DNA of 64,000 nucleotides from contig JBHLOF010000004.1 in assembly GCA_048940805.1 (NCBI GenBank), positions 33,946 through 97,945 on the forward strand, in the 5' to 3' direction. A program made the position numbers and the translations under genes. The notes beneath the pieces were generated by a model. The model was not told where the DNA came from, ran no database searches, and saw only the letters and a program-made list of their open reading frames with translations. Shown here in pieces: positions 1 to 64,000 of this stretch. How positions within the stretch are numbered: the first letter of the stretch is position 1; the number at the start of each line of letters is the position of its first letter. Source of the DNA: Promethearchaeota archaeon (GTDB lineage: Archaea; Asgardarchaeota; Lokiarchaeia; Sigyniarchaeales; SOKP01).

Positions 1-420
1 ATGGATTCCGCTAGCGGTAAAAAGGGTGTTCTTGAGGATGCCGCGCGCATGATAGTAGATCGGATTGGAAATAGCTATGGGCAAGCCACCCAGATGGGTG
101 CTGCCATGCGTACTTCGCACCAGGTATTAGAGGAATTTCAAAAAATGAATCCTGATCAACCTACAATGATTATACTACTTACTGATGGAATTCCCACTGA
201 TGGTGATGCCTTCTTCAATGAGATTAAGAAATTCTCAGAAAATCCTAATGTAGTTATTTATATAGTCGGATTAGGCAACCCAGACGATGAATTGATGGCT
301 CGTGCCGCTACATTATGCGGTGGGGAATATTTTAAACCAGAAGATGCAGGGGAATTGTTAATCTGGTATTCAAAACGAGCACGAGATCTCACAGTAAAAT
401 TAAAAGCTCATAAAGAGTAA
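1..420 (+). CDS. von Willebrand factor A (vWA) domain protein, C-terminal part (5' end outside window)
   Basis: The ORF runs to the window edge. 'PTMIILLTDGIPTDGD...VVIYIVGLG' is a typical vWA strand pattern. The first ~130 nt look GC-richer than the surroundings. Confidence 0.6.
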   Translation: MDSASGKKGVLEDAARMIVDRIGNSYGQATQMGAAMRTSHQVLEEFQKMNPDQPTMIILLTDGIPTDGDAFFNEIKKFSENPNVVIYIVGLGNPDDELMARAATLCGGEYFKPEDAGELLIWYSKRARDLTVKLKAHKE

Positions 421-424
421 ACCA

Positions 425-431
425 TTTTTTT
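425..431 (+). terminator. oligo-T tract downstream of the vWA gene (archaeal-type terminator candidate)
   Basis: T7 run 5 nt after the stop codon. Confidence 0.3.
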
Positions 432-654
432 CTTTACCATCAAATATTAAAAGATTTAATAAAATTCAAGATAATTTTAGTCTTTTTCATTTTAATTTTC
501 AATAGATCATCTAAATGTGATGGAATATCCAAGCTCGATTCTAGTAATAATATAAATTCTTTTTATATATGGTTTCTTAGAAACTTTAAAATTTAATTTT
601 TGAATAAAATATCTTGAAATCTAACAAAATTAATCATATTTTAGTGAAGAAAAT

Positions 655-1575
655 ATGAAAATGAAGGTCAATGCCAAAAAAATGGTTTTAATGATAATAG
701 GAATCCTTTTTGTTCTATCTCTGATGAATCCATTTAGTTTTAATCTTGCTCTTACTGTAAAGGAAAACAATAATTTCAATTTAAATCATGTACAATTGAA
801 GATTTCAGCAATTTCGGGAAGAATACACATTAATAACAATTGGTCTGATAGTAAAACAGCGGGAATATGTACTGGTTCAGGGACAGAATCCGATCCTTAT
901 ATTATAGAAAATTTAGAAATAGATGGACAGGGATTAGGAAGTTGTTTACTGATCGAAAACTCTAATGCCCATTTTAAGATTCAAAATTGTTATTTCAATA
1001 ATACTGGGAGTAGTTATTATGATGCGGGGATTAAATTAGATTATGTAGATAATGGTCAATTGCTAAATAATAATGCAACAGGTGAAGCATTTGGATTTTT
1101 TTTAAATAACACAAATACCATTCTTATTGTAGGAAATCGATTAACGGCTAAAAGAGGTTTATATATTGGAACTAGTTCTGGAACCATTATGTATCTCAAC
1201 GATCTTATAGGACAACAGCTGGATATGTTTATTGCAATAAGAGACGAATCTGCCTATAGGTTTTTTTCGCCTAAAAAGGCAATCTATACGTATAAAGGAA
1301 ATACATTCACACAATATCTTGGGAATTATTGGTCAGGTGATATTAGCAATTCTGATAATAATAATGATGGTATTGGAGATACTCCTCAGATTTATTATGA
1401 TTCATATGATCAACTTATTGATCGGTATCCATTGACAGACCAAGTTAAAAATTATGAAATAACGAGTTTTACGGAAGGATCTGAAGGTATGATCCCAGGA
1501 TATAATCCATTCTTACTGATTGCAATAATGAGTATAATATCGGTATTTTTACTTAAAAAAGTAAGAAAATCATAA
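655..1575 (+). CDS. secreted/surface right-handed beta-helix (NosD / pectin-lyase-fold-like) protein with C-terminal membrane anchor
   Basis: N-terminal hydrophobic signal/TM ('MVLMIIGILFVLSL'). Repetitive 'N-x-N/G' beta-helix-like rungs ('LLIENSNAHFKIQNCYF', 'GFFLNNTNTILIVGNRL'). 'DNNNDGIGDTP...DRYPL' motif typical of NosD-like repeats. C-terminal TM plus basic tail ('LLIAIMSIISVFLLKKVRKS'). Confidence 0.55.
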   Translation: MKMKVNAKKMVLMIIGILFVLSLMNPFSFNLALTVKENNNFNLNHVQLKISAISGRIHINNNWSDSKTAGICTGSGTESDPYIIENLEIDGQGLGSCLLIENSNAHFKIQNCYFNNTGSSYYDAGIKLDYVDNGQLLNNNATGEAFGFFLNNTNTILIVGNRLTAKRGLYIGTSSGTIMYLNDLIGQQLDMFIAIRDESAYRFFSPKKAIYTYKGNTFTQYLGNYWSGDISNSDNNNDGIGDTPQIYYDSYDQLIDRYPLTDQVKNYEITSFTEGSEGMIPGYNPFLLIAIMSIISVFLLKKVRKS

Positions 1576-1785
1576 AATGAACTCTTAAAATAAAAGCTCT
1601 TAAAGAATTCAATTTCTTTTTATTTTTGATAATATTAATCTTTTAATGATTTTTTCTTCATCCTCTTTTTCTTGAAATTTTTGCTTATTCAGATAACATT
1701 AATATTATTAATAATAATTTTGTTAATATTTATAAGAAAAATTTACCCATGAAATATTGAAATCATTAAAAGAAAAAGTTGATGA

Positions 1786-2196
1786 ATAACGAAGGACACT
1801 AAAATTATTACTATTGATAACCGGGGAAGGATTGTATTACCACTGATAACAAGAAAGAATCTCGGGATTACCGAAAATTCGCAGTTGATGTTAGTGAGTG
1901 ACTCTGAAACGAAAGAAATACGAATAACACCCGTTGGAATCACAAAAGATGAAAAACCAATCAAATTCAAAATTACTATGAATGATGAACCCGGTTCTCT
2001 AGGTAAGATTGCCAATGTTTTTGGCGATCTTGGCATTTCTTTAATGTATGGGGAAAGCGTTATTATTGAAAAATCAAAAACAGCGATTTGGACGGTAATA
2101 AGTCCTACTCCCACACATATTTCCCTTGAGGAACTAAGAGAAAATCTGATGACTAACGGGAAAGCTGTGAATGTTGAGATTATACCCTTTGATTAA
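1786..2196 (+). CDS. SpoVT/AbrB-like domain fused to an ACT domain (true start unresolved)
   Basis: The ORF track begins at TTG 1885. The same frame is open from 1786 and encodes 'KIITIDNRGRIVLPLITRKNLGITENSQLMLV', a SpoVT/AbrB swapped-hairpin signature. Downstream, 'ITMNDEPGSLGKIANVFGDLGISL' is ACT-like. Confidence 0.6.
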   Translation: MTKDTKIITIDNRGRIVLPLITRKNLGITENSQLMLVSDSETKEIRITPVGITKDEKPIKFKITMNDEPGSLGKIANVFGDLGISLMYGESVIIEKSKTAIWTVISPTPTHISLEELRENLMTNGKAVNVEIIPFD

Positions 2197-2219
2197 ATTA
2201 AAAATTAGAATGTAGGGGC

Positions 2220-3065
2220 GTGGTTATGGGGAAGAAGAAAAAGAAAGAAAAAAAGAAAAAAATAGAAGATAATACTGAAGATATAGCAGTAACACCTGAA
2301 TATTCACTAGATGTAGCGTTACATTCCACGAAAACGACAGAAACAACTTTACAGAGTTTAATGAGGGAAGTTTCTGAAGAGAAAGGATTTGTTAAAAAAG
2401 AGCAAGAAAAAATTCGACCCCAATTATCCCATGAAAGTAAAAGTGAAATCGCGGAAGCTTATGCTTTAGAGGATGTCCCAATAGCAGAGAGAAAAAAAAC
2501 TCAGAAGCGAGAGAGACCCCCACTTGTTTCCGAATCAAAAAATTTAGTGAAGCCCATGGAGTCCAAAGAGCAAGAGTTAAAAACTAAACCAAAAATACAG
2601 GTAGAAGTCACAACAGTTCCCACTCCTGTTGAAAAAAAACCATCAGTGTCTAGTGAAGATGTAGCTCCCTCACCTATCATTGAGGAAACTCTCGGTATTA
2701 AAAAAGAAAATATCTATCTTAAATTATCAGAGTTTTTTGAGGATCTACTGGGAGGTTATAGTGCGAGGTATGAAAGGTGGGAAAATTCGATATCTAACAT
2801 TCTGGCAATTATGAGGAAAATGAGAAAGATAACAAAGAAAAATACTGAGGATTTAACAATTAGTATTCAAAATTTATTTGGGAAAATCCAAAATCAGTTA
2901 GAACTTTTCAAAGTTAAACGTGATGAAGTTGAAAAAGTAGCCGAAGTAGACATTGAATCAATGTCAGGTGAGTTAAAAAGAGTAATGGGATTGCTTGAAT
3001 TACAGGTCAAAGAATATCGATTGAAAAGAGAAACAGATGAATTAATCCATGCATTAAAATACTGA
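2220..3065 (+). CDS. K/E-rich low-complexity protein with helical C-terminal domain, function unknown
   Basis: Poly-Lys N-terminus (MGKKKKKEKKKK; ATG at 2226), a long charged linker and a predicted helical C-terminal ~110 aa. It lies 49 nt upstream of the actin-family gene on the same strand. Confidence 0.5.
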   Translation: MVMGKKKKKEKKKKIEDNTEDIAVTPEYSLDVALHSTKTTETTLQSLMREVSEEKGFVKKEQEKIRPQLSHESKSEIAEAYALEDVPIAERKKTQKRERPPLVSESKNLVKPMESKEQELKTKPKIQVEVTTVPTPVEKKPSVSSEDVAPSPIIEETLGIKKENIYLKLSEFFEDLLGGYSARYERWENSISNILAIMRKMRKITKKNTEDLTISIQNLFGKIQNQLELFKVKRDEVEKVAEVDIESMSGELKRVMGLLELQVKEYRLKRETDELIHALKY

Positions 3066-3114
3066 TTATCACTGTTTTTCAGTTTAATATAAAATTAATA
3101 AATTTATATTTGCC

Positions 3115-4293
3115 ATGGCATCTGAAATCAAAAGTCAAACTCGACCACTTATACTCGATATTGGGAGTAATTTTTTTCGATTAGGATGGGCAGGAAGTGA
3201 TTATCCTGAAGTTATTGCCCCGAGTATCTATGTAAATAATACAGATTATTTATTTACCTCAGATGTAATTGATGGTTTAGAAGATATATTTGTGGGAGAG
3301 GATAATGTCGAGAATCAGTTATTTGGCCATGAAGCTTTAAAATATTCAAATGTGCTTAAAGTGCATGAAGTAAAGAGTAATTATAATATTTTGATGAAAT
3401 ATTTTCATTTTCATTATAAACAACTTGAAATTGAGAATGAATATCTTTTCAAACAGCCAATTATCATTATTATTCCTTTCTTTATGTCAGAAATAGAGAA
3501 AACAAAATTATCTGAGATGTTTTTTAACGTTTTTGATTTTCCTGCGTTATTTTTTTTACCGGATAGTCAAGGAGTGTTAGGTATATTACAAAAATCCAGT
3601 GGAGTGATTATAAATATGGGAGACGCGAACACATACATTACATCTTTTCTCCATGGCTTTACTAACATAATGGCAAGAGACACATACCCAATTGCAGGAA
3701 AGGACCTTACAGATGCGCTTCTAAATATGCTTTTAAAGGGATCCGCTAAGAACTTATATCTTGATTATATGATTGCAAAAGAAATTAAAGAAAAACTCGC
3801 ATTTTGCGCATTAAATCCTGAAGAAGAATTAAAAAGGATAAAGGATGGTCTAACTAAATTCAAGAGTGCAGTTGATTTACCTGATGGTTCGAAACTTGAA
3901 ATTAATTCAGAAAGAATCCAACTTGTAGAACCCTTATTTAATCCTTCAGTAATTCATATGGATTATATTAGTTTACCTGAGGCTGTAGTAAATGTTATCC
4001 GAACATGGGATCGGGAGGATTGGAGTGAACTATTACCAAATATTGTTCTTGCTGGCGGTGCTAGTTTAATCCCTGGATTAGAAAAAAGGTTAAAAATTGA
4101 AATTTCGAAGTTCTTTTCTGAACGATTAAGAGATAAAATTAATATAATTGCTACTACCGGAAGAGATACAATTAGTTGGGTTGGAGCAAGTGTACTGTGG
4201 GCTCAAGGAAAACTAACAAAAGGGTGGAGCTATAATCCCAATGCTCCAACTGAAGAAAAAAGTTCCAAAAATAATGATCTAAATTCTAATTGA
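3115..4293 (+). CDS. actin-family ATPase, divergent actin-related protein (Arp-like)
   Basis: Actin-fold motifs in the correct order: phosphate-1 'LILDIGSNFFRLGWAGSDYPEVIAPS', phosphate-2 'GVIINMGDANTYITSF', adenosine 'VLAGGASLIPGLEKRL', and connect-2 'WVGASVLWAQ'. Confidence 0.85.
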   Translation: MASEIKSQTRPLILDIGSNFFRLGWAGSDYPEVIAPSIYVNNTDYLFTSDVIDGLEDIFVGEDNVENQLFGHEALKYSNVLKVHEVKSNYNILMKYFHFHYKQLEIENEYLFKQPIIIIIPFFMSEIEKTKLSEMFFNVFDFPALFFLPDSQGVLGILQKSSGVIINMGDANTYITSFLHGFTNIMARDTYPIAGKDLTDALLNMLLKGSAKNLYLDYMIAKEIKEKLAFCALNPEEELKRIKDGLTKFKSAVDLPDGSKLEINSERIQLVEPLFNPSVIHMDYISLPEAVVNVIRTWDREDWSELLPNIVLAGGASLIPGLEKRLKIEISKFFSERLRDKINIIATTGRDTISWVGASVLWAQGKLTKGWSYNPNAPTEEKSSKNNDLNSN

Positions 4294-4312
4294 AGAAAAG
4301 GAAGCAACTATT

Positions 4313-6916
4313 TTGAGTGTCAACTTAGAGATTAATAAAGAGTTTTTAGAGGACTTCCAGAAAAAAATTATCATAGCACGTAAATTACTGTTTTCTGCAA
4401 ATCATAAATGGGCGTCAAAATTACTCGATAATTTAGGTATGGCAATCGAGAAAAACGATTGGCTAGACATACAGAAAAAGCATCAATTAAATATGATCAT
4501 TTCGAATTCATGGTGGATTTATTTAAATTCTCTGGTAAAAAGAAAAGAGGGAAAAGTTGAAATCGACCTTATAAGGTATATTGATGCATATAAACGATTT
4601 TTCGCCTTTTTAACAAGTTTAGATGATTCTTATTTATTTTATAATTTTGGAATAAATCTTCTTATGCAATTTATTACGATGGAGGATTTATCGCAGATTG
4701 GGATAACAAAATACATAAATTCCTTTTCTGTTGAGTTAGAAAAAAGAGAAGAATATCAAAAGTTAATCGAATTACAAATTTTATTAATACATTTAAGACA
4801 ATCAGTTAGTCCATCAGAGCATTTCCATCTAGGTATGGAGATTCTTGGAAAAACTATACTTAAATTAGAGCCCAGTAAGAGAGCATTATTTATTTATATG
4901 ATATTAGAAAATGTATGCATAAAATATCAACTTATGGAAGATTCTTCAGAATTCATTAAATCAATAGTTAAGATTATGATAAACCGCCTTCCACAATATC
5001 TAAAAAATGAATTTAGTGGTATCAGTAGGATCTCTATTAATGAGAGAAGTTTTAACACAATCATAATCGATCTTGAAGAAACAATTAATTATTTAAATGA
5101 TATTGGGGAATATCCTTGGATTATATTTATAATTAGAAATATATTTTCAAAAATAAAAGATTACCAATCGTTTGGTGATGCAATAACATATATACGTAAA
5201 TTTATTGATTTCTCAATAAGGAGAAATCGATTTGAAATTGCGTTTGAAATCTATGATTTTTTGGAAGATCTTTTTATTTACCAAACAGACCTTTCTTATG
5301 ATAATATTTTGATCGAACTCTGGGTTGAAGCATGTAAAAAATTCGTAGATATGAAGGAGAAAAAGTATTTATTACAGTCTCTTGAAAAATTGAATAATCA
5401 TCTAAAGATACCTCAAACAAGTGCTGAAATTTTTCATTATTTTTATACCTGTGATAAACTGTGGCAATTTAAATCAATGTTCTTTTCATTAGAGCAACGA
5501 GATTTCTGGAGAATGATGTTTTATCGAGCTTTATTCGAGGAAAAAAACTTTAACATTGCTCAGAAAATCGTTCCTTATCTTGATAAGGATTTAGGATCAT
5601 TATTATCCGATATAATTTCACTATCTAAAGAGGCAGAATCCTTTAAGGAAAAGATATACTCATTTGGCACGGAGGAAGATTTTCGTGTATTAGATGATAA
5701 AAATTTCGTAATAAAAGATATAATAATTCGGATTAATTCAATTGGGATAATTTCATATAGAATAAATTCGACTAATAACCAAATTGTTGAAGGAACTTTA
5801 AGGAGAGAAACGTGGAATGACACCCAAATTATTGAAATTTATAATGAATTGTTTTCTGAACCAGAAAAACGAAAATTTACATTCACTTTACATGAATTTG
5901 GTGAAATATTATACATTTTTTTACCAAAATTAATCCGAGATTTCTTCAAATCTTTTAAAATAAAAAGTTTGAATATAGTACCCCAAATTTATTTTATACT
6001 TGATAGTATGACTATACCATTTGATTTAATTTATGATAATAATTTCTTTTTATTAAAATATTCAAGTGGGTATAAAATTGGAGAGATCCCTCTTGGAGGC
6101 ATAGCATTTGAACATGAATCTTTGATAAAATCTCCTTCAGTATCCTCCTCAACAAAACATAATGTCTTAATTGTTGATTCAATAAATTCTAAAATACCGT
6201 TGAGATGGAATGAAGAACTCCAAAGAAAGGAATTAATCTATCCGTTCTCAGCGGGAGCAAATGAATTGAATTATATTGTAGATTTTTTCAATAAAATTAA
6301 TGAAATCGACCAAATTAAAACACTTATCGGGCCTTCTTCAACTAGGGATGCAATTTTGACTCACGTTACAAAAGATCTTTACCATATAATTGTCATCGTT
6401 GGAAATATCTTCTATTCAAAATGGAGTCCTAAAGATAGCTTTTTTTTAACAAATGATAATGAAACTATAACTTTCAGTGAACTGTGTAGTTACTTGCATC
6501 GAAAGGATGCAAAAATTCATCCCTTTTTATTTTTTAATGCCCAAATTTTTGATATTGAGGGTCAAAAATTAAGAAATGTTGTAAGACCTTTTGGTGAAAT
6601 TATCTCACAATTTAACCAAGATGAAATTACCGGTATAATTGTAAGACCATATCCATTATTTAATGAAGAAACAAAAGAAATTATTTCCCAATTTTTTCTT
6701 AATCTCCTTAGAAATGCAAGTCAAGGAGTATCTCTTCTTAAAGCCCGTCAAAAATGTATAGCAAATAAAATGGAAAAAATGGTAGAAGACCAATTTAAAG
6801 ATACATCTATGGAGGGTGGAAGTGTAAGAATCGATTTAAGAAGTAGTTTGGCCGTCTCAAGCTATTTACTTTTTGGAAAACCATGGAAAAAATTAAATTC
6901 TGAATCAAGGATATAA
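4313..6916 (+). CDS. large helical-repeat (TPR-like) protein with C-terminal CHAT-like (caspase-fold) domain lacking the catalytic dyad
   Basis: 867 aa. The C-terminal ~290 aa follow the CHAT layout: 'IYFILDSMTIPFDLI', 'LIGPSSTRDAILTHV..YHIIVIVGN', 'PFLFFNAQIF', and 'GIIVRPYPLFNEETKEIISQFFLNLLRNASQGVSLLKARQ'. It starts 19 nt after the actin-like gene. Confidence 0.6.
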   Translation: MSVNLEINKEFLEDFQKKIIIARKLLFSANHKWASKLLDNLGMAIEKNDWLDIQKKHQLNMIISNSWWIYLNSLVKRKEGKVEIDLIRYIDAYKRFFAFLTSLDDSYLFYNFGINLLMQFITMEDLSQIGITKYINSFSVELEKREEYQKLIELQILLIHLRQSVSPSEHFHLGMEILGKTILKLEPSKRALFIYMILENVCIKYQLMEDSSEFIKSIVKIMINRLPQYLKNEFSGISRISINERSFNTIIIDLEETINYLNDIGEYPWIIFIIRNIFSKIKDYQSFGDAITYIRKFIDFSIRRNRFEIAFEIYDFLEDLFIYQTDLSYDNILIELWVEACKKFVDMKEKKYLLQSLEKLNNHLKIPQTSAEIFHYFYTCDKLWQFKSMFFSLEQRDFWRMMFYRALFEEKNFNIAQKIVPYLDKDLGSLLSDIISLSKEAESFKEKIYSFGTEEDFRVLDDKNFVIKDIIIRINSIGIISYRINSTNNQIVEGTLRRETWNDTQIIEIYNELFSEPEKRKFTFTLHEFGEILYIFLPKLIRDFFKSFKIKSLNIVPQIYFILDSMTIPFDLIYDNNFFLLKYSSGYKIGEIPLGGIAFEHESLIKSPSVSSSTKHNVLIVDSINSKIPLRWNEELQRKELIYPFSAGANELNYIVDFFNKINEIDQIKTLIGPSSTRDAILTHVTKDLYHIIVIVGNIFYSKWSPKDSFFLTNDNETITFSELCSYLHRKDAKIHPFLFFNAQIFDIEGQKLRNVVRPFGEIISQFNQDEITGIIVRPYPLFNEETKEIISQFFLNLLRNASQGVSLLKARQKCIANKMEKMVEDQFKDTSMEGGSVRIDLRSSLAVSSYLLFGKPWKKLNSESRI

Positions 6917-7021
6917 ATAATAAAATTAAATAAAGATCAAATTAAGGTATAATTACAAAAATTAAAAGTGCCTCTTGAATAAAATAAACATAATATTAAT
7001 AATTTACTAAGGTTAACATCG

Positions 7022-7561
7022 ATGTCAGATCCCCGTATAATAGAACTAAGAGTTGAAAATAAGAAATTAAAACAGGAAATTGCATCTTTAGAAGAAAAGA
7101 TTTTATCTTTAGTTGGAATGTTTAATATTGAATCTTCTGGAGGGCAGGATAAAAAAAATGTACTCAATGATCAAATTTTTAATTTAATTGGATCAACAAA
7201 GGAACAACTTAATATTGTAACCCCCAAAATCGACGAATTTTATGTAAGAGAGTTGAAAAAACTTAGCCAAAAAGGAATCCCTATTCTAATGATTACGAAC
7301 GATAGAGCAAATTTGCCCAAACCTTATCGTCAAATTTATGATGATTTGAAAATTACAGAGGGGATAAGTATTATTAACAATCCAAATGTAAGGTTCTTGT
7401 TATTATTCAATATAACTCAAGCTATCTACTCTGGTGGTTCACTAGATAAAGAAGAGCTGGAAAAATCAATATTAGTAGTAACAACAATACAAGAAAAAGC
7501 AAAACTAAGAAAGATTGCAGAGATTTTCTCTTTAATGCTTCCCACTTTTATGAGGAAGTAG
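7022..7561 (+). CDS. coiled-coil protein with TrmB-C-terminal-like (inactive PLD-fold-like) domain, no HTH
   Basis: N-terminal heptad segment ('IIELRVENKKLKQEIASLEEKILSL'). It is followed by 'KEQLNIVTPKIDEFYVRELKKLSQKGIPILMITN', which resembles the TrmB regulator C-domain. The protein contains no His at all, so no HKD motif is possible. Confidence 0.4.
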   Translation: MSDPRIIELRVENKKLKQEIASLEEKILSLVGMFNIESSGGQDKKNVLNDQIFNLIGSTKEQLNIVTPKIDEFYVRELKKLSQKGIPILMITNDRANLPKPYRQIYDDLKITEGISIINNPNVRFLLLFNITQAIYSGGSLDKEELEKSILVVTTIQEKAKLRKIAEIFSLMLPTFMRK

Positions 7562-7568
7562 TAAAAAC

Positions 7569-9776
7569 TTGTTTTTTTTCAAAATGGGTCATAAAAAATC
7601 TATTAATTCTGAAACGATAGTAGAACGATTTGGTTTAGATTCAGACATTTATAAAGAGTTAATGAATTTTTTAAAAGAAAATCTTTCAAACGATTCCATT
7701 TATGAAAATAATCTAAAAGAATGGAATAAAGTTTTTACGAATATTTACGGGAATAATTTGAGTCCAGGTTTATTTTTGAAGCATACATATTTTGTCCTTA
7801 TATTAAAAATTGTTGTAGTTTATAAAATAAGTTTAGTAAAAGGCATTAACTTCGAAGAGATCTATAGTCGGTTAGCTGATATTGATAAAGAGGTATCTCA
7901 TATTTTTAATTTCAACTTTCTTTTTTGGTTTACTCCTAAAAAAGAGTTATTTGAAAAGGTGCTTAATGAGATTCAAGGCTTAGAGTTCGTAAAGGAAGAT
8001 ATCTTTAGTTATTTATATCAACATATCTTTGTTCCCGATATCAGGCATAAGAGAGGGGAATTCTTCACACCAACACGCCTTGTAAATAAGATGGTCGATA
8101 ATTCATACAAATTCGGATCAAAAGTTCTAGATCCTTCATGCGGTTCAGGTACGTTCTTAATAGGTATTATATTGAAGATTTTTGATTCTAACAAGTCAAA
8201 TCTGTCAAAATTTCAAGCATTTTCTAATGTTTTTGGTTTTGATGTGAATCCACTAGCGATAATCACAGCAAAAGCGAACATTTTCTTATTAATTATAGGA
8301 TATTTGGAGCCAAAGGATAATGCGATCTCACATATTAATATTTTCCATTGCGACTCCTTATTTCCAGAGGATTATGAGAATAAATCAGATGTTAATTTCA
8401 TCGATTTATATAATTCCTTCGATTTAATTATTGGAAATCCCCCCTGGATAACGTATAAAGATTTGAATAATAAGGCATATCAAAATAGAATTCGAGAATT
8501 AACTGATCAATTGAACATTAAACCCTCAAGTCAATACATTACTCACATTGAGTTAGCAACAGTTTTTTTTTATGCAATCCCAATCAAGTTTTTAAAAAAA
8601 AAAGGTGAAATCTTTTTTGTAATGCCTAAAAGCTGCTTGAATGGTGATCATTGCTATGAATTTAGGTCTTTTTCAATTTTTAATGCGGACCTAGAAATAT
8701 GGGATTTTCCCAATAATTACTTTTTCAATGTTGAACATGTTTGCTTAAAGGCTGAATACATTGGGATAAATGATAACATCTCAACTCGAGTACACTATCC
8801 AATTAAAGCTAAGATTTTTGATGGAAACATTAATCTTCTAAAAGAATTATCATATTCAAGTTTGAAAGTTGAGAATGATGGTGCACGGTTAATTTTGCCC
8901 GAACAAGATTTAAAAATTCTGAATCGAGTGGAAAATAGTGTTTATAAAAAAAGATTTGTTCAAGGAGCTACATTGGTCCCAAGAACACTTGTATTTTTCC
9001 AAATCAGAATAGAAAAAGATAACAGATTAATAATTGATTCTGATCCTGATGTATTATCAAGAGCAAAAGAAAAATGGATGTTCCGATTTCAAAATAAAGA
9101 AATTGAAGATAAATTCCATTTTAAAACATTTTTAAATATACATCTAATCCCATTTCATATAAAAATATTAAAAGATGTGTTTCTTCCAGTGGATGAGCAC
9201 CTTATGTTTAATATTGAATTTTTAAAACGCAATCCAAAAGCTTTTGAATTCTATAATGAAATAAATAATTTTTATCTAGAGAACAAAAAAGAAACAAGTG
9301 ATATTAATACCTTATCTGATAATTTAAATTATTGGAATAAATTGCAAAAGCAAGTAAATAATAAATCATTTATTGTTGTTTATAATGCTAGTGGCTCTAA
9401 TTTAAAAGCCGCGGTTATAAATAATGAGGATCAGAAAGTGATAATTGGATCTGAGAATTACTATCTTTCAACCGATTCAGAAGAAGAAGCTTATTATTTA
9501 TCTGCAATTTTGAATGCTCCCAATCTTTCAAGGAATATAAAGATAATAAAAAGTTCCAGGCACATACATAAACGACCCTTTAATTTCCCGATTCCTAATT
9601 ATAATCAAAATAATATAATTCATAAAAAATTAGCAAAAAAGGGAAAAAATTGTCATGTAGTAGTGCAAGAGTTATTTATGAATAATCCGAAAATTACTTC
9701 TAAAAAGGTAAGAATTTTCATTAATAGAAAGTTAGTAAAAATAGAAGAATTGACAGATAAGATTGTCTTCAAATAA
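7569..9776 (+). CDS. N6-adenine DNA methyltransferase (gamma-class, Eco57I/TaqI-like) with C-terminal target-recognition region
   Basis: Motif I 'VLDPSCGSGTFLI', 'FGFDVNPLAI', and motif IV 'DLIIGNPPWITYKD', in the order I then IV. An alternative ATG start exists at 7584. Confidence 0.85.
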   Translation: MFFFKMGHKKSINSETIVERFGLDSDIYKELMNFLKENLSNDSIYENNLKEWNKVFTNIYGNNLSPGLFLKHTYFVLILKIVVVYKISLVKGINFEEIYSRLADIDKEVSHIFNFNFLFWFTPKKELFEKVLNEIQGLEFVKEDIFSYLYQHIFVPDIRHKRGEFFTPTRLVNKMVDNSYKFGSKVLDPSCGSGTFLIGIILKIFDSNKSNLSKFQAFSNVFGFDVNPLAIITAKANIFLLIIGYLEPKDNAISHINIFHCDSLFPEDYENKSDVNFIDLYNSFDLIIGNPPWITYKDLNNKAYQNRIRELTDQLNIKPSSQYITHIELATVFFYAIPIKFLKKKGEIFFVMPKSCLNGDHCYEFRSFSIFNADLEIWDFPNNYFFNVEHVCLKAEYIGINDNISTRVHYPIKAKIFDGNINLLKELSYSSLKVENDGARLILPEQDLKILNRVENSVYKKRFVQGATLVPRTLVFFQIRIEKDNRLIIDSDPDVLSRAKEKWMFRFQNKEIEDKFHFKTFLNIHLIPFHIKILKDVFLPVDEHLMFNIEFLKRNPKAFEFYNEINNFYLENKKETSDINTLSDNLNYWNKLQKQVNNKSFIVVYNASGSNLKAAVINNEDQKVIIGSENYYLSTDSEEEAYYLSAILNAPNLSRNIKIIKSSRHIHKRPFNFPIPNYNQNNIIHKKLAKKGKNCHVVVQELFMNNPKITSKKVRIFINRKLVKIEELTDKIVFK

Positions 9777-9782
9777 AAAATT

Positions 9783-12700
9783 TCAAGCAAATTTTTCTTT
9801 CCACTCATCTAACGCATCAAGAAATTCTTTTTTGACTTTGTCTTCTAATATAGACCTTGTGGATCTTAATCGGCTAATCCATTGTCTTATTACATTTGCA
9901 GTAACAGCACCATGAGATTTCAATACTATATCTGAAATTTCTTGAAGGGAAATTGATAATATATTCCCTGGTGAAAGTTCTGTGTCTTGAATCAATTTAT
10001 CAATTAAAGAACTTAATCTACTACCACTATTAAAAGAGATTTCCAAATCTGGACTTTCAATTGAAGGCCCAAAATCTAATGATTGATTATTCTCATCTTC
10101 CTTAACGTATTTTTCTTTCCACTTGAAAAACACCATTACAAAATCTTCTTTAATCTCGCCACTGAGTGGATTCTTGATTTTACGGAGTTTGCTAACCCAA
10201 TCTTTTATATCTTTTAGAATCACAGAATATCCTTCTGTTTCCAAAATAATATCAACTATATTTTGCATACATTTACTGATGTCAATTCCACTTAATTCTG
10301 AGAAATTTTTTTCAATAGTCTCAAAATTTTCTCTTAATTCTGATGAAGGATCCTTCTTACTTGATTCTACGCTTCCAGTTATAGGCGAAATATTGTCATC
10401 TGTTTGGAATTGAGATTGAGACAAACCAGGACTAAAATATTCTTCTTCATAAACAGAAATTGAATTTTCTGCCTTTGATTTAGAAGCTGAAGGATTAATA
10501 GAAGACTGATCAACTCTTGATGAGTCACTTGGATGAGTGTGATTCAATATTCCCCATTTCCACCTTAATAAATCACTTTTAATTTGTTCTCTCTTTGATT
10601 CTTCCAAGATTTCATCGGTATCTGTCAAATTTTTCTTCCATTTGATAATTTGGGGATATCCTTGTAATTCTAGAACTACTTCAACTAATTTTTCAATCTG
10701 TTCTTTTAATTCTTTCTCGCTAAATTCTCCTATTTTTTTAAGAAAGATTTCAAATGTTTTATTGATTTTATCGGGATCGACCGTTTCAACTTTATATTCT
10801 TCCGAAATCATTTCCTCCTCTAAATCTTTTTGAACTCGTTCTTCGATTAGGGGGGGTCGGAATTCAGGGGGATAAATTAATTCAGTAGAGGAAAATTCAC
10901 TATTCAATCTATTAAGTTCATTAATAACATATTCTTTCAATTCATCAGATAAGGGAGTAAAAAGCTTCTCTATTTTTCCAATCAGTAATTTAAGCTCTAA
11001 TAAGTTAAGCGAGATTCCATTATTTTCAAAAGCAACGTCTAATAGCTTTTTTAATCTTTTAGCTATTTTTCTACCGGAATATTCATTTATATTTTCAATA
11101 ACTTCATTAAATCCTTTATTAATTTGGACATCTCTAGAAGGAAGAGCTTCATTTTTAATTTTAGATACAATTGGAATAAATAGATCAATCAACGGCCTAA
11201 AAGTAGTGTAAAAGCCGATTATATCATAATAAGGTTTCTGATCAATTTTTTGAAAAATTCCAAAAACCAAGTATGATTTATCCCCCAAAATCGCAATTGA
11301 TTTATTATCTAATAATCTTAAATAATCAAAATTTGGCTTTTCCCTAATAGCTGATGCATATTTGTTATTATGATCTTCCGATGAAATAAATGTGATATGT
11401 GGACCCATGTAATCAACTTTTTTATTCATTATTTTCTCTAAAGAAGATTTTTCTAATTCATTATTATCAGATGAATTTTCTGTTGTTTCTTCTATCTCCA
11501 CCTCTACTTTTAGAGTATATTCTTTTTTCCACTTTTCTATATGTTCTAAAAGTAAATACTGAGTATTTGAATCTAAATGTTTTCTAATGACTAACAACCT
11601 ATTTAACCACCCTTGTATGCTCTCGATAACTACCGATTCAGGATGAATTTCAGATATTTTTGACAATACTTCAGCAATATGATGACTGATTTCAAATCCT
11701 TTAAGCTCAGATACTTTTTTTGATACATTATCTAGCATTTGTTCAAATTCTTGCTTATGCTGCTTTGAAATGGATAGTTGTTTTTTCTGAGGTTTTTGAG
11801 GTTTAGTCTGAGTTTTCTCGCTTAGTGAAAATTCACTTTTTGTTTCAGCAAAAGAATCTAGATTTAATTTCTCTAGTGGAATAAAATTTGATAAACTGGG
11901 AACGATGATAGTTAACTCCTCTGTCGATTTATCAATTAAGATTGACACAATCTCTCTAATTTTCTCATAACTACTCACAGACAATAATTTCTCAAACACA
12001 AAACCATCGTTGCTGATGTAATCAGTTAGAATGTTGTATAATGACCTTTCTAACTTTTCAAATTTTCGAGCACTCAAGGAACTCTGTCCACCAGGTTTAA
12101 GAGAGAGTTCATTTATTCTTTTGTTAAGTGATTCACCTAAGTTTCTAATGAAGGTCTTAAAAGCATCAACTTGTTGAGGATTATCTGGATTCTCCATATC
12201 TTTTACGATAGCTCTAAATTGGGAAAACATATTTCCTGCAATTTCTTCAGATTCACTTACTTTTTTCTTAACAGCTGTGATCAACTTATTAATATCTCTA
12301 GCATCTATGGCTGACTGATTCTTTAGTGGGGTAATTAATTTGATTATATCAGTAAGGATTACTTCAGCAAACTTCTTAACATTTAGTTCAACTTCAGATA
12401 AAACTTCAGTTGTCTGACTGGTGTTGCTCTGATCGCATGTAGCATCAAGTAAATCTTGACTGATTCTTTCGAGATCTTGAAATAAATCATCTTGAAATTT
12501 TTCTAGATTTGAATCTTGCTTTACTTCATTTTTTTGAGCTTCAGAGGATTCTTCTATTAATTCTGTTATACTATTTAATATAGCCGCAATAGGGGGAATT
12601 GTAACATAATGAGGTAAAGAAGATGATGTCTGAAGGAGTAATTTTTTCTCAACAAGATTATCAATAATTTGTTGTATCTCTTCTTCTGATTGTTCACTCA

Positions 12701-12806
12701 TCATAGCTTTTATTTCATCCAAAGTTAGAGGAACTTTTCTCATACTCTCAGAATAAAGCTTAATTTCTTTATCAGAAAGATTAAACGATTTCAAAAGGGC
12801 TCTCAT
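9783..12806 (-). CDS. 1007-aa TrmB-like winged-helix protein with coiled coils, TrmB-C-like segments and four copies of a ~55-aa two-Trp repeat module
   Basis: N-terminus 'FNLSDKEIKLYSESMRKVPLTLDEIKAMM..IIDNLVEKKLL' matches the TrmB-type wHTH pattern. Internal repeats are listed in the findings. Confidence 0.6.
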   Translation of the reverse strand: MRALLKSFNLSDKEIKLYSESMRKVPLTLDEIKAMMSEQSEEEIQQIIDNLVEKKLLLQTSSSLPHYVTIPPIAAILNSITELIEESSEAQKNEVKQDSNLEKFQDDLFQDLERISQDLLDATCDQSNTSQTTEVLSEVELNVKKFAEVILTDIIKLITPLKNQSAIDARDINKLITAVKKKVSESEEIAGNMFSQFRAIVKDMENPDNPQQVDAFKTFIRNLGESLNKRINELSLKPGGQSSLSARKFEKLERSLYNILTDYISNDGFVFEKLLSVSSYEKIREIVSILIDKSTEELTIIVPSLSNFIPLEKLNLDSFAETKSEFSLSEKTQTKPQKPQKKQLSISKQHKQEFEQMLDNVSKKVSELKGFEISHHIAEVLSKISEIHPESVVIESIQGWLNRLLVIRKHLDSNTQYLLLEHIEKWKKEYTLKVEVEIEETTENSSDNNELEKSSLEKIMNKKVDYMGPHITFISSEDHNNKYASAIREKPNFDYLRLLDNKSIAILGDKSYLVFGIFQKIDQKPYYDIIGFYTTFRPLIDLFIPIVSKIKNEALPSRDVQINKGFNEVIENINEYSGRKIAKRLKKLLDVAFENNGISLNLLELKLLIGKIEKLFTPLSDELKEYVINELNRLNSEFSSTELIYPPEFRPPLIEERVQKDLEEEMISEEYKVETVDPDKINKTFEIFLKKIGEFSEKELKEQIEKLVEVVLELQGYPQIIKWKKNLTDTDEILEESKREQIKSDLLRWKWGILNHTHPSDSSRVDQSSINPSASKSKAENSISVYEEEYFSPGLSQSQFQTDDNISPITGSVESSKKDPSSELRENFETIEKNFSELSGIDISKCMQNIVDIILETEGYSVILKDIKDWVSKLRKIKNPLSGEIKEDFVMVFFKWKEKYVKEDENNQSLDFGPSIESPDLEISFNSGSRLSSLIDKLIQDTELSPGNILSISLQEISDIVLKSHGAVTANVIRQWISRLRSTRSILEDKVKKEFLDALDEWKEKFA

Positions 12807-13195
12807 TTTTCAAATCTCAATTTTCTGTAAGGGTAAATTATTTATAGTTTCCTTATATATCATGAAACTTCTTACTTTTTAATTTTCTGATAACAAAAAC
12901 TTGGGATTATTAAATGTACAACAAAACTAAATTTAAATCGACTATCAATATGATTAATTGTTTTATTTAAGACAATAAAAACTAAATTAAGTGATTCCGA
13001 CATAAGATTTAGGAATCAGTATCATTAAAATAATGTACTTTAATTCATTTTTAGAAGACATCTATACGAAATTTGATTCCAAGAATAAAAAATCCTTAAA
13101 AGGCAACCAAATTTTTTTGAAAAGGTTTTTCTTTAATGAAATATTATTTTAAGTGAAGTTGTGTGAAAAAAAGAATAAATTAATTGTGAAATAAA

Positions 13196-14347
13196 CTGAA
13201 TTTTGAAGAAATTGGCATTAACCATGGAAATGTTAATGCTTTACGGAATTTGAATATACTCTCGCCGACGCCTGTTCAGAAAAAAGCAATACCTTTAATC
13301 TTAAAGGGCAATAATATTATGGCTCAAGCTAAAACTGGGAGTGGAAAGACTTTAGCCTTTGTACTTCCTGTTATCGAACGACTAGCTTTTAAACAAGTTG
13401 AGTGTTTGATTTTGGAACCGACTAGAGAACTTGCTAAACAAGTTCATGATGTAATTAAAAGTTTAGGGAACCATAAAGTAAAATCACTTCCAATTTATGG
13501 AGGTGTGTCTATTGCTAATCAGATAAGGAAGCTAGAGCAGGGGGTTAATATTGTTGTGGGGACTCCTGGACGTATAATTGATTTATATAAGAGACGGAAC
13601 TTAAAGTTTAATAATATTAAATTTGCAATTGTCGATGAAAGTGATCGTATGTTTGATATGGGATTTGCTCCCGATGTTAAATATATTTTAAATCAAATAA
13701 AAACCGATTATCAATTTTTATTATTTTCGGCAACTTTAAGTTCTGATATAAGAAGATTAGTTAAGAAGTTTTCTAGAAACCGATTTGAGTTTCTTAATTT
13801 AAGTAGAGACAATCTAACGGTGGGTAGTACAAAACAATTTTACTACATGATCGATAGATTCGAAGAAAAATTTCGTACTTTTCTAAAAGTGTTGAAAAGA
13901 GAAAAACCAAAACATACTTTAGTATTTGTTAATACAAAAAAAACTGCTACTTGGTTGTCAAATAAATTAAGAACACTGAAAAATTTTAACTATAGAGTTA
14001 ATGTAATCTCAGGAAGCTTATCTCAAGCTCAACGGGAAAAAATTCTTTCAGCTTTTAGAGATCACAAAATTAATATGATGATTGCTACAGATGTCGCTGC
14101 TAGAGGTTTAGATATAGAAAATATTTCTCATGTTATAAATTATGATGTCCCCAAATATCCTGATGTATACGTTCATCGGATTGGACGCACATCAAGGATG
14201 GGTAAAAGGGGTGTCGCAATTACATTATGTCTAAGAGATGAGTATGAATACTTGTGTCATATTGAAGGTTTAATAGATAAGGAAATTAGGGAAAAAATCT
14301 TAGAAAGAAAAAAAGATACAAGAAAATATCATAATCCTTTCTACTAG
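13196..14347 (+). CDS. DEAD-box ATP-dependent RNA helicase (motif II variant DESD)
   Basis: Q motif 'F..(17)..PTPVQ', motif I 'AQAKTGSGKT', motif II 'VDESD', motif III 'SAT', motif VI 'HRIGRTSRMG'. The Q-motif Phe lies upstream of the TTG at 13250 used by the ORF track, so I extended the start to CTG 13196. Confidence 0.9.
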   Translation: MNFEEIGINHGNVNALRNLNILSPTPVQKKAIPLILKGNNIMAQAKTGSGKTLAFVLPVIERLAFKQVECLILEPTRELAKQVHDVIKSLGNHKVKSLPIYGGVSIANQIRKLEQGVNIVVGTPGRIIDLYKRRNLKFNNIKFAIVDESDRMFDMGFAPDVKYILNQIKTDYQFLLFSATLSSDIRRLVKKFSRNRFEFLNLSRDNLTVGSTKQFYYMIDRFEEKFRTFLKVLKREKPKHTLVFVNTKKTATWLSNKLRTLKNFNYRVNVISGSLSQAQREKILSAFRDHKINMMIATDVAARGLDIENISHVINYDVPKYPDVYVHRIGRTSRMGKRGVAITLCLRDEYEYLCHIEGLIDKEIREKILERKKDTRKYHNPFY

Positions 14348-14379
14348 ACTATTCTTGTTAGAAAAAATTAATTTATCAA

Positions 14380-15114
14380 TCACTTCTGTAGAGCCTTTAA
14401 TGCAATTTTAGCTACATTTCGCGCTTCTTCTACGTCCACCATACCAATTACGACAGCACGAATATTATGTTTTGAAATGTATTCATATGCCAATGTTGGG
14501 TCTAAATTTCCAGCTGCGAGAGTTTTCATGCCCATAAATGCTGTTTCATTTTTACTATCAATTAAATTCTCTAATTTTTGTTGATTTCCCATCAAAAAAC
14601 CCTTTGCATTAAAAGGTACTAAGTAAGTTTTAACCCCCAAATAATTTTTAAAAGCAAATTCCATTGTTGATATGGGATTATGAACCGCAAGGCCTGGAAT
14701 TATTCCCCTCGAAGAGATATCTTCCACTAATTTAGTAACACGATCACTTCTGTTATCTGAAATTGAAGCATGTACAAAAATAATTTTTGCATCTAAATCA
14801 ACTAATTGCTCTATGCCCGGATCAGGAGACATTTGAGGAAGTGTAGATCCTGTTATTATATAGTCGTCATGCGTTTCTTTCATTATCTTAACAGCTTCAA
14901 TTACTTTCCCGAAGGGAATCGCCCCTATTCCTCTTCCTCCTCCTTCATAGCACGCTTCCATAATTTCCAGCATTGCGTCTGCATTATTAAAAAATTTTTC
15001 ACGATAGATTTCTGCTTTCGCACCAAATTGACCGGAACCTGCAAATGGGGAGACTCCGGTTGAAACTAATGGTATTTTTACTCCTTCAAATACAGTATAT
15101 AACTTTATTCCCAT
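14380..15114 (-). CDS. hypothetical alpha/beta (possibly TIM-barrel-like) protein
   Basis: A 244-aa ORF with coherent alternating beta/alpha-like composition. I recognised no family motif. Confidence 0.4.
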   Translation of the reverse strand: MGIKLYTVFEGVKIPLVSTGVSPFAGSGQFGAKAEIYREKFFNNADAMLEIMEACYEGGGRGIGAIPFGKVIEAVKIMKETHDDYIITGSTLPQMSPDPGIEQLVDLDAKIIFVHASISDNRSDRVTKLVEDISSRGIIPGLAVHNPISTMEFAFKNYLGVKTYLVPFNAKGFLMGNQQKLENLIDSKNETAFMGMKTLAAGNLDPTLAYEYISKHNIRAVVIGMVDVEEARNVAKIALKALQK

Positions 15115-15139
15115 TTAGATCACGATTTAATATATATTT

Positions 15140-16339
15140 TTACTGTATCTTCCCTGCAAAATCTTTTCCAAATTCAACACATTTTGCTATACTTTCATCA
15201 TCGGGATTCCATTTGGCACGAATTCCATCATTGATAATCAAAAATCCTGATTTTTCTAGATGATCTGTTAATATTTTAACAGACTCACCACTCCAGCCAT
15301 AACATCCAAATGCTGCAGCTTTTTTTTTCTTAAACCGTAATCCTTTGATCATTTCCATAATTTCTGCAATAGAGGAGAGAATTCCTTTCCCTATCGTGGG
15401 AGAACCAACTAGAATTGCCTTAGATTTAAAAATTTCTGTGATTATATCGTTTTTATCAGAATTAGCAACGTTAAAGATTTTAATGTTGATTTCAGAATCG
15501 GCTTGTTGAATCCCTTTCGCTATAAAATCTGCCATCCTACGAGTTCCCTGCCACATTGTATCATATATAATTGTGATTTGATTTTCTTGGTAATCGTTTG
15601 ACCAAGTTAAGTATTTCTCTACTATTTGAATAGGATTATCTCTCCAAATAACGCCATGACTTGTGGCAATTATATCTATCGGGATTTTGAGTTCAAGAAC
15701 CTCTTTGATTTTTTTATCAACAAGAGCACTAAAAGGTGTAAGAATGTTAGCATAATACTTAATGCATTCTGTAAAAAGTTCGTTTTGATTGACTAGATCA
15801 TTATACATAAATTCACTTGCATAATGTTGCCCAAATGCATCATTACTAAAAAAAATATTATCTCCTGTCAAATAACATGCCATACTGTCGGGCCAATGAA
15901 GCATTCTCATCTCAACAAATATTAAATCTTTACCATTTCCAAGGCTCAGTTTATCCCCTGTTTTTACAACTTGAAAATTCCAATCTTTATGATAATGTCC
16001 TTTTAATGATTCAACACCATTTTTTGTACAGTATACAGGAGTATCTGGAATTTTTTCCATAAGTTCTGGTAACGCTCCGCTGTGATCGATTTCTGCATGA
16101 TTTGCTATGATATAGTCAATTTTTTCTAAATCAATTTCACGAGCGAGATTTTCAACAAATTCTTTTGAATAAGGTAACCAAACCGTATCAATTAATGCTA
16201 CTTTCTCCTCCTTAATTAGGTAAGAATTGTAAGTTGTTGCTCTATGTGTGGAATATTCATTTCCATGGAATTTTCTTAACTCCCAATCGACTTTTCCGAC
16301 CCAATATACATTACTTTTGATATTAAAGCTCATTTTCAT
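15140..16339 (-). CDS. flavodiiron protein (metallo-beta-lactamase-like plus flavodoxin domains; O2/NO reductase type)
   Basis: Di-iron ligand motif 'HAEIDHSG'. C-terminal flavodoxin-like 'ILVGSPTIGKG'. The ~400 aa length is typical of FprA-type FDPs. Confidence 0.9.
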   Translation of the reverse strand: MKMSFNIKSNVYWVGKVDWELRKFHGNEYSTHRATTYNSYLIKEEKVALIDTVWLPYSKEFVENLAREIDLEKIDYIIANHAEIDHSGALPELMEKIPDTPVYCTKNGVESLKGHYHKDWNFQVVKTGDKLSLGNGKDLIFVEMRMLHWPDSMACYLTGDNIFFSNDAFGQHYASEFMYNDLVNQNELFTECIKYYANILTPFSALVDKKIKEVLELKIPIDIIATSHGVIWRDNPIQIVEKYLTWSNDYQENQITIIYDTMWQGTRRMADFIAKGIQQADSEINIKIFNVANSDKNDIITEIFKSKAILVGSPTIGKGILSSIAEIMEMIKGLRFKKKKAAAFGCYGWSGESVKILTDHLEKSGFLIINDGIRAKWNPDDESIAKCVEFGKDFAGKIQ

Positions 16340-16585
16340 TTTCTAAGTAGTATGTTTTTATATTTATTATAGTTATTTTGTATTTTATCTTAATCATTAA
16401 AATTTATTAATTTTTAAAGATCTATTCTTTATTCATAATATTTAGATATTAGTCTTAAATACATACAAGAATACGACTTTCTTTAGTTAAAAATCACAAA
16501 ACTTTTCTTTTGCAAATTTTTATATTACAAGAGTCTTATAGATTTTATAAGATCTAATTTAAATTAACTAATTTTGTTAAAAATT

Positions 16586-16590
16586 GAGGT
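16586..16590 (+). promoter_or_regulatory. Shine-Dalgarno-like GAGGT upstream of the GTPase TTG start
   Basis: GAGGT lies 9 nt upstream of TTG 16600. Confidence 0.35.
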
Positions 16591-16599
16591 TCGATAAAT

Positions 16600-17214
16600 T
16601 TGCCTAGCCGTCGTGGGGATGGAACACTTGTATTCAAAATTTGTTTTTATGGACCTTCACTTGGGGGAAAAACTACCGCACTTGATTGGGTTTATCGTCG
16701 TGAAGGTTTAGCTTCAGGTGATATGCAACAAATTCAAGACCCAACAGGACGTACTTTGTTTTTTGATCGGGTAGTAGCAAGAGTTTCTAATGTTGTGTTC
16801 CAGGTTTATACAGTTGCAGGTCAGAGACGTCACAAATTTCAAAGACAAACGGTATTGAAGGGAACTGACGCAGTCATATTCACATGGGATTCTTTAATAG
16901 ATCAATGGGAAGAAGATATGTGGTCTCTTAAAGAACTGCTCAGATTCTACGGAGATAAATTAATCCCTCCCGAAGCTTTCGCCCCACCAGAGGTACCTCT
17001 TGTATTGTTAGCAAACAAACGTGATTTAGTAGATATCGTGGAGATTTCTAAAATACGGAAAGTCTTAGATGTCGCCAGGCTAAATCACTGTTTAATTTAT
17101 GAAACGATTGCGATCCAAGGAATTAATGTAAAACGGGCTTTTGTATATGCAGCCCGTCAAGCAGTGCTTAATCATTATAAAAAACTTTCAGGAAAGTCAA
17201 TGGAAGAAACCTAA
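16600..17214 (+). CDS. MglA-type small Ras-superfamily GTPase
   Basis: P-loop 'YGPSLGGKTT', 'GRTLFFD', G3 'TVAGQ' (Thr instead of the Ras Asp) and G4 'NKRD'. Layout is collinear with bacterial MglA. Confidence 0.8.
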   Translation: MPSRRGDGTLVFKICFYGPSLGGKTTALDWVYRREGLASGDMQQIQDPTGRTLFFDRVVARVSNVVFQVYTVAGQRRHKFQRQTVLKGTDAVIFTWDSLIDQWEEDMWSLKELLRFYGDKLIPPEAFAPPEVPLVLLANKRDLVDIVEISKIRKVLDVARLNHCLIYETIAIQGINVKRAFVYAARQAVLNHYKKLSGKSMEET

Positions 17215-17228
17215 ATATAATGATCTAC

Positions 17229-17235
17229 TTTTTTT
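17229..17235. terminator. oligo-T/A tract between convergent genes
   Basis: T7 run in the 36-nt gap between the GTPase (+) and the phosphoesterase (-). Confidence 0.3.
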
Positions 17236-17250
17236 AGCCTACTTTTAATT

Positions 17251-17781
17251 TTATAAATATATTATCTCTGGCTCAATCTTCTCTTTTGATATCTTCAATA
17301 ATCCATAGGAATTAACGCTAGTAAAAACTTTATCGGTTGGTGTCCCGGGACTGATATACCATTTTCCATCCATCCATTTCTCTGCAAATGGTCTATGAAC
17401 ATGACCAAATATAATTATATCATACGTAGCTAACTCAGGTATCTCACTCAATCTTTCTATTATATCTTTTGGACCACCAGTTCCATGTGTTATAAAAATT
17501 TTATGTCCTAATAATTCCAATTCTGTAGTTTTAGGCAAGTTTCCTTTTACTTGTTGGCTGTCCATGTTACCTTGAATTGCGATCACTTTATCTTTTCCAA
17601 ACTTTTCGTAAAGGTTTTTTAATATATTCAATTTAACAAAATCCCCCAAATGAATTAGATAGTCAATATTTTTGTCTTCAAAATCAGTAATAATTTTTTG
17701 GGGAATTTCAGAAGCTTGAGAAGGAATATGAGTATCTCCAATTAAACCAATCAATATCTCTTTTTTATTAGTCTCAACCAT
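17251..17781 (-). CDS. metallophosphoesterase, YfcE/MJ0936 family
   Basis: 'IGDTHIP', 'HLGDF', 'GNMD' and 'GHVHRP' motifs in order. Length is ~176 aa. Confidence 0.85.
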   Translation of the reverse strand: MVETNKKEILIGLIGDTHIPSQASEIPQKIITDFEDKNIDYLIHLGDFVKLNILKNLYEKFGKDKVIAIQGNMDSQQVKGNLPKTTELELLGHKIFITHGTGGPKDIIERLSEIPELATYDIIIFGHVHRPFAEKWMDGKWYISPGTPTDKVFTSVNSYGLLKISKEKIEPEIIYL

Positions 17782-18697
17782 TTTTTTCCGCTTCCTTCAT
17801 TTTTGTCTTAGCAACTCTTAAAGCGTGGTTAATAACTTCTTCGAGATTGTTCCACTTTCCCATGTTTATCATTTCTTTAATCCAATAAAAGAGATCTTGA
17901 TTTATAGGAACAGTTGTGAAAATTGGTTTTAGAGCTTGTTCCTCTTCAGAATTTGCCTTGTTCAATAGCCATGATATAATATTTCCAACTAATTTGAAAT
18001 TATCAGCCGCTCGAATCCCGTAAGATTCATTCAAACCAGAGAAAAGAGACATATTTCCAATTGCTACAACCTTGCCTAAATAATAATGAGAGACACCGAT
18101 AATGGGGAGATGTTGGTCGGATTTATCGTGCCATCCATTTCCATCCAAACAGCTATGCCATGAAGTAACCTCAGAGGAATAAGCTATTGCGTTGACATCC
18201 ATATTTTCATTCTCTATTGATTTGTCGATCTTTAAAGTACATCCATTTGAATGTATAAATTGAGTAATATCTCTTGTTATGAAGTGGCTACTGAAATCTT
18301 TCACTATTGGATGAGAATTATCTGTAAAGAAATATTTATTATCAAAAAGTTTATCTGGATTAAACTCAATACCAAAATTTTTAGAAAGTTCGGAAAGATT
18401 ATTTTTGTTTTCATAATCTCCACCCCCATCATTGATAATTAAGAGACTTCCACCGTCCTTAACGTATGACACTAATTCTTTTATTTCATCCTGATCCAGA
18501 TCTGGACCTAAATAAGGCACCCCAATTATTAAAATATCATAATTATTCAGTTTTTCAAGAGTTATACCTGCTTCAATTTTCCCCAATTGGAAATTTGAAT
18601 CAAAAAGATACTGGATAAAGTCATTAAATGCATTATTTTCTATTATTAATTGATTATTATGTGTATAATCGAACCCAATCGCTATTTTCTTTGTCAT
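17774..18697 (-). CDS. DUF4350/GldG-like (class-I glutamine-amidotransferase-like fold) protein with possible C-terminal ribbon-helix-helix
   Basis: 'YDILIIGVPYLGPDLDQDEIKELVSYVKDGGSLLIINDGG' pattern. The C-terminus 'TVPINQDLFYWIKEMINMGKWNNLEEVINHALRV' is RHH-like. It overlaps the downstream phosphoesterase start by 8 nt. Confidence 0.4.
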   Translation of the reverse strand: MTKKIAIGFDYTHNNQLIIENNAFNDFIQYLFDSNFQLGKIEAGITLEKLNNYDILIIGVPYLGPDLDQDEIKELVSYVKDGGSLLIINDGGGDYENKNNLSELSKNFGIEFNPDKLFDNKYFFTDNSHPIVKDFSSHFITRDITQFIHSNGCTLKIDKSIENENMDVNAIAYSSEVTSWHSCLDGNGWHDKSDQHLPIIGVSHYYLGKVVAIGNMSLFSGLNESYGIRAADNFKLVGNIISWLLNKANSEEEQALKPIFTTVPINQDLFYWIKEMINMGKWNNLEEVINHALRVAKTKMKEAEKNG

Positions 18698-18779
18698 GAG
18701 ACAAGTGTATTAGTGTTGCATTTTTTAATTTATTTTTAATTTGATATCATTTTAATAGATTAAGAATTTTACATACACG

Positions 18780-19139
18780 ATGATAAAAAAAAATTATCAA
18801 GAGATAGAAGAAAAGCAAGCTACCTTAACAAATGGAACTGAAGTAAAAGATGTTAGTGTAAGATGGTTGATTGATGCTAATTCTGGTGCTAAGAATTTTG
18901 CAATGAGACGATTTGAAATAAAACCAAGAGGAAGAGTCCCGCTTCATAGTCATCCAGAAGATCATGAGATATATGTATTATCTGGAAAAGGTAAATTTTA
19001 TAATAATGAGGAAAAACAAGAAACCGCAACAACAGGAGATGTAGTATATATTCCTCCTAATGAAATGCATGGAATCGATAATCTGGGTGAAGAAAATTTT
19101 GTATTTATCTGCCTTATCCCTTATATAAAAAAGGAGTAA
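18780..19139 (+). CDS. cupin domain protein
   Basis: 'PLHSHPEDHEIYVLSGKG' and 'GDVVYIPPNEMHG' are the two cupin motifs. Confidence 0.8.
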   Translation: MIKKNYQEIEEKQATLTNGTEVKDVSVRWLIDANSGAKNFAMRRFEIKPRGRVPLHSHPEDHEIYVLSGKGKFYNNEEKQETATTGDVVYIPPNEMHGIDNLGEENFVFICLIPYIKKE

Positions 19140-21578
19140 TTATATTTCTTTTTCGCATTTACCAATTGCGACTACCGAATCATCTTCGTAAAGTTTGATA
19201 ACACGAACTCCTTTAGCTGTTCTATGGGTAATTCTTATAGAATCTACAGGCAATCTTATTACTTGCCCTTTTTCTGTCCCTATGAGCATATCCATATGTT
19301 CAGCAATTTTAATGGCAATAACTTTATCAAGTTCTTCTATATTAAGTGATATGTTCTTTACTCCCTTTGCACCCCTTCCCGTTTTTCTATATTCTTTTAC
19401 ATATGTTCTTTGCCCATATCCATTTTTGGTTAATGTTAATGCAATTTTTTCATTGGTTACTAATAATGTATCTACAACAGCATCCCCTTCTCTTAGATCT
19501 ACACCTTTAACCCCCATTGAGTTTCTCCCTAATTCTCTTAATTCAGATTCATCGAACCTTACAGCATAACCTAATTCTGTAGCAATAAATATATCTTCAA
19601 GTTCATTTGATAATCTTTTAACACTCACCAATTCATCATCTGGCCTAATTCGCTGAGCCCTAACCCCTGTACTCTTAAATTTCGAAAATAACCGTAGAGG
19701 TGTTTTCTTAATTATCCCGTTTTTAGTAGTCATAATGAGCATTTCATTTGTGTTGAAATTATTAATGGGGATCATAGAAGAAATTTTTTCCTCACTTTGA
19801 AGGGCAATAAAGTTGATAATTGGTTTTCCACGAGCTGTGCGCTTTTGAAGCGGAATATCATAGCATTTAATTGAATATACCCTTCCTTTTGATGTAAAAA
19901 CTAATATCGTATCGTGAGTAGAACATACAAATAGATCAGTAATGAAATCTTCTTCGCGTACTGTCATCCCTTTTTTACCACGTCCCCCTCTTCCTTGTGT
20001 GCGATATGATTCAACTGAAATTCTTTTTACATATTGATTCTTTGTGAAGATCACTATAGTTGGTTCCTTTTTAATGAGATCCTTGGTTTCAATATCTTTT
20101 GGGGTTTCTTCTTCTCTGATTTCAATTTCTGATTTTCTGGGATCTCCATATTTGCTGCTGAGCTCAGATAGTTCGGTTTTAATAATACCTAATTGTAACT
20201 TTTCACTCGCTAAAATTTTCTTAAAATCTTTTATACTTTGATTAAGGGATTTCTCCTCATCTACTAGCTTCTGTTGTTCTAAATTAGTTAATCGTGACAA
20301 TTGCATACTTAATATTGCCTGAACTTGAATCTCGCTCAAATTATAAGCTTCTATAAGTTTTATTTTCGCTTCATTTGTATCATTTGCATTTTTGATTATA
20401 TTAATCACATTGTCAATATCATTTAATGCTATAAGTAAACCTTCTACTCTATGAAGACGGTCTTCCGCTTTTTTTAAATCAAACTCAATCCTCCTTTTAA
20501 TAATCAGAAGTCGATGATTTATATATTCTTGAATTATTTCTTTTAAAGTGAGAATTTTCGGTTGTTTCCCATCATTGATTAACACTAAATTGATAATATT
20601 AAAACTTGTAAACAACTTAGTCCTTTTAAATAAAATATTTTTAATAATTACAGGTTGAGCATTCTTCCGCAATTCGATGACTATTCGCATTCCGTGTCTA
20701 TCAGATTCATCGCGTAAATCTCTAATATCTTTGAGGACTCCATCTTTGATCAGTTTCGCAATTGATTCGATTAACAAAGATTTATTTACTAAGTATGGAA
20801 TTTCCGTAATAATTAAACTAGTTTTATCATCTTTTATTTCAGTCTCAATCTTTCCGGTGATATTTACATTCCCGATTCCAGTGGTGTAAGCATTATATAT
20901 CCCATTTGTGTCAGAAATAATTCCCCCCGTAGGGAAATCAGGACCTTTAATAATTTCCATGAGCTCTTGAATTGATATTTCAGGATCGTCAATAGTAGCT
21001 ATTATTCCTTGACAGACTTCATTTAAGTTATGGGGAGGCATTGATGTTGCCATCCCCACCGCAATACCCTTAGTTCCATTTATTAAGATATTTGGTAATT
21101 TTGCGGGTAAATAAACTGGTTCAACTTTACTATCATCAAAATTGGGGATAAATTCAACAGTTTCTTTTTTTATATCCTCAATTAATTCATCCGAAATACG
21201 AGATAACCTAGCCTCTGTATACCTATAAGCTGCAGGTTCATCCCCGTCAATAGAGCCAAAATTCCCTTGAGGATCGATGAGTGGATATCTTAAGGAAAAA
21301 TCTTGTCCCATTCTTACTAATGCATTATATACTGCCGCATCTCCATGAGGATGATAATTACCTAGAACGTCTCCTACAATTTTAGCACATTTAACATGCG
21401 GAGAGCGCGCATCCCATCCATTTTCTGACATTGCATAGATGATTCTTTTCTGAACGGGTTTAAGGCCATCCCTTACATCAGGGATTGCACGTCCAACGAC
21501 TACGCTCATTGCATAATCAATATAACTGCTTTCCATCTCACTTTTAAGCAAAACTTCTTCAATCTGTTCTGAAGCCAA
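19140..21578 (-). CDS. gyrA: DNA gyrase subunit A
   Basis: '[25 protein letters not shown]'-type N-terminus, active-site region '[10 protein letters not shown]', and a C-terminal beta-pinwheel repeat region. 812 aa. Confidence 0.95.
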   Translation of the reverse strand: [812 protein letters not shown]

Positions 21579-21625
21579 AATAATTCCCCACTATTTTGAA
21601 TTAAAAAATTCTAAAATGATTGAAA

Positions 21626-23659
21626 TTAAATATCTAAAACATTAACTTCATCAAAATTACTAATAATGAACTTTTTACGGGCTTTAACTTCTTTTCCCAT
21701 AAGTTTTGTAAACATAAGATCATTTTCTAAATAATCTTCATAAGTTACCTTTTTCAATTTCCGTGTGTCACGATTCATAGTGGTAATATATAGCTCTTCT
21801 GCGTTCATTTCACCAAGACCTTTGTATCTTTGAATTCGAATTGAATTTGTGTCTTTAAGCTTATATTTTGTTTTTAGCTCCTGGAAATAATCCTCTTTTT
21901 CCTTGTCGGTATAGACATAGATCTGGTCTTTTTTATAACTGACCTTATACAAAGGTGGACATGCAATATAAAGATATCCCTCATCTATTAGTGGACGCAT
22001 ATATCTAAAGAAAAATGTAAGTAGAAGCGTTTCAATATGGAAACCATCTACATCTGCATCACACATAATTACAACCTTGTGATAACGTAATTTAGTCAAA
22101 TCAAAGGTTTCTTCAACATCTTCTCCGTCTTCCATATCCCCATTGGTTCCATTCAAATCATTTGTTTCCTGTATTCCAACCCCCAGAGCCTTAATAATGG
22201 ATTGAATTTGCTCATTTTGCAATATCTTGTTCATCCGTGCTTTCTCAACATTAAGAATCTTACCTCTAAGAGGTAAAATAGCTTGATAATTTCTATCTCT
22301 TCCTTGTTTAGCAGAACCACCAGCAGAATTTCCTTCAACAATAAATATTTCAGCCTCCTCGGGATTATTTGAAGAACAATCGGCAAGTTTACCAGGCATC
22401 CTTGCACTATCTAATGCGGATTTTCTTCGGATAAGCGTTCTTGCTTTTTGAGCAGCTTCGCGAGCCATCTTGGCATTGAGTGTTTTTAAGATGATCCTTT
22501 TAGCCGTTTGGGGGTTTTCTTCGAAATATTGGGTTAATCTATCTGTTACTATTTGACTTACTATTTGTCTAATTTCAGGATTGCCTAATTTGATTTTAGT
22601 TTGACTTTCAAATTGAGGATCCGGAAGTTTAATAGATATAACTGCAGATAATCCTTCTCGGGTATCTGCTCCGCTTAATACTTGACCTTTATATTTCTTT
22701 TCCATATAGTTTTCTATGTAAAAGTTAAAAACTCTTGTTAAAGCTGATTTAAATCCAGTGAGATGTACTCCTCCTTCAATTGTATTTATTGTATTTGCAT
22801 AAGAAAGAATATTTGTTTGAAAACCTTGATTATACTGCATAGCAACATCACAGTAAACATCTGCTCCATCATCATCTTTAGCAGTATCGGTTATGTAAAT
22901 TATATCATTATGTAAAGGCTGTTTATCTTTATTCAAATATGTAATAAACTCGTTTATTCCTCCTTCATAGTGAAATTCTTCTATCTCATCTGTAATTTTA
23001 TTGTGTAATTCGAATCTCGTATGTGGGGTAAGAAAAGCAAGTTCCCGCATCCTTGATATTATGGTATGAGCACTAAATATATAGTCTTTAGGATCAAATT
23101 CAAATATTGAGTTGTCTGGATAGAAAGAAATTTTAGTGCAAGAATTTTTATTTTTAATTGGTATAATTTCAGGTTCAGTAACTTTTTTTCCCTTTGAGAA
23201 TTTTTGTTTATAACAGAGGCCATCCCGACAGACCTCAACTTCCATCCATTCAGTTAGAGCATTCACAACTGAGAGTCCTACACCATGTAAACCTCCTGAT
23301 ATTTTATAACTTTTACTATCGAATTTTCCACCAGCATGTAAATGTTCCATTATAACTTCTAGAGCTGGTTTGTTAAATTCTGGATGATCATCGATGGGTA
23401 TACCTCTCCCATTATCAGAAACCAACACAGAATTGTTCTGGTAGAGTGTAACTGAAATTTCATCTGCATAACCTCCGATAGCTTCATCTACAGAGTTATC
23501 AAGGACTTCAAATATCAAATGATGAAGACCCTTTTTGTCCGTATCGCCAATATACATAGCAGGTCTTTTACGTACTCCGTCTAAGCCTCTTAAGACAGTG
23601 ATATCGTCTGCGTCGTAAGAGTTATTATTGGTTTTAGGCATAGGAAATCGATTCTTCAA
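21626..23659 (-). CDS. gyrB: DNA gyrase subunit B
   Basis: GHKL ATPase motifs 'LHHLIFEVLDNSVDEA', 'DNGRGIP' and 'GGLHGVG'. Toprim 'EIFIVEGNSAGGSA' and 'IMCDADVDGFHI'. It sits immediately upstream of gyrA. Confidence 0.95.
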   Translation of the reverse strand: MKNRFPMPKTNNNSYDADDITVLRGLDGVRKRPAMYIGDTDKKGLHHLIFEVLDNSVDEAIGGYADEISVTLYQNNSVLVSDNGRGIPIDDHPEFNKPALEVIMEHLHAGGKFDSKSYKISGGLHGVGLSVVNALTEWMEVEVCRDGLCYKQKFSKGKKVTEPEIIPIKNKNSCTKISFYPDNSIFEFDPKDYIFSAHTIISRMRELAFLTPHTRFELHNKITDEIEEFHYEGGINEFITYLNKDKQPLHNDIIYITDTAKDDDGADVYCDVAMQYNQGFQTNILSYANTINTIEGGVHLTGFKSALTRVFNFYIENYMEKKYKGQVLSGADTREGLSAVISIKLPDPQFESQTKIKLGNPEIRQIVSQIVTDRLTQYFEENPQTAKRIILKTLNAKMAREAAQKARTLIRRKSALDSARMPGKLADCSSNNPEEAEIFIVEGNSAGGSAKQGRDRNYQAILPLRGKILNVEKARMNKILQNEQIQSIIKALGVGIQETNDLNGTNGDMEDGEDVEETFDLTKLRYHKVVIMCDADVDGFHIETLLLTFFFRYMRPLIDEGYLYIACPPLYKVSYKKDQIYVYTDKEKEDYFQELKTKYKLKDTNSIRIQRYKGLGEMNAEELYITTMNRDTRKLKKVTYEDYLENDLMFTKLMGKEVKARKKFIISNFDEVNVLDI

Positions 23660-23937
23660 TATATTCGTAAGGTTAAATTAATCAAAACTTAATTGAATAT
23701 GGTAGATTATTTAACAGTTTACATATAATATAAGGTAATACTCAAATTTAAATATAAGCACATTTTTTCATAGTTTTTCAGTACTCAGAGAAGCTTATAG
23801 ATTGTTGATATTAGCTGCAATCTATTTTGAATGGAGGAAAAAGATTAGTCCCTTATTTGGGCTAAAAATGTTGCGTAAATTATATTAAAAAGCTTCATTT
23901 TTGAAGATCAGAAATATCTTTTTATAACTCTACAGAG

Positions 23938-24798
23938 CTAATTATCTCGAATTTTTTTTGCCATTTTAACCATTTCTATGAGTTGGTTATCTACATCATG
24001 AGTTCGAACGATATGTGCCCCATTATAAACCGCTATCGCTGTTGAGGAGAGTGTTCCATTTAGCCTATCTTTAGGGTCAGGAATATTTAATGTTGTGCCG
24101 ATGAAAGATTTCCTTGAAATAGCGACTAAAATAGGCTTAGTCAATTTTTTTAGTTTCGGTAGTTCGTTAATAATTTTCAAATCATAAGTATAAACCTTCT
24201 CTTTGATCCATTTACCTATACCGGGATCCAGGATCATTTTATTTTCATCATATCCATTTGTAATCAAAACCTCTGTTGTTTTTTCGAATTCATCAATAAT
24301 CTCATCAATAGTACATAAATCTCCAGGGATGTTTTTTGATGCCATTAATACCATTGGAAGATCGTATTTAATCACAAAATCCTGTAAACTTGGATCTGTT
24401 TTTAAACAACTCACATCATTAATGATTATTTTTCTTTCATATTCAAGAGATATATTATATGCTATTTCCGCTACTTTTCTATATTGTGTATCAACAGAGA
24501 TAATAATACCCTCGGGGATTATTCCACATACTATTTTCATAGCTGATTTTAGTCTATCAATTTCTTCTTCAATTGTTATTCTTTGAGACCATGGTGCCGT
24601 CGATCGGGCGCCTAAATCTAACATTTTCGCACCATTATTTATCATTTTTTGTGCTGCCTTTTTTAAACTTCGAACATCCGAATAGACAGAACCTTTATAA
24701 AAGCTTTCAGGGCTTAAATTTAAAACACCCATGATAACTGTTGGGTATCTATCGCCAATCTCCAGTATATCGTATAAATTCATATAGATCTCATTCAT
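23938..24798 (-). CDS. folP: dihydropteroate synthase-like pterin-binding protein
   Basis: 'IMGVLNLSPESFYKG', 'LDLGARST', 'ISVDT', 'INDVS', 'ILDPGIG', 'SRKSFIG' and 'IVRTHDV' in DHPS order. Confidence 0.85.
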   Translation of the reverse strand: MNEIYMNLYDILEIGDRYPTVIMGVLNLSPESFYKGSVYSDVRSLKKAAQKMINNGAKMLDLGARSTAPWSQRITIEEEIDRLKSAMKIVCGIIPEGIIISVDTQYRKVAEIAYNISLEYERKIIINDVSCLKTDPSLQDFVIKYDLPMVLMASKNIPGDLCTIDEIIDEFEKTTEVLITNGYDENKMILDPGIGKWIKEKVYTYDLKIINELPKLKKLTKPILVAISRKSFIGTTLNIPDPKDRLNGTLSSTAIAVYNGAHIVRTHDVDNQLIEMVKMAKKIRDN

Positions 24799-24805
24799 CT
24801 ATAAC

Positions 24806-26206
24806 CTACTCCCCTGTGTTCTTTCGTTTTTTATTATATACATACAGATTAAGAAAAGCTTTAGCAGCACTTTCAAAACTATTAAAGATTGGTACATTCA
24901 TATCAATTATTCTTTTCCTATAATTTTCTCTGTTTTGAAAGCTTGTAAAGGGTAATGAAAGAAAAAATGGCTTCTTTTGCTCACGACATAATTCTTTAAG
25001 AAATCTTAAATTATCAAAGTAATTTTCCCATGAATTTATATCATAAGGCTGATAAGTTTCTGCGAGAACACCACCGATATATGGTTCTTTTATTGCGATT
25101 TCTGCAATTTTTGAGTATTCATCTGAGAAATTTTTCCAAGGGAGATCCAATGGATTTACAACACCCCCAAATCTAATTAAATTTCTCAATTTTGCTTTAG
25201 TCTCATCGCTAAACTCCGGTATCGTTGCCCCAAGTTGAATTATTAAATCTGTTGCTATTGTCGCATTTCCACCAGACCATGTCATTAATAGAATCCCTTT
25301 TTCCTCGGGAAGATAATCTTTACAGTAATTGAACGCTAATGTTGTTTCTACCAGTTCCTCGAACGTCCTAACTTGAATAGTATTTGTTTGAGAAAATATT
25401 GCGTCCCAGATCTGATTTAAGGTTGTAAGACTACCTGTATGCGATTCAGCTGATCTTTTCCCTGCTTCCGTCTTTCCAGTTCTTAAAAAAATGACAGGTT
25501 TATTAGTCTCTTTCAGCACATTATAAAGTCTTCTACCCTCGTTTTGATGATATCTTGAAAATCCTTCGAAATATATGCTTATTATTTCAATTCTATCATC
25601 ACTATTGAAATATTGTATGAGATCCGTTACATTTATTGAAATAGAATTCCCTATACTTGCTCCTACTGAAAAGTTAACACCAAGATAATTTAAATTTCCA
25701 ACAAACCTTTCGGTGAGATCTCCAGATTGAGATATAATTGCCACATTACCAACAGGATCTGCTTTGAATGAAGGATTGAATGAAAAACGTCCACCAGTAG
25801 AATATAAACCCAAACAATTAGGACCAATTGCTCGAGTTTTACTTTTTTTTAATAAGTTATAAATTTTATACTCAATTTCCCTTCCCTCTTGATCCCATTC
25901 ACCTGTTCCTGCTGAAAAAATATGGATAGTAGCGAATTTCTTATTAATACATTTCTTCACAATTTCAACTAATTGGTCCCGATTAACCGCAATTATGGCA
26001 TGATCAATATTATTAGGAAGATCATCCACATCTTTTACGCAGTCAACACCTAGTAGTTTGCCATGTCTTTTCGAGACAAAATACAAGTCTCCTTGGAAGT
26101 TTCTATCGACATATCCTTGAAGCTGCCACATTCTCTTCTTTGATGCACCGATAATCGCTATAGATTTAGGATAGAATAACTTTTCAAAATAATTTATCTG
26201 TTCCAC
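24806..26206 (-). CDS. ADP-forming acyl-CoA synthetase, alpha (CoA-binding/ligase-CoA) subunit
   Basis: 'PKSIAIIGASKK', 'GPNCLGL', and a phospho-His loop 'AESHTGSL'. No ATP-grasp beta subunit is adjacent. Confidence 0.75.
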   Translation of the reverse strand: MEQINYFEKLFYPKSIAIIGASKKRMWQLQGYVDRNFQGDLYFVSKRHGKLLGVDCVKDVDDLPNNIDHAIIAVNRDQLVEIVKKCINKKFATIHIFSAGTGEWDQEGREIEYKIYNLLKKSKTRAIGPNCLGLYSTGGRFSFNPSFKADPVGNVAIISQSGDLTERFVGNLNYLGVNFSVGASIGNSISINVTDLIQYFNSDDRIEIISIYFEGFSRYHQNEGRRLYNVLKETNKPVIFLRTGKTEAGKRSAESHTGSLTTLNQIWDAIFSQTNTIQVRTFEELVETTLAFNYCKDYLPEEKGILLMTWSGGNATIATDLIIQLGATIPEFSDETKAKLRNLIRFGGVVNPLDLPWKNFSDEYSKIAEIAIKEPYIGGVLAETYQPYDINSWENYFDNLRFLKELCREQKKPFFLSLPFTSFQNRENYRKRIIDMNVPIFNSFESAAKAFLNLYVYNKKRKNTGE

Positions 26207-26353
26207 GCAAGTAAAAATATATTTTCAAAATTAAGTTTATTGCATGAATTTGTAAAATCTTAATATAACATCAACTTACCATAAGGTATTGAATTTATAT
26301 TTAATTTTTAATTAATTGTAAGATAATTTTTCATCAATTTAGATTATTTAAAA

Positions 26354-26971
26354 ATGATAAAGCTTCAAAATTTATATCAAATAAAGAGTATTCCTTTAAA
26401 CAAAGCAGCAGAAGTTATTTCAAAAGCATTTCATGATGATCCCTTATATGCTTACATTATCCCTGATGAATCTGATAGAATTAAATATTTCCCATATATA
26501 TTTAAAGCCTATATTTGGTATTGCCTTCATTTTGGTGAAGTATATGCATCTTCACCCAATTTAGAAGGGATAGCACTATGGCTTCCTTCGGAATTTGCAT
26601 ACATCACCCCAGAGCGATCAAAGGAATGTGGAGATGAGGTATTTTTTTATGTGCTAAGTAAAAAATATCTTGAAAGACTCTCCGTAACTGCTCATCCTAA
26701 TGAAATACATGAGAAGCTATTAACGGAACCACATAGATACCTTATGGTTATTGCTGTTGATCCAGAATTCCAAAGGAAAGGCTTTGGTACAAAACTCCTA
26801 CTCCCAATGATGAAAACTTTAGATGAAAATAATCAAAAATGTTACTTAGATACCAACAAAGAAAGTAATGTTTTGTATTATCAAAATTTTGGATTCCAGG
26901 TATTGAAAAAATTTGAAATTAAAAATACTGGAGTAACAAACTGGTCAATGTTAAGAATCCCAAAGAATTAG
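26354..26971 (+). CDS. GNAT-family N-acetyltransferase
   Basis: Acetyl-CoA binding motif 'VDPEFQRKGFGTKLL'. Confidence 0.7.
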   Translation: MIKLQNLYQIKSIPLNKAAEVISKAFHDDPLYAYIIPDESDRIKYFPYIFKAYIWYCLHFGEVYASSPNLEGIALWLPSEFAYITPERSKECGDEVFFYVLSKKYLERLSVTAHPNEIHEKLLTEPHRYLMVIAVDPEFQRKGFGTKLLLPMMKTLDENNQKCYLDTNKESNVLYYQNFGFQVLKKFEIKNTGVTNWSMLRIPKN

Positions 26972-27009
26972 TTTATATTAATAGATAAATATGACATAAG
27001 AAGAATAGA

Positions 27010-28311
27010 ATGAGTTCAGTAAAATTAACTCCAATAAAGTGGATACAAGATAATCAAGAAGATCTTGTTAAATTCATACAAGATATAGTTCGGATTCCTA
27101 GTGTTTCTGGGAAAGAAGAAGATGTTCAGAAATTTATATTTAATAAGTTGAATGAATTGAACCTTGAAACTAAATATGTCTATCCCGATATTGAAACATT
27201 ACGAAAAAATGAGGATTTTTTCGAGACAACTTCTTTTACTAAGTATGGTTATGAGAATCGCCCGAACGTAGCAGGTGTTCTTAAAGGAACTGGAAATGGT
27301 CGATCTATATGTCTTAATGGACATGTTGATGTAGTTAGCCCAGAACCAGTAGAACACTGGATTTTTGATCCGTGGGGTGGGGAAAAGGAAGGTGATTTCA
27401 TTTATGGAAGGGGTGCTGGGGATATGAAAGCCGGTGTCGCATCTATAATTTTTGCTTTACAAGCTCTTAAGGAAACAAATACAAAATTAAAAGGAGACGT
27501 TTTTATTGAGACCACTATTGATGAAGAAGATGGGGGTATTGGGGGGTGCCTGTATATGCGCCTAACTCAACCAAAAGCAGATGCTGCCCTAATACCTGAG
27601 CCTGGGGGATATACAATTGGCGTTGCTAGTGCAGGAGTGATGTATTTTCGTGTAATTGTTACGGGTATTCCCGCGCATGCAGCTACCGCCCATTATGGTG
27701 TGAATGCGATTGTTAAGATGGTTCCCATTATTAAAGCTCTCAAATCATTAAATGAGAAAAGACAAAAAGAAATTAGGTATCAATATGCAGAAGTAGATCC
27801 AAGCATGAAGGGAAAAGCGACAACTCTTAATATTGGTGTAATTAACGCAGGAGATTGGCCTTCTACGGTACCTGCTTTATGTACTCTCGATTGTCGAATC
27901 GGATTTCCTCCGGGAGAAACTCGGGAAATGGTAATCGATCAAATTGAAAACGCAATCCAAGAAACTACGCAAAAAGATGAATGGCTGAGGGAACATCCAC
28001 CAAAAATAGAATGGTTTGGTTGGAAGGCAAGGCCTCATGAACAAGATCCTAATCATCCGTTTGTAAAAGTTCTAGAAAATAATATAAAAAAATTTATGGA
28101 ATTAAGTCCACTTTATGTTGGTGGTTCAGCAGGTCTAGACGCGCGATTTTTTGTTCATCATGGCATTCCAGCAATATCATTTGGTCCATATGGGGAGAAA
28201 ATTCATTCTATTGATGAAAGAGTTTCAATTAGCTCTACTCTAAAAATAACCGAAATAATAATAAGTACCATTATGGACTGGTGTGGAGTAGAAACAGATA
28301 AAAAAGATTAG
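27010..28311 (+). CDS. M20-family metallopeptidase (ArgE/DapE/acetylornithine deacetylase-like)
   Basis: 'LNGHVDVV', 'GRGAGDMKAG' and 'DEEDGG' metal-ligand motifs. Confidence 0.85.
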   Translation: MSSVKLTPIKWIQDNQEDLVKFIQDIVRIPSVSGKEEDVQKFIFNKLNELNLETKYVYPDIETLRKNEDFFETTSFTKYGYENRPNVAGVLKGTGNGRSICLNGHVDVVSPEPVEHWIFDPWGGEKEGDFIYGRGAGDMKAGVASIIFALQALKETNTKLKGDVFIETTIDEEDGGIGGCLYMRLTQPKADAALIPEPGGYTIGVASAGVMYFRVIVTGIPAHAATAHYGVNAIVKMVPIIKALKSLNEKRQKEIRYQYAEVDPSMKGKATTLNIGVINAGDWPSTVPALCTLDCRIGFPPGETREMVIDQIENAIQETTQKDEWLREHPPKIEWFGWKARPHEQDPNHPFVKVLENNIKKFMELSPLYVGGSAGLDARFFVHHGIPAISFGPYGEKIHSIDERVSISSTLKITEIIISTIMDWCGVETDKKD

Positions 28312-28313
28312 TA

Positions 28314-29576
28314 TTATTTATCCTTGCTTTTATCTTCCAAAATCTGGAGACTTTCTTCCATTATTTTGAACCCTTTGTCTAAATCTTCATCCTTTATTAT
28401 TAGTGGCATAAGCAATCTTATAGTATTTCCAAACTTACCACATGTTAGAATTACCAAGCCTTTCTTATGACACAAATTAACCATTTCTACAGCTTTATCT
28501 TTAGCAGGTTGTTTTGTTTTGGGTTCAATTATTTCAAAAGCCATCATTGATCCCATTCCATTTATATTACCAATGATATCAAAATCCTTTTGCCAAGTTT
28601 TTAGTTGTTTGAATATCTTTTTTCCTAAAATTTCCGCTTTATTCAATAAATTTTCTTCTTCAAAAATTTCTAAAACAGCTAATGCAGCTCTACAAGCAAC
28701 AGGATTTCCACTAAAAGTGCCACCCAACCCTCCTATATGAGGTGAATCCATAATTTCTTTACGCCCTATTATAGCACTTAAAGGCAATCCTGCAGCTAAA
28801 CTTTTTGCCAAAACTATAATGTCTGGGACAACATTCCAATGATCTACAGCGAACATCTTTCCTGTTCGACCCATACCTGACTGAATCTCGTCTGCGATGA
28901 ACAAGATTCCATATTCTTGGCATATTTCCGCTAATTTTGGGAAGAAGTTAGATGACGGTGCAATAAATCCCCCTTCTCCCTGAACGGGTTCTGCTATTAT
29001 TGCAGCTACAGATTCTGGAGCAATATGATCAATTAAAAAGGTCTCAAAGAGATCAGTATCACCATAAGGGATTCGATAAATCTCTGGGGCAAATGGTCCA
29101 AAACCTAATTTATACGGTTTTACTTTGCTTGTAAGACTCATACCCATGAGTGTTCTCCCATGAAAGGCATTTTCAAATGTAATTATCCCTTGTCGTTTAG
29201 TATAATATCGAGCTATTTTTATAGCATTTTCTACAGCCTCAGCACCACTATTTGCGAAGAAGGCCATTTTTGGAAAATCCCCAGGCGTAATCTCACATAA
29301 TTTTTTTGCTAATTTTATATATGGTTCGTACATTGCGACATGAAAGCATGTATGAAGATATTTTTCCGTTTGATCTTTAATGGCATCCACAACTTTAGGA
29401 TGACAATGACCAACATTGAGTGTTGCTATACCTCCTGCAAAATCTATCATTTCAAAACCCTCAACATCTATCATTTTTGCTCCACTAGCTCTTTCTATAA
29501 AAGAAGGAATGGTGTTATAAACTGCTTTGGGTACATACTGATTGCGTAAAACTAGTAAATCTTCATTTCTTGTCAT
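28314..29576 (-). CDS. class III PLP-dependent aminotransferase (GabT/ArgD/LysJ-like)
   Basis: 'NSGAEAVENAIK', 'FIADEIQSGMGRTG', and the PLP-Lys context 'DIIVLAKSLAAGLP'. Confidence 0.9.
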   Translation of the reverse strand: MTRNEDLLVLRNQYVPKAVYNTIPSFIERASGAKMIDVEGFEMIDFAGGIATLNVGHCHPKVVDAIKDQTEKYLHTCFHVAMYEPYIKLAKKLCEITPGDFPKMAFFANSGAEAVENAIKIARYYTKRQGIITFENAFHGRTLMGMSLTSKVKPYKLGFGPFAPEIYRIPYGDTDLFETFLIDHIAPESVAAIIAEPVQGEGGFIAPSSNFFPKLAEICQEYGILFIADEIQSGMGRTGKMFAVDHWNVVPDIIVLAKSLAAGLPLSAIIGRKEIMDSPHIGGLGGTFSGNPVACRAALAVLEIFEEENLLNKAEILGKKIFKQLKTWQKDFDIIGNINGMGSMMAFEIIEPKTKQPAKDKAVEMVNLCHKKGLVILTCGKFGNTIRLLMPLIIKDEDLDKGFKIMEESLQILEDKSKDK

Positions 29577-29708
29577 AATCTCAATTTCTCATAATTTAGA
29601 TTTTGTATTTATTTTATCAATTATATTTTCATATATTTTTTCCTAAAAAAGATTTGATAAATCATAACGAAAATTGATATAAGATAAGTCAAATTCTTTT
29701 TAGTCACT

Positions 29709-30497
29709 ATGGAATTATTTTCAATTAAGCTTCCCCTCATTAAAGAATATGATGATTTATTAACAATCATCATTGAGAATATCAGGGAAAAATATGAAAC
29801 TTTGAAAGAAGGAGACGTCATAGTCATCGCAGAAAAAGTTATAGCTACTTCACAGGGAAGAGTGGTGCGTTTATCTGAGGTGACTGATATTTCAGAAAGA
29901 GCAAGTGAATTAGCAAAAGAATATGATATGGATGATCGGTTTGTAGAGCTTATATTAAGAGAATCTTCTATGATATTAGGCGGGATGACTCATGTTATAT
30001 TAGCGCAAGTTAATGATTTTTTAATCGCAAATGCGGGAATTGATCAATCGAACGCAGGACCGGGTAATGTTGTTCTTCTACCAAAAGATCTGGATAAGGT
30101 TGTATGGGAATATTGGGAAGTATTAAGAAAAGAATTCGATATCGATAATTTGGGAGTAATAATCTCAGATTCGAGAGTTCAACCCCTTAGAAAAGGTACT
30201 ATTGGAATAGCGATAGCAACAGCGGGATTTGAACCTGTGGAGGATTTAATAGGGAAACCAGATCTTTTTAATAGGCCAATGGAAATAACTATGAGAGCAA
30301 TAGCAGATGATCTTACAAGTGCAGCTCAATTTCTTCTTAGTGAAGCTGATCAACAAACTCCTGTTGTTATCATTAGAGACAGTCAAGTGGAGTTTACTGA
30401 AAATCCTAAAACAACACCAGAGATGGCCCCAGAGAGATGTTTATATATGAACATCTTCTCAAAATACTTACTAGAAAAGGGTAAAAAAGTAGGATAA
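29709..30497 (+). CDS. CofE-like (F420-0:gamma-glutamyl ligase family) protein
   Basis: 'EGDVIVIAEKVIATSQGR' and 'ANAGIDQSNA' are characteristic of the CofE fold. Confidence 0.65.
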   Translation: MELFSIKLPLIKEYDDLLTIIIENIREKYETLKEGDVIVIAEKVIATSQGRVVRLSEVTDISERASELAKEYDMDDRFVELILRESSMILGGMTHVILAQVNDFLIANAGIDQSNAGPGNVVLLPKDLDKVVWEYWEVLRKEFDIDNLGVIISDSRVQPLRKGTIGIAIATAGFEPVEDLIGKPDLFNRPMEITMRAIADDLTSAAQFLLSEADQQTPVVIIRDSQVEFTENPKTTPEMAPERCLYMNIFSKYLLEKGKKVG

Positions 30498-30499
30498 TA

Positions 30500-30991
30500 T
30501 TAATTTCCAGAAGATTTTATAATTGTTTTTTTTCTAAAATCATATCTATTTCTAATGTAACTACCAAGAACTCCACCAATTGCTCCACCCAAAATTCTTG
30601 GCAACGTCTGAAACGGGAAATAGATCCCAAATACAAAAATTATAAAGTAAATAGAAGGATACGTCAAATTCATTGCCAATAACATTCCTATTGCCCCGCT
30701 TAGTGCCCCTATTTTTGTATCAGGGCTAAATATACCCGCCGTAATTCCACAAATAAAACAAAACAAAAAATATCCTACAAATTGTAAGGAAAATAAATAA
30801 AATAGCCATCCTGAAAAATTAACATCAATAATGATATAAAAAATAGCTGATACAAAAATTCCAAGGAAAAGATTTTTGTCATGAAATTTTCTATGAAGTA
30901 AATATAAGAACAGAAACAATATAGCAACATAAATAGGAACCAAAATAATAGCAGAAGGGTCCAGGGGAATTATGAGTAGATAGAATATCAA
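30500..30991 (-). CDS. small polytopic membrane protein
   Basis: Four to five hydrophobic segments. No family was recognised. Confidence 0.5.
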   Translation of the reverse strand: MIFYLLIIPLDPSAIILVPIYVAILFLFLYLLHRKFHDKNLFLGIFVSAIFYIIIDVNFSGWLFYLFSLQFVGYFLFCFICGITAGIFSPDTKIGALSGAIGMLLAMNLTYPSIYFIIFVFGIYFPFQTLPRILGGAIGGVLGSYIRNRYDFRKKTIIKSSGN

Positions 30992-31146
30992 CTTTGTATT
31001 AGATAATATTGTAAAACGATTATAATTAGGAGCTGAAATTATTCATTGATATATAAAGCTTATTTGATTTTTGAAAAATGGGGTTGTTTATCAGAAAAAC
31101 TTTTTTGAAATCAATAACAAGATAGGATATAGTCAATGCAAAATTC

Positions 31147-32460
31147 TTGAATAAAAAGATGAAAGATTCTAAATTCATTACGATTAAAGAAGCTTTGGAA
31201 AGTAATGCCTCTCAAGTGAACCTGAGAGGGTGGGTATATAGAGAACGAAAATCAAACAAATTTGTTTTTATTGTGTTAAGAGACGGATCAGATATCATTC
31301 AGTGCGTTATCTCAAAAAGCAAAAATCCAGTGATTTTTGAGGCCGCTGAGAAATTAACAATTGAATCTTCAGTTAAAATTTCGGGTGAATTAAAAAAGGA
31401 TGAAAGGGCGCCTACGGGGTTTGAAGTGTCGGTTAATGATTTAGAGGTTATTCAAATTGCTGAACCCTTTCCAATCACCGAGTATCAATCACCTGAACTA
31501 TTATATGATAATCGTCATTTATGGTTAAGATCACGGAGATTAAGTTCAATTTTAAAAATTCGTCATACAATAGTTGGAGCTATTCACAAATTCTTTAGAA
31601 AGAATGGATATTATGAATTTGATGCGCCAATTTTCCAACCTAGTATGTCGGAAGGTGGATCAACATTATTTGAAGTCAAATATTTTAAGGATAAAGTATA
31701 TCTTAGTCAATCATGGCAATTATATGCAGAAGCAGGAATATTTTCTTTAGGGAAAATTTATAATATGGGGCCCACCTTCAGAGCAGAAAAATCAAAAACA
31801 TCAAGACATTTATCTGAATTTTGGATGGCAGAAATGGAAGCAGCATTTATGCAGCTAGATGAGGTTACAGAAGTTGCCAAAGATGAAATACGTTTTATTA
31901 TTCAACAAGTGTTGAAGCATAATAAAAAGGAACTGGAAATATTGGAAAGAGATATCAGTTTATTAGAAGAATATGCTAAGACAAAATATCCAACAATTAA
32001 ATATTCTGAAGCTTTAGATATATTGAATAAAAAATACAATATGAATGTTCCTTGGGGTAAGGATCTAAGAACTAATGAAGAAGCTAAAATTGCTGAACAT
32101 TTTAAGGTCCCAGTTGTGGTAACTCATTATCCTACTGAAATAATGGGTTTTTATAAACCACCTAGTGATGAGAATTCTAAGGAAGCACTATGTTTTGATA
32201 TGTTGGCTCCGGAGGGTTATTGTGAGATTATAGGAGGGTCAGAAAGAAGTTTACTTGTAGACAATATGAAAGAACGGTTAAGTGCAGAAGGAGAAGATCC
32301 AGAAACATATTTCTGGTATTTTGATCTGAGACGATACGGTAGTGTTCCTCACTCTGGTTATGGTGTGGGTGTTGAAAGAGTAGTTTCTTGGATATGTGGA
32401 TTAGACAACATAAAAGATGCTATTCCCTTCCCGAGGACTATGCTACGAAAGACTCCGTAA
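31147..32460 (+). CDS. asnS: asparaginyl-tRNA synthetase (class IIb)
   Basis: OB-fold N-terminus, motif 2 'GPTFRAEKSKTSRHLSEFWMAEME', motif 3 'GYGVGVERVV', and C-terminus 'IPFPRT'. An alternative ATG lies at 31159. Confidence 0.85.
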   Translation: MNKKMKDSKFITIKEALESNASQVNLRGWVYRERKSNKFVFIVLRDGSDIIQCVISKSKNPVIFEAAEKLTIESSVKISGELKKDERAPTGFEVSVNDLEVIQIAEPFPITEYQSPELLYDNRHLWLRSRRLSSILKIRHTIVGAIHKFFRKNGYYEFDAPIFQPSMSEGGSTLFEVKYFKDKVYLSQSWQLYAEAGIFSLGKIYNMGPTFRAEKSKTSRHLSEFWMAEMEAAFMQLDEVTEVAKDEIRFIIQQVLKHNKKELEILERDISLLEEYAKTKYPTIKYSEALDILNKKYNMNVPWGKDLRTNEEAKIAEHFKVPVVVTHYPTEIMGFYKPPSDENSKEALCFDMLAPEGYCEIIGGSERSLLVDNMKERLSAEGEDPETYFWYFDLRRYGSVPHSGYGVGVERVVSWICGLDNIKDAIPFPRTMLRKTP

Positions 32461-32529
32461 AGCTAAACAAGTGGAGCCAAATAAGAGTAATTAAATAGAT
32501 CCTTTTCCTTAATTATTTAAAAGTGTGGT

Positions 32530-34011
32530 TTGTGTGAAATGAAACTCTATGAATATATGGCATATGAACTCATTGAGAAGATAAAAAATAACGAAATAAC
32601 GATTGAAAATGTTATTCAACGAGTTTATGAAAGAATAGAGGAAACTGATCATAAAATACATTCATTTGTTTATTTATCGAAGGAAAAGGCAATAACTAAG
32701 GCTCAAAAGTTAGACGATAACTTAAAAAATGGTAGGAATATCGGAAAGCTATATGGCTTACCCATAGCAGTAAAGGATCTTATCTGTATAAAAGATAGTC
32801 CGACTACTTGTGGTTCCAAGATTTTGCAAAATTACTATCCTCCTTATAATGCTACTATAATTGAAAATTTGATTGAAAGAGAAGATGCAATTTGTGTTGG
32901 GAGAACAAATATGGATGAATTTGCAATGGGTTCTTCAACTGAAAATAGTAGCTATGGTCCAACTTTAAATCCATGGAATTTAACTCATGTACCAGGAGGA
33001 TCGAGTGGTGGCTCAGGGGCATGTGTAGCATCAGGTCAAACACCGGTCTCTTTAGGAAGTGATACTGGTGGAAGTATAAGATGTCCCGCGTCCTATTGTG
33101 GGGTAGTAGGATTAAAGCCTACATATGGGAGAGTTTCTAGATATGGTTTAGTCTCATATGCGAATTCGTTGGATCAAATTGGCCCTTTATCGAGATGTGT
33201 GTATGATACAGCATTACTATTAGAAATTATTGCGGGGGTTGATCCTTTAGATTCTACAACGGTAGATGTCAAAGTGGATAATTATACGGAGTTACTCGAA
33301 CAACCAATAGATAATATGACAATTGGTGTTCCAAAAGAATTCCTAGGGGACGGGATAGAAAAGAGTGTAAAGGATAAGGTTAATAGCGCAATTGAGAAAA
33401 TTTGCAGTCTAGGTGTGAAAAAAATTGAAATTTCATTTCCACATTTAGAGTACGCCATCCCGACATATTATCTAATAGCTATGAGTGAAGCAAGTTCGAA
33501 TTTAGCTAGATATGATGGATTAAGATACGGTTTAATGAGTGATAATACTAAAGGAGATGTTTATGATGTGTATAGTCAAACACGGAATGAGAAATTTGGT
33601 GCTGAGGTAAGACGGAGAGTTATTTTAGGAAGTTATGCTCTTTCTGCTGGTTATTATGATATGTTCTATATGAAAGCATTAAAAGTGAGGTCTGTAATTA
33701 AGAAAGATTTTCAAAAGGCTTTTGAAAAATGTGATGTGATTGTTAGTCCTACGATGCCTACTCCTGCTTTCAAAATTGGTGAACTTTTAGATGACCCTTT
33801 GCAAATGTATTTAATGGACGTTTTGACTTGCCCCGTTAATCTTGCAGGGTTACCTGCTCTTTCAATACCATGTGGATTTGATAATAAAGAACTCCCCATA
33901 GGTTTTCAAATAATAGGTAACTATTTTGATGAAAAATCAATTCTTAATGTTGGATATCTCCTTGAACGAGATTTAAATATTTACAGAAAAATAGCCCCTT
34001 TGAATAACTAA
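32530..34011 (+). CDS. gatA: aspartyl/glutamyl-tRNA amidotransferase subunit A
   Basis: Amidase signature 'GGSSGGSGA...GSDTGGSIR'. The ATG at 32539 is a more likely start than TTG 32530. Confidence 0.9.
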   Translation: MCEMKLYEYMAYELIEKIKNNEITIENVIQRVYERIEETDHKIHSFVYLSKEKAITKAQKLDDNLKNGRNIGKLYGLPIAVKDLICIKDSPTTCGSKILQNYYPPYNATIIENLIEREDAICVGRTNMDEFAMGSSTENSSYGPTLNPWNLTHVPGGSSGGSGACVASGQTPVSLGSDTGGSIRCPASYCGVVGLKPTYGRVSRYGLVSYANSLDQIGPLSRCVYDTALLLEIIAGVDPLDSTTVDVKVDNYTELLEQPIDNMTIGVPKEFLGDGIEKSVKDKVNSAIEKICSLGVKKIEISFPHLEYAIPTYYLIAMSEASSNLARYDGLRYGLMSDNTKGDVYDVYSQTRNEKFGAEVRRRVILGSYALSAGYYDMFYMKALKVRSVIKKDFQKAFEKCDVIVSPTMPTPAFKIGELLDDPLQMYLMDVLTCPVNLAGLPALSIPCGFDNKELPIGFQIIGNYFDEKSILNVGYLLERDLNIYRKIAPLNN

Positions 34012-34021
34012 GGAATTTAAA

Positions 34022-35473
34022 ATGAGTTCAAACTATCAAGATGTTATCATTGGTTTAGAAGTCCATATTCAACTTACTAATTTAAAAACTAAATTATTTT
34101 GTAGTTGCAATGCTAACTATCGAGGAGCTGAACCAAATACGTATAATTGTCCTGTTTGTCTTGGACTGCCAGGATCATTACCTACAATAAACAAAAAAGC
34201 TATTGAATATGCTACAAGACTTGCCATAGCACTAGATTGCAAGATAAATGATGTAATGTACTTCTTTCGTAAAAATTATTTCTATGTGGACCTACCTAAA
34301 GGTTTCCAAATCAGCCAATATAATAAAGCAGGAGGAAGAGCTTTTGGGGATGGAGGAAAAATCACAGTTAAGTTAAATGGAACTAAAAAAGATATACAAC
34401 TTAACAGAATTCATTTGGAGGAAGACCCTGCACGATTAGTACATAAAGGATCTATTTCAACATCCCCCTACACGTTGGTGGATTATAATCGATCAGGTGT
34501 TTGCCTTATTGAAATCGTAAGTGAACCTGTTATAAATTCTCCGGAAGAAGCAAGGGAATTTCTTAAGCAATTAAAATCGATAGTACAATATACTGAAATA
34601 TCAGATTTGGATTTACCTGGAGCTGCTCGAGTTGATGCAAATATATCAATTAAGGGACATAAGCGCAGTGAAGTTAAAAATATTAATAGTTTTAAAGAAG
34701 TTGAGCGAGCTTTAAAATGGGAGATTCAACGGCAAAGAAATTTGATAAAACGAGGTAAAGAATTAACTCAAGAGACTCGACATTGGGATGATAAGAGGAG
34801 AATAACGATTTCTTTAAGAACAAAAGAATTTGAAGAAGATTATCGCTACTTCCCTGAACAAGATTTAGTTCCAATAAAAATTAGTCATGAATTCATACAA
34901 GAAGTTATGGATGACTTACCGGAAATGCCGAACGAAAGATCGGTTAGGCTTAGCAGAGACTATAATCTGTCCGAATTTGATTCAGATAATCTAGTATTAG
35001 ATAAAGATATAGCAGATTTTTATGAGGATGGAGTAAATCTAGATCCATCATTTGGTCCTACGGAATTTAAACAGTTTTGCAATTGGGTTATGAATGATGT
35101 CTCCCGCAGATTAAACGAACAAAATAAGACCCTAAAAGACACAAAATTAAAACCAAAGCAATTAGTTGATTTAATTCACTTCATTAAAGATGGAAAAATA
35201 ACTACCAAAATAGCTAAATCCCTAATAGATGAAATGATGATGGGCACATCGGTTTCAAAGATTGTTGAAACAAAAGGCAAAAAAAGAATTTCGAACGAAG
35301 AAATCATAGAAAAGTATAGTGTAGAAGTAATAGAGGAGAACCCAAATATAGTAGAAGATTTCCGTGAAAATCCAAAAGCTATTGAAGCTTTGATAGGTAG
35401 GGTTATGGGGAAAACTAAAGGTCAAGCAGACCCGGAAATAACCAGAAAAATAATGAGAAAACTTCTTGAATAA
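34022..35473 (+). CDS. gatB: aspartyl/glutamyl-tRNA amidotransferase subunit B
   Basis: 'VIIGLEVHIQL', 'CPVCLGLPGSLP', 'IHLEEDPARL' and 'DYNRSGVCLIEIVSEP'. C-terminal GatB/YqeY tail. Confidence 0.9.
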   Translation: MSSNYQDVIIGLEVHIQLTNLKTKLFCSCNANYRGAEPNTYNCPVCLGLPGSLPTINKKAIEYATRLAIALDCKINDVMYFFRKNYFYVDLPKGFQISQYNKAGGRAFGDGGKITVKLNGTKKDIQLNRIHLEEDPARLVHKGSISTSPYTLVDYNRSGVCLIEIVSEPVINSPEEAREFLKQLKSIVQYTEISDLDLPGAARVDANISIKGHKRSEVKNINSFKEVERALKWEIQRQRNLIKRGKELTQETRHWDDKRRITISLRTKEFEEDYRYFPEQDLVPIKISHEFIQEVMDDLPEMPNERSVRLSRDYNLSEFDSDNLVLDKDIADFYEDGVNLDPSFGPTEFKQFCNWVMNDVSRRLNEQNKTLKDTKLKPKQLVDLIHFIKDGKITTKIAKSLIDEMMMGTSVSKIVETKGKKRISNEEIIEKYSVEVIEENPNIVEDFRENPKAIEALIGRVMGKTKGQADPEITRKIMRKLLE

Positions 35474-35516
35474 GAGAAAATAATACTTTAATAGAATTGA
35501 ATAATGAAATAAAAAA

Positions 35517-37175
35517 ATGATTGAAAATTCGAAAAAAAAACCAGAACATTGGATTGATCAATTAACAACTGATGTAATAAAGAATTGGCCAGGAATTAAA
35601 AGTTTTAATTGTAATAGTGGTCTTTCGGTATCGGGAGTTTGCCATGTTGGGAATTTAAGAGGTGAAATAGTTCTTACCAATGCTGTTGCAAACGAACTCA
35701 ATGCACGAGGTTATGAAGTCACTCATTATTTGATTTTATATACTTCTGACCCTTGGAAAGCTAAAAAATCACAATTAGATTTATATGAAGATCCCAAAAA
35801 GGCAGAAGAATACAAAAACTGGAGATTAATCGATGTTCCTTCTCCAATCAATCCAAATCTAAATTGGATAGATGAGTATTGGAAAGATTTTGGGGACCCA
35901 TTGCCTAATTTTGGACGTGACATTAAGATTATTCGCACCCATGAGTTATATCAGGAAGAAAGGATGAAAGAAGTTGTAATTAAGTTAATTAGCAAAAAAG
36001 ACCAAATTAGAAAAATTATAAACAAATATCGAAAAGAAAAGCCTTTCCCCAAAGATTGGATTCCAATTGTACCATTTTGTGAATCTTGTAATCGAATAGG
36101 AACATCAGAAGCTTTAGAGGTTGATATGAAAACGTATCAGGTCCGGTATTTCTGTAATGTATGTAAGAAAGAAGATTGGTCAGATATTAGCAAAGGTAAA
36201 TTGAACTGGAGACTTGAATGGGTGGCATTCTGGTATATTCTTAACGTCCATTTTGAACCTTATGGAAAAGATCTAGCAACTCCAGGAGGTGCTAGAGATA
36301 GTGGTTTAGAAATTGTGGAAACTATTTTAAATCACAGAGGTCCTTATGGTTTCTGGAATGAATGGGTTGGCTATTCTGAAGGTCGAACAGATTTTGGGGA
36401 TATGACAGGTTCTGGTTTTATAGGATTTACACCAACTGAGTGGCTTGAATTTGCTGAAGCAGAAGTACTTAAGTATATCTATCTAAAAACTCCACCTAGA
36501 AGACGGATTATACTCGGTTTAGATAAAATTCCTAGTTATATTTCAGAATATGACAGAGCTCAGAGAATCTATTATGGAATCGAATCATTTGAAGAACCAA
36601 ACGAACTTCACACGATAAGACGGAGCTATGAAATTGTATTTTATAACACACCACCTCAATACCGGGGATTTCAATTAGATTACCAGCATGCAATAATATT
36701 ATCTCAATTAATTACTCCAGATCAAGATGGGATTTCACAAGCTATTCAAAAACTAATGACTACGGAAATTTTGAAAGAGGAACCATCGGAGGAAATCATT
36801 GAACACATTAAATTGCGTCTGAATCAAGGTCGAAATTGGATAAATTCTAGTTATGCCCCAAGTCATTTGAAAATTCGATTGGAAGAAGAATTCTCAAGAA
36901 GCAATTTGGAGCAATATGATATAAAAATACGTAATTTAATCCCCAACCTCGCAAAATCTCTCGAAGGAACAAAATGGACTGAAGAAGGGATAAAAAAAGA
37001 AATGATGGATTTAAAAGAAAAAGTAGGATTATCAAGAAAAGAAATGACTCAATTTTTTCAGATCTTATACCAAATCTTTCTAGGGAATACAAAAGGACCT
37101 CGATTAGCACCATTTTTAGCGACATTGGAGAAAGATTGGGTTATCAATAAACTTCAAGACGCTAAAGATTCTTAA
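35517..37175 (+). CDS. lysK: class I lysyl-tRNA synthetase-like protein (divergent KMSKS region)
   Basis: 'SGLSVSGVCHVGNLRGE' HIGH-type motif, Zn-knuckle insertion 'CESCN...CNVCK', and C-terminal 'PRLAPFLATL'. The KMSKS-equivalent position reads 'DMTGS'. Confidence 0.7.
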   Translation: MIENSKKKPEHWIDQLTTDVIKNWPGIKSFNCNSGLSVSGVCHVGNLRGEIVLTNAVANELNARGYEVTHYLILYTSDPWKAKKSQLDLYEDPKKAEEYKNWRLIDVPSPINPNLNWIDEYWKDFGDPLPNFGRDIKIIRTHELYQEERMKEVVIKLISKKDQIRKIINKYRKEKPFPKDWIPIVPFCESCNRIGTSEALEVDMKTYQVRYFCNVCKKEDWSDISKGKLNWRLEWVAFWYILNVHFEPYGKDLATPGGARDSGLEIVETILNHRGPYGFWNEWVGYSEGRTDFGDMTGSGFIGFTPTEWLEFAEAEVLKYIYLKTPPRRRIILGLDKIPSYISEYDRAQRIYYGIESFEEPNELHTIRRSYEIVFYNTPPQYRGFQLDYQHAIILSQLITPDQDGISQAIQKLMTTEILKEEPSEEIIEHIKLRLNQGRNWINSSYAPSHLKIRLEEEFSRSNLEQYDIKIRNLIPNLAKSLEGTKWTEEGIKKEMMDLKEKVGLSRKEMTQFFQILYQIFLGNTKGPRLAPFLATLEKDWVINKLQDAKDS

Positions 37176-37199
37176 AATTTTGAAAAAAGAGAAAAAAAA

Positions 37200-37562
37200 C
37201 TAGAGAAGATTTTTTATTTCTGAACTAGCAGCATCCAATTTTAAATTTATAATACCAAGTTTTGCTTCTTTTGTGGTAATTATTGTGAGAATATTTCCCT
37301 CAATCTCACTAAAAAGTATTTTTCCTTTTTCAGACTCAATAATAGCGCTGAAAAATTGCCCTTGTTCTAATTCTTTTGTAGCTCTTTGGCTAGCCTTTAA
37401 AATTAAAGTCACCATAGCAGCAACTGCTTCAGGATCGACCCATCCTGGGAGAGCACTCCCCTTAATTAAGCCAAATTTTTCGATAAGAGCTGCTCCATGA
37501 ACTCCTTTTATTGCTTTTAGAGAATCTAAGATATGTGTTAACCTTTCACTCATCTGACTCAT
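37200..37562 (-). CDS. Roadblock/LC7/MglB-family protein
   Basis: 120 aa. 'LKAIKGVHGAALIEKFGLIKGSALP...AAMVTLILKASQRATKEL..G..ILFSEIEGNILTIIT' fits the Roadblock alpha-beta-alpha layout. Confidence 0.8.
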   Translation of the reverse strand: MSQMSERLTHILDSLKAIKGVHGAALIEKFGLIKGSALPGWVDPEAVAAMVTLILKASQRATKELEQGQFFSAIIESEKGKILFSEIEGNILTIITTKEAKLGIINLKLDAASSEIKNLL

Positions 37563-37788
37563 ACCAATTGTTATAGTGAGATATAAAATTTATTGTAATT
37601 ATATATACAAATCCTTCTTAAAAAAACTAATTGTCATCCTATTTATTTTCTTGATTGGGAAATCTTAAAAGAAATTATCAAAATCATTATTTCTTATTTA
37701 AGCACCTCTGAATATCTCATTTATGAGATAAACATAAATATTCAAATTAGGATTTTTATTATAACAGAGTTAAACTCTACCTTATTAT

Positions 37789-38580
37789 GTGGGGATAATG
37801 GGAAACGAAATAGATAAAGCAAAAAAAGTGTTTAAAGCGGGTTTTGAAGCATTAAGTGATTATTTCGATGAGAAACGTTCAGATATAGTTGTAGAGGATG
37901 AAAAAAGAGCTAAAAAAGGAAAAGTCGCATTAGCAAAATTCTCAAAGGGATTAATAGGAAAGACAGATAAAATAAATTTTAGAATTCTAATTGGACATAA
38001 AAAACAGATTGGAGATATTATTTATGAGGCAATATATCTAAGTGATAAAAAAGAACCTCGAATCTATGTTTATGAAATTAATAAAGGAAAACCATGCAAT
38101 ACAATCCTAATGAATTTTAAGGAGGAAGATTGGAATGGTTATAAGAAAGTTCAAAAATACAAGTCGTTGACTAAATTCTTAGAAATTGTGTATAAAGAAG
38201 GTATTTACTATAAAGAGAAAAAGGAGAAAAAAGAAGAAGCCTTAAATCGATTAGTCAAGGGCTTAAAACGTTCTTTAGAAGCAGTTGGGGACGATGAAAA
38301 ATCAAAGAAGGGTAGTAATAGTCCAATTGCAGTAAAAATTGCAAAAGTTGTTGCTGTAGCAGCAGTAACAACTATAGTATCTGCAGCCTTAACTCCCGCG
38401 GTCAGTGTTATTGCAGAGGAAGTAGTTGGAGGTGGGACTATCGGAGGAGATGTGATTGGACAAGCAGGAGAAGCAGCAGTACAAGGTCTTAAAAACTTAG
38501 CTGATCCTACAAAACTAGCTAGGAAGGTAATTACCAAAGTGATAACCAAAGGTAAAGATATACCTGGTGCTGATAGATAA
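37789..38580 (+). CDS. hypothetical protein with Ala/Val/Gly-rich hydrophobic C-terminal segment
   Basis: 263-aa ORF (ATG at 37798). It has a charged helical N-terminus and the hydrophobic stretch 'IAVKIAKVVAVAAVTTIVSAALTPAVSVIA'. It is divergent from the Roadblock gene. Confidence 0.45.
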   Translation: MGIMGNEIDKAKKVFKAGFEALSDYFDEKRSDIVVEDEKRAKKGKVALAKFSKGLIGKTDKINFRILIGHKKQIGDIIYEAIYLSDKKEPRIYVYEINKGKPCNTILMNFKEEDWNGYKKVQKYKSLTKFLEIVYKEGIYYKEKKEKKEEALNRLVKGLKRSLEAVGDDEKSKKGSNSPIAVKIAKVVAVAAVTTIVSAALTPAVSVIAEEVVGGGTIGGDVIGQAGEAAVQGLKNLADPTKLARKVITKVITKGKDIPGADR

Positions 38581-38816
38581 TCTTAAAAATAGTAACATAC
38601 TTAACTTATTCTTTTTTCAATTTCATAACTTAAGCAACTATTTAATTAATAAAGCAAGTGATTTAAATTTCAATATTAAGAGAACGATATATAGTTAGAG
38701 GTATTACGATTTCTGCCTTAATAACAACAGGGTCTTATATATTTCTCTCTATCATATCTATTATCTTCAGATTTATTTTTGCAGGGTTCTATCTTTTTGC
38801 AGATGTTCACTTTGTA

Positions 38817-39155
38817 TTGGGAACTGTTATTGGAGTAATTTACACTTTAAACAACAGAGATAAAAATCAAAAAATTTTAAAAAGTGGTGCGATTACTGGA
38901 GTTCTAGGTGGAATAATATCAGCATTCTTTATTAGTTTTTATCAATTGATACTTATAGCCATCCTCATAGTTCCAGATATCACAGTCTTCTTTTTATACC
39001 TCGGACTTTCTTTAGTTTCAGCAATTGCTATTGGATTAATAGTAGGAGCACTCATCAGTACATATTATACGTATAGAGAGATGAAAGGAGAAACAAAAGT
39101 AAAAGAATCATCGATAGATGACGACTTTAATTTTGATGAACTTATCAAAAAATAA
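38817..39155 (+). CDS. small membrane protein
   Basis: Two to three TM segments and an acidic C-terminal tail. The frame is open upstream to 38667 without a canonical start. Confidence 0.45.
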   Translation: MGTVIGVIYTLNNRDKNQKILKSGAITGVLGGIISAFFISFYQLILIAILIVPDITVFFLYLGLSLVSAIAIGLIVGALISTYYTYREMKGETKVKESSIDDDFNFDELIKK

Positions 39156-39198
39156 TTCAAATTAATATTAAAAAAAAAGAAAAATTTGGAATTTGAAT

Positions 39199-40137
39199 TT
39201 ACATTAGAGAAGCAAGAGAAGTTGCTAAAGTTTCTTTTGCTGGTTTACCTTCTAATAACTCTTTTTCAACACGTTCAGCTAAGATCTGGGGTGTGAATAC
39301 TTCTCCATTATTATTTATTTGTTTATAGGTAGTCCATCCTATTAGGGAAAACACTCGATCACCCACGACTCTAAAAACTTCTCCGTTAATTCCACTTGCT
39401 TTATCTGAGGCTAGAAATACAACCATAGGAGCAACATTAGTGGGATTGAAAATATCAAATCCTCTCTTATCTTTCATGCTCATTGTACCAGCCATAGTGG
39501 GTGTCGCATCTGTTGTAAGACGAGTTCTAGCCACGGGTACAATACAGTTAACAGTAGCATATTTTTTTAATTCCATTGAAGCGATATTTGTAAATGCTGC
39601 TATGCCTGCTTTAGCGGCACCATAATTTGATTGGCCCACATTTCCTAATAAACCAGCATCAGAAGCAGTATTAATAATTCTACCAAAATTACCTAAAGAT
39701 TCATTAGCTTTTCCTTGTTCCCTAAAGTATGCGGATGCATGTCGAGTCATATTAAACGTGCCTTTCACATGAACTGCCATAACATCATCAAATTCTTGCT
39801 CTGTCATATTGAAAAGCATACGATCTCGAAGAATTCCTGCATTATTTACCACGATATCTAGCTTTCCATATTCAGATATCGCTTGATCGATCATACCTTT
39901 CGCTTTATTAAAATCCGTAACAGTATCGTAATTTCCTACTGCTTTAACACCTAATTTCTTACATTCTTCCGCAATTTCATCTGCAACTTTAGTTTCGGCA
40001 CCGCTTCCATCAAAACTTCCACCTAAGTCGTTTACAACTAAATTACACCCCTCTTTGGCAAATAATAAAGCTTCTTCTCGCCCTAAACCACGACCCGCAC
40101 CTGTTATGATGGCAATTTTTCCTTCTAACATTCCCAT
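39199..40137 (-). CDS. short-chain dehydrogenase/reductase, MFE-2-type (3R)-hydroxyacyl-CoA dehydrogenase-like
   Basis: 'ITGAGRGLG', 'NNAGI', and catalytic 'S...YGAAKAG' within 'GRIINTASDAGLLGNVGQSNYGAAKAGI'. Confidence 0.9.
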   Translation of the reverse strand: MGMLEGKIAIITGAGRGLGREEALLFAKEGCNLVVNDLGGSFDGSGAETKVADEIAEECKKLGVKAVGNYDTVTDFNKAKGMIDQAISEYGKLDIVVNNAGILRDRMLFNMTEQEFDDVMAVHVKGTFNMTRHASAYFREQGKANESLGNFGRIINTASDAGLLGNVGQSNYGAAKAGIAAFTNIASMELKKYATVNCIVPVARTRLTTDATPTMAGTMSMKDKRGFDIFNPTNVAPMVVFLASDKASGINGEVFRVVGDRVFSLIGWTTYKQINNNGEVFTPQILAERVEKELLEGKPAKETLATSLASLM

Positions 40138-40262
40138 ATTTTTTCACTTTTGTTTTTCAATTTGATTTCTGATATGTTAATTTCAGTTGCAAGTTTAAAA
40201 AATTTTAAGGATTTTATTGAATTTCACAAAAATATCGAAGAAAAATTAAGATAAGTATATAA

Positions 40263-40760
40263 ATGGAATTTATAACTCATAATTTATTTGCTGTAATTAT
40301 ACAAATTTTATGTTTTAAATTTGCTATTTTCCCTTTTAATATAATCCTAACCATTATCTTTGCTTTTGTATCTCATATTATAACTGATGCCATATCAATT
40401 ATAACTTATCATACTCCAGAAGTTCAGAAAAACCTTTTTTGGATTGTATGGCATGTCATTATATATATCCTCTCAGCAGCATCATTAGTTGTGTTTATAA
40501 TCCCCTTTTGGTTGGGGATATTTTTTGCTAACTTAATGGATTTGTGGGATTGGGCCATATTGAGACCAATTCAGAATAAGAAAAAGAAAAAAAATCCAGA
40601 AACAAAATGGGGAGAAAAGTATTATTTTCATCGTATTGTTGATATAACAAGAAATGAATTGTTCTTTTGGCTACCCAGATGGAATTATAAGAAAGCAGGG
40701 ATATTAATTGAAATTTCTGTAATTGTTATTTTAACTGTGGTCATCTTTTTTCTCATTTAA
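40263..40760 (+). CDS. membrane protein, possibly DUF457/YdjM-like metal-dependent hydrolase
   Basis: 'FITHNLF' and 'SHIITDA' His/Asp motifs lie inside TM helices. This is a weak call. Confidence 0.35.
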   Translation: MEFITHNLFAVIIQILCFKFAIFPFNIILTIIFAFVSHIITDAISIITYHTPEVQKNLFWIVWHVIIYILSAASLVVFIIPFWLGIFFANLMDLWDWAILRPIQNKKKKKNPETKWGEKYYFHRIVDITRNELFFWLPRWNYKKAGILIEISVIVILTVVIFFLI

Positions 40761-41163
40761 TGATATTCGAATTACCAAGATCTTTAAATTCCTTAATATA
40801 AAACAAATGACTAGGACAGTCGCAATCAGTAGAGCCAAAATTGCTGATATAATTTTCTGTAGCTGTTTTTAATTCTTTAGCAATATTACATTCTAGTCGC
40901 TCAACTGAGGGGATTAAATATATTCGAGAGATATAGGTATTTTTTTGTTTTAATAAATAGTCAATATGCCAGTGAATTTTTTTATTCTCTGAAGGTTGAA
41001 TATGTCTATTTACACGATTAAGTAGTGTGGAAGATCCATAATTTCCCATCGCAGAACCAATATACAAATAATCTCCTCGTTTAAATATTAATTTACCGAG
41101 CGATCCTATGTAGATTTCCTCATCATCAGGAATACTAATAACTAGGATATAAGAACCTTTCAT
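40753..41163 (-). CDS. GIY-YIG superfamily (DUF123-type) endonuclease-like protein
   Basis: 'GSYILVI', 'GDYLYIGSAMG', 'LLNRVNRH' and 'KIHWHIDYLL' match the DUF123/Uri pattern. Confidence 0.75.
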   Translation of the reverse strand: MKGSYILVISIPDDEEIYIGSLGKLIFKRGDYLYIGSAMGNYGSSTLLNRVNRHIQPSENKKIHWHIDYLLKQKNTYISRIYLIPSVERLECNIAKELKTATENYISNFGSTDCDCPSHLFYIKEFKDLGNSNIIK

Positions 41164-41337
41164 TTATTTACATTCTTTTTTATGATCATGATAACAACTA
41201 TCACAATAATAGAGACCACAATTCTTACAAATATTAGCACACATGTCACATAGGGGATTGTTACAATCTTCACAATCATAGATATTGTTGTCGGTATTTT
41301 CCCCACAATTTCCACAGATTAATACATCTTCATTCAT
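41164..41337 (-). CDS. unannotated 57-aa Cys-rich multi-zinc-finger protein
   Basis: My translation of the minus strand is MNEDVLICGNCGENTDNNIYDCEDCNNPLCDMCANICKNCGLYYCDSCYHDHKKECK. It has five CxxC pairs plus H-x-H-x3-C. Its stop codon (41164-41166) directly abuts the ATG of the GIY-YIG gene (41163). It falls below the 60-aa cutoff of the ORF track. Confidence 0.6.
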   Translation of the reverse strand: MNEDVLICGNCGENTDNNIYDCEDCNNPLCDMCANICKNCGLYYCDSCYHDHKKECK

Positions 41338-41513
41338 TTTAGTTCACTGATTTAATTTCAAAATTAATGGCAGTATAAAAAATTCAATAAAAATCTCTTC
41401 CATTATTAGATAAATAAGTTGAATTTCCTTTATTTAATCTGATCTTATTAATCTTTTACTAAAACTTTTTTTAAACTAAAAAATTCATGATAAATAATTA
41501 GTTAAGAGAAAGC

Positions 41514-43271
41514 TTGTTATTTATGGAAAAAGGAGACGATAGAAAAGAGCTTAAACTCGATTTTTCTAAATCTCGAAGATTTTTTGAGCAAGAAGGGAGT
41601 TCTCGGGTAATTACATCTGGTTCTCTTAATATGTTTTTTGCTTTAATAAATGCTAGTTGTATTTGGATTTTTATAATATTTGCTACAGGATGGGAAGGTC
41701 TAAAATATTTTGGACTTACAACAGCCATAAACGGTATCGTATCATTAATAGGTATTGGTATCTCAAGATATTTCATTGCTGAAATCAAAACAGCATTCAT
41801 TATTGATGAAGAATTAGGAAAGCTGAAAGGTACTACTTATTCCAAAATTTTATTTTTGATTGGTTTAACATTAGGAGTAGCTATGATAACAATGCCTTTT
41901 TCATTAGGGACTGTTATAACTAACCAGTTATTAAGAGATTGCATTTTTGCCTCTGGATTTTCATCTATTTTATTATATATTAATTTTGTATTTCAAATTG
42001 GTTTAGAAATTAAGAATAGATACGATATTACAGCGTTTCTTTCCATTTTTAATGGGATGTTCCTATTGGGGTGGGGATTCCTTTTTATGACTTTTAACTT
42101 TAATCCTTTTTGGTTCGCTTTTTATCCATTTTTTAATATCACAACCACATTTCTATTAGCTTTTTTTTTTATTAGAGTTGCTCCCTATTCAGTTAAAGAT
42201 ATAACTCACGCAGGATTAAGAACAAGAACAATGAAGAAAAGAGCTTCTCCAAACGTTAGAAAATTGATTGAAGAACATCAAATATGGTTGTATATAAAAA
42301 ATTCACTTTTCTCTATGCTTACTAATATCCAAAATTCTAGATTTTTTGAAGATATCCTATTTTTCTTCGCTGCGATATATTTAGCAATTTTTACTGGTCC
42401 TGCCTATCAAGGTTATGCGTTGAGTTTATTAACCGTCTTGATGACATATGGGTCGGTTAAAACAGTAATACTCTATTATTCAGCACCGTTAAATATTGAA
42501 ATTGCAGAAGCTTGTGTTAAAGACAAACATGAAACTATTGAAGCTTCTATTAATGATTCAACTAGAATTTCAAGTATCTTAGCTTTTGGTTTCCTAACTG
42601 CACTGGTAGCTCTTGCGAGAGAATTGTTACTCTATTTACATCCTGACTTGTTTTATGATGGTGGAGTCCTTAATTCAGCTAATTATTCTCTGGCTCAAAT
42701 TTTATTTCTTCTTATCATATTAGGTCAGTTTATTTATGGATATTCAACGTTATTCGGAAATGCATTAATAGGATCAGGAAATGCTAAATTAGCGGCTCGG
42801 GGATTTCTAATAACTTTTTTAATAATATCTGCATTATCCCCAGCGTTTATTCTATTTTTCGGACTTTTGGGTATAGGTATTGTAATGTTAATCTCATCGT
42901 TGTTCTTATTACCTTATGTGATAATTCAACTCAAAAACAAGCTTAATATCCGTTACAAGCTTAGGATTTATCGATTAATCCCTAATTTGTTAATTCTTTT
43001 CATTATTTTATGGGTTTTTCCATTCATTAATATTATTACGCTCTTTTTTGGCATAATTATAGGAGCAATAATATATTTATTATTAAATCCATTCTTTGGA
43101 GTATCAATTCCAGAGGATTTGCAAATGATTAACGATTTATTCACTACACTAAGGCTGAGTTTTGTAGGGGATTTGATTGTTAACACAATGAAGAGAACAT
43201 ATAATTTCAGTCCATTAAATAAGGATAAAATTGTATCTGAAAAAAATAAGTTAATTTTGGTAATGAAATAA
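41514..43271 (+). CDS. polytopic membrane protein, possibly MOP-superfamily (Wzx/MATE-like) flippase
   Basis: ~12-14 hydrophobic segments over 585 aa. The likely start is ATG 41523. Family assignment is weak. Confidence 0.45.
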   Translation: MLFMEKGDDRKELKLDFSKSRRFFEQEGSSRVITSGSLNMFFALINASCIWIFIIFATGWEGLKYFGLTTAINGIVSLIGIGISRYFIAEIKTAFIIDEELGKLKGTTYSKILFLIGLTLGVAMITMPFSLGTVITNQLLRDCIFASGFSSILLYINFVFQIGLEIKNRYDITAFLSIFNGMFLLGWGFLFMTFNFNPFWFAFYPFFNITTTFLLAFFFIRVAPYSVKDITHAGLRTRTMKKRASPNVRKLIEEHQIWLYIKNSLFSMLTNIQNSRFFEDILFFFAAIYLAIFTGPAYQGYALSLLTVLMTYGSVKTVILYYSAPLNIEIAEACVKDKHETIEASINDSTRISSILAFGFLTALVALARELLLYLHPDLFYDGGVLNSANYSLAQILFLLIILGQFIYGYSTLFGNALIGSGNAKLAARGFLITFLIISALSPAFILFFGLLGIGIVMLISSLFLLPYVIIQLKNKLNIRYKLRIYRLIPNLLILFIILWVFPFINIITLFFGIIIGAIIYLLLNPFFGVSIPEDLQMINDLFTTLRLSFVGDLIVNTMKRTYNFSPLNKDKIVSEKNKLILVMK

Positions 43272-43286
43272 ATTATTAGAAATGAT

Positions 43287-44138
43287 TTAATAATCGAAAA
43301 ATCCACGTTTGGTTTTTCTTCCTAATAAGTCATCATCCACCATTTTTTTTAATAGTTTACTTGTTTGAAATTTTTTTCCAAGTTGTTTTGTCAAATATTC
43401 ACCAATATGATAATATATATCATTTCCCACAAGATCAGAAAGTTCTAATGGTCCCATCGGAAAGTTAAATGCTAATTTACAGGCAATATCAATATCTTCT
43501 GCACTCGCGATTCCTTCTCTTAGGATCTCTATAGCTTCATTACATAAAACATATATAAGTCGACTAGTTACAAATCCAGGGGAGTCTCTTACAGAAACAA
43601 CAGTCTTATTTAAACTCTCAGAAAAGTTTTTTGCTTTCTCGAAAGTGTCATCAGATGTCTTCTTACCTCTAACTAGTTCAATTAATTTCATAACAGGAGC
43701 AGGATTAAAAAAATGTATTCCAACTATTCTCTCCTGTAATTCAGATTTTGAAGCTATATCCGAAATACTTAATGAAGAAGTATTGGATGCTATAATTACT
43801 TCCCTCTTGCATATAGTGTCAAGTTCAGAAAACAATTGCTGCTTTAAACTCATATCCTCAAAAATAGCTTCAATTACAATTTCTGTGTCTTTAACTGATT
43901 CCTCTTTATTAGTATTTATATTAATTCTATTCAAAATTTTATTTGCTTCTTCTTCAGATATTTTATTCTTTCTTACAAAAAACCTCTCTAAGTTATTTTC
44001 AATGGCTACTTTAACATTTTCAAGTATTTCGACATTAATATCCACTAAATTAACGTTATACCCATGAGTTGCACATAATTGTGCAATTCCTGAACCCATT
44101 ATCCCAGATCCAATAACACACACATTTTTTATCTCCAT
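43287..44138 (-). CDS. hbd: 3-hydroxyacyl-CoA (3-hydroxybutyryl-CoA) dehydrogenase
   Basis: Rossmann 'VCVIGSGIMGSGIA', 'ASNTSSLSI', 'HFFNPAPVMKLIE' and 'PGFVTSR'. I trimmed the start to ATG 44138 (MEIKNV...), preceded by GAGGA. The longer ORF would overlap the upstream gene. Confidence 0.9.
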   Translation of the reverse strand: MEIKNVCVIGSGIMGSGIAQLCATHGYNVNLVDINVEILENVKVAIENNLERFFVRKNKISEEEANKILNRININTNKEESVKDTEIVIEAIFEDMSLKQQLFSELDTICKREVIIASNTSSLSISDIASKSELQERIVGIHFFNPAPVMKLIELVRGKKTSDDTFEKAKNFSESLNKTVVSVRDSPGFVTSRLIYVLCNEAIEILREGIASAEDIDIACKLAFNFPMGPLELSDLVGNDIYYHIGEYLTKQLGKKFQTSKLLKKMVDDDLLGRKTKRGFFDY

Positions 44139-44148
44139 GTTATCCTCA

Positions 44149-44943
44149 CTATTTTCTAAACTGGTTAAAGTCTGCTTTACGTTTTTCAATGAAGGCATTT
44201 TTACCTTCAACAGCTTCATCAGTATTATAGTAAAGAGATAACCCACCTACACCCAATTGAGTAATACCTGTTACGCCATCAGTCTCAGCTAAGAATGCAT
44301 ATTTCAACATTTTTAATGCAGTTGGGCTTTTATCCAGAATTTCTTGGCACCATTGATTCACTTCTTCGTCTAACTTTTCCATTGGTACAACGGCATTAAT
44401 CCATCCCATTTCTAGAGCTTGTTGAGCAGTATAACGACGACATAGATACCAGATTTCTTTTGCTCGCTTTATACCAACTGAACGCATTAAGTCACCAGTA
44501 CCATAGCCGGGATCAAATGACCCCACACGAGGACCTGCCTGACCAAATTGTGCATGTTCAGCTGCGATGCTAAGGTCACAGTTAACTTGCCATACATTCC
44601 CTCCACCAATTGCATACCCATTAACTCTTGCAATAACAGGTTTAGAGAGCGTTCGGATCAAATGAGTTACTCTTTGCCATCCCACTTCCAATGGTAATAG
44701 GTGTCCTCCTTTATAACCACCTTTCTCACGGGTAGACTGATCTCCTCCAGTACAAAATGCCTTTTCCCCAATACCAGTAAATACAACAACACCAATGTCA
44801 TTACTTGCGCACCTACTAAAAGCATCAATTAATTCATGAACAGTTTGCTGTGTGCAAGCATTATAAACTTGAGGGCGATTAATTGTAATACGAGCAATTT
44901 TATCCTCTACTTCAAACATAATCTCATCGTAATTCATAATCAA
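44149..44943 (-). CDS. crotonase-superfamily enzyme of the MenB/BadI subgroup
   Basis: 'ITINRPQVYNA', 'FCTGGDQS..GGY', 'VNGYAIGGG', 'FGQAGPRVGSFD', and C-terminal 'EGKNAFIEKRKADF', collinear with naphthoate synthase/BadI. Confidence 0.85.
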   Translation of the reverse strand: MIMNYDEIMFEVEDKIARITINRPQVYNACTQQTVHELIDAFSRCASNDIGVVVFTGIGEKAFCTGGDQSTREKGGYKGGHLLPLEVGWQRVTHLIRTLSKPVIARVNGYAIGGGNVWQVNCDLSIAAEHAQFGQAGPRVGSFDPGYGTGDLMRSVGIKRAKEIWYLCRRYTAQQALEMGWINAVVPMEKLDEEVNQWCQEILDKSPTALKMLKYAFLAETDGVTGITQLGVGGLSLYYNTDEAVEGKNAFIEKRKADFNQFRK

Positions 44944-45017
44944 ATCTCACCATATTTTTTATTATATTTAATCCTAATATATTTCTTTTGTTTATTAACC
45001 CGAATGAATTCGGGATA

Positions 45018-45312
45018 AGTAATGAAAAAGCTGGCTCTCATGCAGGTGAGGTTGAAACCTCCCAAGTGTTAGCTATAGCAGAAAATCAGGTTAAAAAAAG
45101 AACTTTTTACAGCAGGATACATGGGTGTAATTGTTCTAGAAGAAGAGAAAGGGTTATATGAAAAAGGAATCTCTTTTATATCTGAAATAGGTGTTATAGG
45201 TGATCCAACTCAATCAAATATAGAGAAAGGCAAGATTTTTATTGAGAAGTTAGCAGAAAAGCTAACAGATGATATTAAAAAGATATTAATCCATATTAAA
45301 TATTTAAGCTAA
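45018..45312 (+). pseudogene. creatininase-family (creatinine amidohydrolase/MftE-like) gene remnant, 5'-truncated and frameshifted
   Basis: Frame 3 encodes 'GSHAGEVETSQVLAIAENQVKK'. After an A7 run (45093-45099) the sequence continues in frame 1 as 'ELFTAGYMGV...IGVIGDPTQSNIEKGKIFIEKLAEKL'. The N-terminal ~110 aa of the family are absent. Confidence 0.65.
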
Positions 45313-45365
45313 TTACTTAAATAGAGATTTTCCCAAGAGTTTCATTATTATTTAAAACATTTATA

Positions 45366-45902
45366 TCATAATACCATTTTTTGTCTAATCTCTTGTACCA
45401 TTTTGAATCCATTCTCATTTATTTCAGTTAAAATATCTCTTAATATTTCATTTATTGCCATTCCATGCAAATCACATGAAACATAGAGAAGTGATATAAT
45501 TTCCTTTGCTAACATTGATAGAGTTTTAACATCTTTAATAGGAATTCTAATTCCAAGAGCTTTTAAATCCATATGAGTCTCCTTTTCTTGTTGTCTAATT
45601 GTTATTAGTATATCGTTTTTTCGACCCTTCCACTCTTCTGAAACGGCTCGGAGAGATAAAATATATTTTTTAGTCGGACTCCCAATACCTTTAACATCTT
45701 TTGCAAAGTTTAATGGCTCAGAATTCCTTATCGTCTTTAATCCAAATGTTCTATTCAGCTTATAATTTTTGTCTAATTTAACTTTCATTTTAGAGATTTC
45801 ATCAGTTAGCTGTTCCACTTTCAAAGCTAACTTTTCAAACTTTTGGAGTAATAATTCCTCAACATTTGATTCATAACTACTCATAACGATCACTGTAAGC
45901 AA
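45366..45902 (-). CDS. hypothetical protein with N-terminal coiled coil
   Basis: 178-aa ORF with no recognised motifs. Confidence 0.4.
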   Translation of the reverse strand: MLTVIVMSSYESNVEELLLQKFEKLALKVEQLTDEISKMKVKLDKNYKLNRTFGLKTIRNSEPLNFAKDVKGIGSPTKKYILSLRAVSEEWKGRKNDILITIRQQEKETHMDLKALGIRIPIKDVKTLSMLAKEIISLLYVSCDLHGMAINEILRDILTEINENGFKMVQEIRQKMVL

Positions 45903-46069
45903 ATTGAAGTATGATACTTTTTGATTATCTGTTTAATAAACCTAATTATTAAACTATTAATCTATGGAGAATTTTTAATTTTTAATCGATATTACAGATG
46001 AAAATTCCTTTATCATACATTTAATATTAAAAAAAAGGAATTATGTTAAAATTAAAAGAGTTATTTTTG

Positions 46070-47320
46070 CTAAGAACCATCTAGACTTTCTTCAGAAAAA
46101 TCCTTGTTACCTTCTTCATAACCGCTGGATTCAGATGTTTCCAAACTTTCTTCTGCTAAAATCGGTTTGGATTCATAGGTTGTCGATTCTGATATAAGGA
46201 TTTCTTTTTCTTCTTCCAATTCTTCTTTTTCTAATTCTTTACGCTCTTTATGAGATTTATTTATTTCATATATCCCAATAATTATTAATACAGCAATGAA
46301 GAATAAAAGAACAGCAATATTTTTTGCAGTATTAATAAGGTTATCATCTAAAAAACTTAATTCATTTATCCAGGGAAACCAAGGAATATTGACGGCATTA
46401 AAGATATCATAAGGGAAATAATGAATAAACTCATATGTTACCTTTGAGAGAATCAACCAAATGATTACCGTATCAAGACCAAATCTTTTTAATCTTTTGC
46501 TTAGAAGCTCTGCTTGTGAACCCATAAGAGTGCTAAGAGAATAAAAGATAATTAAGAGATCAGGGATAATTATTCCCAGATATGCCCAAATAGATGCTAT
46601 TTGGTTTTGTTCTGTACCAATACCAACGATACCCATATAGATTTTCATTACTAAAAACAAGGTATAAAACGAGACTAAAATTGCGAATATTCCAAACCAT
46701 CCATTAAAACTTTTCTTAAACATATAAACGATACAGATAATAGCAAGTCCTATAAGTACCCCACCCACTACAAGATAAATCCCATTTAAGTACCAAGGGA
46801 CAGCTAATGGCGTTTCAATTATGATTGAAAAATCTATTAATGAGGGTCCTATAATAAAAAGATACATGAGGAATAATGAAACTGCTAATCCCCCGAAAAA
46901 AATTATAAATCTTAAAAATTTTTTTCCTTTTTTGTCTGAAATCATTTTTTTATCTACTCTTTTTCCGATCAAATAACAACCGTAAAATATGAACCAACTT
47001 GTGAAAAAGAAGTATGTAATAACAGAGATTGCAAACAAAACTATTAAAATAATTGATAATAATAGCATTATTGGCAACGACACCAGTAGAAACAATAAAA
47101 TTTTCCAAGGGGGATAATCAAATATACTCCTTTTAGAAATAAGAGATAGCAAGAAAAGGAACATTAAAAATACTAAAAAAGGTAAGAAAATCAAAATTCC
47201 TATAATTGATACGATACGGTTAGGATAAGGAATAATTGAGACTCCAATCAACAACCAAATTACGAGGGCAGTTAATCTCCAATTTTTGCCTATTTTCTTT
47301 AAATTATCGATGATATCCAT
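46070..47320 (-). CDS. polytopic membrane protein with acidic C-terminal tail
   Basis: ~10 TM segments followed by 'ERKELEKEELEEEKE...' and an acidic tail. Confidence 0.5.
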   Translation of the reverse strand: MDIIDNLKKIGKNWRLTALVIWLLIGVSIIPYPNRIVSIIGILIFLPFLVFLMFLFLLSLISKRSIFDYPPWKILLFLLVSLPIMLLLSIILIVLFAISVITYFFFTSWFIFYGCYLIGKRVDKKMISDKKGKKFLRFIIFFGGLAVSLFLMYLFIIGPSLIDFSIIIETPLAVPWYLNGIYLVVGGVLIGLAIICIVYMFKKSFNGWFGIFAILVSFYTLFLVMKIYMGIVGIGTEQNQIASIWAYLGIIIPDLLIIFYSLSTLMGSQAELLSKRLKRFGLDTVIIWLILSKVTYEFIHYFPYDIFNAVNIPWFPWINELSFLDDNLINTAKNIAVLLFFIAVLIIIGIYEINKSHKERKELEKEELEEEKEILISESTTYESKPILAEESLETSESSGYEEGNKDFSEESLDGS

Positions 47321-47404
47321 AAAAAATAAGTTAAACTTAATATATTTAAACTTTCTTATTCAGTAGAATCATTTAAAAATCAACGTAAAGTCCTAGGATG
47401 ACAT

Positions 47405-48208
47405 TTACTCCATAAAATCAATTAAACTTTTCTGAGTGTTAAAATGGTAAAATTTTAATCCCCATTGTTTTTTTAACTGATTAACAGACTCTGGTGCGAA
47501 ACCAGCAAAATGGTTGTTAACAATGATAAATATTTCATAAATATTAGGTTTTTTTTCCAATATTTCAATATTTCTTCTTAAATCTGATAAGGAATTCTTC
47601 TGGTCTCTTTGTATTCGATTAAACGTGGTTAATTCTCTATCTCCTATCAATCTAATATAATAAACATTTTGATTTTCTAAATAGTAAGGCAAAATTCCCG
47701 GTTTATAGGTAGTTCCAAGAATAATCCTTTTACCATCTATAAAATTAGAAAGGATTCTTGGGTTATACCAAGAATTATCTCTTAATTCTATAATATATTT
47801 AGATTCAGAGGGAAGTTGATTAATTAATAATTTTAATTTTCTTTGATGAATTTCTGAATAATTAAACCAAGGAGGGAATTGAAAAAGAAAGAATTCAATT
47901 TTATCTTTTAATAACGATAAATTGGAGAAGAATTGGGAAAGGTATAAATCCATATCGGGATCCCCCAGATTGTGTGAGATTTTTTGCCATACTTTCACAG
48001 TGAAGCGGAAATTCTCTGGTACACGATTATTCCAACTTTTTACCATTGATGTAGTAGGCAAATTATAAAAAGTTGAATTAATTTCAACAATATCGAAAAA
48101 TTTTGAATAATAGCTAAGATGATGAGTGCTTTCAAGCCCTTTTGGATAAAATGGACCAATCCAATCTTTATACTCCCATCCAGCAGTTCCAATTTTGATT
48201 TTTTCCAT
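47405..48208 (-). CDS. DUF72 (UPF0759) family protein
   Basis: N-terminal 'IGTAGWEYKDWIGPFYP' signature. The ~267 aa length is typical. Confidence 0.85.
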   Translation of the reverse strand: MEKIKIGTAGWEYKDWIGPFYPKGLESTHHLSYYSKFFDIVEINSTFYNLPTTSMVKSWNNRVPENFRFTVKVWQKISHNLGDPDMDLYLSQFFSNLSLLKDKIEFFLFQFPPWFNYSEIHQRKLKLLINQLPSESKYIIELRDNSWYNPRILSNFIDGKRIILGTTYKPGILPYYLENQNVYYIRLIGDRELTTFNRIQRDQKNSLSDLRRNIEILEKKPNIYEIFIIVNNHFAGFAPESVNQLKKQWGLKFYHFNTQKSLIDFME

Positions 48209-48322
48209 TTGATTGAAGATGAAACCTTAGCTTATTTTAAGGATTCAATATTTTTCTATACTGAAATATTTAATTTTTATAAAAAATTGAATGTGTTTTT
48301 TAAGAACGTGATAATAGAAAAA

Positions 48323-48328
48323 AGGTGG
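48323..48328 (+). promoter_or_regulatory. Shine-Dalgarno-like AGGTGG upstream of TTG 48339
   Basis: The same AGGTG element precedes the paralog at 49201. Confidence 0.35.
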
Positions 48329-48338
48329 ACTTAAATCT

Positions 48339-49064
48339 TTGATTGATTGGGCTCTGGCTGAAGAACGACCACAGAAGAAACAATCAATTGACGGAAAAAA
48401 ATTATTAGAGCTTCGGTCGAAAATCAATAACTTGGAACAGAATTTTACTCAAAAAACGAAAGATTTGGAAGATTGTTTAGCTGAATTGAAATCCACCAAG
48501 AAAAAATTAGCTGGTCGAGAAAGAAGTTTGATTCACCTTACTGAAAAGAAGTCTTCAGCACGAGAGTCCCTTGATAAAATCAAAGAAGAGAAACTACACG
48601 CTGAGATTCAAGTTACTAAGTTAACTGGAGCAAAAGCAGAATTAGAGAAGAAGCTAGCTGAGGGTAATGAAAAAATAACAACTTTAGAAGGTCAGTTAAA
48701 TAAAGTTGTTTTAAAATTTGAAGAAATTGAACAAAAGATTCTGCAAAAAGAGAAAGACGATCATTATCGAGAGGAAGAAATCTTAGTTAAAACAAACGAA
48801 ATATTAGAAAGAGAACAAGAGCTACAGAAATATAAGTCAATAATAGAACAAAGAGATAAAGAAATTGAATTTCTTAAAAAAAATTTGGAAGTTGAGAAAG
48901 GGAAAACGGCATATCAAATAAAAAGGGTTGAATCTATCGAAGCTCAAATCATAATGGCAGAAAATGTTTTGAAGATTATAACTAAGATTAAGGAGTTAAT
49001 TGGGGTTAAAGGATTTCTATCCGATAAGGAACTTGAATCTATTCTTGTAGAAATTGAGGAGTAG
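48339..49064 (+). CDS. coiled-coil protein with SHOCT-like C-terminus (paralog A)
   Basis: Conserved N-terminus 'IDWALAEERPQKKQSIDGKKLLELRSKINNLE', ~180 aa of heptad-rich sequence, and C-terminus 'IKELIGVKGFLSDKELESILVEI'. Confidence 0.6.
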   Translation: MIDWALAEERPQKKQSIDGKKLLELRSKINNLEQNFTQKTKDLEDCLAELKSTKKKLAGRERSLIHLTEKKSSARESLDKIKEEKLHAEIQVTKLTGAKAELEKKLAEGNEKITTLEGQLNKVVLKFEEIEQKILQKEKDDHYREEEILVKTNEILEREQELQKYKSIIEQRDKEIEFLKKNLEVEKGKTAYQIKRVESIEAQIIMAENVLKIITKIKELIGVKGFLSDKELESILVEIEE

Positions 49065-49189
49065 GCAATCAATATCTAAATTTTTTTAAAAATCCCAAGT
49101 TATATATTTATCTGATATGTTGATGTAAAATTTATAAATAATAGATTTTAAGAACATAAATATATAACAAAGTATTATTAATTTAAACA

Positions 49190-49194
49190 AGGTG
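49190..49194 (+). promoter_or_regulatory. Shine-Dalgarno-like AGGTG upstream of TTG 49201
   Basis: 6-nt spacer to the TTG start. Confidence 0.35.
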
Positions 49195-49200
49195 TAAAGA

Positions 49201-49935
49201 TTGAGCATAGACTGGATAAAAGCCGAAGAAAAGCCTGAGAAAAAATTATCTGTTGAGGGGAGATTTTTGCTGGATTTAAGATCTAAAATTAACAATCTGG
49301 AAAAAAAATTAACTCAAAAAACGAAAGACTTAGAAAAAACAACGAACGATTTTAAAAATACACAAGAAAAATTAAGAGAAGTTGAGAAAATCGCTGAGGA
49401 AAAATCTCAAGGTTTTGAAGAATCACAAAAGAATTTCGAAAGAGCAAGGGAAGAAAAACTATATGCTGATGCTGAAATTAATAAAATAAAAAATTCCAAA
49501 TCGGAAATTGAAAAGAAATTAGAAGAAGCTAATTCTAAAATTACGGAAATAGAAAAAGAGTTGAACGAAGTTTCAATAAAAGCTGAAATATTGGAAAAAG
49601 AAAGGGAGGAAATTAAAACTAATATAGAGAAGGAAGTAGTTGCCCTTAAAGAAGAACTTCAGCAAAAAGAGAATGAATTCGAGGGTATAAAGAAGGAATT
49701 ACAAACTACAGTATCAGAGAAGTATGTTGAGGTTGAAAGTCTTAGTAATGAAAAAGAGACCCAAACAAAAGAAATAGCCGATCTAAAACAAAAAGTTGAA
49801 TCACTTGAAGGAACTATATCTGAAGCTAAAGGAGCGCCTCAACTTATGGAGGAAATAAAAGATATCATGACTCACAAAGGATTTTTGAGCGATCGTGAGT
49901 TTGATGATCTCCTGGCAAAATTAGACATTAAATAA
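49201..49935 (+). CDS. coiled-coil protein with SHOCT-like C-terminus (paralog B)
   Basis: N-terminus 'IDWIKAEEKPEKKLSVEGRFLLDLRSKINNLE', C-terminus 'IKDIMTHKGFLSDREFDDLLAKL'. Length and layout match paralog A. Confidence 0.6.
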   Translation: MSIDWIKAEEKPEKKLSVEGRFLLDLRSKINNLEKKLTQKTKDLEKTTNDFKNTQEKLREVEKIAEEKSQGFEESQKNFERAREEKLYADAEINKIKNSKSEIEKKLEEANSKITEIEKELNEVSIKAEILEKEREEIKTNIEKEVVALKEELQQKENEFEGIKKELQTTVSEKYVEVESLSNEKETQTKEIADLKQKVESLEGTISEAKGAPQLMEEIKDIMTHKGFLSDREFDDLLAKLDIK

Positions 49936-49957
49936 ACAAATTCTTTTTATTTATAGA

Positions 49958-51064
49958 ATGGTAAAGTTAACTTGGGATAGTAAAAAAGATGTTAACATAG
50001 ACCACGAGGAAATTAACAAGAAATACTTTAATTATTTTAAAAAAATTTTAGAATTTCCAGCAATGGAAAGTAATCAATCTCTATCTAGTTCTGAGTATAG
50101 GGATTGGCAAAATAAATTATATTGGGGCGAAAATTTAGAGGTTTTGTATTCCTTATTAGACCATTTTGAAAACAAAATAAATCTCATATACGTAGATCCA
50201 CCATTTTTCTCAGGGATAAACTATAAAATAGAAATCTCAGAAGAAAATAGAATATATGATTCGATAGCATATGATGATACATGGCAAAAAGATTTGGATT
50301 CTTATATTCAGATGCTTTATGAACGGATAGTATTATTTAAAGAACTCCTCTCAAATAAAGGTCTATTATTTATTCATTTAGATTGGCATGCGAGTCATTA
50401 TATCCGAGTATTACTAGATGAGATCTTTGGGGAGGATAAATTTGTTAACAATATTATCTGGTATTATTACAATAAATATTCTGCTGGAAAAAAAAATTTA
50501 CCACGAGCATATGATAATATTTTGGTATATTCCAAATCAAACAATTATACTTTTAACGAAATCAGAATACCTCGTAAAAGACCGAGACGTCAATTAATGA
50601 GAGTTAATGTTGATGGTGTTTTAAAAAATGCTAAAGACGAGAATGGACATGTTAAATATCGTATTGTCACTGATAAGAAATTAGATAATGTTTGGAAAAT
50701 CCCCTGTCTACAGCCAGCTTCGAAGGAATGGACAGGATTTCCAACCCAAAAACATCATCTTTTGCTTGAAAGGATAATCAGATTAGGATCAAATGAAGGT
50801 GATTTAATCGCAGATTTTTTTTGTGGTTCAGGAACTACTTTACTTGTAGCTGAAAAATTGAATCGAAGATGGATTGGATGTGATATATCTGAGTATTCTA
50901 TATATTTAACCCGGAACAGAATTCTTAAATATCTTGAAAATCAGAAGGAAAAAAAAAGTAATAATGCCCCATTTGAAGTACTTACTCACTTTGATTCTAA
51001 TAAGAGAAAATTAGTTATTTCTGGATTTTTCAACAAAGATATAAACATTAAGAGATTTAAGTGA
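49958..51064 (+). CDS. beta-class N4/N6 DNA methyltransferase (DNA methylase N-4/N-6 family)
   Basis: Motif IV 'IYVDPPFFSG' precedes motif I 'DFFCGSGTTLLVAEKLNRRWIGCDI'. Confidence 0.85.
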   Translation: MVKLTWDSKKDVNIDHEEINKKYFNYFKKILEFPAMESNQSLSSSEYRDWQNKLYWGENLEVLYSLLDHFENKINLIYVDPPFFSGINYKIEISEENRIYDSIAYDDTWQKDLDSYIQMLYERIVLFKELLSNKGLLFIHLDWHASHYIRVLLDEIFGEDKFVNNIIWYYYNKYSAGKKNLPRAYDNILVYSKSNNYTFNEIRIPRKRPRRQLMRVNVDGVLKNAKDENGHVKYRIVTDKKLDNVWKIPCLQPASKEWTGFPTQKHHLLLERIIRLGSNEGDLIADFFCGSGTTLLVAEKLNRRWIGCDISEYSIYLTRNRILKYLENQKEKKSNNAPFEVLTHFDSNKRKLVISGFFNKDINIKRFK

Positions 51065-51101
51065 TTTAATTTTTCATATCTCAAGAACAGAGTATTTTTT
51101 T

Positions 51102-52535
51102 TTAATCTTGATTATGATAAAAGACATTCCATCCCAAATATTTTGTTAAGGCTTCATACACAATATTACCAACCCTATTCAAGGATGCAGCAACATGATG
51201 AGCAAAACCTTCAACACATAATTTTTTTAATAAGGCTTGTAGATTAGGAATCTCAACTACTCCGTATCCCCCAAATGTATCTAATTTATCCTCTGTATAA
51301 TCACCTTCTGTAAGAATAGCTTTGATCTCACCATACAAATCATCTGTTTCAATTCTGAGTAATGTACAAGGTTTAGGCTTAATTCGTCCTTGAATTGCAC
51401 CAAAACTTACATCTCCTCCCTTTAAATCCGAAATAATTGGGTGAATTGTCATTTTAGTATCCTTAAAGAATGATTTTGGGAGATTGCTACAATGAAATAA
51501 AACTAGTTTATTTAGATTTTCCCCATAATTATTGTTCCAATCGAGAATAGCAGAGGGTGTGGCTGAAGCGATCTGTAGGATTAACATGCTAATCAATCCA
51601 GAGATATCTGCTTCACAAGCGGCAGGTATTAATCCCTCACTAAACATACTTAACACAGCACAAGGCACGATACCGAAATTATCTTGAATCGAAGGCCAAC
51701 ATTGAAAGGCAAAACCGTCCAACTCATTTTCAATTATCCAATTCTCAACTACTACAGATAATTTTGCCAATTTAAGAATCCCCTCATCTGGAAAAGATTT
51801 AGTGGCAGTGTAGCTTTTAATAAAGTTTATTTTTTCTCTCACTGCGGGTTCATCATTATTTAAGTTATTAATTAAACCTAAGATTTCAGATAAATCAATA
51901 GGCTCGATACTTATTCCATTGAATTCCAATATTTTTTCACTATATCGTACAGTATTAAAGGCATTAGGTCTTGTGCCGATTTGTCCTAATCTAACATTTC
52001 GAAGTTTATTTACAATCATACATAATTTTTCAAATTGAGCTAAATCATTCATAAAAATATCTGATTTTATTGGACAAGTATGGTATTTGGTAAGTGTAAA
52101 TGGTATCCCATATTGGTATAACACATTAGCGACTGAAATCTTACCACAAAATGCGTCCCTACGATTTGGTCGATCCATTTTCTCAATTTTATCGGATGAA
52201 GCTTGAATTAAAACAGGAACATTAAGATTTGCAAGTTTTAGGGTATTAGCGACTCCCTTTTCGTCACCAAAATTAGGGAGTACTACTACAATTCCCTTTA
52301 TTTTTTCCTTATTAGATTTAAACAAAGATGCGCATTTTTTAGCATCCTCATAGGTTTCTACTGCCCCGAAATTTGTATCACTCTCACTTAGAATAACGTA
52401 ATTATATCTCAATTTTTCCATGACATTAATAATTTCAAGTCTTCCTTCTAAAGCGAGATGATCGGGAAATACATCACGATTTCCTACAATTATTCCAAAA
52501 GTCATTTCTTCCGGTTTTATTGAATTAATTACCAT
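51102..52535 (-). CDS. L-fucose/L-arabinose isomerase-family protein (COG2407-like)
   Basis: The size and the N-terminal 'FGIIVGNRDVFPDHL...' pattern fit this family. The call is from overall resemblance only. Confidence 0.55.
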   Translation of the reverse strand: MVINSIKPEEMTFGIIVGNRDVFPDHLALEGRLEIINVMEKLRYNYVILSESDTNFGAVETYEDAKKCASLFKSNKEKIKGIVVVLPNFGDEKGVANTLKLANLNVPVLIQASSDKIEKMDRPNRRDAFCGKISVANVLYQYGIPFTLTKYHTCPIKSDIFMNDLAQFEKLCMIVNKLRNVRLGQIGTRPNAFNTVRYSEKILEFNGISIEPIDLSEILGLINNLNNDEPAVREKINFIKSYTATKSFPDEGILKLAKLSVVVENWIIENELDGFAFQCWPSIQDNFGIVPCAVLSMFSEGLIPAACEADISGLISMLILQIASATPSAILDWNNNYGENLNKLVLFHCSNLPKSFFKDTKMTIHPIISDLKGGDVSFGAIQGRIKPKPCTLLRIETDDLYGEIKAILTEGDYTEDKLDTFGGYGVVEIPNLQALLKKLCVEGFAHHVAASLNRVGNIVYEALTKYLGWNVFYHNQD

Positions 52536-52626
52536 AATTCATTTCTCGAGGTTTAATTATTAAAAGATTTAATTAAGTAATTTAATTAAAGAATTTAAAA
52601 TTAAAATAAAATTTGCTAAGTTTTTC

Positions 52627-53889
52627 ATGAATATAAGATCTAGACTTCTTACTCGTGTAAAACAGCTGTGGGATCAAAAACTATTTCGATATGCCGTGAT
52701 CCTTCACAGTTTTTACTTTTTTCTTTCAATAATATTATTTTTTCTATTTTATAGAGAAAAAAATGACTTTTTAATATTTTATAATGTAGGAGATATTTTT
52801 CTCAATGATATTGGATCTTTATACAATCAATCATATTATTTATGGGATTTTAGATATTTTCCTTTATCGGCGTTATTTTTCATACCATTTTCAATATTAC
52901 CCTTTGAATTTGCTTTTATCCTTTTTAATACTATTAATGTATTACTTAACATTCTGATTTCAATTATCCTTTACAAACTTATTATGTTAGTTAGGTTTAG
53001 AGATCATGAAAAGAATGATAATAGAGTAATAACATATATATGTGTGTATTTAATGGGATTACCCCACATTCTTAATTATATATACGGACAAATTAACACA
53101 TATATCACCCTATTTATTTTAGTCTCGCTTTATATTTTCCTTAGATTTAAGGGCCTAAAATGGCAATTTATTGGAAGTATAATCCTTGGAATAAGCATCA
53201 TCATTAAACCTACAGCATTTTTTTTAATTCCATTTTTGTTAGTCTTACAATATAGTTTTGAAAAAAGGAAGTTTTCTTTTGATGTTATTAAAAGTCTAGT
53301 GAGATTAATTGGTGTAATTTTACCAGTATTACTAAATTTTATATTATTTATAATTTATCCAACTTTATGGGAGGGATTTCTGGAAACAAATTTTACAGGG
53401 AGTAATCCGGTTGCTTTAAATTTTTCTTTTAGTATTTCGAAATTAATTATTAATTTCTGCTACTTTTTTAATATTCCTTTTAATCAACTTTATATCTTAG
53501 TTGGAGTAATTGGTATCATCGGTGGTTTAGGATTTATAATTTTTATAATAAGAAGAACTGATAAAAATGATATGATTTATGGTTTTGGATTTGGTATAAT
53601 TATTATGCTCCTTGTTTACTATGATTCTTGGGACCATCATCTATTAAATTTAACTCCAATTTTGATTATTATGTTATTCATTCTTCCCAAATATTCGAAA
53701 TTGACAAACTATATTAAGTTAAGTTTGATTTTCTTTAGCTTTTTCGATCTTGCCTTTGTAGGTATTTGGTATCTTATATATCCTTTATTTCCATTTAATT
53801 TTGAAGCGACATTTTTCTTGATAGTCTCTTTTTATGCCGTTTATAAAAGTTTAATTAAGAAAAACACAAGCCATTCAGAGGAGGGTTAA
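52627..53889 (+). CDS. GT-C-fold membrane glycosyltransferase, DUF2029/GT87-like (paralog 1)
   Basis: ~11 TM segments, an early loop 'DFLIFYNVGD...LYNQSYYLWDFRYFPLSA', and 'IIIKPTAFFLIPFLL'. Confidence 0.55.
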   Translation: MNIRSRLLTRVKQLWDQKLFRYAVILHSFYFFLSIILFFLFYREKNDFLIFYNVGDIFLNDIGSLYNQSYYLWDFRYFPLSALFFIPFSILPFEFAFILFNTINVLLNILISIILYKLIMLVRFRDHEKNDNRVITYICVYLMGLPHILNYIYGQINTYITLFILVSLYIFLRFKGLKWQFIGSIILGISIIIKPTAFFLIPFLLVLQYSFEKRKFSFDVIKSLVRLIGVILPVLLNFILFIIYPTLWEGFLETNFTGSNPVALNFSFSISKLIINFCYFFNIPFNQLYILVGVIGIIGGLGFIIFIIRRTDKNDMIYGFGFGIIIMLLVYYDSWDHHLLNLTPILIIMLFILPKYSKLTNYIKLSLIFFSFFDLAFVGIWYLIYPLFPFNFEATFFLIVSFYAVYKSLIKKNTSHSEEG

Positions 53890-53893
53890 AAAG

Positions 53894-54688
53894 TTGAAGA
53901 AAAGAATGTTTCTATTATCTTTCACTCTTATTGTAATTGTATCAAGTGGATTAATTTCTAAAGTATATGCTGGAAATTTTAATTTAGGTGTAAGACAAAA
54001 TGAGAATATAATTTGGAAGTGTGGGGTTTGTAATAAAGCTGAAATGGAAAACGTTTTTGGAATGGGATGGGATAATTCCGGAGTATTTAAAAATTTGAAT
54101 AAGGGAATGAGAATGAAATGGAAAATAAATTCAACTGAAATAAATAATACTATATTTACCATTAAATATGACATTTGGAACTGGAACTTAAATCAAGAAT
54201 GGGGGGTAAAGGATAATACTTCTCAAGTCAATATCTATGTAAATCCTATGGAATATTCGACGAACCTCTCATTTTTAAATTATACATCTCTTGTACCATT
54301 TTTTCTTCCTATTCCAATAGGAGCGTATATCGGTGGTTTAAGTTTGAAACTAAATGAATGGTATGATATTGATAATAGAGTACTCCCTACGATAAATGTT
54401 GAGATTTTCAAGGATGGTATTAATCCGGGCTATCCTAATAAGAACATTAAGATAGTTGCTATTTACAATGATTACGGGGTATTGAATTCATATAAACTAT
54501 ATGGAAAAGATAACACAGTTATTATTGATATTTATTTAGATTTCTTACCCTTTTATGTAATACCCACATTAATTATTCTAGTTGCTGCATTATTAATAGG
54601 TTTAGGATACTATCTATTTAGAAATAGAATTCATATTATTAACTCTTGTAGGAATAATGAAAAGGAAAATAATTTTACCACAGATTAA
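53894..54688 (+). CDS. type-I membrane-anchored surface protein, sequon-rich
   Basis: Signal peptide 'MKKRMFLLSFTLIVIVSSGLISKVYA' and C-terminal TM 'VIPTLIILVAALLIGLGYYLF'. At least five N-x-S/T sequons lie in the ectodomain. Confidence 0.5.
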   Translation: MKKRMFLLSFTLIVIVSSGLISKVYAGNFNLGVRQNENIIWKCGVCNKAEMENVFGMGWDNSGVFKNLNKGMRMKWKINSTEINNTIFTIKYDIWNWNLNQEWGVKDNTSQVNIYVNPMEYSTNLSFLNYTSLVPFFLPIPIGAYIGGLSLKLNEWYDIDNRVLPTINVEIFKDGINPGYPNKNIKIVAIYNDYGVLNSYKLYGKDNTVIIDIYLDFLPFYVIPTLIILVAALLIGLGYYLFRNRIHIINSCRNNEKENNFTTD

Positions 54689-55934
54689 ACAAAAACTAAA
54701 GATACTTTGGGGATACAATATCTTCAAGTATACAATAATCATTCACGGAGGATATTTTGTAGCTTCAATATTTTTAACACTCTTCCTTTTTAGAGAAATG
54801 AATGATTTCCTCGTTTATTACAAAGTGGGAGAGGTGGTACTTAGAGATATTAATCAACTTTATATTGAGTCCTACAATTGGCCTTTTAGGTATTTTCCAC
54901 TTTCAGCACTTTATTTTGTTCTATTTTATCTGATGGGATTTGATTTAGGATTTGTTATTTTCAATTTTATCAATTTAATATTAAATATTTTAATCTGTGT
55001 ACTAATCTATAGAATCATTAATTTTGTGAAGGCAAGTGATCATGAAAATGATGATAAAAGGGTTATTCTCTACATTTGTTTATATATGATTTCTTTGCCC
55101 CAAATTTTTAATTATATTTTAGGTCAAGTTAATTTATATGTCACCTTGTTGATATTGTTATCGTTGTTTTTATTCCTGAAATACTCTGATATAAAATGGC
55201 AACTAATTGCGAGTATTATATTAGGATTAAGCATTGTGATTAAACCAATAACATTATTTATGATCCCTTTTCTAATTGCAGTTCAATTTGATTTGAAGAA
55301 GAAAAGGTTTAAATTTGATATCGCGCGTAGTATTACAAGATTAGTGGGAGTATTAATACCCATTTTTCTCAATCTTATAATGTTTTTAATATTTCCTAAG
55401 TTATTACAAGGATTTATTGCTACAAACTTTACAAGCTTGGAACCGTCACAAGTCAACCATTCATTTAGTATAACAAAATTGATTATTAACTTCTTTTACT
55501 TCATAGGATTCTCAGAAAACCAAGTATTATTTATTCAATTACCTTTATTTTTAATTATTTTAACCATATTTGGAAGTATAGCATTTATTTCATACGTAAT
55601 AAGAAAGAATATCAATCATTCGATAATATATGGTTATGGTTTTGGGATTTTGGTTATGTTAATCTGTTATTACGATTCTTGGGACCATCATTTACTAATT
55701 CTGATACCCCTATTAATAATTATTATATTTAATTTGCCTCGACAATCTAGTATTACAAATAAATTTATTAAACCTAGTTTTTTCTTTCTATGTTTCATTG
55801 ATCTGGCATTTATGGGATTATATTTCTTGATTATCAACATATTCCCTTTTAATTTCGCAAGCACAGTTTTTCTAATACTTATCTTTTATGCTTTAATTAA
55901 ATATTTAAATTCTAAAAATAGAAACATCAAGTAG
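54657..55934 (+). CDS. GT-C-fold membrane glycosyltransferase, DUF2029/GT87-like (paralog 2)
   Basis: Collinear with 52627..53889, sharing for example 'YYDSWDHHLL' and 'IKP..F.IPFL'. It overlaps the preceding gene by 32 nt. Confidence 0.55.
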   Translation: MKRKIILPQIKQKLKILWGYNIFKYTIIIHGGYFVASIFLTLFLFREMNDFLVYYKVGEVVLRDINQLYIESYNWPFRYFPLSALYFVLFYLMGFDLGFVIFNFINLILNILICVLIYRIINFVKASDHENDDKRVILYICLYMISLPQIFNYILGQVNLYVTLLILLSLFLFLKYSDIKWQLIASIILGLSIVIKPITLFMIPFLIAVQFDLKKKRFKFDIARSITRLVGVLIPIFLNLIMFLIFPKLLQGFIATNFTSLEPSQVNHSFSITKLIINFFYFIGFSENQVLFIQLPLFLIILTIFGSIAFISYVIRKNINHSIIYGYGFGILVMLICYYDSWDHHLLILIPLLIIIIFNLPRQSSITNKFIKPSFFFLCFIDLAFMGLYFLIINIFPFNFASTVFLILIFYALIKYLNSKNRNIK

Positions 55935-55937
55935 AAA

Positions 55938-56658
55938 ATGGAAATAATTCCAGCTATAGATATTAGTAATGGAAAATGTGTTCGACTGTTTAAAGGTAAG
56001 AAGGGAACAGAAAAGATATATTTCGAAGATCCTATTGAGGCATTAGATTTTTGGGTTGAAAAAGGTGCGAAAAGGTTGCATTTTATTGATCTTGATGGCG
56101 CATGGGGCTCAAATGTAAATAATAACTTATTACATAAGATGATTAAAAGAAGCTCTAAGAAGGTAAAGATTCAAATAGGAGGAGGAATCAGAAGTGTAGA
56201 AACGGCTTTAAAATTAATTAAGATTGGTGCTGATCGTGTAATTATCGGGACTTTAGCGATCCAAAATCCGGAAGGCATAAAAGAAATGCTGGTAAAAATA
56301 GGGAAGGAAAAAATTATTGTAGCAATTGACTATAAAAAAGAAAGAGTTGCCATCAAAGGATGGACTGAATTTTCGAATAAAGATCCATTTTCTTTTGGGA
56401 AAGAATTGGAGGAATTGGGCATCAAATTCATTCTTTTTTCCTCTATTGAAGCAGATGGAACCTTAACGGGTCCGGATTTCCAAAATATTAAAAAGATGGT
56501 CGAAAACGCTAGTAAAACTTCAATTTATGTTGCGGGGGGGAATAAGCAATATTTCAGATCTAATTAAATTAGAAAGTATTGGTGTGAAAGGAGTTATAAT
56601 TGGAAAAGCATTTTACGAAAATTCCTTACCATATTCTATAATCAAAAATTCTAAATAG
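55938..56658 (+). CDS. hisA: HisA (ProFAR isomerase), reading frame interrupted at a G7 run
   Basis: 'IIPAIDISNGKCVRL' and 'LHFIDLDGA'. The ORF track ends at 56567. Frame +1 from the G7 run (56534-56540) encodes the expected C-terminus 'GGISNISDLIKLESIGVKGVIIGKAFYENSL', ending at 56658. Confidence 0.8.
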
Positions 56659-56742
56659 GATGATAAAAATATAATAAAAGAAGACCAAAAATTAACCTTC
56701 AAAAGGTTTAAGAATTATATATTGAATATCATCTCATAAAAA

Positions 56743-57477
56743 ATGTTTCAAGGATTTTATCTTCCACCACTATTGGTAGTTTTTGCACCTGCATTTACTC
56801 TAGGGATCCTTCATACGGCGATTCCGTGTGAAGATAAAGCTATATTCTTCTTTTGGTCTTTTGGGATATCAAAAACACCAAAAAGGAGTCTCTTTATTTT
56901 AATGCTTTATGGACTAGGTTTGATATCATCAAATTTGTTAATTGCAATAGGGACTGTTGTTATAAGCTTTATACCTCAGTTTTTCTTTCCTGCTATTATC
57001 CCCGAAGAACCGTTTTCAATAAATTTTTTCGGAGCAGTAACCTCTATGTTTGCAGGATTTATATTGTTATTTTTAATAATTAGAAGAGGATATATACCTC
57101 ATTCAAAGTATAAAGAGGAAATTATCAAATTTAACTGGGAGAAGAAAAAGACACCATACCTTTTTGGCATGGTAGCAGGTTTTGCGCCTTGTATTTTTGA
57201 GTTGCTTATATATACTTGGTGTTTGCAGTGGTCATTACAAGGTGGGCTTGGATTTATTGATGGAATTTTTACAGTATTTTATTTCTCTTTAGGAACGTTT
57301 ATTGGACTATTTCCACTGGCATTAGCAAAACAAGGTACATCTCATATAGTTAAAACCACAGAGCATCAACGAAGAGGGGTGTTAATTACTATGATATTAA
57401 TCATTGTAATCTTTAATGCCACAGTAATGATTTTATCTTTTCTTAGAATTCCCGTTTTTCCAAAGGTTCCTTTTTAA
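56743..57477 (+). CDS. membrane protein with two intramembrane Pro-Cys motifs (DsbD/CcdA- or UreH-like)
   Basis: 'LHTAIPCEDKAI' and 'GFAPCIFELL' sit in separate TM helices. Family assignment is tentative. Confidence 0.4.
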   Translation: MFQGFYLPPLLVVFAPAFTLGILHTAIPCEDKAIFFFWSFGISKTPKRSLFILMLYGLGLISSNLLIAIGTVVISFIPQFFFPAIIPEEPFSINFFGAVTSMFAGFILLFLIIRRGYIPHSKYKEEIIKFNWEKKKTPYLFGMVAGFAPCIFELLIYTWCLQWSLQGGLGFIDGIFTVFYFSLGTFIGLFPLALAKQGTSHIVKTTEHQRRGVLITMILIIVIFNATVMILSFLRIPVFPKVPF

Positions 57478-57627
57478 AAAAATCCAATAACTATAATAAT
57501 AAAAAAATTAATTATTTCTCAATTATTCATTAAAAGAAGAAATAATAAAATTGGACTCTATAAATATTTTAAGCTGAAGTTTCTTTATATTTATATAGTC
57601 AATAACGATGCAAACGGGTTTAAAATT

Positions 57628-60000
57628 ATGAAATGCTTATACTGTGAGAACCAGAAAGTCGATTATACTTGCGAAAAATGTAAATCCAGTTTTTGCATTA
57701 ATCATATTGCCTCAACCGAAATTCACGAGTGTAAAAAGCATAATATTATTTATTCTAAAGCAAAAGCAGCAGAACGAAATTTTAAATGTACTATAGTTGA
57801 AGATAGTGCGTGCCCTGTTTGTAAATCACTTTTAAGATTGGAAAGATTATCTTCAGGACAATATTATTTAGAGTGTACTAACCCTCAGTGTCCTGATTCA
57901 TGGAATTCTTATTCTAAAACACCAGGATTGTTTTTTCCTTCTAAGGAAAAATTAGCAAGAGAAGCATTGAGATATAATCTAGTAAAAGGAAATAGATTGT
58001 TATTATGCGGAAAGAGATTACGACATATAATTGGAAAAGAAGTTTGTCCTAATTGTTTCCTAGATTTATTAAAAAGAGCTACTCTCACAAATTTCTCTAC
58101 AATTATGGAGTCATTTAATATAACAGCAGACCAGATGATTAAATTCATAAATAAGTATATGGAAGAAGAGAGAATTTATGGTATAATTGACCAGAAAAAC
58201 CAAATGTTTTATTATATATCCCCCGAAATGAGGGAAAAGATACTCTCTAAATTTAACGATGAGGGAATCATCAAAGTTGAAGATTTAGCTGCTATGTTGG
58301 ATATGAGTAGTGAAATTGCACGTAACGTTATTTATAAATTAATAAGCCAATATCAGATTAAAGGGTCATTTTCACAAGATAAGCTCACCTATTATACCCA
58401 AAAATACATTATGGATAATTTGATTGAAAAAATCAAGAAGAAAGGAAGAGTTTCGTTGAAACATCTTGCAAACGAATTTGATCTTCCAAAAGAACTTGTA
58501 AAATCATTTTGTGTTAATTTGATGAGAGCCAAAGCAGTTAATAGTTATTTTGCTGATAGAGGTAACGAAGTTATTACCGCAGCTCAAATCCATAAGGAAA
58601 TTAAAGCATACTCAAAAGACACGGGATTATTTGAATTAAATAAACTTGCTTCTAAGTTGAAAATCGCCGTTGAACTTGCTAGAAAGAGCTTACATGAACT
58701 CATTAAAACGGGGAAGATAAAAGGTATCTTCACTCAAAGAAGAGAATTTATGACTTTTAAACATCTAGAATCAAAAATTAAAGATCTCGCAAGGGCATAT
58801 AGAACGATGCCATTAAGAGAACTTTCAAACAGACTTGGGGTTACTGAATCAAGTATTGAGGAAAATTTAGCAGCAGTTATTGCACGAGGAGATATAGACG
58901 GATATATAGACATGTCGAAAAGAACCTTTGTGGCATATTCAGTACCAATTGACGATAAAACAATTGCTAAGCCACAAATTACAAAAGCTTCACCCAAAGG
59001 TAACGTAGAGGTAGTTCGTGAATATGATTTCATTGGAGGTCAATTACATATGAAGATTGCCGTTCGAAATAAGAGTGATATGGCAATAAATTCTGTGAAA
59101 GTTATCTTAGATGCCCCCTCAAGTTACAATGTAAAAAATCCACTAATAAACATCCCGGTAATTGAAGCTCAAAATTCTCGAGGTGTAGATTTTTATTTAG
59201 AACCAAAAGAATGTGGAATATCATCAATTGGTGGAGATGTAATCTACAAGACAGCATCAGGAGAGAAAAACACAGTACATATCAGAAGGAAAGAAGTTCA
59301 AATTAAATGCCCTCTTGTGGTATCATGTTTAGCAACCATCGAAGATGTCCAGATTGCAATAGCAGATCTTCCAAATGATGCCCGTGCTTTTTTAATAGCC
59401 GATCTAGATCCACGATTAGCATTTAGAGCGGCAGTGAGAACAATTAAGCGCTTCGAAGTAAGTGCAGTAACATCCCATGAAGGTAAAGATCCTAAGGGAA
59501 AGTATGAAGCCGAAGCATGGTTCTGTAGTGAAGCAAAAGTCGGCGGAGGGAGAATAGTGACTCGGATCTTTGTTTCTGAGACAAATCAATCACTGGAAGT
59601 TAGAGTTTGGTGCGGGGAGGCTGGTCAACTTACTGGATTCTTAGCAAAAGTGATCGAATTATTATTTGAAGAGATTAACATTATCCGTAAGATTAGATCC
59701 GAAGAACGTGAAAAAACTATTGATGTTATGGCGATTACACAAAATTTAGCAGAAATATCTGACTATTGTATGCTCAGATGGAAAGCCCAAAATATAAGAA
59801 ATAAATTACATGATACTTTTGTACGAGTCAGGAAAATTCTTGGGAATGATGGGGATGCAGTTTTAGGTAGGATGGAATTTTGGCTTACAGAACTTAATAA
59901 ATACGGGAAAGACGATAAGATCTCTGATGACAATGCAGATAAACTAGTGAATGATGTCGAAAATTTCAAAACTGTCATTGCCCGTTCAATAAAATTATGA
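57628..60000 (+). CDS. 790-aa protein: AN1-like zinc finger, zinc ribbons, five tandem PCI-like winged helices, C-terminal beta-sandwich/alpha domain
   Basis: C3-x2-C-x8-C-x2-C-x4-C-x2-H-x6-H-x-C at the N-terminus, then 'CPVCKS...CTNPQC' and 'CPNC'. Five WH-like units follow at 60-aa spacing, for example 'RIYGIIDQKNQMFYYI' and 'ARGDIDGYIDMSKRTFVAY'. Confidence 0.6.
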   Translation: MKCLYCENQKVDYTCEKCKSSFCINHIASTEIHECKKHNIIYSKAKAAERNFKCTIVEDSACPVCKSLLRLERLSSGQYYLECTNPQCPDSWNSYSKTPGLFFPSKEKLAREALRYNLVKGNRLLLCGKRLRHIIGKEVCPNCFLDLLKRATLTNFSTIMESFNITADQMIKFINKYMEEERIYGIIDQKNQMFYYISPEMREKILSKFNDEGIIKVEDLAAMLDMSSEIARNVIYKLISQYQIKGSFSQDKLTYYTQKYIMDNLIEKIKKKGRVSLKHLANEFDLPKELVKSFCVNLMRAKAVNSYFADRGNEVITAAQIHKEIKAYSKDTGLFELNKLASKLKIAVELARKSLHELIKTGKIKGIFTQRREFMTFKHLESKIKDLARAYRTMPLRELSNRLGVTESSIEENLAAVIARGDIDGYIDMSKRTFVAYSVPIDDKTIAKPQITKASPKGNVEVVREYDFIGGQLHMKIAVRNKSDMAINSVKVILDAPSSYNVKNPLINIPVIEAQNSRGVDFYLEPKECGISSIGGDVIYKTASGEKNTVHIRRKEVQIKCPLVVSCLATIEDVQIAIADLPNDARAFLIADLDPRLAFRAAVRTIKRFEVSAVTSHEGKDPKGKYEAEAWFCSEAKVGGGRIVTRIFVSETNQSLEVRVWCGEAGQLTGFLAKVIELLFEEINIIRKIRSEEREKTIDVMAITQNLAEISDYCMLRWKAQNIRNKLHDTFVRVRKILGNDGDAVLGRMEFWLTELNKYGKDDKISDDNADKLVNDVENFKTVIARSIKL

Positions 60001-60071
60001 AATAATTTGCAATAAAAGTTTATATAGTTTAATTTGATAACTATTATTAATATAACATAAATTTCAAGACC

Positions 60072-60494
60072 ATGTCGCCAATTATCTCTGTATCTTTGAA
60101 TGAAAGCCTTAAGAAATTTATTAATAAATTAATCTCGAAAAATCAATATGAAAATAAATCAAAACTAATAAGAGATGCACTGCTAAGATTAATGTCAACA
60201 GTGGATATCTCTAATATTGATGATATTAGCGATACTACACCGTATCAAACTCAAAAAAGTATCATCGGTAACATGATTATGGTTGCTCCTAATGATTCTA
60301 CTATTCAAAAAAAGATAAACAGAATAGAAAATGAATTTAAGGATCAAATCGTCAGTAAAAATCAAAATTTTGTGGATCACAGTGTCGTAATTTTCATGAT
60401 ATTTGAGGGAAAACTTCAAGATTTTCAAAAACTCGTTGTTGAAATAAATAGTATTGAAGAACTCAAAAATTTCAGATATTTAATTATTAATTAA
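60072..60494 (+). CDS. ribbon-helix-helix (CopG/NikR-like) regulator with ACT-like C-terminal domain lacking the His-rich Ni site
   Basis: 'IISVSLNESLKKFINKLISKNQYENKSKLIRDALLRL' is an RHH. The C-terminal ~80 aa are NikR-C-like in layout but His-poor. Confidence 0.55.
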   Translation: MSPIISVSLNESLKKFINKLISKNQYENKSKLIRDALLRLMSTVDISNIDDISDTTPYQTQKSIIGNMIMVAPNDSTIQKKINRIENEFKDQIVSKNQNFVDHSVVIFMIFEGKLQDFQKLVVEINSIEELKNFRYLIIN

Positions 60495-60573
60495 GTATCA
60501 ATTTCTTTCAAAAACATTGGATAAACTAAAATAGATTATCTATTTAAATTGTTAATTACGTAGTGATAATAAA

Positions 60574-60933
60574 ATGGGAAAAAATAAGTATGGAAAAGGA
60601 TATCAAAAAGGTGGAAAATCTCCAGCTAGTGGATCTAATAAAGAGGGAGATCCCATACGTGGAGGGAAGATAAAGGCAAGCCATATCTTAGTTGAAAAAT
60701 ATAGTAAATCCCAAGAAATATATGAAGATCTCGAGGCTGGAGATAATTTTCAACAACTTGCTCAAAAATTTTCTACTTGTCCTAGTAAGAAAAGAGGGGG
60801 AAATTTAGGTGAATTCTCAAAAGGGGATATGGTTCCAGAGTTTTGGAATGCGTGCACTAAACTAAAACTGGGTGAAATTTCCCAGCCTGTAAAAACTAAA
60901 TTCGGATATCATATTATAAAACGAACTGGTTAG
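60574..60933 (+). CDS. parvulin-type peptidyl-prolyl isomerase with Gly/Lys-rich N-terminal extension (Par14-like)
   Basis: 'KASHILVEK', 'GGNLGEFSKGDMVPEF' and 'PVKTKFGYHIIKR'. The N-terminal 33 aa are 'MGKNKYGKGYQKGGKSPASGSNKEGDPIRGGKI'. Confidence 0.9.
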   Translation: MGKNKYGKGYQKGGKSPASGSNKEGDPIRGGKIKASHILVEKYSKSQEIYEDLEAGDNFQQLAQKFSTCPSKKRGGNLGEFSKGDMVPEFWNACTKLKLGEISQPVKTKFGYHIIKRTG

Positions 60934-60951
60934 AAAGAAAATAGCCCAGCA

Positions 60952-61055
60952 CGGATTCGAACCGTGGTCTAGGGGTTCAGGGCCCCCAATGCTTGACCGT
61001 TATGCTATTGAGTAAAAAACTTACTCAAATCTACACCACTGGGCTGATATTGCTA
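60952..61055 (-). tRNA. tRNA-Gln(CUG) candidate with a ~31-nt non-canonical intron in the D-loop
   Basis: Hand fold: acceptor AGCCCAG/CTGGGCT plus discriminator A. T-arm CACGG-TTCGAAT-CCGTG. Anticodon arm GGGGG-CCCTGAA-CCCCT. D-arm GTGT...GCAT is interrupted at about 61010-61040 by an insert with an 8-bp hairpin (TTGAGTAA/TTACTCAA). No CCA is encoded. Confidence 0.75.
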
Positions 61056-61066
61056 GTTTTAATATT

Positions 61067-61082
61067 AATAATCAATTTTTTC
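61067..61082 (-). promoter_or_regulatory. TATA-like A/T box upstream of the tRNA
   Basis: ATTATTAATATTAAAA (minus strand) spans about -27 to -12 relative to the tRNA 5' end. The genome is AT-rich, so specificity is low. Confidence 0.3.
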
Positions 61083-61394
61083 TAAAAAAATTTTTGCAAA
61101 TTTATAGAATCTTAACAATTTTGGGGAGAAATCCATCAAAAAATAAGAATTTCCTCATTTATTAATTATTGCCAAATAGGATAAATTTATTTATTAAGAT
61201 CGATATTAATATCGTGGATTACACGTTCTTAATTTGGAGGACTAAAAAGGTATCAGTTTCAAAAACTAATTTTATATATATATATACCCCGTGACTGAAA
61301 ACAAACAAAAAACCCCTGTAAACTGTTGTACTTTTTAACTGTTATCCTCCTGAGTGTAATCCACCCTTTTTGAATTTTTAAAATCATGTGATAC

Positions 61395-62090
61395 ATGGAT
61401 AATATTTTACCAGTATTAACGAAAATGGAAAGGATGATGGAAATTGTGCTGAATAAAGATATAATCCTTGAATTGAGCGAGCTCCTTACCAAACTTATTT
61501 ATAATTTAAAAAAGGGTAATGAGTATCGTGAACTATTTACCCTACTGAAAAATTTGTATGATTCGATTGGTTATTATACTTATGATGAGTTAGAACCCAA
61601 GGAGGTTATTAGTTATTCCTTATGGCTAGCTGTAGGGTTAAAACAGAGATTTTATTCTTTAGATGATTCTCGGTTAATTGAGCGTGTAAAAGACCTGACG
61701 ATAAAAATCAACAAGTATATAGAAGATGTTCATGGGCTTAGTAACCTGATAGTGGTTCCCGAGTGGCCCGAAGGACTTACCGAGAAAGATCAAATGGAAC
61801 GAGACATTAAGATAATCACGTGGCGTTTTGGAAGTTGTCTTGCTATATGCCTTCGTGCAGGAGGGAGTAAAAGGGATAGATTTATCCAATTTCTATTTGA
61901 ATTTTTTGATTATCTTAATAAAGGACTCTATAGTTCTCAAGGAATAAGCATAATTGAAGAGAATCTCTCTCATTTTGAGAAAAGACTTGAAAATGAGTTC
62001 GACGTATTAGATTTTCTTGATGAATCACTTAAGATCATCAAAGGGGAGTACAACTTTACTGTTAATAAACTTAAAGAAATATTTGATTAG
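61395..62090 (+). CDS. hypothetical all-helical protein
   Basis: 231-aa ORF with no recognised motifs. Confidence 0.4.
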   Translation: MDNILPVLTKMERMMEIVLNKDIILELSELLTKLIYNLKKGNEYRELFTLLKNLYDSIGYYTYDELEPKEVISYSLWLAVGLKQRFYSLDDSRLIERVKDLTIKINKYIEDVHGLSNLIVVPEWPEGLTEKDQMERDIKIITWRFGSCLAICLRAGGSKRDRFIQFLFEFFDYLNKGLYSSQGISIIEENLSHFEKRLENEFDVLDFLDESLKIIKGEYNFTVNKLKEIFD

Positions 62091-62096
62091 TAAATT

Positions 62097-63770
62097 TTAA
62101 TATTTACTCCAAAATTTATCACTTTCATATTTTGTATTGTAATCATGAGCGAGAATCGATTTAAATTCTTCAAGTCCTTTATATTTGTCAAAATCAGATG
62201 ATTCCTTAATGAGTTTTTTAATCTCCAACTCTCCACTAAAATCATCGAAGACAGCACCTGCTCTAATTGATTCTTCTAATAACTGGAATGCTTCCTTCTT
62301 ATTATTTTGTAGCGCTGCAGCCCGAGCCTTATGAAATAGTGCTAAAGACCAAAGATTATCCCAATTTATCATACCTTCGACCTGATCTAAAAGTTTTATT
62401 GCTTCATCATATTTTCCTCTATCTACTAACATTCCTCCCTTTCCAACTACAGCTTCCGTATATTCTGGTGAAATCTTTATCATATTTTCATAACAATTGA
62501 ATTCACCTTCAAGATCGTTTAATTTTTTATAAAAAGAAACTTTTTCTTCCCAGATATTCATATCACCAGGTTCCAATTCTGTTATTCTGTCAAAATTTTT
62601 GAGGGCGAGTGTATATTTACCCATTTCAGCAAATATATTTGCTTGACTTTCCAATATGTATACATTATTTGGAGCAAATTTCAATGCACTATCGAGACTA
62701 TTAATTGCTATTTCATTATTACCTAATACTTTATGAATATTTCCGAGTAAAAATAAGCAAGATGCATCGTTAGGATTAATCTTTAGCGCCCTCTCGCAAT
62801 ATTTGAGAGATTCTTTAGTTGGACGTTTATCATCATAAGTTCCTTTTTTGTACAAGGCGAAAGATTTATTAAAATTTGCAACCAAATTAAGATCGTCCAA
62901 TTCTAATACCTCGTCAAAGTATTCGATTGACTCAGTTAAGACACCAATATTGTTTAATGCGCACATATTTTCTGGTTCAATCTTTAGTGCGGTATTAAAA
63001 TATTCAACCGCTTCATTATCTTTATGTAGCTTCCTTAGTAAAGTGATACCTTTGTTATTCAAAATGCAGGCATTCTTATTATTTTTCTCTAGCAAGTTAT
63101 CGAGATATAATGCTATATAATCGTACATCCACCAATGAATAATAGATGCATATCTAAACAGAATTATTGGTTTATCAGAACAGAATTTAGAGGTTATTTC
63201 TGATTTGTCATTAATTTTTACGTTAATCCCCATCTTACCCCATAATAATCTATATTCTAATCCTGATTCAGAAAGCTTATCATGATAATTTATAGCTTCC
63301 TCTAGAATGTTAATATATCGCTTTAGATAAAGTATATATTCCACATCCTCACAAATCTCTCTTAATTTAGCTATTAATAATCCCCGTAAATAGAGTCCTT
63401 CTAATTCATATGAATATATTTCTAAACATATATCAATTTGTCTTAGAGTGTCAAGAATATCTTCTTTCTTTTGTATATGGCTCAAGTTTCTTGCTTTTTT
63501 AACATAATATGAGTGCTTATTGTGTTTTCCCAATTTTTTATAAATCACACTTTTAAGATAGAAAGCGATAATGTTTATAGGATCATCTTCTAATACTTTA
63601 TCAAGATCATCGAGTATAATTTCATTTTTACCCGTTCTTCCAATCATTAATACCTTATCTAAAATTTTGTTTATATTACCTATTTCAGACATTTTATCTT
63701 CTTTATTAAAGACTCTTTGAATCTTGTTCATCCAATTTATAATATAAATAAAAAAATCGAATACTGCCAT
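62097..63770 (-). CDS. tetratricopeptide-repeat (TPR) protein
   Basis: Multiple 34-aa TPR-like units in the C-terminal half ('AVEYFNTALKIEPEN', 'SLKYCERALKINPND', 'AINSLDSALKFAPNN', 'ALKNFDRITELEPGD'). The true start is probably an internal Met (MNKIQ or MSEIG). Confidence 0.8.
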   Translation of the reverse strand: MAVFDFFIYIINWMNKIQRVFNKEDKMSEIGNINKILDKVLMIGRTGKNEIILDDLDKVLEDDPINIIAFYLKSVIYKKLGKHNKHSYYVKKARNLSHIQKKEDILDTLRQIDICLEIYSYELEGLYLRGLLIAKLREICEDVEYILYLKRYINILEEAINYHDKLSESGLEYRLLWGKMGINVKINDKSEITSKFCSDKPIILFRYASIIHWWMYDYIALYLDNLLEKNNKNACILNNKGITLLRKLHKDNEAVEYFNTALKIEPENMCALNNIGVLTESIEYFDEVLELDDLNLVANFNKSFALYKKGTYDDKRPTKESLKYCERALKINPNDASCLFLLGNIHKVLGNNEIAINSLDSALKFAPNNVYILESQANIFAEMGKYTLALKNFDRITELEPGDMNIWEEKVSFYKKLNDLEGEFNCYENMIKISPEYTEAVVGKGGMLVDRGKYDEAIKLLDQVEGMINWDNLWSLALFHKARAAALQNNKKEAFQLLEESIRAGAVFDDFSGELEIKKLIKESSDFDKYKGLEEFKSILAHDYNTKYESDKFWSKY

Positions 63771-64000
63771 TAAGTTTATGTCTTATTTATTAAATAAAAA
63801 GAATTGAATATTTAAATCTGTCATTGCTGATTTTCAAGATGTTCTTATAAACCATTTAATATTCTCATGTAACTGAAATTTGTTTTGTATAGTGTTACAA
63901 AATTTGTTGGAATTTAATACCCAACAATAATTTTTCTAATTTAGTTTTTTGGGAGTCATAGATAAGTGGGAGCATTTCGTTGAAATGTGTAAAATGGACT

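Follow-up and report, generated by a model that had tools for sequence, protein, structure and literature searches.

A divergent actin-family gene (g2) resides in a 64,000-nt stretch of DNA from a Promethearchaeota archaeon (the window) between genes for an orphan adaptor-like protein (g1) and a large catalytically dead CHAT-type protein (g3), the latter being followed by a gene for a pseudo-PLD protein (g4). The linkage of g1, g2 and g3 is real and old. On balance, g1 to g4 and an optional AbrB/ACT regulator gene are best viewed as one conserved operon, whose products would assemble into a dedicated hetero-oligomeric complex with a structural actin-related protein at its centre. We infer the mutual binding of the module proteins, as well as the contacts and the role assigned to the complex below.

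Organization of the gene cluster

All genes lie on the plus strand: g1 (2226..3065), g2 (3115..4293; 392 aa, ATG start), g3 (4313..6916; 867 aa, TTG start) and g4 (7022..7561). Intergenic gaps measure 49 nt (g1-g2) and 19 nt (g2-g3), and the g3-g4 spacer 105 nt. The list of open reading frames reproduces exactly the original prediction of three same-strand frames with 49- and 19-nt gaps. The view of these frames as a three-gene cassette holds for the linkage, not for the number of genes: the cassette is made of four to five genes, g1 to g4 often accompanied by the AbrB/ACT regulator upstream. Homologues found at the thresholds used number 333, 259 and 474 for g1, g2 and g3, respectively, with 52–100% identity among the best 120 for each protein; having hundreds of homologues each, the three are genuine genes. 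The g1 frame opens with a GTG at 2220 (2220-3065, 281 aa), as listed and as originally assumed, but translation most likely starts at the ATG at 2226, because this is preceded by a Shine-Dalgarno-like AGGGG motif and matches the 279-aa NCBI model P0241. An SD-like AAGGAAG is found 12 nt 5' of the TTG start of g3.

Genes g1 to g3 are presumably co-transcribed. The g1-g2 interval contains TATA-like AT-rich stretches and a T5 run, and these, together with the 105-nt spacer before g4, make more than one transcript possible. The g1-g4 locus belongs to the core chromosome; gyrA/gyrB and a gene for a DEAD-box helicase are close by.

Linkage in near and distant genomes

The cluster was followed in 80 listed Loki-type GTDB species-representative genomes, with one locus each, and in a distant set of nine deeply divergent g3 representatives and their loci, ranging in GC content from 0.30 to 0.67; two of the nine (L081 and L084) are labelled 'Promethearchaeota archaeon'. 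In Loki-type genomes g2 is immediately 5' of g3 in 79/80, g1 is 5' of g2 in 77/80, and g4 directly 3' of g3 in 71/80. Distant g3 proteins are 17–25% identical to the g3 described here according to the alignment matrix (18–25% by BLASTP), and all nine loci carry an actin-family gene directly 5' of g3. The g2 stop and the g3 start abut or overlap in five of them (L083-L086, L089), and are 1–4 nt apart in the other four. A homologue of g1, detected by the g1 profile, is adjacent in 9/9, and g4 is found in 7/9, where, at 32–45% identity, it is the best-conserved module protein at that distance. In a reciprocal metagenome scan starting from g4, where the contig allowed, g3 was recovered in 41/41 instances, g2 in 33/33, and g1 in 29/29. 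Identities between pairs of g2 proteins correlate with those between the corresponding g3 pairs (matrix r = 0.86, Mantel p about 2e-4), so the two co-diverge. Synteny of the triad elsewhere, proposed as a check in the original interpretation, is borne out by near genomes, distant loci and reciprocal scan alike: the three are neighbours almost wherever the family occurs.

That the genes are neighbours by historical accident, with no functional link, is scarcely credible. The Loki-type synteny block is indeed much wider than the module, extending from a VWA gene through a methyltransferase gene, and Loki-type genomes alone would therefore not prove linkage; the distant loci do. Their flanks are mutually unrelated, and include for example Hef, PHP, thermosome, two-component system and GH38 genes, so that genome-wide synteny cannot account for the association. 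The four-gene core persists at 17–31% protein identity, GC contents of 30–67% and in wholly different surroundings, and the abutting or overlapping g2-g3 frames likewise speak against chance. In L083 the g1 gene has moved to the 3' side of g3 and is still in the cluster, which argues for selection on linkage.

Two further genes flank the core. A small ACT-domain protein (1885..2196, plus strand; Pfam ACT E = 2.4e-5) is probably an AbrB/SpoVT-ACT regulator, and the AbrB-like motif ITIDNRGRIVLP is found in frame at 1807-1884, 5' of the first canonical start codon. The gene is syntenic in 72/80 Loki-type loci, and among the distant loci L081 and L089 have a homologue 5' of g1, that of L081 matching both MazE/AbrB and ACT; the regulator belongs to the module as an optional member at its upstream end. 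On the other side, a 735-aa N6-methyltransferase-like protein (7569..9776, plus strand; Pfam N6_Mtase, Eco57I) is encoded in syntenic position in 69/80 Loki-type loci, and in none of the nine distant loci. This gene is a lineage-specific neighbour, placed outside the deep core.

A divergent actin with a degenerate ATP site

Assignment of g2 to the actin family, rather than to ParM, MreB, Hsp70 or sugar kinases, is firm. The protein matches Pfam Actin (PF00022) over residues 8-371 of 392 with 157.8 bits (E = 4.3e-46, cut-off 27), whereas the MreB or salactin models reach about 17 bits, and its best PDB sequence matches are actins (E = 9e-41). As foreseen, g2 is clearly more divergent than a canonical actin, being 27% identical to human beta-actin in an alignment that agrees with the HMMER PDB match. 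In the PDB, the g2-family profile has conventional filament-forming actins for all of its best 60 matches and gives every Arp a lower score, so that the term Arp is used here for g2 in a purely descriptive sense.

Motifs of the actin fold map to nt 3154-3186 (phosphate-1 loop), 3610-3636 (phosphate-2 loop) and 4048-4077 (adenosine motif). All five actin motifs had been attributed to g2; fold and glycines are there, several nucleotide-contacting or catalytic residues are not. Substitutions at the ATP site are G15N, K18R, D154N, G158A, H161Y and K336D, and among deep lineages the nucleotide-contacting or catalytic positions H161, D154, G15 and G158 vary freely. Residues D11, G13, G156, D157, G301/302 and K213 are retained, as is Q137 in Loki-type members (HMMER alignment); by virtue of these, g2 may still bind ATP and could polymerise. 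Judged from the residues, nucleotide binding may persist, and efficient ATP hydrolysis is doubtful. A family-specific stretch of about 14 extra residues is inserted in the subdomain-2 (D-loop) region, and g2 lacks the C-terminal helix of actin.

These features bear on the possibility that the cluster encodes a cytomotive filament system like ParMRC or the crenactin arcade, in which g2 polymerises, the poly-lysine tip of g1 ties the filament to membrane or DNA, and g3 and g4 sequester, cap or nucleate it. We regard this as unlikely, although it is an alternative of some weight. Of all actin-fold families, conventional actin is the nearest to g2, the best 60 PDB matches of the family profile form filaments, and most of the glycine and phosphate-binding scaffolding is in place; the polybasic tip of g1 would suit a tether. 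Operon-encoded adaptors such as ParR, Alp7R, MamJ and the arcadins are the rule beside prokaryotic actin-like genes. Arcadin-2 has been described as a depolymeriser of crenactin (PMC12050087). Lack of conservation at H161, D154, G15 and G158 would however be unusual in a polymer driven by ATP hydrolysis, the D-loop-region insertion and the missing C-terminal helix also count against it, and the partners of g2 are not small DNA-binding adaptors but large pseudo-enzymes.

Similarity to such systems is of a general kind. The arcade (crenactin and arcadins 1-4, in Thermoproteales), ParMRC, Alp7AR and MamK-MamJ likewise combine in an operon an actin-family gene and lineage-specific orphan partners, one of which is a coiled-coil protein, and docking of a partner peptide on the actin-like protein has been proposed. 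Co-inheritance of the actin-like gene with dedicated partners is found here as well (79/80, 9/9, 33/33; r = 0.86). In contrast, g2 is neither a crenactin nor a ParM but a member of the eukaryote-like actin family PF00022, and has a degenerate ATP site; the TPR-pseudoCHAT, pseudo-PLD and polyK-IDR-helix proteins show no detectable homology to arcadins, ParR or MamJ, and g1, g3 and g4 gave no match to arcadin or ParR families in Pfam, NCBIfam or PDB.

An ancient pseudo-protease scaffold

The original description of g3 as a helical-repeat protein with a CHAT-like domain is supported by structure prediction (AlphaFold2, pLDDT 74), Foldseek searches and Pfam. Helical repeats at residues 5-442, forming a TPR-like superhelix (aa 1-442, nt 4313-5638), are followed by alpha/beta domains, namely a beta-rich one in the middle (aa 467-583) and a catalytically dead one of CHAT/caspase-like type (about aa 560-800). 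The best Foldseek match is Csx29/TPR-CHAT (7zoq_A, 3e-8; also 8eey_B and 8eex_B), and others are separase (9hms_C, 1.5e-4), SAVED-CHAT (8tl0) and the LGN TPR; probabilities for Csx29, SAVED-CHAT and separase are 0.98–1.0. Pfam CHAT (PF12770) gives 15.3 bits for the g3 of the window, below the cut-off of 24, and matches 11/20 orthologues (best E = 1.5e-7); conversely, the g3-family profile recovers canonical CHAT proteins over positions 650-820.

The prefix 'pseudo' is equally justified. In the alignment with canonical CHAT proteins, N698 (nt 6404-6406) takes the place of the catalytic His and Q744 (nt 6542-6544) that of the catalytic Cys. Distant members feature N, Y, S or T at the former position, and Q, R, K or L at the latter; the dyad is missing from 19/19 aligned family members, whereas six canonical CHAT proteins in the same alignment feature AGH (SCH in one) and N[AS]C. 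No Cys is conserved within aa 460-867 (alignment A1). As both His and Cys are replaced in every aligned member, g3 is an ancient pseudo-protease.

Csx29, the protease of the type III-E 'Craspase', shares with g3 the order of N-terminal TPR, middle domain and CHAT, and is a partner-bound scaffold. Csx29 is however bound to Cas7-11 and crRNA and works as a Cys-His protease, whereas g3 has Asn and Gln at the corresponding positions and is coupled to an actin-family gene, with no CRISPR-Cas gene nearby. Identification of the g3 module as a type III-E Craspase was rejected, no cas-like genes or Pfam matches being present in the window neighbourhood or in the nine distant loci. Separase also combines a large helical-repeat region with caspase-like domains that follow it. 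One of its domains is a pseudo-protease, and its regulator is an intrinsically disordered protein that lies along it as a pseudosubstrate; the long disordered segment of g1 recalls securin in this respect. Global superposition with g3 is nevertheless poor (TM about 0.17–0.2, identity 8–9%), the active site is kept in separase and lost in g3, and neither cohesin nor securin homologues came to light. Being weaker than the resemblance to Csx29, that to separase implies no specific ancestry; g3 was rejected as a separase on account of the absent dyad and the low TM, the similarity being one of architecture only.

As CHAT, PLD-like and methyltransferase genes typify anti-virus systems, the cluster might be regarded as a defence or stress-signalling island. 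The nearest structural relatives of g3 are indeed defence proteases, Csx29 from type III-E CRISPR and SAVED-CHAT from CBASS, and PADLOC relates the 735-aa protein encoded downstream to the methyltransferase part of type IIG restriction-modification enzymes (147 bits). This interpretation is very improbable. Neither the protease nor the PLD active site is intact in any member, PADLOC finds no match for g1-g4, the restriction-modification match being confined to the 735-aa neighbour, and no cas, CBASS or sensor genes are found in the window neighbourhood or in the nine distant loci. Defence genes have a patchy, mobile distribution, whereas the module occurs at one locus per genome (80 listed), in the same chromosomal context, and its genes co-diverge. 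Lack of PADLOC matches and location in the core chromosome suggest that the module is neither a defence system nor a mobile element.

The g4 and g1 proteins

The g4 product combines an N-terminal coiled coil and a PLD-like fold lacking the HKD motif. Pfam PLDc_2 matches 11/12 members (best E = 1.7e-6), and the nuclease NucT (6ehi) is matched with E = 0.0045, non-catalytic residues being found at the HxK position; the protein is also remotely similar to a FilR1/TrmB-type regulator domain. No His or Lys is conserved at the position of the HxK(x)4D motif (alignment A3). In the same alignment L173, P174, F176, M177 and R178 are invariant, and the motif to which they belong, LP[ST]FMR, marks the end of the protein in most members (LPTFMRK here, nt 7538-7558). 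Replacement of the g3 dyad, of the g4 HKD motif and of ATP-site residues in g2 suggests that the module is non-enzymatic in character.

The g1 protein fits the predicted layout of poly-lysine N-terminus, charged linker and helical C-terminal domain. Residues K5-K8, K11 and K14 of the tip (KKKKKEKKKK, nt 2226-2264) are invariant, conserved short motifs and a variable P/K/E-rich disordered linker come next, and the C-terminal domain (aa 165-281, from nt 2712) is highly conserved (alignment A2). AlphaFold2 models this domain as a helical hairpin (helices 165-241 and 250-280), and the remainder as low-confidence or disordered, the overall pLDDT of 58 denoting low confidence. The first helix, 77 residues long, bears the basic patch MRKMRKITKKNT. 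No significant match to g1 was obtained in Pfam, NCBIfam or PDB.

Such a helix raises the question of a nucleic-acid or chromatin Arp module, in which it would engage g2 in the way that the HSA helix of INO80 and SWI/SNF engages Arp4/actin, while the poly-lysine tip and the pseudo-PLD domain contact DNA. The basic patch and the tip of g1, the remote likeness of g4 to NucT and to FilR1/TrmB-type domains, the AbrB-type DNA-binding regulator upstream, the DNA-methyltransferase-like gene after g4 in Loki-type genomes, and the presence of histone and Hef genes near the module in L082 and L085 are all consistent with it. We consider it improbable nonetheless, as g1 showed no sequence or profile similarity to HSA or other known domains, the methyltransferase gene is absent from the distant loci, and 2/8 distant g1 proteins have no poly-lysine tip. 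Polybasic tips bind acidic lipids equally well, and the DNA-related flanking genes are inconsistent across lineages.

A model of the proposed complex and its relation to known actin systems

In the assembly that we favour, a dedicated complex around g2, the g3 protein would be the platform: the TPR superhelix and the dead caspase-like cleft would hold extended peptide segments with no cutting. Csx29, separase and LGN all function by clamping the polypeptides of their partners, and precedents for such holding are the binding of securin by separase and of peptide tails by TPR domains. The likeliest ligands of g3 would be the disordered middle of g1, the invariant LP[ST]FMR tail of g4, or both. 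Given the several substitutions at the ATP site, g2 would be a stable subunit, unlikely to be a dynamic polymer, and is probably held both by g3 and by the long conserved helix in the C-terminal part of g1. Through its poly-lysine tip, g1 may tether the assembly to the anionic surface of a membrane or of a nucleic acid, and g4 may dimerise via its coiled coil.

Eukaryotic Arps act as subunits of multiprotein complexes, and some are reported to have degenerate ATPase residues, as g2 does. In Arp2/3, dynactin (Arp1/Arp11) and HSA-Arp4/actin assemblies, as seemingly in this module, a divergent actin-fold subunit is fixed among dedicated non-actin subunits, and the long helix of g1, reminiscent of HSA, is a candidate Arp-binding element. 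In contrast, g2 is orthologous to no Arp class as far as tested (best 60 PDB matches), and none of its partners is homologous to ARPC, dynactin or remodeller subunits.

The original prediction knew of no described partnership between an actin-family protein and a CHAT-type scaffold, and this agrees with the searchable full-text literature, in which we found no description of such a pair or of this cluster; nor are partner genes or operon context reported there for any Asgard ARP. Asgardactins have been sorted into five clades (PMC8850707), and Ca. L. ossiferum has a lokiactin and three ARP-like paralogues of unknown function (PMC9834061). Lokiactins and asgardactins share phylum and Pfam family with g2. 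LokiActin is however 58% identical to rabbit actin (PMC12050087), as against 27% identity to beta-actin for g2, which was rejected as a lokiactin on these grounds and is best called an Asgard ARP. Orthologues of g2 are found in Promethearchaeota MAGs, and some have been labelled 'actin-related protein' by JGI.

Genes of the module

Three plus-strand ORFs occupy the left end of the window, a DNA of about 30% GC, exactly where the original prediction had placed them. They span nt 2220-3065 (281 aa, g1), 3115-4293 (392 aa, g2) and 4313-6916 (867 aa, g3), and are spaced by 49 and 19 nt as claimed. The start of g1 calls for a small correction: the ATG at 2226, preceded by an AGGGG motif, is the most likely initiation codon. 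Translation from 2226 yields a product of 279 aa, which corresponds to the NCBI annotation. All three are real genes. At the thresholds used, homologues number 474 for g1, 333 for g2 and 259 for g3, and reside in Asgard MAGs and metagenomes (Promethearchaeota, Lokiarchaeota); identities range from 52 to 100% among the best 120 listed homologues of each. A fourth gene on the same strand, g4 (7022-7561), encodes a protein of 179 aa, in which a heptad-like N-terminal coiled coil is followed by a PLD-like domain.

Conservation of gene order

Locus tags of g1, g2 and g3 homologues are consecutive in more than 20 MAGs at NCBI. Scanning GTDB species genomes with a g3 alignment identified 97 loci, 80 of which, 54-79% identical, were kept and are called Loki-type. 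Synteny of the triad in other genomes had been named as a check of the original prediction. The g2 gene lies directly upstream of g3 in 79/80 Loki-type loci, the sole exception being cut by a contig end, and g1 precedes g2 in 77/80. The conserved block is wider, and includes genes for VWA (60/80), ACT (72/80), PLD-like (71/80) and 735-aa methyltransferase-like (69/80) proteins; taken by itself, adjacency in this set might therefore be due to common ancestry. Some loci 54-74% identical to g3 bear Thor-, Hod-, Hermod- or Odinarchaeota labels, which stem from a single submitter series and were not relied upon.

The g3 family is small, as 94 matches were found among 1.8 billion representatives in an exhaustive profile search. 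Full-length distant relatives are 17-25% identical to g3 in the alignment matrix, 18-25% by BLASTP. Nine loci hosting such relatives (L081-L089) were taken for neighbourhood analysis, and provided the decisive test of the linkage. The only name that cluster look-ups attached to distant loci was 'Promethearchaeota archaeon'. Their GC content varies from 0.30 to 0.67, and the flanking genes are entirely different. An actin-family gene is found immediately upstream of the g3 homologue in all nine; in L083-L086 and L089, five loci in all, the two frames touch or overlap, and they are 1-4 nt apart in the other four. A g1 homologue is adjacent in 9/9 (g1 profile E = 1e-20 to 1e-35), shifted to just after g3 in L083, and a PLD-like g4 gene is present in 7/9. 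Methyltransferase and VWA genes are absent from the nine loci. Pairwise identity matrices of g2 and g3 correlate across lineages (r = 0.86, Mantel p ~2e-4), and delineate at least 4 deep lineages. In a reciprocal metagenome scan starting from g4, g3 was found upstream in 41/41, g2 in 33/33 and g1 in 29/29 of the contigs long enough; only Loki-type loci were retrieved, so that the scan added reciprocity and no new deep lineages. On this neighbourhood evidence the module thus consists of g1-g2-g3-g4, preceded in some lineages (the window, L081, L089) by an AbrB/ACT regulator. All four genes are inherited together, g2 and g3 most notably being packed end to end, and adjacency by chance is barely conceivable.

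The TPR-pseudo-CHAT and PLD-like proteins

The structure of g3, predicted with moderate confidence (pLDDT 74), begins with about 11 helical hairpins (aa 5-442), continues with a middle domain rich in beta structure, and closes with an alpha/beta domain that has helices at its end. In Foldseek searches of the PDB the predicted fold matches first Csx29, the TPR-CHAT protein of Craspase (7zoq_A at 3e-8, then 8eey_B and 8eex_B), and at lower rank human separase (1.5e-4), SAVED-CHAT and the LGN TPR domain. Csx29 is thus the nearest structure and separase the next, and the likeness is to proteins working by clamping partner polypeptides. PDB sequence searches with g3, as single sequence or profile, returned nothing useful. 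The Pfam CHAT model is sub-threshold for g3 of the window, and matches 11/20 orthologues; the family profile in turn retrieves canonical CHAT proteins across positions 650-820. In the alignment with the latter, the catalytic AGH is changed to VGN (N698) and NAC to NAQ (Q744). Every family member, the deepest included, carries N, Y, S or T at the His position, and Q, R, K or L at the Cys position, which bears out the earlier guess of a pseudo-CHAT domain. No conserved cysteine is found in the C-terminal 400 residues in the family alignment. Since catalytic residues are replaced in all members and a conserved cysteine is missing, g3 is an ancient TPR-pseudo-CHAT scaffold.

The g4 protein is the best conserved of the module across deep lineages (32-45% identity). 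Its assignment as PLD-like rests on Pfam PLDc_2 matches in 11/12 members and on a match to NucT (6ehi, E = 0.0045). The HKD motif is absent from g4, and the invariant LP[ST]FMR motif is the end of the protein in most members. Because a defining feature tested for is lacking in each case, g3 was rejected as an active CHAT peptidase, a Craspase member or a separase, g4 as an HKD PLD, and g2 as a lokiactin.

Both g3 and g4 are devoid of catalytic residues, and g2 has several substitutions in the ATP site. That the module is a defence island is highly improbable, as the active sites are dead, g1-g4 have no PADLOC matches, and each listed species genome hosts one locus, set in a constant core-chromosome context.

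The actin-family protein

As predicted, g2 belongs to the actin family. Pfam Actin matches residues 8-371 with 157.8 bits, MreB and salactin only with about 17 bits, and top PDB matches are all actins, both with the single sequence and with the whole-clade profile. Identity to human beta-actin is only 27%, by an alignment consistent with that of the PDB matches. LokiActin is in contrast 58% identical to rabbit muscle actin (PMC12050087), and g2 is therefore one of the 'Asgard ARPs/asgardactins', a poorly understood group (PMC9834061; PMC8850707). Published RT-qPCR primers for three Ca. L. ossiferum ARPs found no match in 169 fetched loci.

In the ATP site the scaffolding glycines G13, G156 and G301/302 are kept, as are D11, D157 and K213; G15N, K18R, D154N, G158A, H161Y and K336D are substitutions, and the residues at these sites differ freely from one deep lineage to another. 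Q137 is probably retained in Loki-type g2, because the HMMER alignment pairs SQGVL with IQAVL in this region; in the MAFFT alignment it appears not to be kept in distant lineages. A change of Q137 to D or E in the close family, suggested by MAFFT, was dropped on the same HMMER pairing. Relative to actin, the subdomain-2 loop is extended by about 14 residues, and a polar tail takes the place of the actin C-terminal helix.

Among known systems, the module comes functionally closest to actin-family genes that share an operon with dedicated partner genes, examples being the arcade cluster, ParMRC and MamK/MamJ. A filament system of ParMRC or arcade type, in which g2 polymerises, is a possible though doubtful reading of the module.

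The lysine-tipped protein and a putative complex

The g1 protein is mostly disordered, and includes a helical domain. In line with the original description, it features invariant lysines at the extreme N-terminus, a P/K/E-rich linker, variable also in length, and very conserved C-terminal 115 residues; two short motifs are conserved in addition. AlphaFold2 models the C-terminal part as a 77-residue and a 31-residue helix, with low overall confidence (pLDDT 58). Searches of Pfam, NCBIfam and PDB with the single sequence, and of PDB also with the profile, gave nothing significant. Sub-threshold matches to Pfam PBC in 13/19 members (best 1.5e-4) look like noise due to helical composition, and were discarded.

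It is somewhat probable that the g1-g4 products form one complex; any individual contact is much less so. In such an assembly g3 would serve as the platform, and its TPR groove and dead cleft would accommodate extended segments, be it the linker of g1 or the C-terminal tail of g4. The g1 helix and g3 would both bind g2, the role of which would be that of a structural Arp subunit, and the poly-Lys tip of g1 may anchor the whole to membrane or nucleic acid. That the module is a DNA- or chromatin-associated Arp device is very unlikely. A further reading of the complex, speculative and on the whole unlikely, makes it a prokaryotic Arp complex that works at membranes on the lokiactin cytoskeleton, analogous in function to Arp2/3 or dynactin-type assemblies and perhaps their forerunner. 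The separase-like pseudo-protease scaffold would hold g2 as structural Arp, capping, nucleation or anchoring of lokiactin filaments would fall to g2, and the poly-lysine tip of g1 would tether the complex to the membrane, be it that of the cell body or that of protrusions.

Relation to known systems

Asgard archaea encode lokiactin and several actin-related paralogues. To our knowledge, only lokiactin, profilins and gelsolins have been studied so far, and we know of no earlier case of an actin-family protein coupled to a TPR-CHAT (separase/Csx29-like) protein. The partner set of g2 is unprecedented. The claim that no such partnership had been described holds, as full-text literature searches found no paper in which an actin homologue of Asgard archaea is tied to any CHAT, TPR or separase-like protein. 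No description of the putative g1-g4 operon was found in the searchable full-text literature, searchable papers assign neither function nor partner to Asgard ARPs (PMC9834061, PMC8850707), and recent reviews are silent on ARP function. Since the original Lokiarchaeum GC14_75 assembly already contains the module (L099, LAZR01000906.1), its genes have been in the public domain since 2015, and had not been read in this way.

With this operon one ARP clade gains three or four candidate partners, in a module made almost wholly of dead enzymes, and the role of Asgard Arps becomes accessible to direct experiment. If the proteins do form a complex, this would be a prokaryotic precedent for the employment of Arps as fixed parts of larger machines that is customary in eukaryotes. 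If the complex acted on lokiactin, Arps as subunits of dedicated multiprotein machines would predate eukaryotes, having arisen in Asgard archaea.

Neighbouring genes and locus variants

Upstream of the module, an ACT-domain ORF (1786-2196, plus strand) is listed from a TTG at 1885. Ahead of this TTG and in frame with it, nt 1807-1884 encode the AbrB/SpoVT-like motif ITIDNRGRIVLPLITRKNLGI; this stretch closely follows a stop at 1783 and lies ahead of the first ATG, GTG or TTG. The arrangement points either to initiation at a non-canonical codon (ATA or ATT) or to an annotation that is truncated. The homologous protein in L081 measures 137 aa and has MazE/AbrB and ACT matches. Downstream, 7 nt past g4, starts the gene for a 735-aa N6-adenine-methyltransferase-like protein (7569-9776, plus strand), which has an NPPW motif and scores 147 bits against the methyltransferase portion of type IIG restriction-modification enzymes. 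The gene has the same position in 69/80 Loki-type species, and is unusually stable for a restriction-modification-like gene. Convergent to it is the gene of a 1007-aa protein (9783-12806, minus strand), which keeps its place in 25/80 Loki-type loci. The protein has a weak TrmB-type HTH match at the start and no other recognised domain. Two genes of eukaryote-signature type lie close to each other farther along, one for an Arf/Ras-like small GTPase (16600-17214, plus strand), the other for a 307-aa protein (17774-18697, minus strand) with a Pfam IFT52 GIFT domain (39.5 bits, gathering score 27.2).

Insertions of 1.4-3.8 kb split g1 from g2 in L010 and L039, and g2 from g3 in L078, leaving order and strand unchanged. 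The g4 gene is missing between g3 and the methyltransferase gene in L052. In L040, the closed chromosome of bin108 (CP070831.1), the g3 homologue covers residues 1-784 only and is marked as partial by NCBI; neither g4 nor the methyltransferase gene is found downstream in the 8 kb of available sequence, and the module may have undergone local decay or rearrangement. A complete Loki-type block, from VWA to methyltransferase, is found in L073 (DATKTW010000028.1). This contig, assigned to a MAG labelled 'Candidatus Nanopelagicaceae bacterium', is probably Asgard sequence placed in the wrong bin. Among distant loci, a gene of about 410 codons follows g4 in L082 (11204-12433), L087 (11330-12583) and L088 (9975-11207). 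The products are mutually 33-47% identical, with no Pfam match and no homologue in the window, and the gene may be a lineage-specific fifth member of the module. A GFO/IDH/MocA-family oxidoreductase gene resides a few kb from the module in 3/9 distant loci (L084, 5793-6911; L085, 11308-12459; L089, 6453-7565), and small Arf/Roc-type GTPase genes flank the module in L087 and L089.

Follow-up and report, generated by a model that had tools for sequence, protein, structure and literature searches.

What might a protein built like a CHAT protease do once both of its catalytic residues have been replaced, and what might it have to do with the divergent actin relative encoded just upstream? The question is raised by an open reading frame in the window analysed here, a 64,000-nt stretch of Lokiarchaeia DNA. 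An initial annotation, made from the DNA letters, had read the C-terminal portion of the encoded protein as a CHAT-like domain with both catalytic residues replaced and had proposed that it is a non-catalytic caspase-fold scaffold. The parts of the protein and the residues referred to below are:

4313..6916, plus strand: whole CHAT-like ORF, 867 aa, TTG start; relatives align from residue 1
4313..5647, plus strand: N-terminal all-helical solenoid, residues 1 to ~445, with ~24 helices (pLDDT mostly 85-95, AF2)
5690..5848, plus strand: three-stranded beta module plus helix, residues ~460-512 (strands 467-474, 479-486 and 491-500 in the model)
5876..6904, plus strand: CHAT (caspase-haemoglobinase fold) homology region, residues 522-864, from hhalign and Foldseek
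6176..6250, plus strand: family-specific insertion DSINSKIPLRWNEELQRKELIYPFS, after the first core strand; a gap in canonical CHAT proteins (hhalign)
6392..6394, plus strand: Val694, aligned to the leading, structural His of the canonical H-x-A-G-H motif
6404..6406, plus strand: Asn698 (AAT), in the catalytic His column, H585 of Sb TPR-CHAT (model pLDDT ~94)
6542..6544, plus strand: Gln744 (CAA), in the catalytic Cys column, C627 of Sb TPR-CHAT

The protein runs from an alpha-solenoid through a small beta module into the dead CHAT domain. An AF2 model of the full length has a mean pLDDT of 77.7, with low confidence at residues 572-613 and 830-867. The solenoid is the best-conserved part, showing the lowest mean entropy in the family alignment (A1). 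It is TPR-like by fold, with Foldseek matches to the TPR of LGN/Pins as well as to helical regions in Csx29, DdvA and separase; searches with the TPR families in Pfam matched neither the protein nor any of its 51 relatives. W501, N502 and D503 of the beta module are invariant in the close family, while N625, P629 and W632 of the insertion DSINSKIPLRWNEELQRKELIYPFS are invariant even at 17% identity.

Compared on its own with the Pfam profile PF12770, the 867-aa protein scores 15.3 bits (E 0.014), where the gathering score is 24 bits. The CHAT resemblance proposed by the initial annotation is therefore sub-threshold for the single protein, and it is at the level of the family that it holds. PF12770 is matched by 24 of the 51 relatives (best E 1.5e-7). 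A family profile run against 1.84 billion sequences retrieved canonical CHAT proteins with E values from 1e-11 to 1e-4; these score 80-154 bits in Pfam, and the retrieval is reciprocal. The hhalign comparison of the family with canonical CHAT proteins gave 99.9% probability (E 6.7e-33) over 282 columns (domain columns 63-405), with all canonical motifs present in order along the domain, and a second comparison of the family domain gave 99.85%. Near the C-terminus, 'SSYLLFGKPW' resembles the canonical 'WASFxLYGDP' motif. The blocks quoted in the initial annotation lie where it had put them: IYFILDSMTIPFDLI at residues 559-573, LIGPSSTRDAILTHV at 671-685, YHIIVIVGN at 690-698, SFFLTNDNETITFSEL at 709-724, FNAQ at 741-744 and GIIVRP...KARQ at 774-813. 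Its domain interval, 5885-6757 (residues 525-815), falls within the homology region but stops short of its end, as the homology reaches to about residue 864.

Neither the protein nor the family profile matched a CHAT chain when searched against PDB sequences; it took fold search and an intermediate canonical CHAT profile to connect the family with solved structures. An NCBIfam search with the protein gave nothing useful. In Foldseek, the full-length model matched Csx29 (6e-7), DdvA (8e-7) and human separase (3e-4); the domain model (pLDDT 72.7; core 85-94) matched SAVED-CHAT (8tl0, 1.5e-7), Csx29, DdvA, caspase-9/3/7/8, separase (5e-3) and metacaspase. The best 45 matches of the domain model are all caspase-fold proteins, with TM-scores of 0.3-0.5. 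One might hold that the CHAT resemblance is spurious and that the domain adopts some other alpha/beta (Rossmann-like) fold, pointing to the low Pfam score of the single protein, to the empty PDB sequence searches and to these modest TM-scores. Such a coincidence is exceedingly improbable, given the 99.9% hhalign alignment with its ordered motifs, the reciprocal retrieval and the uniformly caspase-fold matches. In conclusion, residues ~522-864 are a true CHAT/caspase-fold domain, the evidence being decisive at the family level only.

Residues H585 and C627 are the published catalytic dyad of TPR-CHAT. A canonical CHAT profile puts its His and Cys on residues 585 and 627 of PDB 7x8a_D, and the same profile columns align to N698 and Q744 of the CHAT-like protein. 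The canonical 'IIHYAGH' aligns to 'IIVIVGN', and four independent alignments put the catalytic His column at Asn698. The initial annotation was correct in stating that both catalytic residues are replaced and in naming Gln744 (CAA, nt 6542-6544), which alignments anchored on the TPR-CHAT dyad place in the Cys column. It had assigned the His position to the Ile/Val residues at 694-696; the replacing residue is Asn698, and the four alignments led us to reject Val696 as the catalytic column. Of 113 close relatives, 33 keep His in the Val694 column.

Both replacements are conserved. Position 698 is Asn in 113/113 close relatives and in 24/28 members of the wide family, which puts it in the top 9% of the domain for conservation; position 744 is Gln in 112/113 close relatives, the wide family having 18 Q and 8 R out of 28. 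None of 17 divergent full-length representatives, down to 17% identity, retains the His/Cys dyad, and across full-length relatives the two columns hold N, Y, S, T or V (His column) and Q, R, K or L (Cys column). The wide family alignment has no column with at least 60% His or Cys in residues 456-867, and no His/Cys pair from elsewhere in the protein was placed at the active site. Because the dyad is replaced by Asn698 and Gln744, cysteine protease action should not be possible. The replacements are ancient, since every full-length relative lacks the dyad. Their conservation points to purifying selection, which suggests that the cleft in which N698 and Q744 are predicted by alignment to lie has been retained as a binding site and is not decaying. 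As judged from its sequence, the 867-aa protein is thus a homologue of the CHAT superfamily rather than a functional CHAT peptidase, because its dyad columns hold N698 and Q744 and there is no alternative conserved His or Cys. We consider it very probable that it is a pseudo-protease. Since profile and fold searches yielded CHAT and caspase-fold matches and no His/Cys pair from elsewhere occupies the active site, the non-catalytic caspase-fold scaffold originally proposed is the best reading.

The conservation of N698 and Q744, which goes far beyond that expected of a decaying site, could also be taken as a sign that the protein is still an enzyme, either a non-canonical hydrolase or lyase (for example with Asn698 acting as in asparagine peptide lyases) or one whose missing residues are supplied by a partner. 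Of the CHAT motifs, those of the substrate cleft ('P..S.l.l.D', 'FY' and 'G.aL..AR') are kept as well. Nevertheless, the wider family does not share one chemistry, having also Y, S, T or V at 698 and R, K or L at 744, and within residues 456-867 no His, Cys or Ser emerges as a conserved candidate for a triad. To our knowledge, no caspase-fold enzyme has been found to work without the Cys. Retained catalysis is thus very unlikely.

A different role for a dead domain would be to act as a decoy for, or to regulate, an active CHAT protease whose gene lies elsewhere, with which it would pair in the way that the pseudo-caspase cFLIP does with caspase-8. Caspase-fold domains commonly dimerise, and the Foldseek matches include caspase-9 dimers and SAVED-CHAT filaments. 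The protease to be regulated is nonetheless missing from the protein's own genome (97% complete), where no PF12770 match was found at E <= 0.01, and canonical CHAT matches are only sporadic in the order, with few genomes carrying an additional C-terminal-only match. We regard this role as highly unlikely indeed. The closest catalytically intact relative in Lokiarchaeia, P0178, adjoins HATPase_c and Toprim genes.

If the protein acts by binding, its neighbours may indicate what it binds. Asgard archaea have several actin-related proteins, among which Lokiactin alone has been studied in cells (PMC9834061). The genes surrounding the CHAT-like gene in the window are:

2220..3065, plus strand: K/E-rich protein, 281 aa, upstream; on the same strand upstream in 71/71 loci
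3115..4293, plus strand: ARP4, a divergent actin-family protein, 392 aa (Pfam Actin, E 4e-46)
7022..7561, plus strand: PLD-like protein, 179 aa, downstream; weak PLDc_2 match; adjacent downstream in 67/69 loci

The CHAT-like family is confined to one Lokiarchaeia order, whose members include the cultured strain MK-D1 of P. syntrophicum (DSAG12_01480). Single-copy and vertically inherited, the gene keeps a fixed chromosomal place in at least 26 genera, and identity in its family is 60-87%. ARP4, the weakest and most divergent of the four actin-family genes in the genome, ends 19 nt before the CHAT-like start. An ARP gene lies directly upstream of the CHAT-like gene on the same strand in 74/76 loci, a count to be read knowing that the 80 close loci are kin and their synteny not independent. 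The arrangement recurs in MK-D1 (ARP = DSAG12_01479, CHAT-like = DSAG12_01480), G138 and CR_4, where the order K/E-rich, ARP, CHAT-like, PLD-like is kept at ~24% identity, and the pair is probably present in Ca. L. ossiferum too. In three lineages the distance from the ARP stop to the CHAT-like start is 19 nt, 3 nt and -4 nt (an overlap). The G138 ARP was considered as a possible pseudogene; the apparent stop is upstream of the open frame, and therefore the gene is intact.

The two genes are also absent together. In G135 and G132 the K/E-rich gene directly adjoins the PLD-like gene, and neither the ARP nor the CHAT-like gene is found in the genome; both are likewise lacking from G137 (a genome-level result). 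Five near-complete genomes of the same family without a CHAT-like gene are also without the ARP. The co-absence as a whole represents perhaps two or three loss events, in metagenome-assembled genomes that may have assembly gaps.

CHAT proteases act in type III CRISPR and CBASS systems, and the closest solved relatives of the domain (SAVED-CHAT, Csx29 and DdvA) are defence proteins. One could thus envisage that the CHAT-like protein is a sensor or adaptor in an anti-virus defence island together with the PLD-like protein (67/69 loci) and a type IIG-like N6-adenine methyltransferase, whose gene is found downstream in 52/56 loci and matches the type IIG models of PADLOC. The company kept by the intact relative P0178 (HATPase_c and Toprim) would fit such a role. 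On the other hand, PADLOC gave no match for the CHAT-like, PLD-like, ARP or K/E-rich proteins, and the CHAT-like protein has no catalytic dyad with which to act as an effector. A single-copy gene at a fixed place across at least 26 genera, 60-87% identical in its family, is unlike the patchy, mobile genes of defence; furthermore, its presence follows that of the ARP and not that of the PLD-like gene, which persists alone in G135 and G132. Defence is thus an unlikely function.

Altogether, we favour the reading in which this dead member of the CHAT superfamily, as a non-catalytic scaffold or regulator, binds the co-encoded actin relative, which we hold to be reasonably probable. Homology, fold, dyad loss, conservation, synteny and co-absence are results of the analysis; binding to the ARP and a scaffold function are inferred. 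The domain keeps the CHAT fold and most of its structural motifs and has Asn698 and Gln744 in place of the dyad, and the former active-site cleft would be retained as a binding site. Its target could be the ARP itself, or a peptide of the ARP or of the neighbouring K/E-rich protein, gripped by the dead protease cleft together with the TPR-like solenoid. Separase holds securin as a pseudosubstrate, and this pair, like the pseudo-caspases, could offer a comparable case. More tentatively, and with the odds somewhat against it, the ARP and the solenoid/dead-CHAT protein may be the two subunits of a dedicated cytoskeletal module that is specific to Lokiarchaeales and in which a former protease cleft now clamps an actin-family subunit or a protein that regulates it.

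A literature search found no paper on a pair made of a dead CHAT-like protein and an ARP. With it, the most divergent of the Asgard ARPs considered here gains a specific candidate partner, a scaffold derived from a protease, and the CHAT-like family shows cleanly, in a prokaryote, a caspase-fold protease that has become a conserved pseudoenzyme. The two-subunit module, if true, would be a prokaryotic counterpart of the eukaryotic complexes in which a large helical scaffold holds an ARP; with it, an Asgard ARP would for the first time have a known dedicated partner.

CHAT domains are frequently fused to N-terminal TPR-type repeats. The prokaryotic TPR-CHAT proteases (PF12770), represented by Csx29 of the type III-E CRISPR 'Craspase' (PDB 7x8a, 8eey), are one close counterpart of the family. 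Both have a helical solenoid leading into a C-terminal CHAT domain, Csx29 is the best full-length Foldseek match, and the motifs are colinear, including 'IPwEL', 'P..S.L.L.D', 'FY...L..G...G.AL..AR' and 'WasF.lyGdP'. The family differs in having Asn698/Gln744 for His585/Cys627, in adding the N625/P629/W632 insertion and the beta module before the domain, and in having an actin relative as partner gene rather than a CRISPR or other defence neighbourhood. SAVED-CHAT (type III CRISPR/CBASS-linked, PDB 8tl0) heads the fold matches of the domain taken alone (E 1.5e-7) and is also the best PDB match of the canonical relatives; the family, however, is without the SAVED sensor domain, the dyad and the defence link. 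As compared with the defence CHAT effectors in general (Craspase, SAVED-CHAT, DdvA-type), it lacks CRISPR, CBASS, a sigma-factor module, a sensor domain and the dyad.

Separase (peptidase C50), which has an adjacent pseudo-protease domain, likewise combines a large helical region with a caspase fold (fold E 3e-4 for the full length, 5e-3 for the domain). With securin as its pseudosubstrate, it also supplies the idea of a caspase-fold module holding a peptide of its partner without cutting it. The match to separase is weaker than that to prokaryotic CHAT, however, and the family is without any active domain. PF03568 (separase C50) is matched by 0 of the 51 relatives, whereas canonical CHAT relatives match it weakly. 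Membership of the separase family was rejected on the grounds of the missing C50 match, the weaker fold match and the one-order distribution; being limited to one Lokiarchaeia order, the family is not a plausible separase ancestor. With the pseudo-caspases such as cFLIP, the family shares a caspase fold that is kept while the catalytic residues are lost. Domain context and lineage differ, and this genome has no active paralogue; the cFLIP class works by binding.

The protein with the CHAT-like domain is encoded by a TTG-initiated frame:

4313-6916, + strand: CHAT-like ORF, 867 aa, TTG start.

The G+C content of the source genome is about 30%, and all relatives of the protein are found in Lokiarchaeia/Promethearchaeota MAGs. 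Each of the strings quoted in the initial annotation was located in its place. Taken alone, the 867-aa protein matches Pfam CHAT with an E-value of 0.014 and 15.3 bits, below the 24-bit cut-off and only over profile positions 36-184; a sequence search of the PDB returned no match. In an alignment of 51 relatives sharing less than 85% mutual identity (A1), 24 match PF12770 (best E-value 1.5e-7). When the A1 profile was run against 1.84 billion representative sequences, the first matches were full-length members of the same family, down to about 17% identity, and later ones were proteins aligned only at profile positions ~645-820; nine of those scanned proved to be genuine CHAT proteins by Pfam (80-154 bits). 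Profile-profile comparison (hhalign) of the C-terminal 408 residues (alignment A3) with canonical CHAT sets scored 99.9% (E-value 6.7e-33, 282 columns) and, in a second run, 99.85% (1.4e-30), the canonical motifs being colinear from 'IPwEL' through the terminal 'WasF.lyGdP'. The proposed resemblance of the C-terminus to CHAT is thus borne out. Some family members carry an automatic CHAT-domain label in public databases.

Where canonical CHAT relatives read 'IIHYAGH' and 'FLNAC', the CHAT-like protein reads 'IIVIVGN' and 'FFNAQ', both in the HMM alignment and in the two hhalign runs. The catalytic His column therefore corresponds to Asn698 and the Cys column to Gln744. The initial annotation had correctly placed Gln744 (CAA, nt 6542-6544) at the catalytic Cys; its assignment of the His to an Ile/Val was two residues off, since the alignments give Asn698 and not Val696. 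Val694 falls where the motif has its first, structural His, a position that is still His in 33/113 close relatives. To tie the dyad to an experimentally defined site, a profile of canonical CHAT proteins (A4) was run against the PDB; its His aligns to residue 585 and its Cys to residue 627 (counted along the printed alignment) of chain 7x8a_D, a TPR-CHAT whose catalytic residues have been published as C627 and H585 (bioRxiv 10.1101/2022.09.07.506877).

Among full-length close relatives, position 698 is Asn in 113/113 and position 744 is Gln in 112/113. Seventeen divergent full-length representatives have N, Y, V, S or T at 698 and Q, R, K or L at 744; none has His or Cys at these positions. 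Because the replacing residues differ chemically across the wider family, residual or alternative catalysis by the protein is unlikely. In a wide alignment (A2; 28 sequences, identity down to 17%), Asn698 is kept in 24 sequences and belongs to the top 9% of domain positions by conservation, while Gln or Arg is kept at 744 in 26. A substitute His/Cys pair was also sought in A2: within residues 456-867, no column reaches 60% His or Cys. One further element distinguishes the family from canonical CHAT domains:

6176-6250, + strand: family-specific insertion after the first core strand (residues 622-646).

Its residues N625, P629 and W632 do not vary in any family member, even at 17% identity. The insertion is a candidate binding element beside the former active site. 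As read from these alignments, the former dyad site is remodelled and retained, not abandoned, and the protein is a CHAT-superfamily pseudoenzyme.

An AF2 model of the full-length protein (pLDDT 77.7) shows a helical solenoid of ~445 residues, then a three-stranded beta module, then an alpha/beta domain. In a Foldseek search of the PDB it best matches Csx29 (6.4e-7), then DdvA, a CHAT anti-sigma factor (8e-7), and human separase (3.4e-4), ahead of LGN/Pins TPR domains. Since the solenoid could drive these matches, residues 460-867 were modelled alone (pLDDT 72.7; core 85-94). The top 45 matches of this model are all caspase-fold proteins, in keeping with the caspase fold proposed in the initial annotation; they include SAVED-CHAT 8tl0 (1.5e-7), Csx29, DdvA, caspase-9/3/7/8, C. 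elegans separase and metacaspases. The matches reach only modest TM-scores, 0.45-0.52 by caspase length and 0.3 by that of the query, partly because of two low-confidence loops in the model.

Across 400 genomes of the phylum, the full-length protein is confined to three families of one order: 117/134 genomes of its own family, 1/1 of a second and 7/14 of a third. Outside that order, only C-terminal matches to ordinary CHAT proteins were obtained. Exact look-ups identified copies in Promethearchaeum syntrophicum MK-D1 (DSAG12_01480 / QEE15653.1, annotated 'hypothetical protein' and labelled 'CHAT domain protein' by UniRef) and in Lokiarchaeota CR_4; a single-contig genome, G138 (6,035,313 bp), also carries it. 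Several MAGs that bear Thor-, Hod-, Hermod- or Odinarchaeota labels also have the gene despite its restriction to one order, suggesting that their taxonomy was assigned loosely. A contig labelled Candidatus Nanopelagicaceae bacterium (DATKTW010000028.1) bears this Lokiarchaeia-specific gene at 61% identity and is probably a mis-binned Asgard contig. A very divergent member (~23% identity; in L035, G134:C113, 6823-10224, minus strand) is cut by the contig end; a K/E-rich-type gene follows rather than precedes it and the PLD-like gene of that genome lies on another contig, so that it is a paralogue or else belongs to a rearranged cluster. No canonical CHAT gene was found in the source genome; a role as decoy for an active CHAT protease is disfavoured, since the genome encodes no such protease.

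The neighbouring genes include an actin-family gene and a methyltransferase gene:

3115-4293, + strand: ARP gene, directly upstream of the CHAT-like ORF (Pfam Actin, E-value 4e-46).
7569-9776: N6-adenine methyltransferase gene, 735 aa, gamma-class, Eco57I/type IIG-like.

The genome has four actin-family genes, of which this ARP diverges most; the set matches the combination of Lokiactin with three ARPs reported for L. ossiferum (PMC9834061). Counts over 80 related loci, kin of one another, were:

K/E-rich protein gene, upstream: 71/71 loci.
ARP adjoining the CHAT-like gene, same strand: 74/76 loci.
PLD-like protein gene (~175 aa), downstream: 67/69 loci.
Type IIG-like methyltransferase gene, after the PLD-like gene: 52/56 loci.

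The last figure, for a gene lying 3' of the cluster, shows a stability that is unusual among restriction-modification-type genes; the 735-aa protein has no recognisable nuclease part. Given the kinship of these loci, it is more telling that the K/E-rich, ARP, CHAT-like, PLD-like order recurs in MK-D1, G138 and CR_4 at an identity of only ~24% for the CHAT-like protein. The ARP to CHAT-like spacing is 19 nt, 3 nt or a 4-nt overlap. In G138 (L034, G138:C1:4576000-4595000, ~10700-11790, minus strand), the ARP beside the CHAT-like gene is a 363-aa frame starting 'GIHITDVKFD...' that lacks ATG, GTG and TTG codons near its N-terminus; starting at the first canonical codon would leave only 307 aa and remove the first actin motif, which suggests a non-canonical start codon. 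The likely start of the CHAT-like gene there overlaps the ARP stop.

Two third-family genomes (G135 and G132, one of them single-contig) lack the CHAT-like gene and retain the PLD-like gene, directly after the K/E-rich gene:

L118 (G135:C1:3827000-3845000), 6294-7580: K/E-rich and PLD-like neighbours without the ARP/CHAT-like pair.
L119 (G132:C15), 6119-7386: the same arrangement; the neighbours are ~20-110 nt apart in these loci.

These two genomes and a third without the CHAT-like gene (G137) have three actin-family genes only; the best match to an ARP4-specific profile (ARP4 being the divergent ARP) is Lokiactin at ~200 bits, against 303-476 bits for true orthologues. Five near-complete genomes of the protein's own family without the CHAT-like gene also lack ARP4, assembly gaps being possible. 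Given their joint absence with abutting flanks, the ARP and the dead CHAT protein are kept or lost together, as a unit of two genes. The K/E-rich and PLD-like genes may form a functional pair of their own, which this unit joined or left. Persistence of the PLD-like gene without the CHAT-like gene speaks against a defence role for the latter, which is likewise disfavoured by its single copy, its fixed place across many genera and the lack of a PADLOC match.

Given the tight gene coupling and the joint gain and loss, the protein most likely serves the co-encoded ARP as a non-catalytic scaffold or regulator and would bind it through the conserved solenoid and a putative retained cleft. Of the non-catalytic caspase-fold scaffold envisaged earlier, the fold and the missing dyad stand, and the scaffold role is put forward as the most likely one. 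Full-text literature searches, including under MK-D1 locus tags, found no paper on the protein. Among its CHAT relatives in Lokiarchaeia that are catalytically intact, the closest (1012 aa; in L037, G124:C184, 14-4571) keeps 'IHYAGH' and 'LNSC'. That gene is preceded by a GHKL/HATPase_c gene and a small Toprim gene, in what looks like a conflict-system context, and has no actin gene beside it.

Follow-up and report, generated by a model that had tools for sequence, protein, structure and literature searches.

What kind of protein joins a TrmB-type winged helix to a long series of internal repeats, and what could it do? The question is raised by a gene for a 1007-aa protein in the 64,000-nucleotide stretch of DNA analysed here (the window), which a first description made from the letters alone (the sequence-only reading) had presented as a TrmB-like head followed by four copies of an unrecognised module.

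The gene and its product

The ORF of 1007 aa claimed at 9783-12806 exists on the minus strand (Table 1), and because its N terminus aligns with the family consensus MKxLLKSFNLS, the ATG at 12806 is the true start. The A/T-rich, TATA-like elements upstream of this ATG are a candidate archaeal promoter. The protein is encoded by low-GC DNA, and K, E, I and L are abundant in it; its pI is 5.05 and its net charge -39. Homologues of the protein number 80 (35-65% identity), and no description of the family was found in the literature on TrmB, PLD or Asgard archaea. In the full-length AF2 model, confidently predicted domains are split by segments with pLDDT <50 and the pTM is 0.35, which gives a beads-on-a-string arrangement of the domains.

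Table 1 Features of the locus, with positions in the window and in the protein.
Feature	Residues (aa)	Position (strand)	Description	Basis
TATA-like elements		12838..12860 (-)	A/T-rich 'atatataagg' and 'actataaataa', 32-54 nt upstream of ATG; candidate	By eye
Complete ORF	1-1007	9783..12806 (-)	1007 aa + stop codon	ORF listing, family-matched N terminus
Winged helix-turn-helix (wHTH)	1-72	12591..12806 (-)	TrmB-type, acidic recognition-position helix	AF2, profiles
Helical stalk	73-270	11997..12590 (-)	Helices 73-124, 130-163, 169-202, 210-233 and 246-270	AF2
PLD-like alpha/beta domain, N-terminal half	271-316	11859..11996 (-)	EELTIIVPSLSNFIPLEKL	AF2, Foldseek
Module 1	348-431	11514..11765 (-)	Four-helix bundle inserted in loop of PLD-like domain	HMM, AF2, paralogue profile
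PLD-like domain, C-terminal half	468-556	11139..11405 (-)		AF2 beta strands at 470-534, BLASTP
Module 2	558-640	10887..11135 (-)	Trp-less; directly after PLD-like domain	HMM, paralogue profile, AF2
Motif YPPEFRPP	645-652	10851..10874 (-)	Linker after module 2	Conservation
Module 3	678-754	10545..10775 (-)		HMM, AF2, paralogue-only profile
Motif EEEYxSPGLxQSQF	786-800	10407..10451 (-)	Within disordered linker	Conservation
Module 4	820-902	10101..10349 (-)	Most typical copy	Single-module AF2 model, paralogue-only profile
Module 5	928-1007	9786..10025 (-)	C-terminal	HMM, AF2, paralogue-only profile

Five copies of one module

The internal repeats are real and amount to five copies of a module of ~80 aa. 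The four peptides quoted in the sequence-only reading are all present, at aa 377-430 (nt 11517-11678), 704-752 (nt 10551-10697), 847-900 (nt 10107-10268) and 954-1007 (nt 9786-9947); the lower coordinates given for them were exact and the upper ones 15-30 nt too high. Pairwise Smith-Waterman comparison of these segments (A-D) against 1000 shuffles gave z = 15.9 for C-D, 13.9 for A-C, 8.3 for B-C, 6.4 for A-D and 4.5 for B-D, with A-B weak at 2.8, and taken together the alignments, shuffles and HMMs place the similarity of the repeats far above chance. BLASTP of the whole protein against itself returned the identity match alone. The four claimed copies became five when an HMM built from them matched aa 562-636 at an i-E of 8e-9; this copy, module 2, had no part in the training set and forms four helices in the AF2 model. 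A profile trained on 37 paralogues outside the protein's own family, with the one C-terminal module of each as input, recovers all five copies at 27-60 bits (43 bits for module 2, 60 bits for module 4), against a maximum of 5.7 bits over 500 shuffled targets. Two particulars of the earlier description had to be given up: the true unit is ~77-84 aa rather than ~55 aa, as it includes an extra N-terminal helix and an 'ELxGxEIS' turn, and the Trp pair is no defining trait, being less than universal and missing from module 2. Only G18, L52 and L59 are conserved at >=90% in an alignment of 58 module sequences.

All five modules lie at the same positions in 54/54 full-length homologues (~990-1070 aa; 60 sequences examined), and the fifth module is absent from the shorter family members (6 of the 60) and from members of ~890 aa. 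The insertion of module 1 is missing in many relatives; the third helix of module 1, WLNRLLVIRKHLD, is the most conserved stretch in the whole protein (conservation 0.91 over aa 401-425). Module identity is 63-69% within one position across the family versus 14-36% between positions, which points to ancient copies, each under a constraint of its own; the lack of any tandem repeat at the DNA level across the copies likewise implies that the duplications are old. The low-GC coding, the richness in K, E, I and L and the A-B score might suggest that chance, or the composition of a helical protein rich in Lys and Glu, is enough to produce the apparent repeats; this is refuted by the z values of the remaining pairs (4.5 to 15.9), the bit scores of the independent paralogue profile (27-60 versus <=5.7 in 500 shuffles), the folding of every copy into the same four-helix unit and the conservation of copy positions across 60 homologues.

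Fold of the module and search for relatives

Modelled alone with AlphaFold, module 4 is a four-helix bundle (pLDDT 95.3, pTM 0.83). The earlier description of the module as unrecognised holds against Pfam, PDB sequences, PDB folds and BFVD, none of which gave a significant match. For the module, Pfam with the whole protein and with ten module sequences at E <=10 yielded scattered, inconsistent sub-threshold matches only (BAR, NICE-3, WCOB and IF-2B); NCBIfam returned MukB and RecQ noise only, a sequence-profile search of the PDB designed proteins and noise only, and Foldseek against PDB and BFVD nothing significant (best E ~1-2). Structural relatives may exist among uncharacterised cellular proteins, beyond PDB and BFVD. 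Descent of the module from the winged helix was rejected: weak HMM matches occur at aa 28-61, but the hhalign probability of module versus wHTH is 3.7%. An ESCRT-flavoured interpretation, prompted by fold matches to the Vps28 C-terminal domain, MITD1 and Vta1, was also set aside, all of these being non-significant matches to generic folds. Up-down four-helix bundles are generic and are used as docking domains; they can also bind small ligands, lipids or metals.

Distribution and linkers

A module profile search of 1.84 billion proteins retrieved 125 representatives, and every protein in which the module was seen is labelled Promethearchaeota or Lokiarchaeota. Nearly all full-length matches carry the wHTH-helical-PLD head with 1, 2, 3, 4 or 5 modules, and a three-module and a one-module paralogue occur together in the genome with locus-tag prefix GF317; the evolving variable of the family is module copy number. 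A word-indexed profile search of limited sensitivity for head-only relatives outside Asgard archaea gave family members only.

The linkers are rich in Ser and Glu (S 17%, E 15%, K 9%), as had been noted, and carry two conserved motifs. Within YPPEFRPP, residues P646, P647, E648 and F649 are >=90% conserved, 'PPEF' recurs in 69/207 fetched proteins, and over aa 651-670, taken in blocks of ten residues, pLDDT falls to 51 and then 35. Within EEEYxSPGLxQSQF, 60 sequences share S792, G794, Q797 and Q799 without exception, and 'SPG..Q.QF' is found in 80/207 fetched proteins; pLDDT is <50 throughout the surrounding linker (aa 756-817).

A TrmB-like head with a non-catalytic PLD-like domain

The TrmB-like nature of the head was supported by structure comparison. 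Foldseek of the full model ranked TrmBL2 (5bpd, 5bpi and 5bqt) first (E 4.5e-3, prob 1.0), followed by TrmB (3qph and 2f5t) and by PLD-family nucleases, including NucT, Nuc and Zucchini; the matches to all three groups together span prob 0.99-1.0 and E 4.5e-3 to 0.1. The wHTH has the secondary structure H-H-H-H-beta-beta (pLDDT 70-86, AF2), and the superfamily profile matches the wHTH of PDB 2d1h (E 9e-4). In keeping with the TrmB family, a helical stalk and then a PLD-like alpha/beta subdomain were found by AF2 and Foldseek. The stalk is modelled with moderate confidence (pLDDT 42-77 per 10-residue block) and is probably a coiled coil or helical bundle. The two segments previously called TrmB-C-like turned out to be the N- and C-terminal halves of the PLD-like domain, which are contiguous in paralogues. 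The effector-domain family PF11495 has no match in the protein and a single one among 57 relatives (E 1.1e-3), and no beta-rich domain follows aa 556 in the AF2 model, the sugar-binding beta-barrel of TrmB being absent. The HKD motif (HxKxxxxD; regex H.K....D) is absent from the entire protein, and the strand at that place reads GDKSYLVFG; the domain is therefore non-catalytic, as in TrmB-family proteins.

Proposed function and alternatives

The architecture, repeats, fold class and distribution, together with the lack of known relatives of the module, are established. For the function, we tentatively propose, with a probability of about 0.4, a structural or adaptor protein specific to Promethearchaeota (Loki-type Asgard archaea) that would serve as an oligomeric, multivalent protein-docking scaffold. 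Its head (aa 1-556) has a TrmBL2-type layout of winged helix, long helical stalk and catalytically dead PLD-like domain, and the protein may, like TrmB and TrmBL2, dimerise or tetramerise through the stalk and the PLD-like domain. Each chain displays five lineage-specific four-helix bundles of ~80 aa, one looped out of the PLD-like domain and the other four strung on acidic, disordered Ser/Glu-rich linkers, in which two or more short linear motifs are conserved. Since the sequence typical of each module position is retained throughout the family, the five modules probably represent non-equivalent docking sites, which could form a multivalent hub gathering several partners. Canonical, sequence-reading DNA binding by the winged helix is unlikely, since its recognition-position helix is acidic. 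The missing sugar-binding subdomain of TrmB argues against a sugar sensor, and the missing HKD motif against a phosphodiesterase.

Rather unlikely, yet the best of the alternatives, is a true DNA-bound regulator or chromatin protein of the TrmB/TrmBL2 type, in which the winged helix would bind DNA and the modules would recruit or sense other factors. The protein would then be either a hub tethered to chromatin or a one-component regulator with the four-helix bundles as its sensor domains. The closest structural matches are TrmBL2 and TrmB, and Pfam TrmB (PF01978) reaches E <=0.01 in 6/57 superfamily members (best 1.2e-7), although the match of the protein itself, which runs over aa 5-72 and covers the model completely, is below the cut-off (15.8 versus 25.6 bits, E 0.013). 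The wHTH is the best-conserved part of the head, with a mean column identity (majority-residue fraction) of 0.62-0.76 and an invariant K54, and its wing is net positive (+2; superfamily mean +0.6). However, the recognition-position helix, MSEQSEEEIQQIIDNLVE (aa 36-53), has a net charge of -6 and is net-negative in 46/57 superfamily members, the mean net charge of the wHTH domain is -3.3 and the whole protein is strongly acidic. Nor is there a conserved adjacent target operon, distant members lying in unrelated contexts. DNA binding by the winged helix is doubtful, given the acidic putative recognition helix and a pI of ~5. Of the 'transcription-factor head' in the sequence-only reading, the TrmB-like fold stands, and the label is left unsecured by the acidic helix, the pI of 5.05 and the missing sugar-binding barrel. 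Backbone-type DNA binding has been reported for TrmBL2, and the winged helix described here may, by analogy, bind in that manner.

An adaptor on membranes or lipid surfaces is improbable. It would have the amphipathic stalk and the PLD-like domain bind the membrane while the modules recruit cytoskeletal or remodelling factors. The stalk gives weak matches to Pfam Apolipoprotein in 8/57 superfamily members (best 5.4e-8) and, among PDB sequences, to ApoA-IV (E 1.2e-3) and ApoLp-III (0.049), but the apolipoprotein matches do not reach the curated cut-offs and have the character usual for likeness in composition or periodicity among long amphipathic helices; they may be compositional. MITD1, which combines an MIT with a PLD-like domain, is among the fold matches, and its PLD-like domain binds membranes; the match is not significant, however (prob 0.28-0.44), and the protein showed neither a transmembrane segment nor a lipid-binding motif. 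Gene neighbourhood offers two further points in favour: a conserved actin-family cluster adjoins the gene in ~28/36 close relatives, and the single-module paralogue adjoins a CDP-alcohol phosphatidyltransferase in 61/62 loci. The actin-family neighbours, however, are convergent rather than co-oriented, a DEAD-box gene switches between the two sides of the locus, and the synteny is gone in more distant family members, which lie in unrelated contexts. Functional coupling to the actin-family cluster was rejected on these grounds; the synteny, which may be inherited gene order only, was treated as a clade-level feature and not as evidence of function. Two other suggestions from the neighbourhood were also rejected: a nearby 179-aa PLD-like protein has no significant BLASTP match to the PLD-like domain, and PADLOC assigned zero defence families to the protein, only the methyltransferase domain of a neighbouring gene matching.

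A bolder form of the docking-scaffold proposal, which we regard as a long shot, is a prokaryotic instance of the eukaryote-style hub in which folded domains and short linear motifs are combined. A DNA- or membrane-anchored oligomeric core would present at least ten non-equivalent four-helix docking modules, the motifs YPPEFRPP and YxSPGLxQSQF would be bound by partners or by the protein's own modules, and the whole would organise a cellular structure specific to Loki-type archaea, such as one connected with the actin-family cluster nearby. If so, the range of one to five modules across paralogues would tune valency.

Significance

The module, a four-helix bundle of ~80 aa without a relative in Pfam, PDB or BFVD, defines a new domain family that is so far confined to Loki-type Asgard archaea. 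The protein family, in turn, documents a TrmB/TrmBL2-type core turned into a modular scaffold through domain insertion and amplification of the module from one to five copies. No known organisms are more closely related to eukaryotes than Asgard archaea, and the origin of long, conserved multidomain proteins that are rich in disorder and carry linear motifs, a trait reminiscent of eukaryotes, is of interest. As the family is conserved, with one copy per locus, and Loki-type strains are available in culture, localisation and partners are directly testable. We note that a winged helix alone is insufficient for annotating such proteins as transcriptional regulators.

Comparison with known systems

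TrmBL2, the Thermococcales chromatin protein (5bpd, 5bpi, 5bqt and 5box), shares with the protein described here the succession of N-terminal winged helix, helical stalk and PLD-like alpha/beta domain, and both are without the sugar-binding beta-barrel. They differ in length (~260 versus 1007 aa), in the stalk (one coiled-coil helix in TrmBL2 versus five helices over ~200 aa), in the domain inserted into the PLD-like fold and the four more that follow, and in the acidic recognition-position helix; sequence similarity to the TrmBL2 PDB chains is not detectable. TrmB, the sugar-sensing regulator (PF01978 + PF11495; 3qph and 2f5t), shares the winged-helix type, by the weak PF01978 match, and the PLD-like first subdomain of the effector domain, whereas the C-terminal beta-barrel subdomain that completes its sugar pocket is missing here, and the extra modules and linkers are not present in TrmB. 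With PLD-superfamily enzymes (Nuc 1byr, NucT 6ehi and Zucchini 4ggk), the split domain of aa 271-316 and 468-556 has the fold alone in common, as the HKD motif of the catalytic members is lacking.

The likeness of the module to known four-helix bundles is one of common fold only. The Vps28 C-terminal domain (2g3k) is similar in size and topology (query-normalised TM-score 0.73), as are HPt domains (8pbw and 3myf; 0.63-0.68), but these Foldseek matches are not significant (E 7.1 and prob 0.33 for Vps28; E 5-7.5 for HPt domains, with prob within the 0.25-0.35 spanned by the Vps28 and HPt matches). Pfam and PDB sequence searches found no sequence similarity to either, the modules have no Pfam match to PF03997 at E <=10, and the 58-sequence module alignment has no invariant or near-invariant His column that could hold the phospho-accepting residue of HPt domains.

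Further counterparts are the single-module paralogues of the same phylum (~650 aa; for example P0124 and P0130), uncharacterised hypothetical proteins which match by BLASTP in the winged helix (E 1e-7), the PLD-like domain (E 4e-13, its C-terminal half against P0124) and the module (E 8e-8). Unlike the 1007-aa protein, they have an uninterrupted PLD-like domain and one C-terminal module behind a Pro/Ser/Thr/Gln-rich linker, and their conserved neighbours are the CDP-alcohol phosphatidyltransferase and a divergent Cys-rich protein of ~453 aa.

Internal repeats of the 1007-aa protein

Internal repeats in the 1007-aa protein are confirmed and extend beyond those of the sequence-only reading, which had described four copies of a two-tryptophan module of ~55 aa. 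The four quoted peptides (A, B, C and D) were located at aa 377-430, 704-752, 847-900 and 954-1007; the lower ends of their nucleotide coordinates had been exact and the upper ends 15-30 nt too high. All four copies are real. Smith-Waterman alignment of ~77-aa windows ending at each copy, against 1000 shuffles, gave z = 13.9 (A-C), 15.9 (C-D), 8.3 (B-C), 6.4 (A-D), 4.5 (B-D) and 2.8 (A-B), and the aligned regions take in one more helix on the N-terminal side and a turn of the form 'ELxGxEIS', so the repeat unit is ~80 aa rather than 55. The count was incomplete: an HMM of the four copies recovered a fifth at aa 562-636 (i-E 8e-9), overlooked because it lacks Trp. The Trp pair is frequent among modules but not defining; only G18, L52 and L59 are ≥90% conserved across module positions and proteins. 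An independent profile, for which 37 paralogous proteins of ~650 aa each supplied their one C-terminal module and the protein's own family was excluded, matched all five copies at 27-60 bits versus a top domain score of 5.7 bits among 500 shuffled versions of the protein; with z up to 15.9, chance repeats are refuted. No repeat was found at the DNA level in the gene. The N-terminus matches the consensus of 59 homologues residue for residue, so the start codon is correct. A/T-rich, TATA-like elements were seen by eye at 12838-12860 (-), 32-54 nt upstream of this codon, within the 443-nt intergenic region common to the target gene and the divergent DEAD-box gene.

The module defines a new domain family. 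In line with the sequence-only reading, which called it unrecognised, it does not map to Pfam: neither the whole protein nor ten single modules searched at E ≤ 10 gave anything consistent. There was no relevant NCBIfam match to the protein, no meaningful match to the module in a PDB sequence-profile search and none in BFVD, and the best Foldseek hit of the module against PDB had an E-value of only 2.1. An origin of the module in the winged helix of the same protein was rejected by hhalign (prob 3.7%). Module 4 alone, modelled on a 58-sequence module alignment, is predicted to be a four-helix bundle (pLDDT 95.3, pTM 0.83).

Domain layout

A full-length AlphaFold2 model from a 60-sequence alignment (mean pLDDT 67.6, pTM 0.35) combines low pTM with confident domains, meaning beads-on-a-string behaviour of these domains. 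Inter-module stretches (aa 655-674, 756-817 and 903-928) have pLDDT <50. The linkers are Ser/Glu-rich, as first described, acidic (net charges -5 to -8) and poorly conserved except for two short motifs, of which the EEEYxSPGLxQSQF type was seen again in 80/207 fetched relatives. In conservation, helix 3 of module 1 (WLNRLLVIRKHLDSNTQYLLLE, aa 401-425; mean column identity 0.91) exceeds every other stretch of the protein, with 12 invariant residues within aa 400-412; because of this, the most constrained function may sit in the inserted module.

Features of the window and of the 1007-aa protein (nucleotide positions in the window; domain boundaries and folds from the AlphaFold2 model)
Feature	Position	Strand	Remarks
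VWA	1-420	+	cut at window edge
ACT-like, 103 aa	1885-2196	+	
281-aa protein	2220-3065	+	
Actin-family, 392 aa	3115-4293	+	PF00022, E 4e-46
867-aa protein	4313-6916	+	weak CHAT match
179-aa protein	7022-7561	+	N-terminal coiled coil; weak PLDc_2 (E 1.2e-4), below cut-off
N6-adenine-methyltransferase-like, 735 aa	7569-9776	+	
Target ORF	9783-12806	-	1007 aa
DEAD-box helicase	13250-14347	+	adjoins target
Arf/Ras-family small GTPase	16600-17214	+	
Winged helix-turn-helix (wHTH)	aa 1-72		
Helical stalk	aa 73-270		five long helices
Alpha/beta (PLD-like) domain, split	aa 271-316 + 468-556		
Insertion between its halves			disordered linker, module 1, second linker
Module 1	aa 348-431 (11514-11765)		
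Module 2	aa 558-640		four helices
YPPEFRPP motif	aa 645-652		conserved linker motif
Module 3	aa 678-754		four helices
EEEYxSPGLxQSQF motif	aa 786-800		S792, G794, Q797, Q799 invariant over 60 sequences
Module 4	aa 820-902		four helices
Module 5	aa 928-1007		four helices

Relatives and module number

The 80 homologues of the full protein (35-65% identity) are all unnamed and, where labelled, come from Asgard archaea, mostly Promethearchaeota or Lokiarchaeota; the family appears in databases solely as 'hypothetical protein' entries, and no description was found in the literature searched. Among 60 sequences examined, five modules occupy identical positions in 54/54 full-length homologues (about 990-1070 aa), and six shorter ones (885-913 aa) lack the last. 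Copies at one module position share 63-69% identity, against 14-36% for copies from different positions, with 4 and 5 the most similar pair (36%). All copies are individually constrained and stem from old duplications.

A module profile found 125 matches among 1.84 billion representative proteins, which were classified with sub-domain HMMs. Essentially all full-length matches share the wHTH-helical-PLD head, and what varies is how many modules come after it: one in about 37 representatives (610-720 aa) and two, three, four or five in the rest. Insertion of a module in the PLD-like domain is confined to a subset. The only clearly different architecture is a 920-aa metagenomic protein (P0117), with three modules (aa 537-829) among Lys/Ala/Pro-rich spacers and Cys-rich, zinc-ribbon-like segments at each end. 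BLASTP between the target and a single-module paralogue (wHTH E 1e-7, PLD-like domain E 4e-13, module E 8e-8) confirms homology of all three parts. The genome with locus-tag prefix GF317 encodes a three-module protein as well as a one-module protein, which makes them true paralogues. No relatives beyond the phylum came up in a word-indexed profile search of limited sensitivity. Seven metagenome-assembled loci (L011, L017, L025, L030, L032, L035 and L036) are titled Hermodarchaeota, Hodarchaeota, Odinarchaeota or Thorarchaeota; their synteny is that of Promethearchaeota-labelled loci and their GTPase, where present, is 79-93% identical, and these phylum-level labels look inconsistent.

Gene neighbourhood

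The loci compared comprised 34 related ones from GTDB genomes and some others. In about 28/36 close relatives the target faces, in convergent orientation, a conserved cluster of genes that share one strand, in the order of the first seven table rows (Pfam assignments). This cluster, tightly packed in the window (1-9776), may be an uncharacterised actin-associated module. Its 179-aa protein resembles a TrmB-C-like body without winged helix; BLASTP found no significant similarity between it and the target's PLD-like domain. In related loci the DEAD-box gene lies upstream of the target or between it and the methyltransferase-like gene, a small local rearrangement hotspot. The neighbours are 57-93% identical across related loci versus 46-61% for the target; the GTPase (79-94%) is also far above it. 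Context is unrelated in P0080, P0089, P0092 and P0099, which are more distant members of the family, and a PADLOC search of the target gave no match. We take the target to be a stand-alone gene whose function is not fixed by its neighbourhood.

The single-module paralogue (loci viewed: L040 8491-14911, L041 and L042-L121) adjoins a convergent CDP-alcohol phosphatidyltransferase gene in 61/62 loci and a divergent gene for a ~453-aa protein in 53/53. By eye, the latter, upstream, is VWA-like at its N-terminus and also contains a zinc ribbon and a Cys/His cluster of RING/PHD type. On the downstream side, genes for a Zn-ribbon/LOR protein and for a 388-aa protein with a gelsolin-like N-terminus (by eye) and HeH/SAP-like C-terminus come after that for the phosphatidyltransferase.

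The head and possible functions

The claim of a TrmB-type head holds at the level of fold: Foldseek of the full model against PDB ranked TrmBL2 first (5bpd, 5bpi, 5bqt; E 4.5e-3, prob 1.0), then the PLD-fold proteins NucT, Nuc, Zucchini and FAM83, then TrmB (3qph, 2f5t). The sequence-level link to TrmB is thin: Pfam TrmB scored 15.8 bits on this protein (cut-off 25.6) and reached E ≤ 0.01 in 6/57 superfamily members (best 1.2e-7), Regulator_TrmB in 1/57, and the superfamily profile matched an archaeal wHTH structure (2d1h, E 9e-4). The PLD-like domain lacks the HxKxxxxD motif and the AlphaFold2 model has no beta-barrel subdomain beyond it, so the head is TrmBL2-like more than TrmB-like, and neither enzyme nor sugar sensor.

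The best-supported reading, with a probability of about 0.4, sees the protein as an oligomeric scaffold with multivalent binding. By analogy with relatives, the stalk and PLD-like domain would form a dimer or tetramer. Partners would dock on the five four-helix bundles, which are non-equivalent and held by flexible, acidic tethers, and on the conserved linear motifs. A true DNA-bound regulator or chromatin hub, favoured by descent from TrmB and by conservation of the wHTH and its wing, is rather unlikely. At the recognition position, the helix (aa 36-53, MSEQSEEEIQQIIDNLVE) carries a net charge of -6 and is net negative in 46/57 superfamily members (wHTH domain mean -3.3), and the whole-protein pI is 5.05; this acidity and low pI count against that rival and indirectly disfavour canonical major-groove reading. 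Less probable still is a membrane- or lipid-associated adaptor, to which the gene neighbours, a MITD1 fold match that is not significant and weak resemblances of the stalk to apolipoproteins point.

The finding is real and moderately interesting: a clear-cut, lineage-specific multidomain protein of predicted function, open to experiment, in the closest archaeal relatives of eukaryotes. The head is of a known kind; what is new is the module family and its amplification and insertion on that head. TrmBL2 is the best fold match to the head, TrmB differs in carrying a beta-barrel after its PLD-like domain, and the PLD-superfamily proteins Nuc, NucT and Zucchini share the fold of the split domain, which lacks the catalytic HxKxxxxD motif. 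The module resembles generic four-helix bundles, namely the Vps28 C-terminal domain (TM-score 0.73) and HPt domains (0.63-0.68), all at E 5-7.5.
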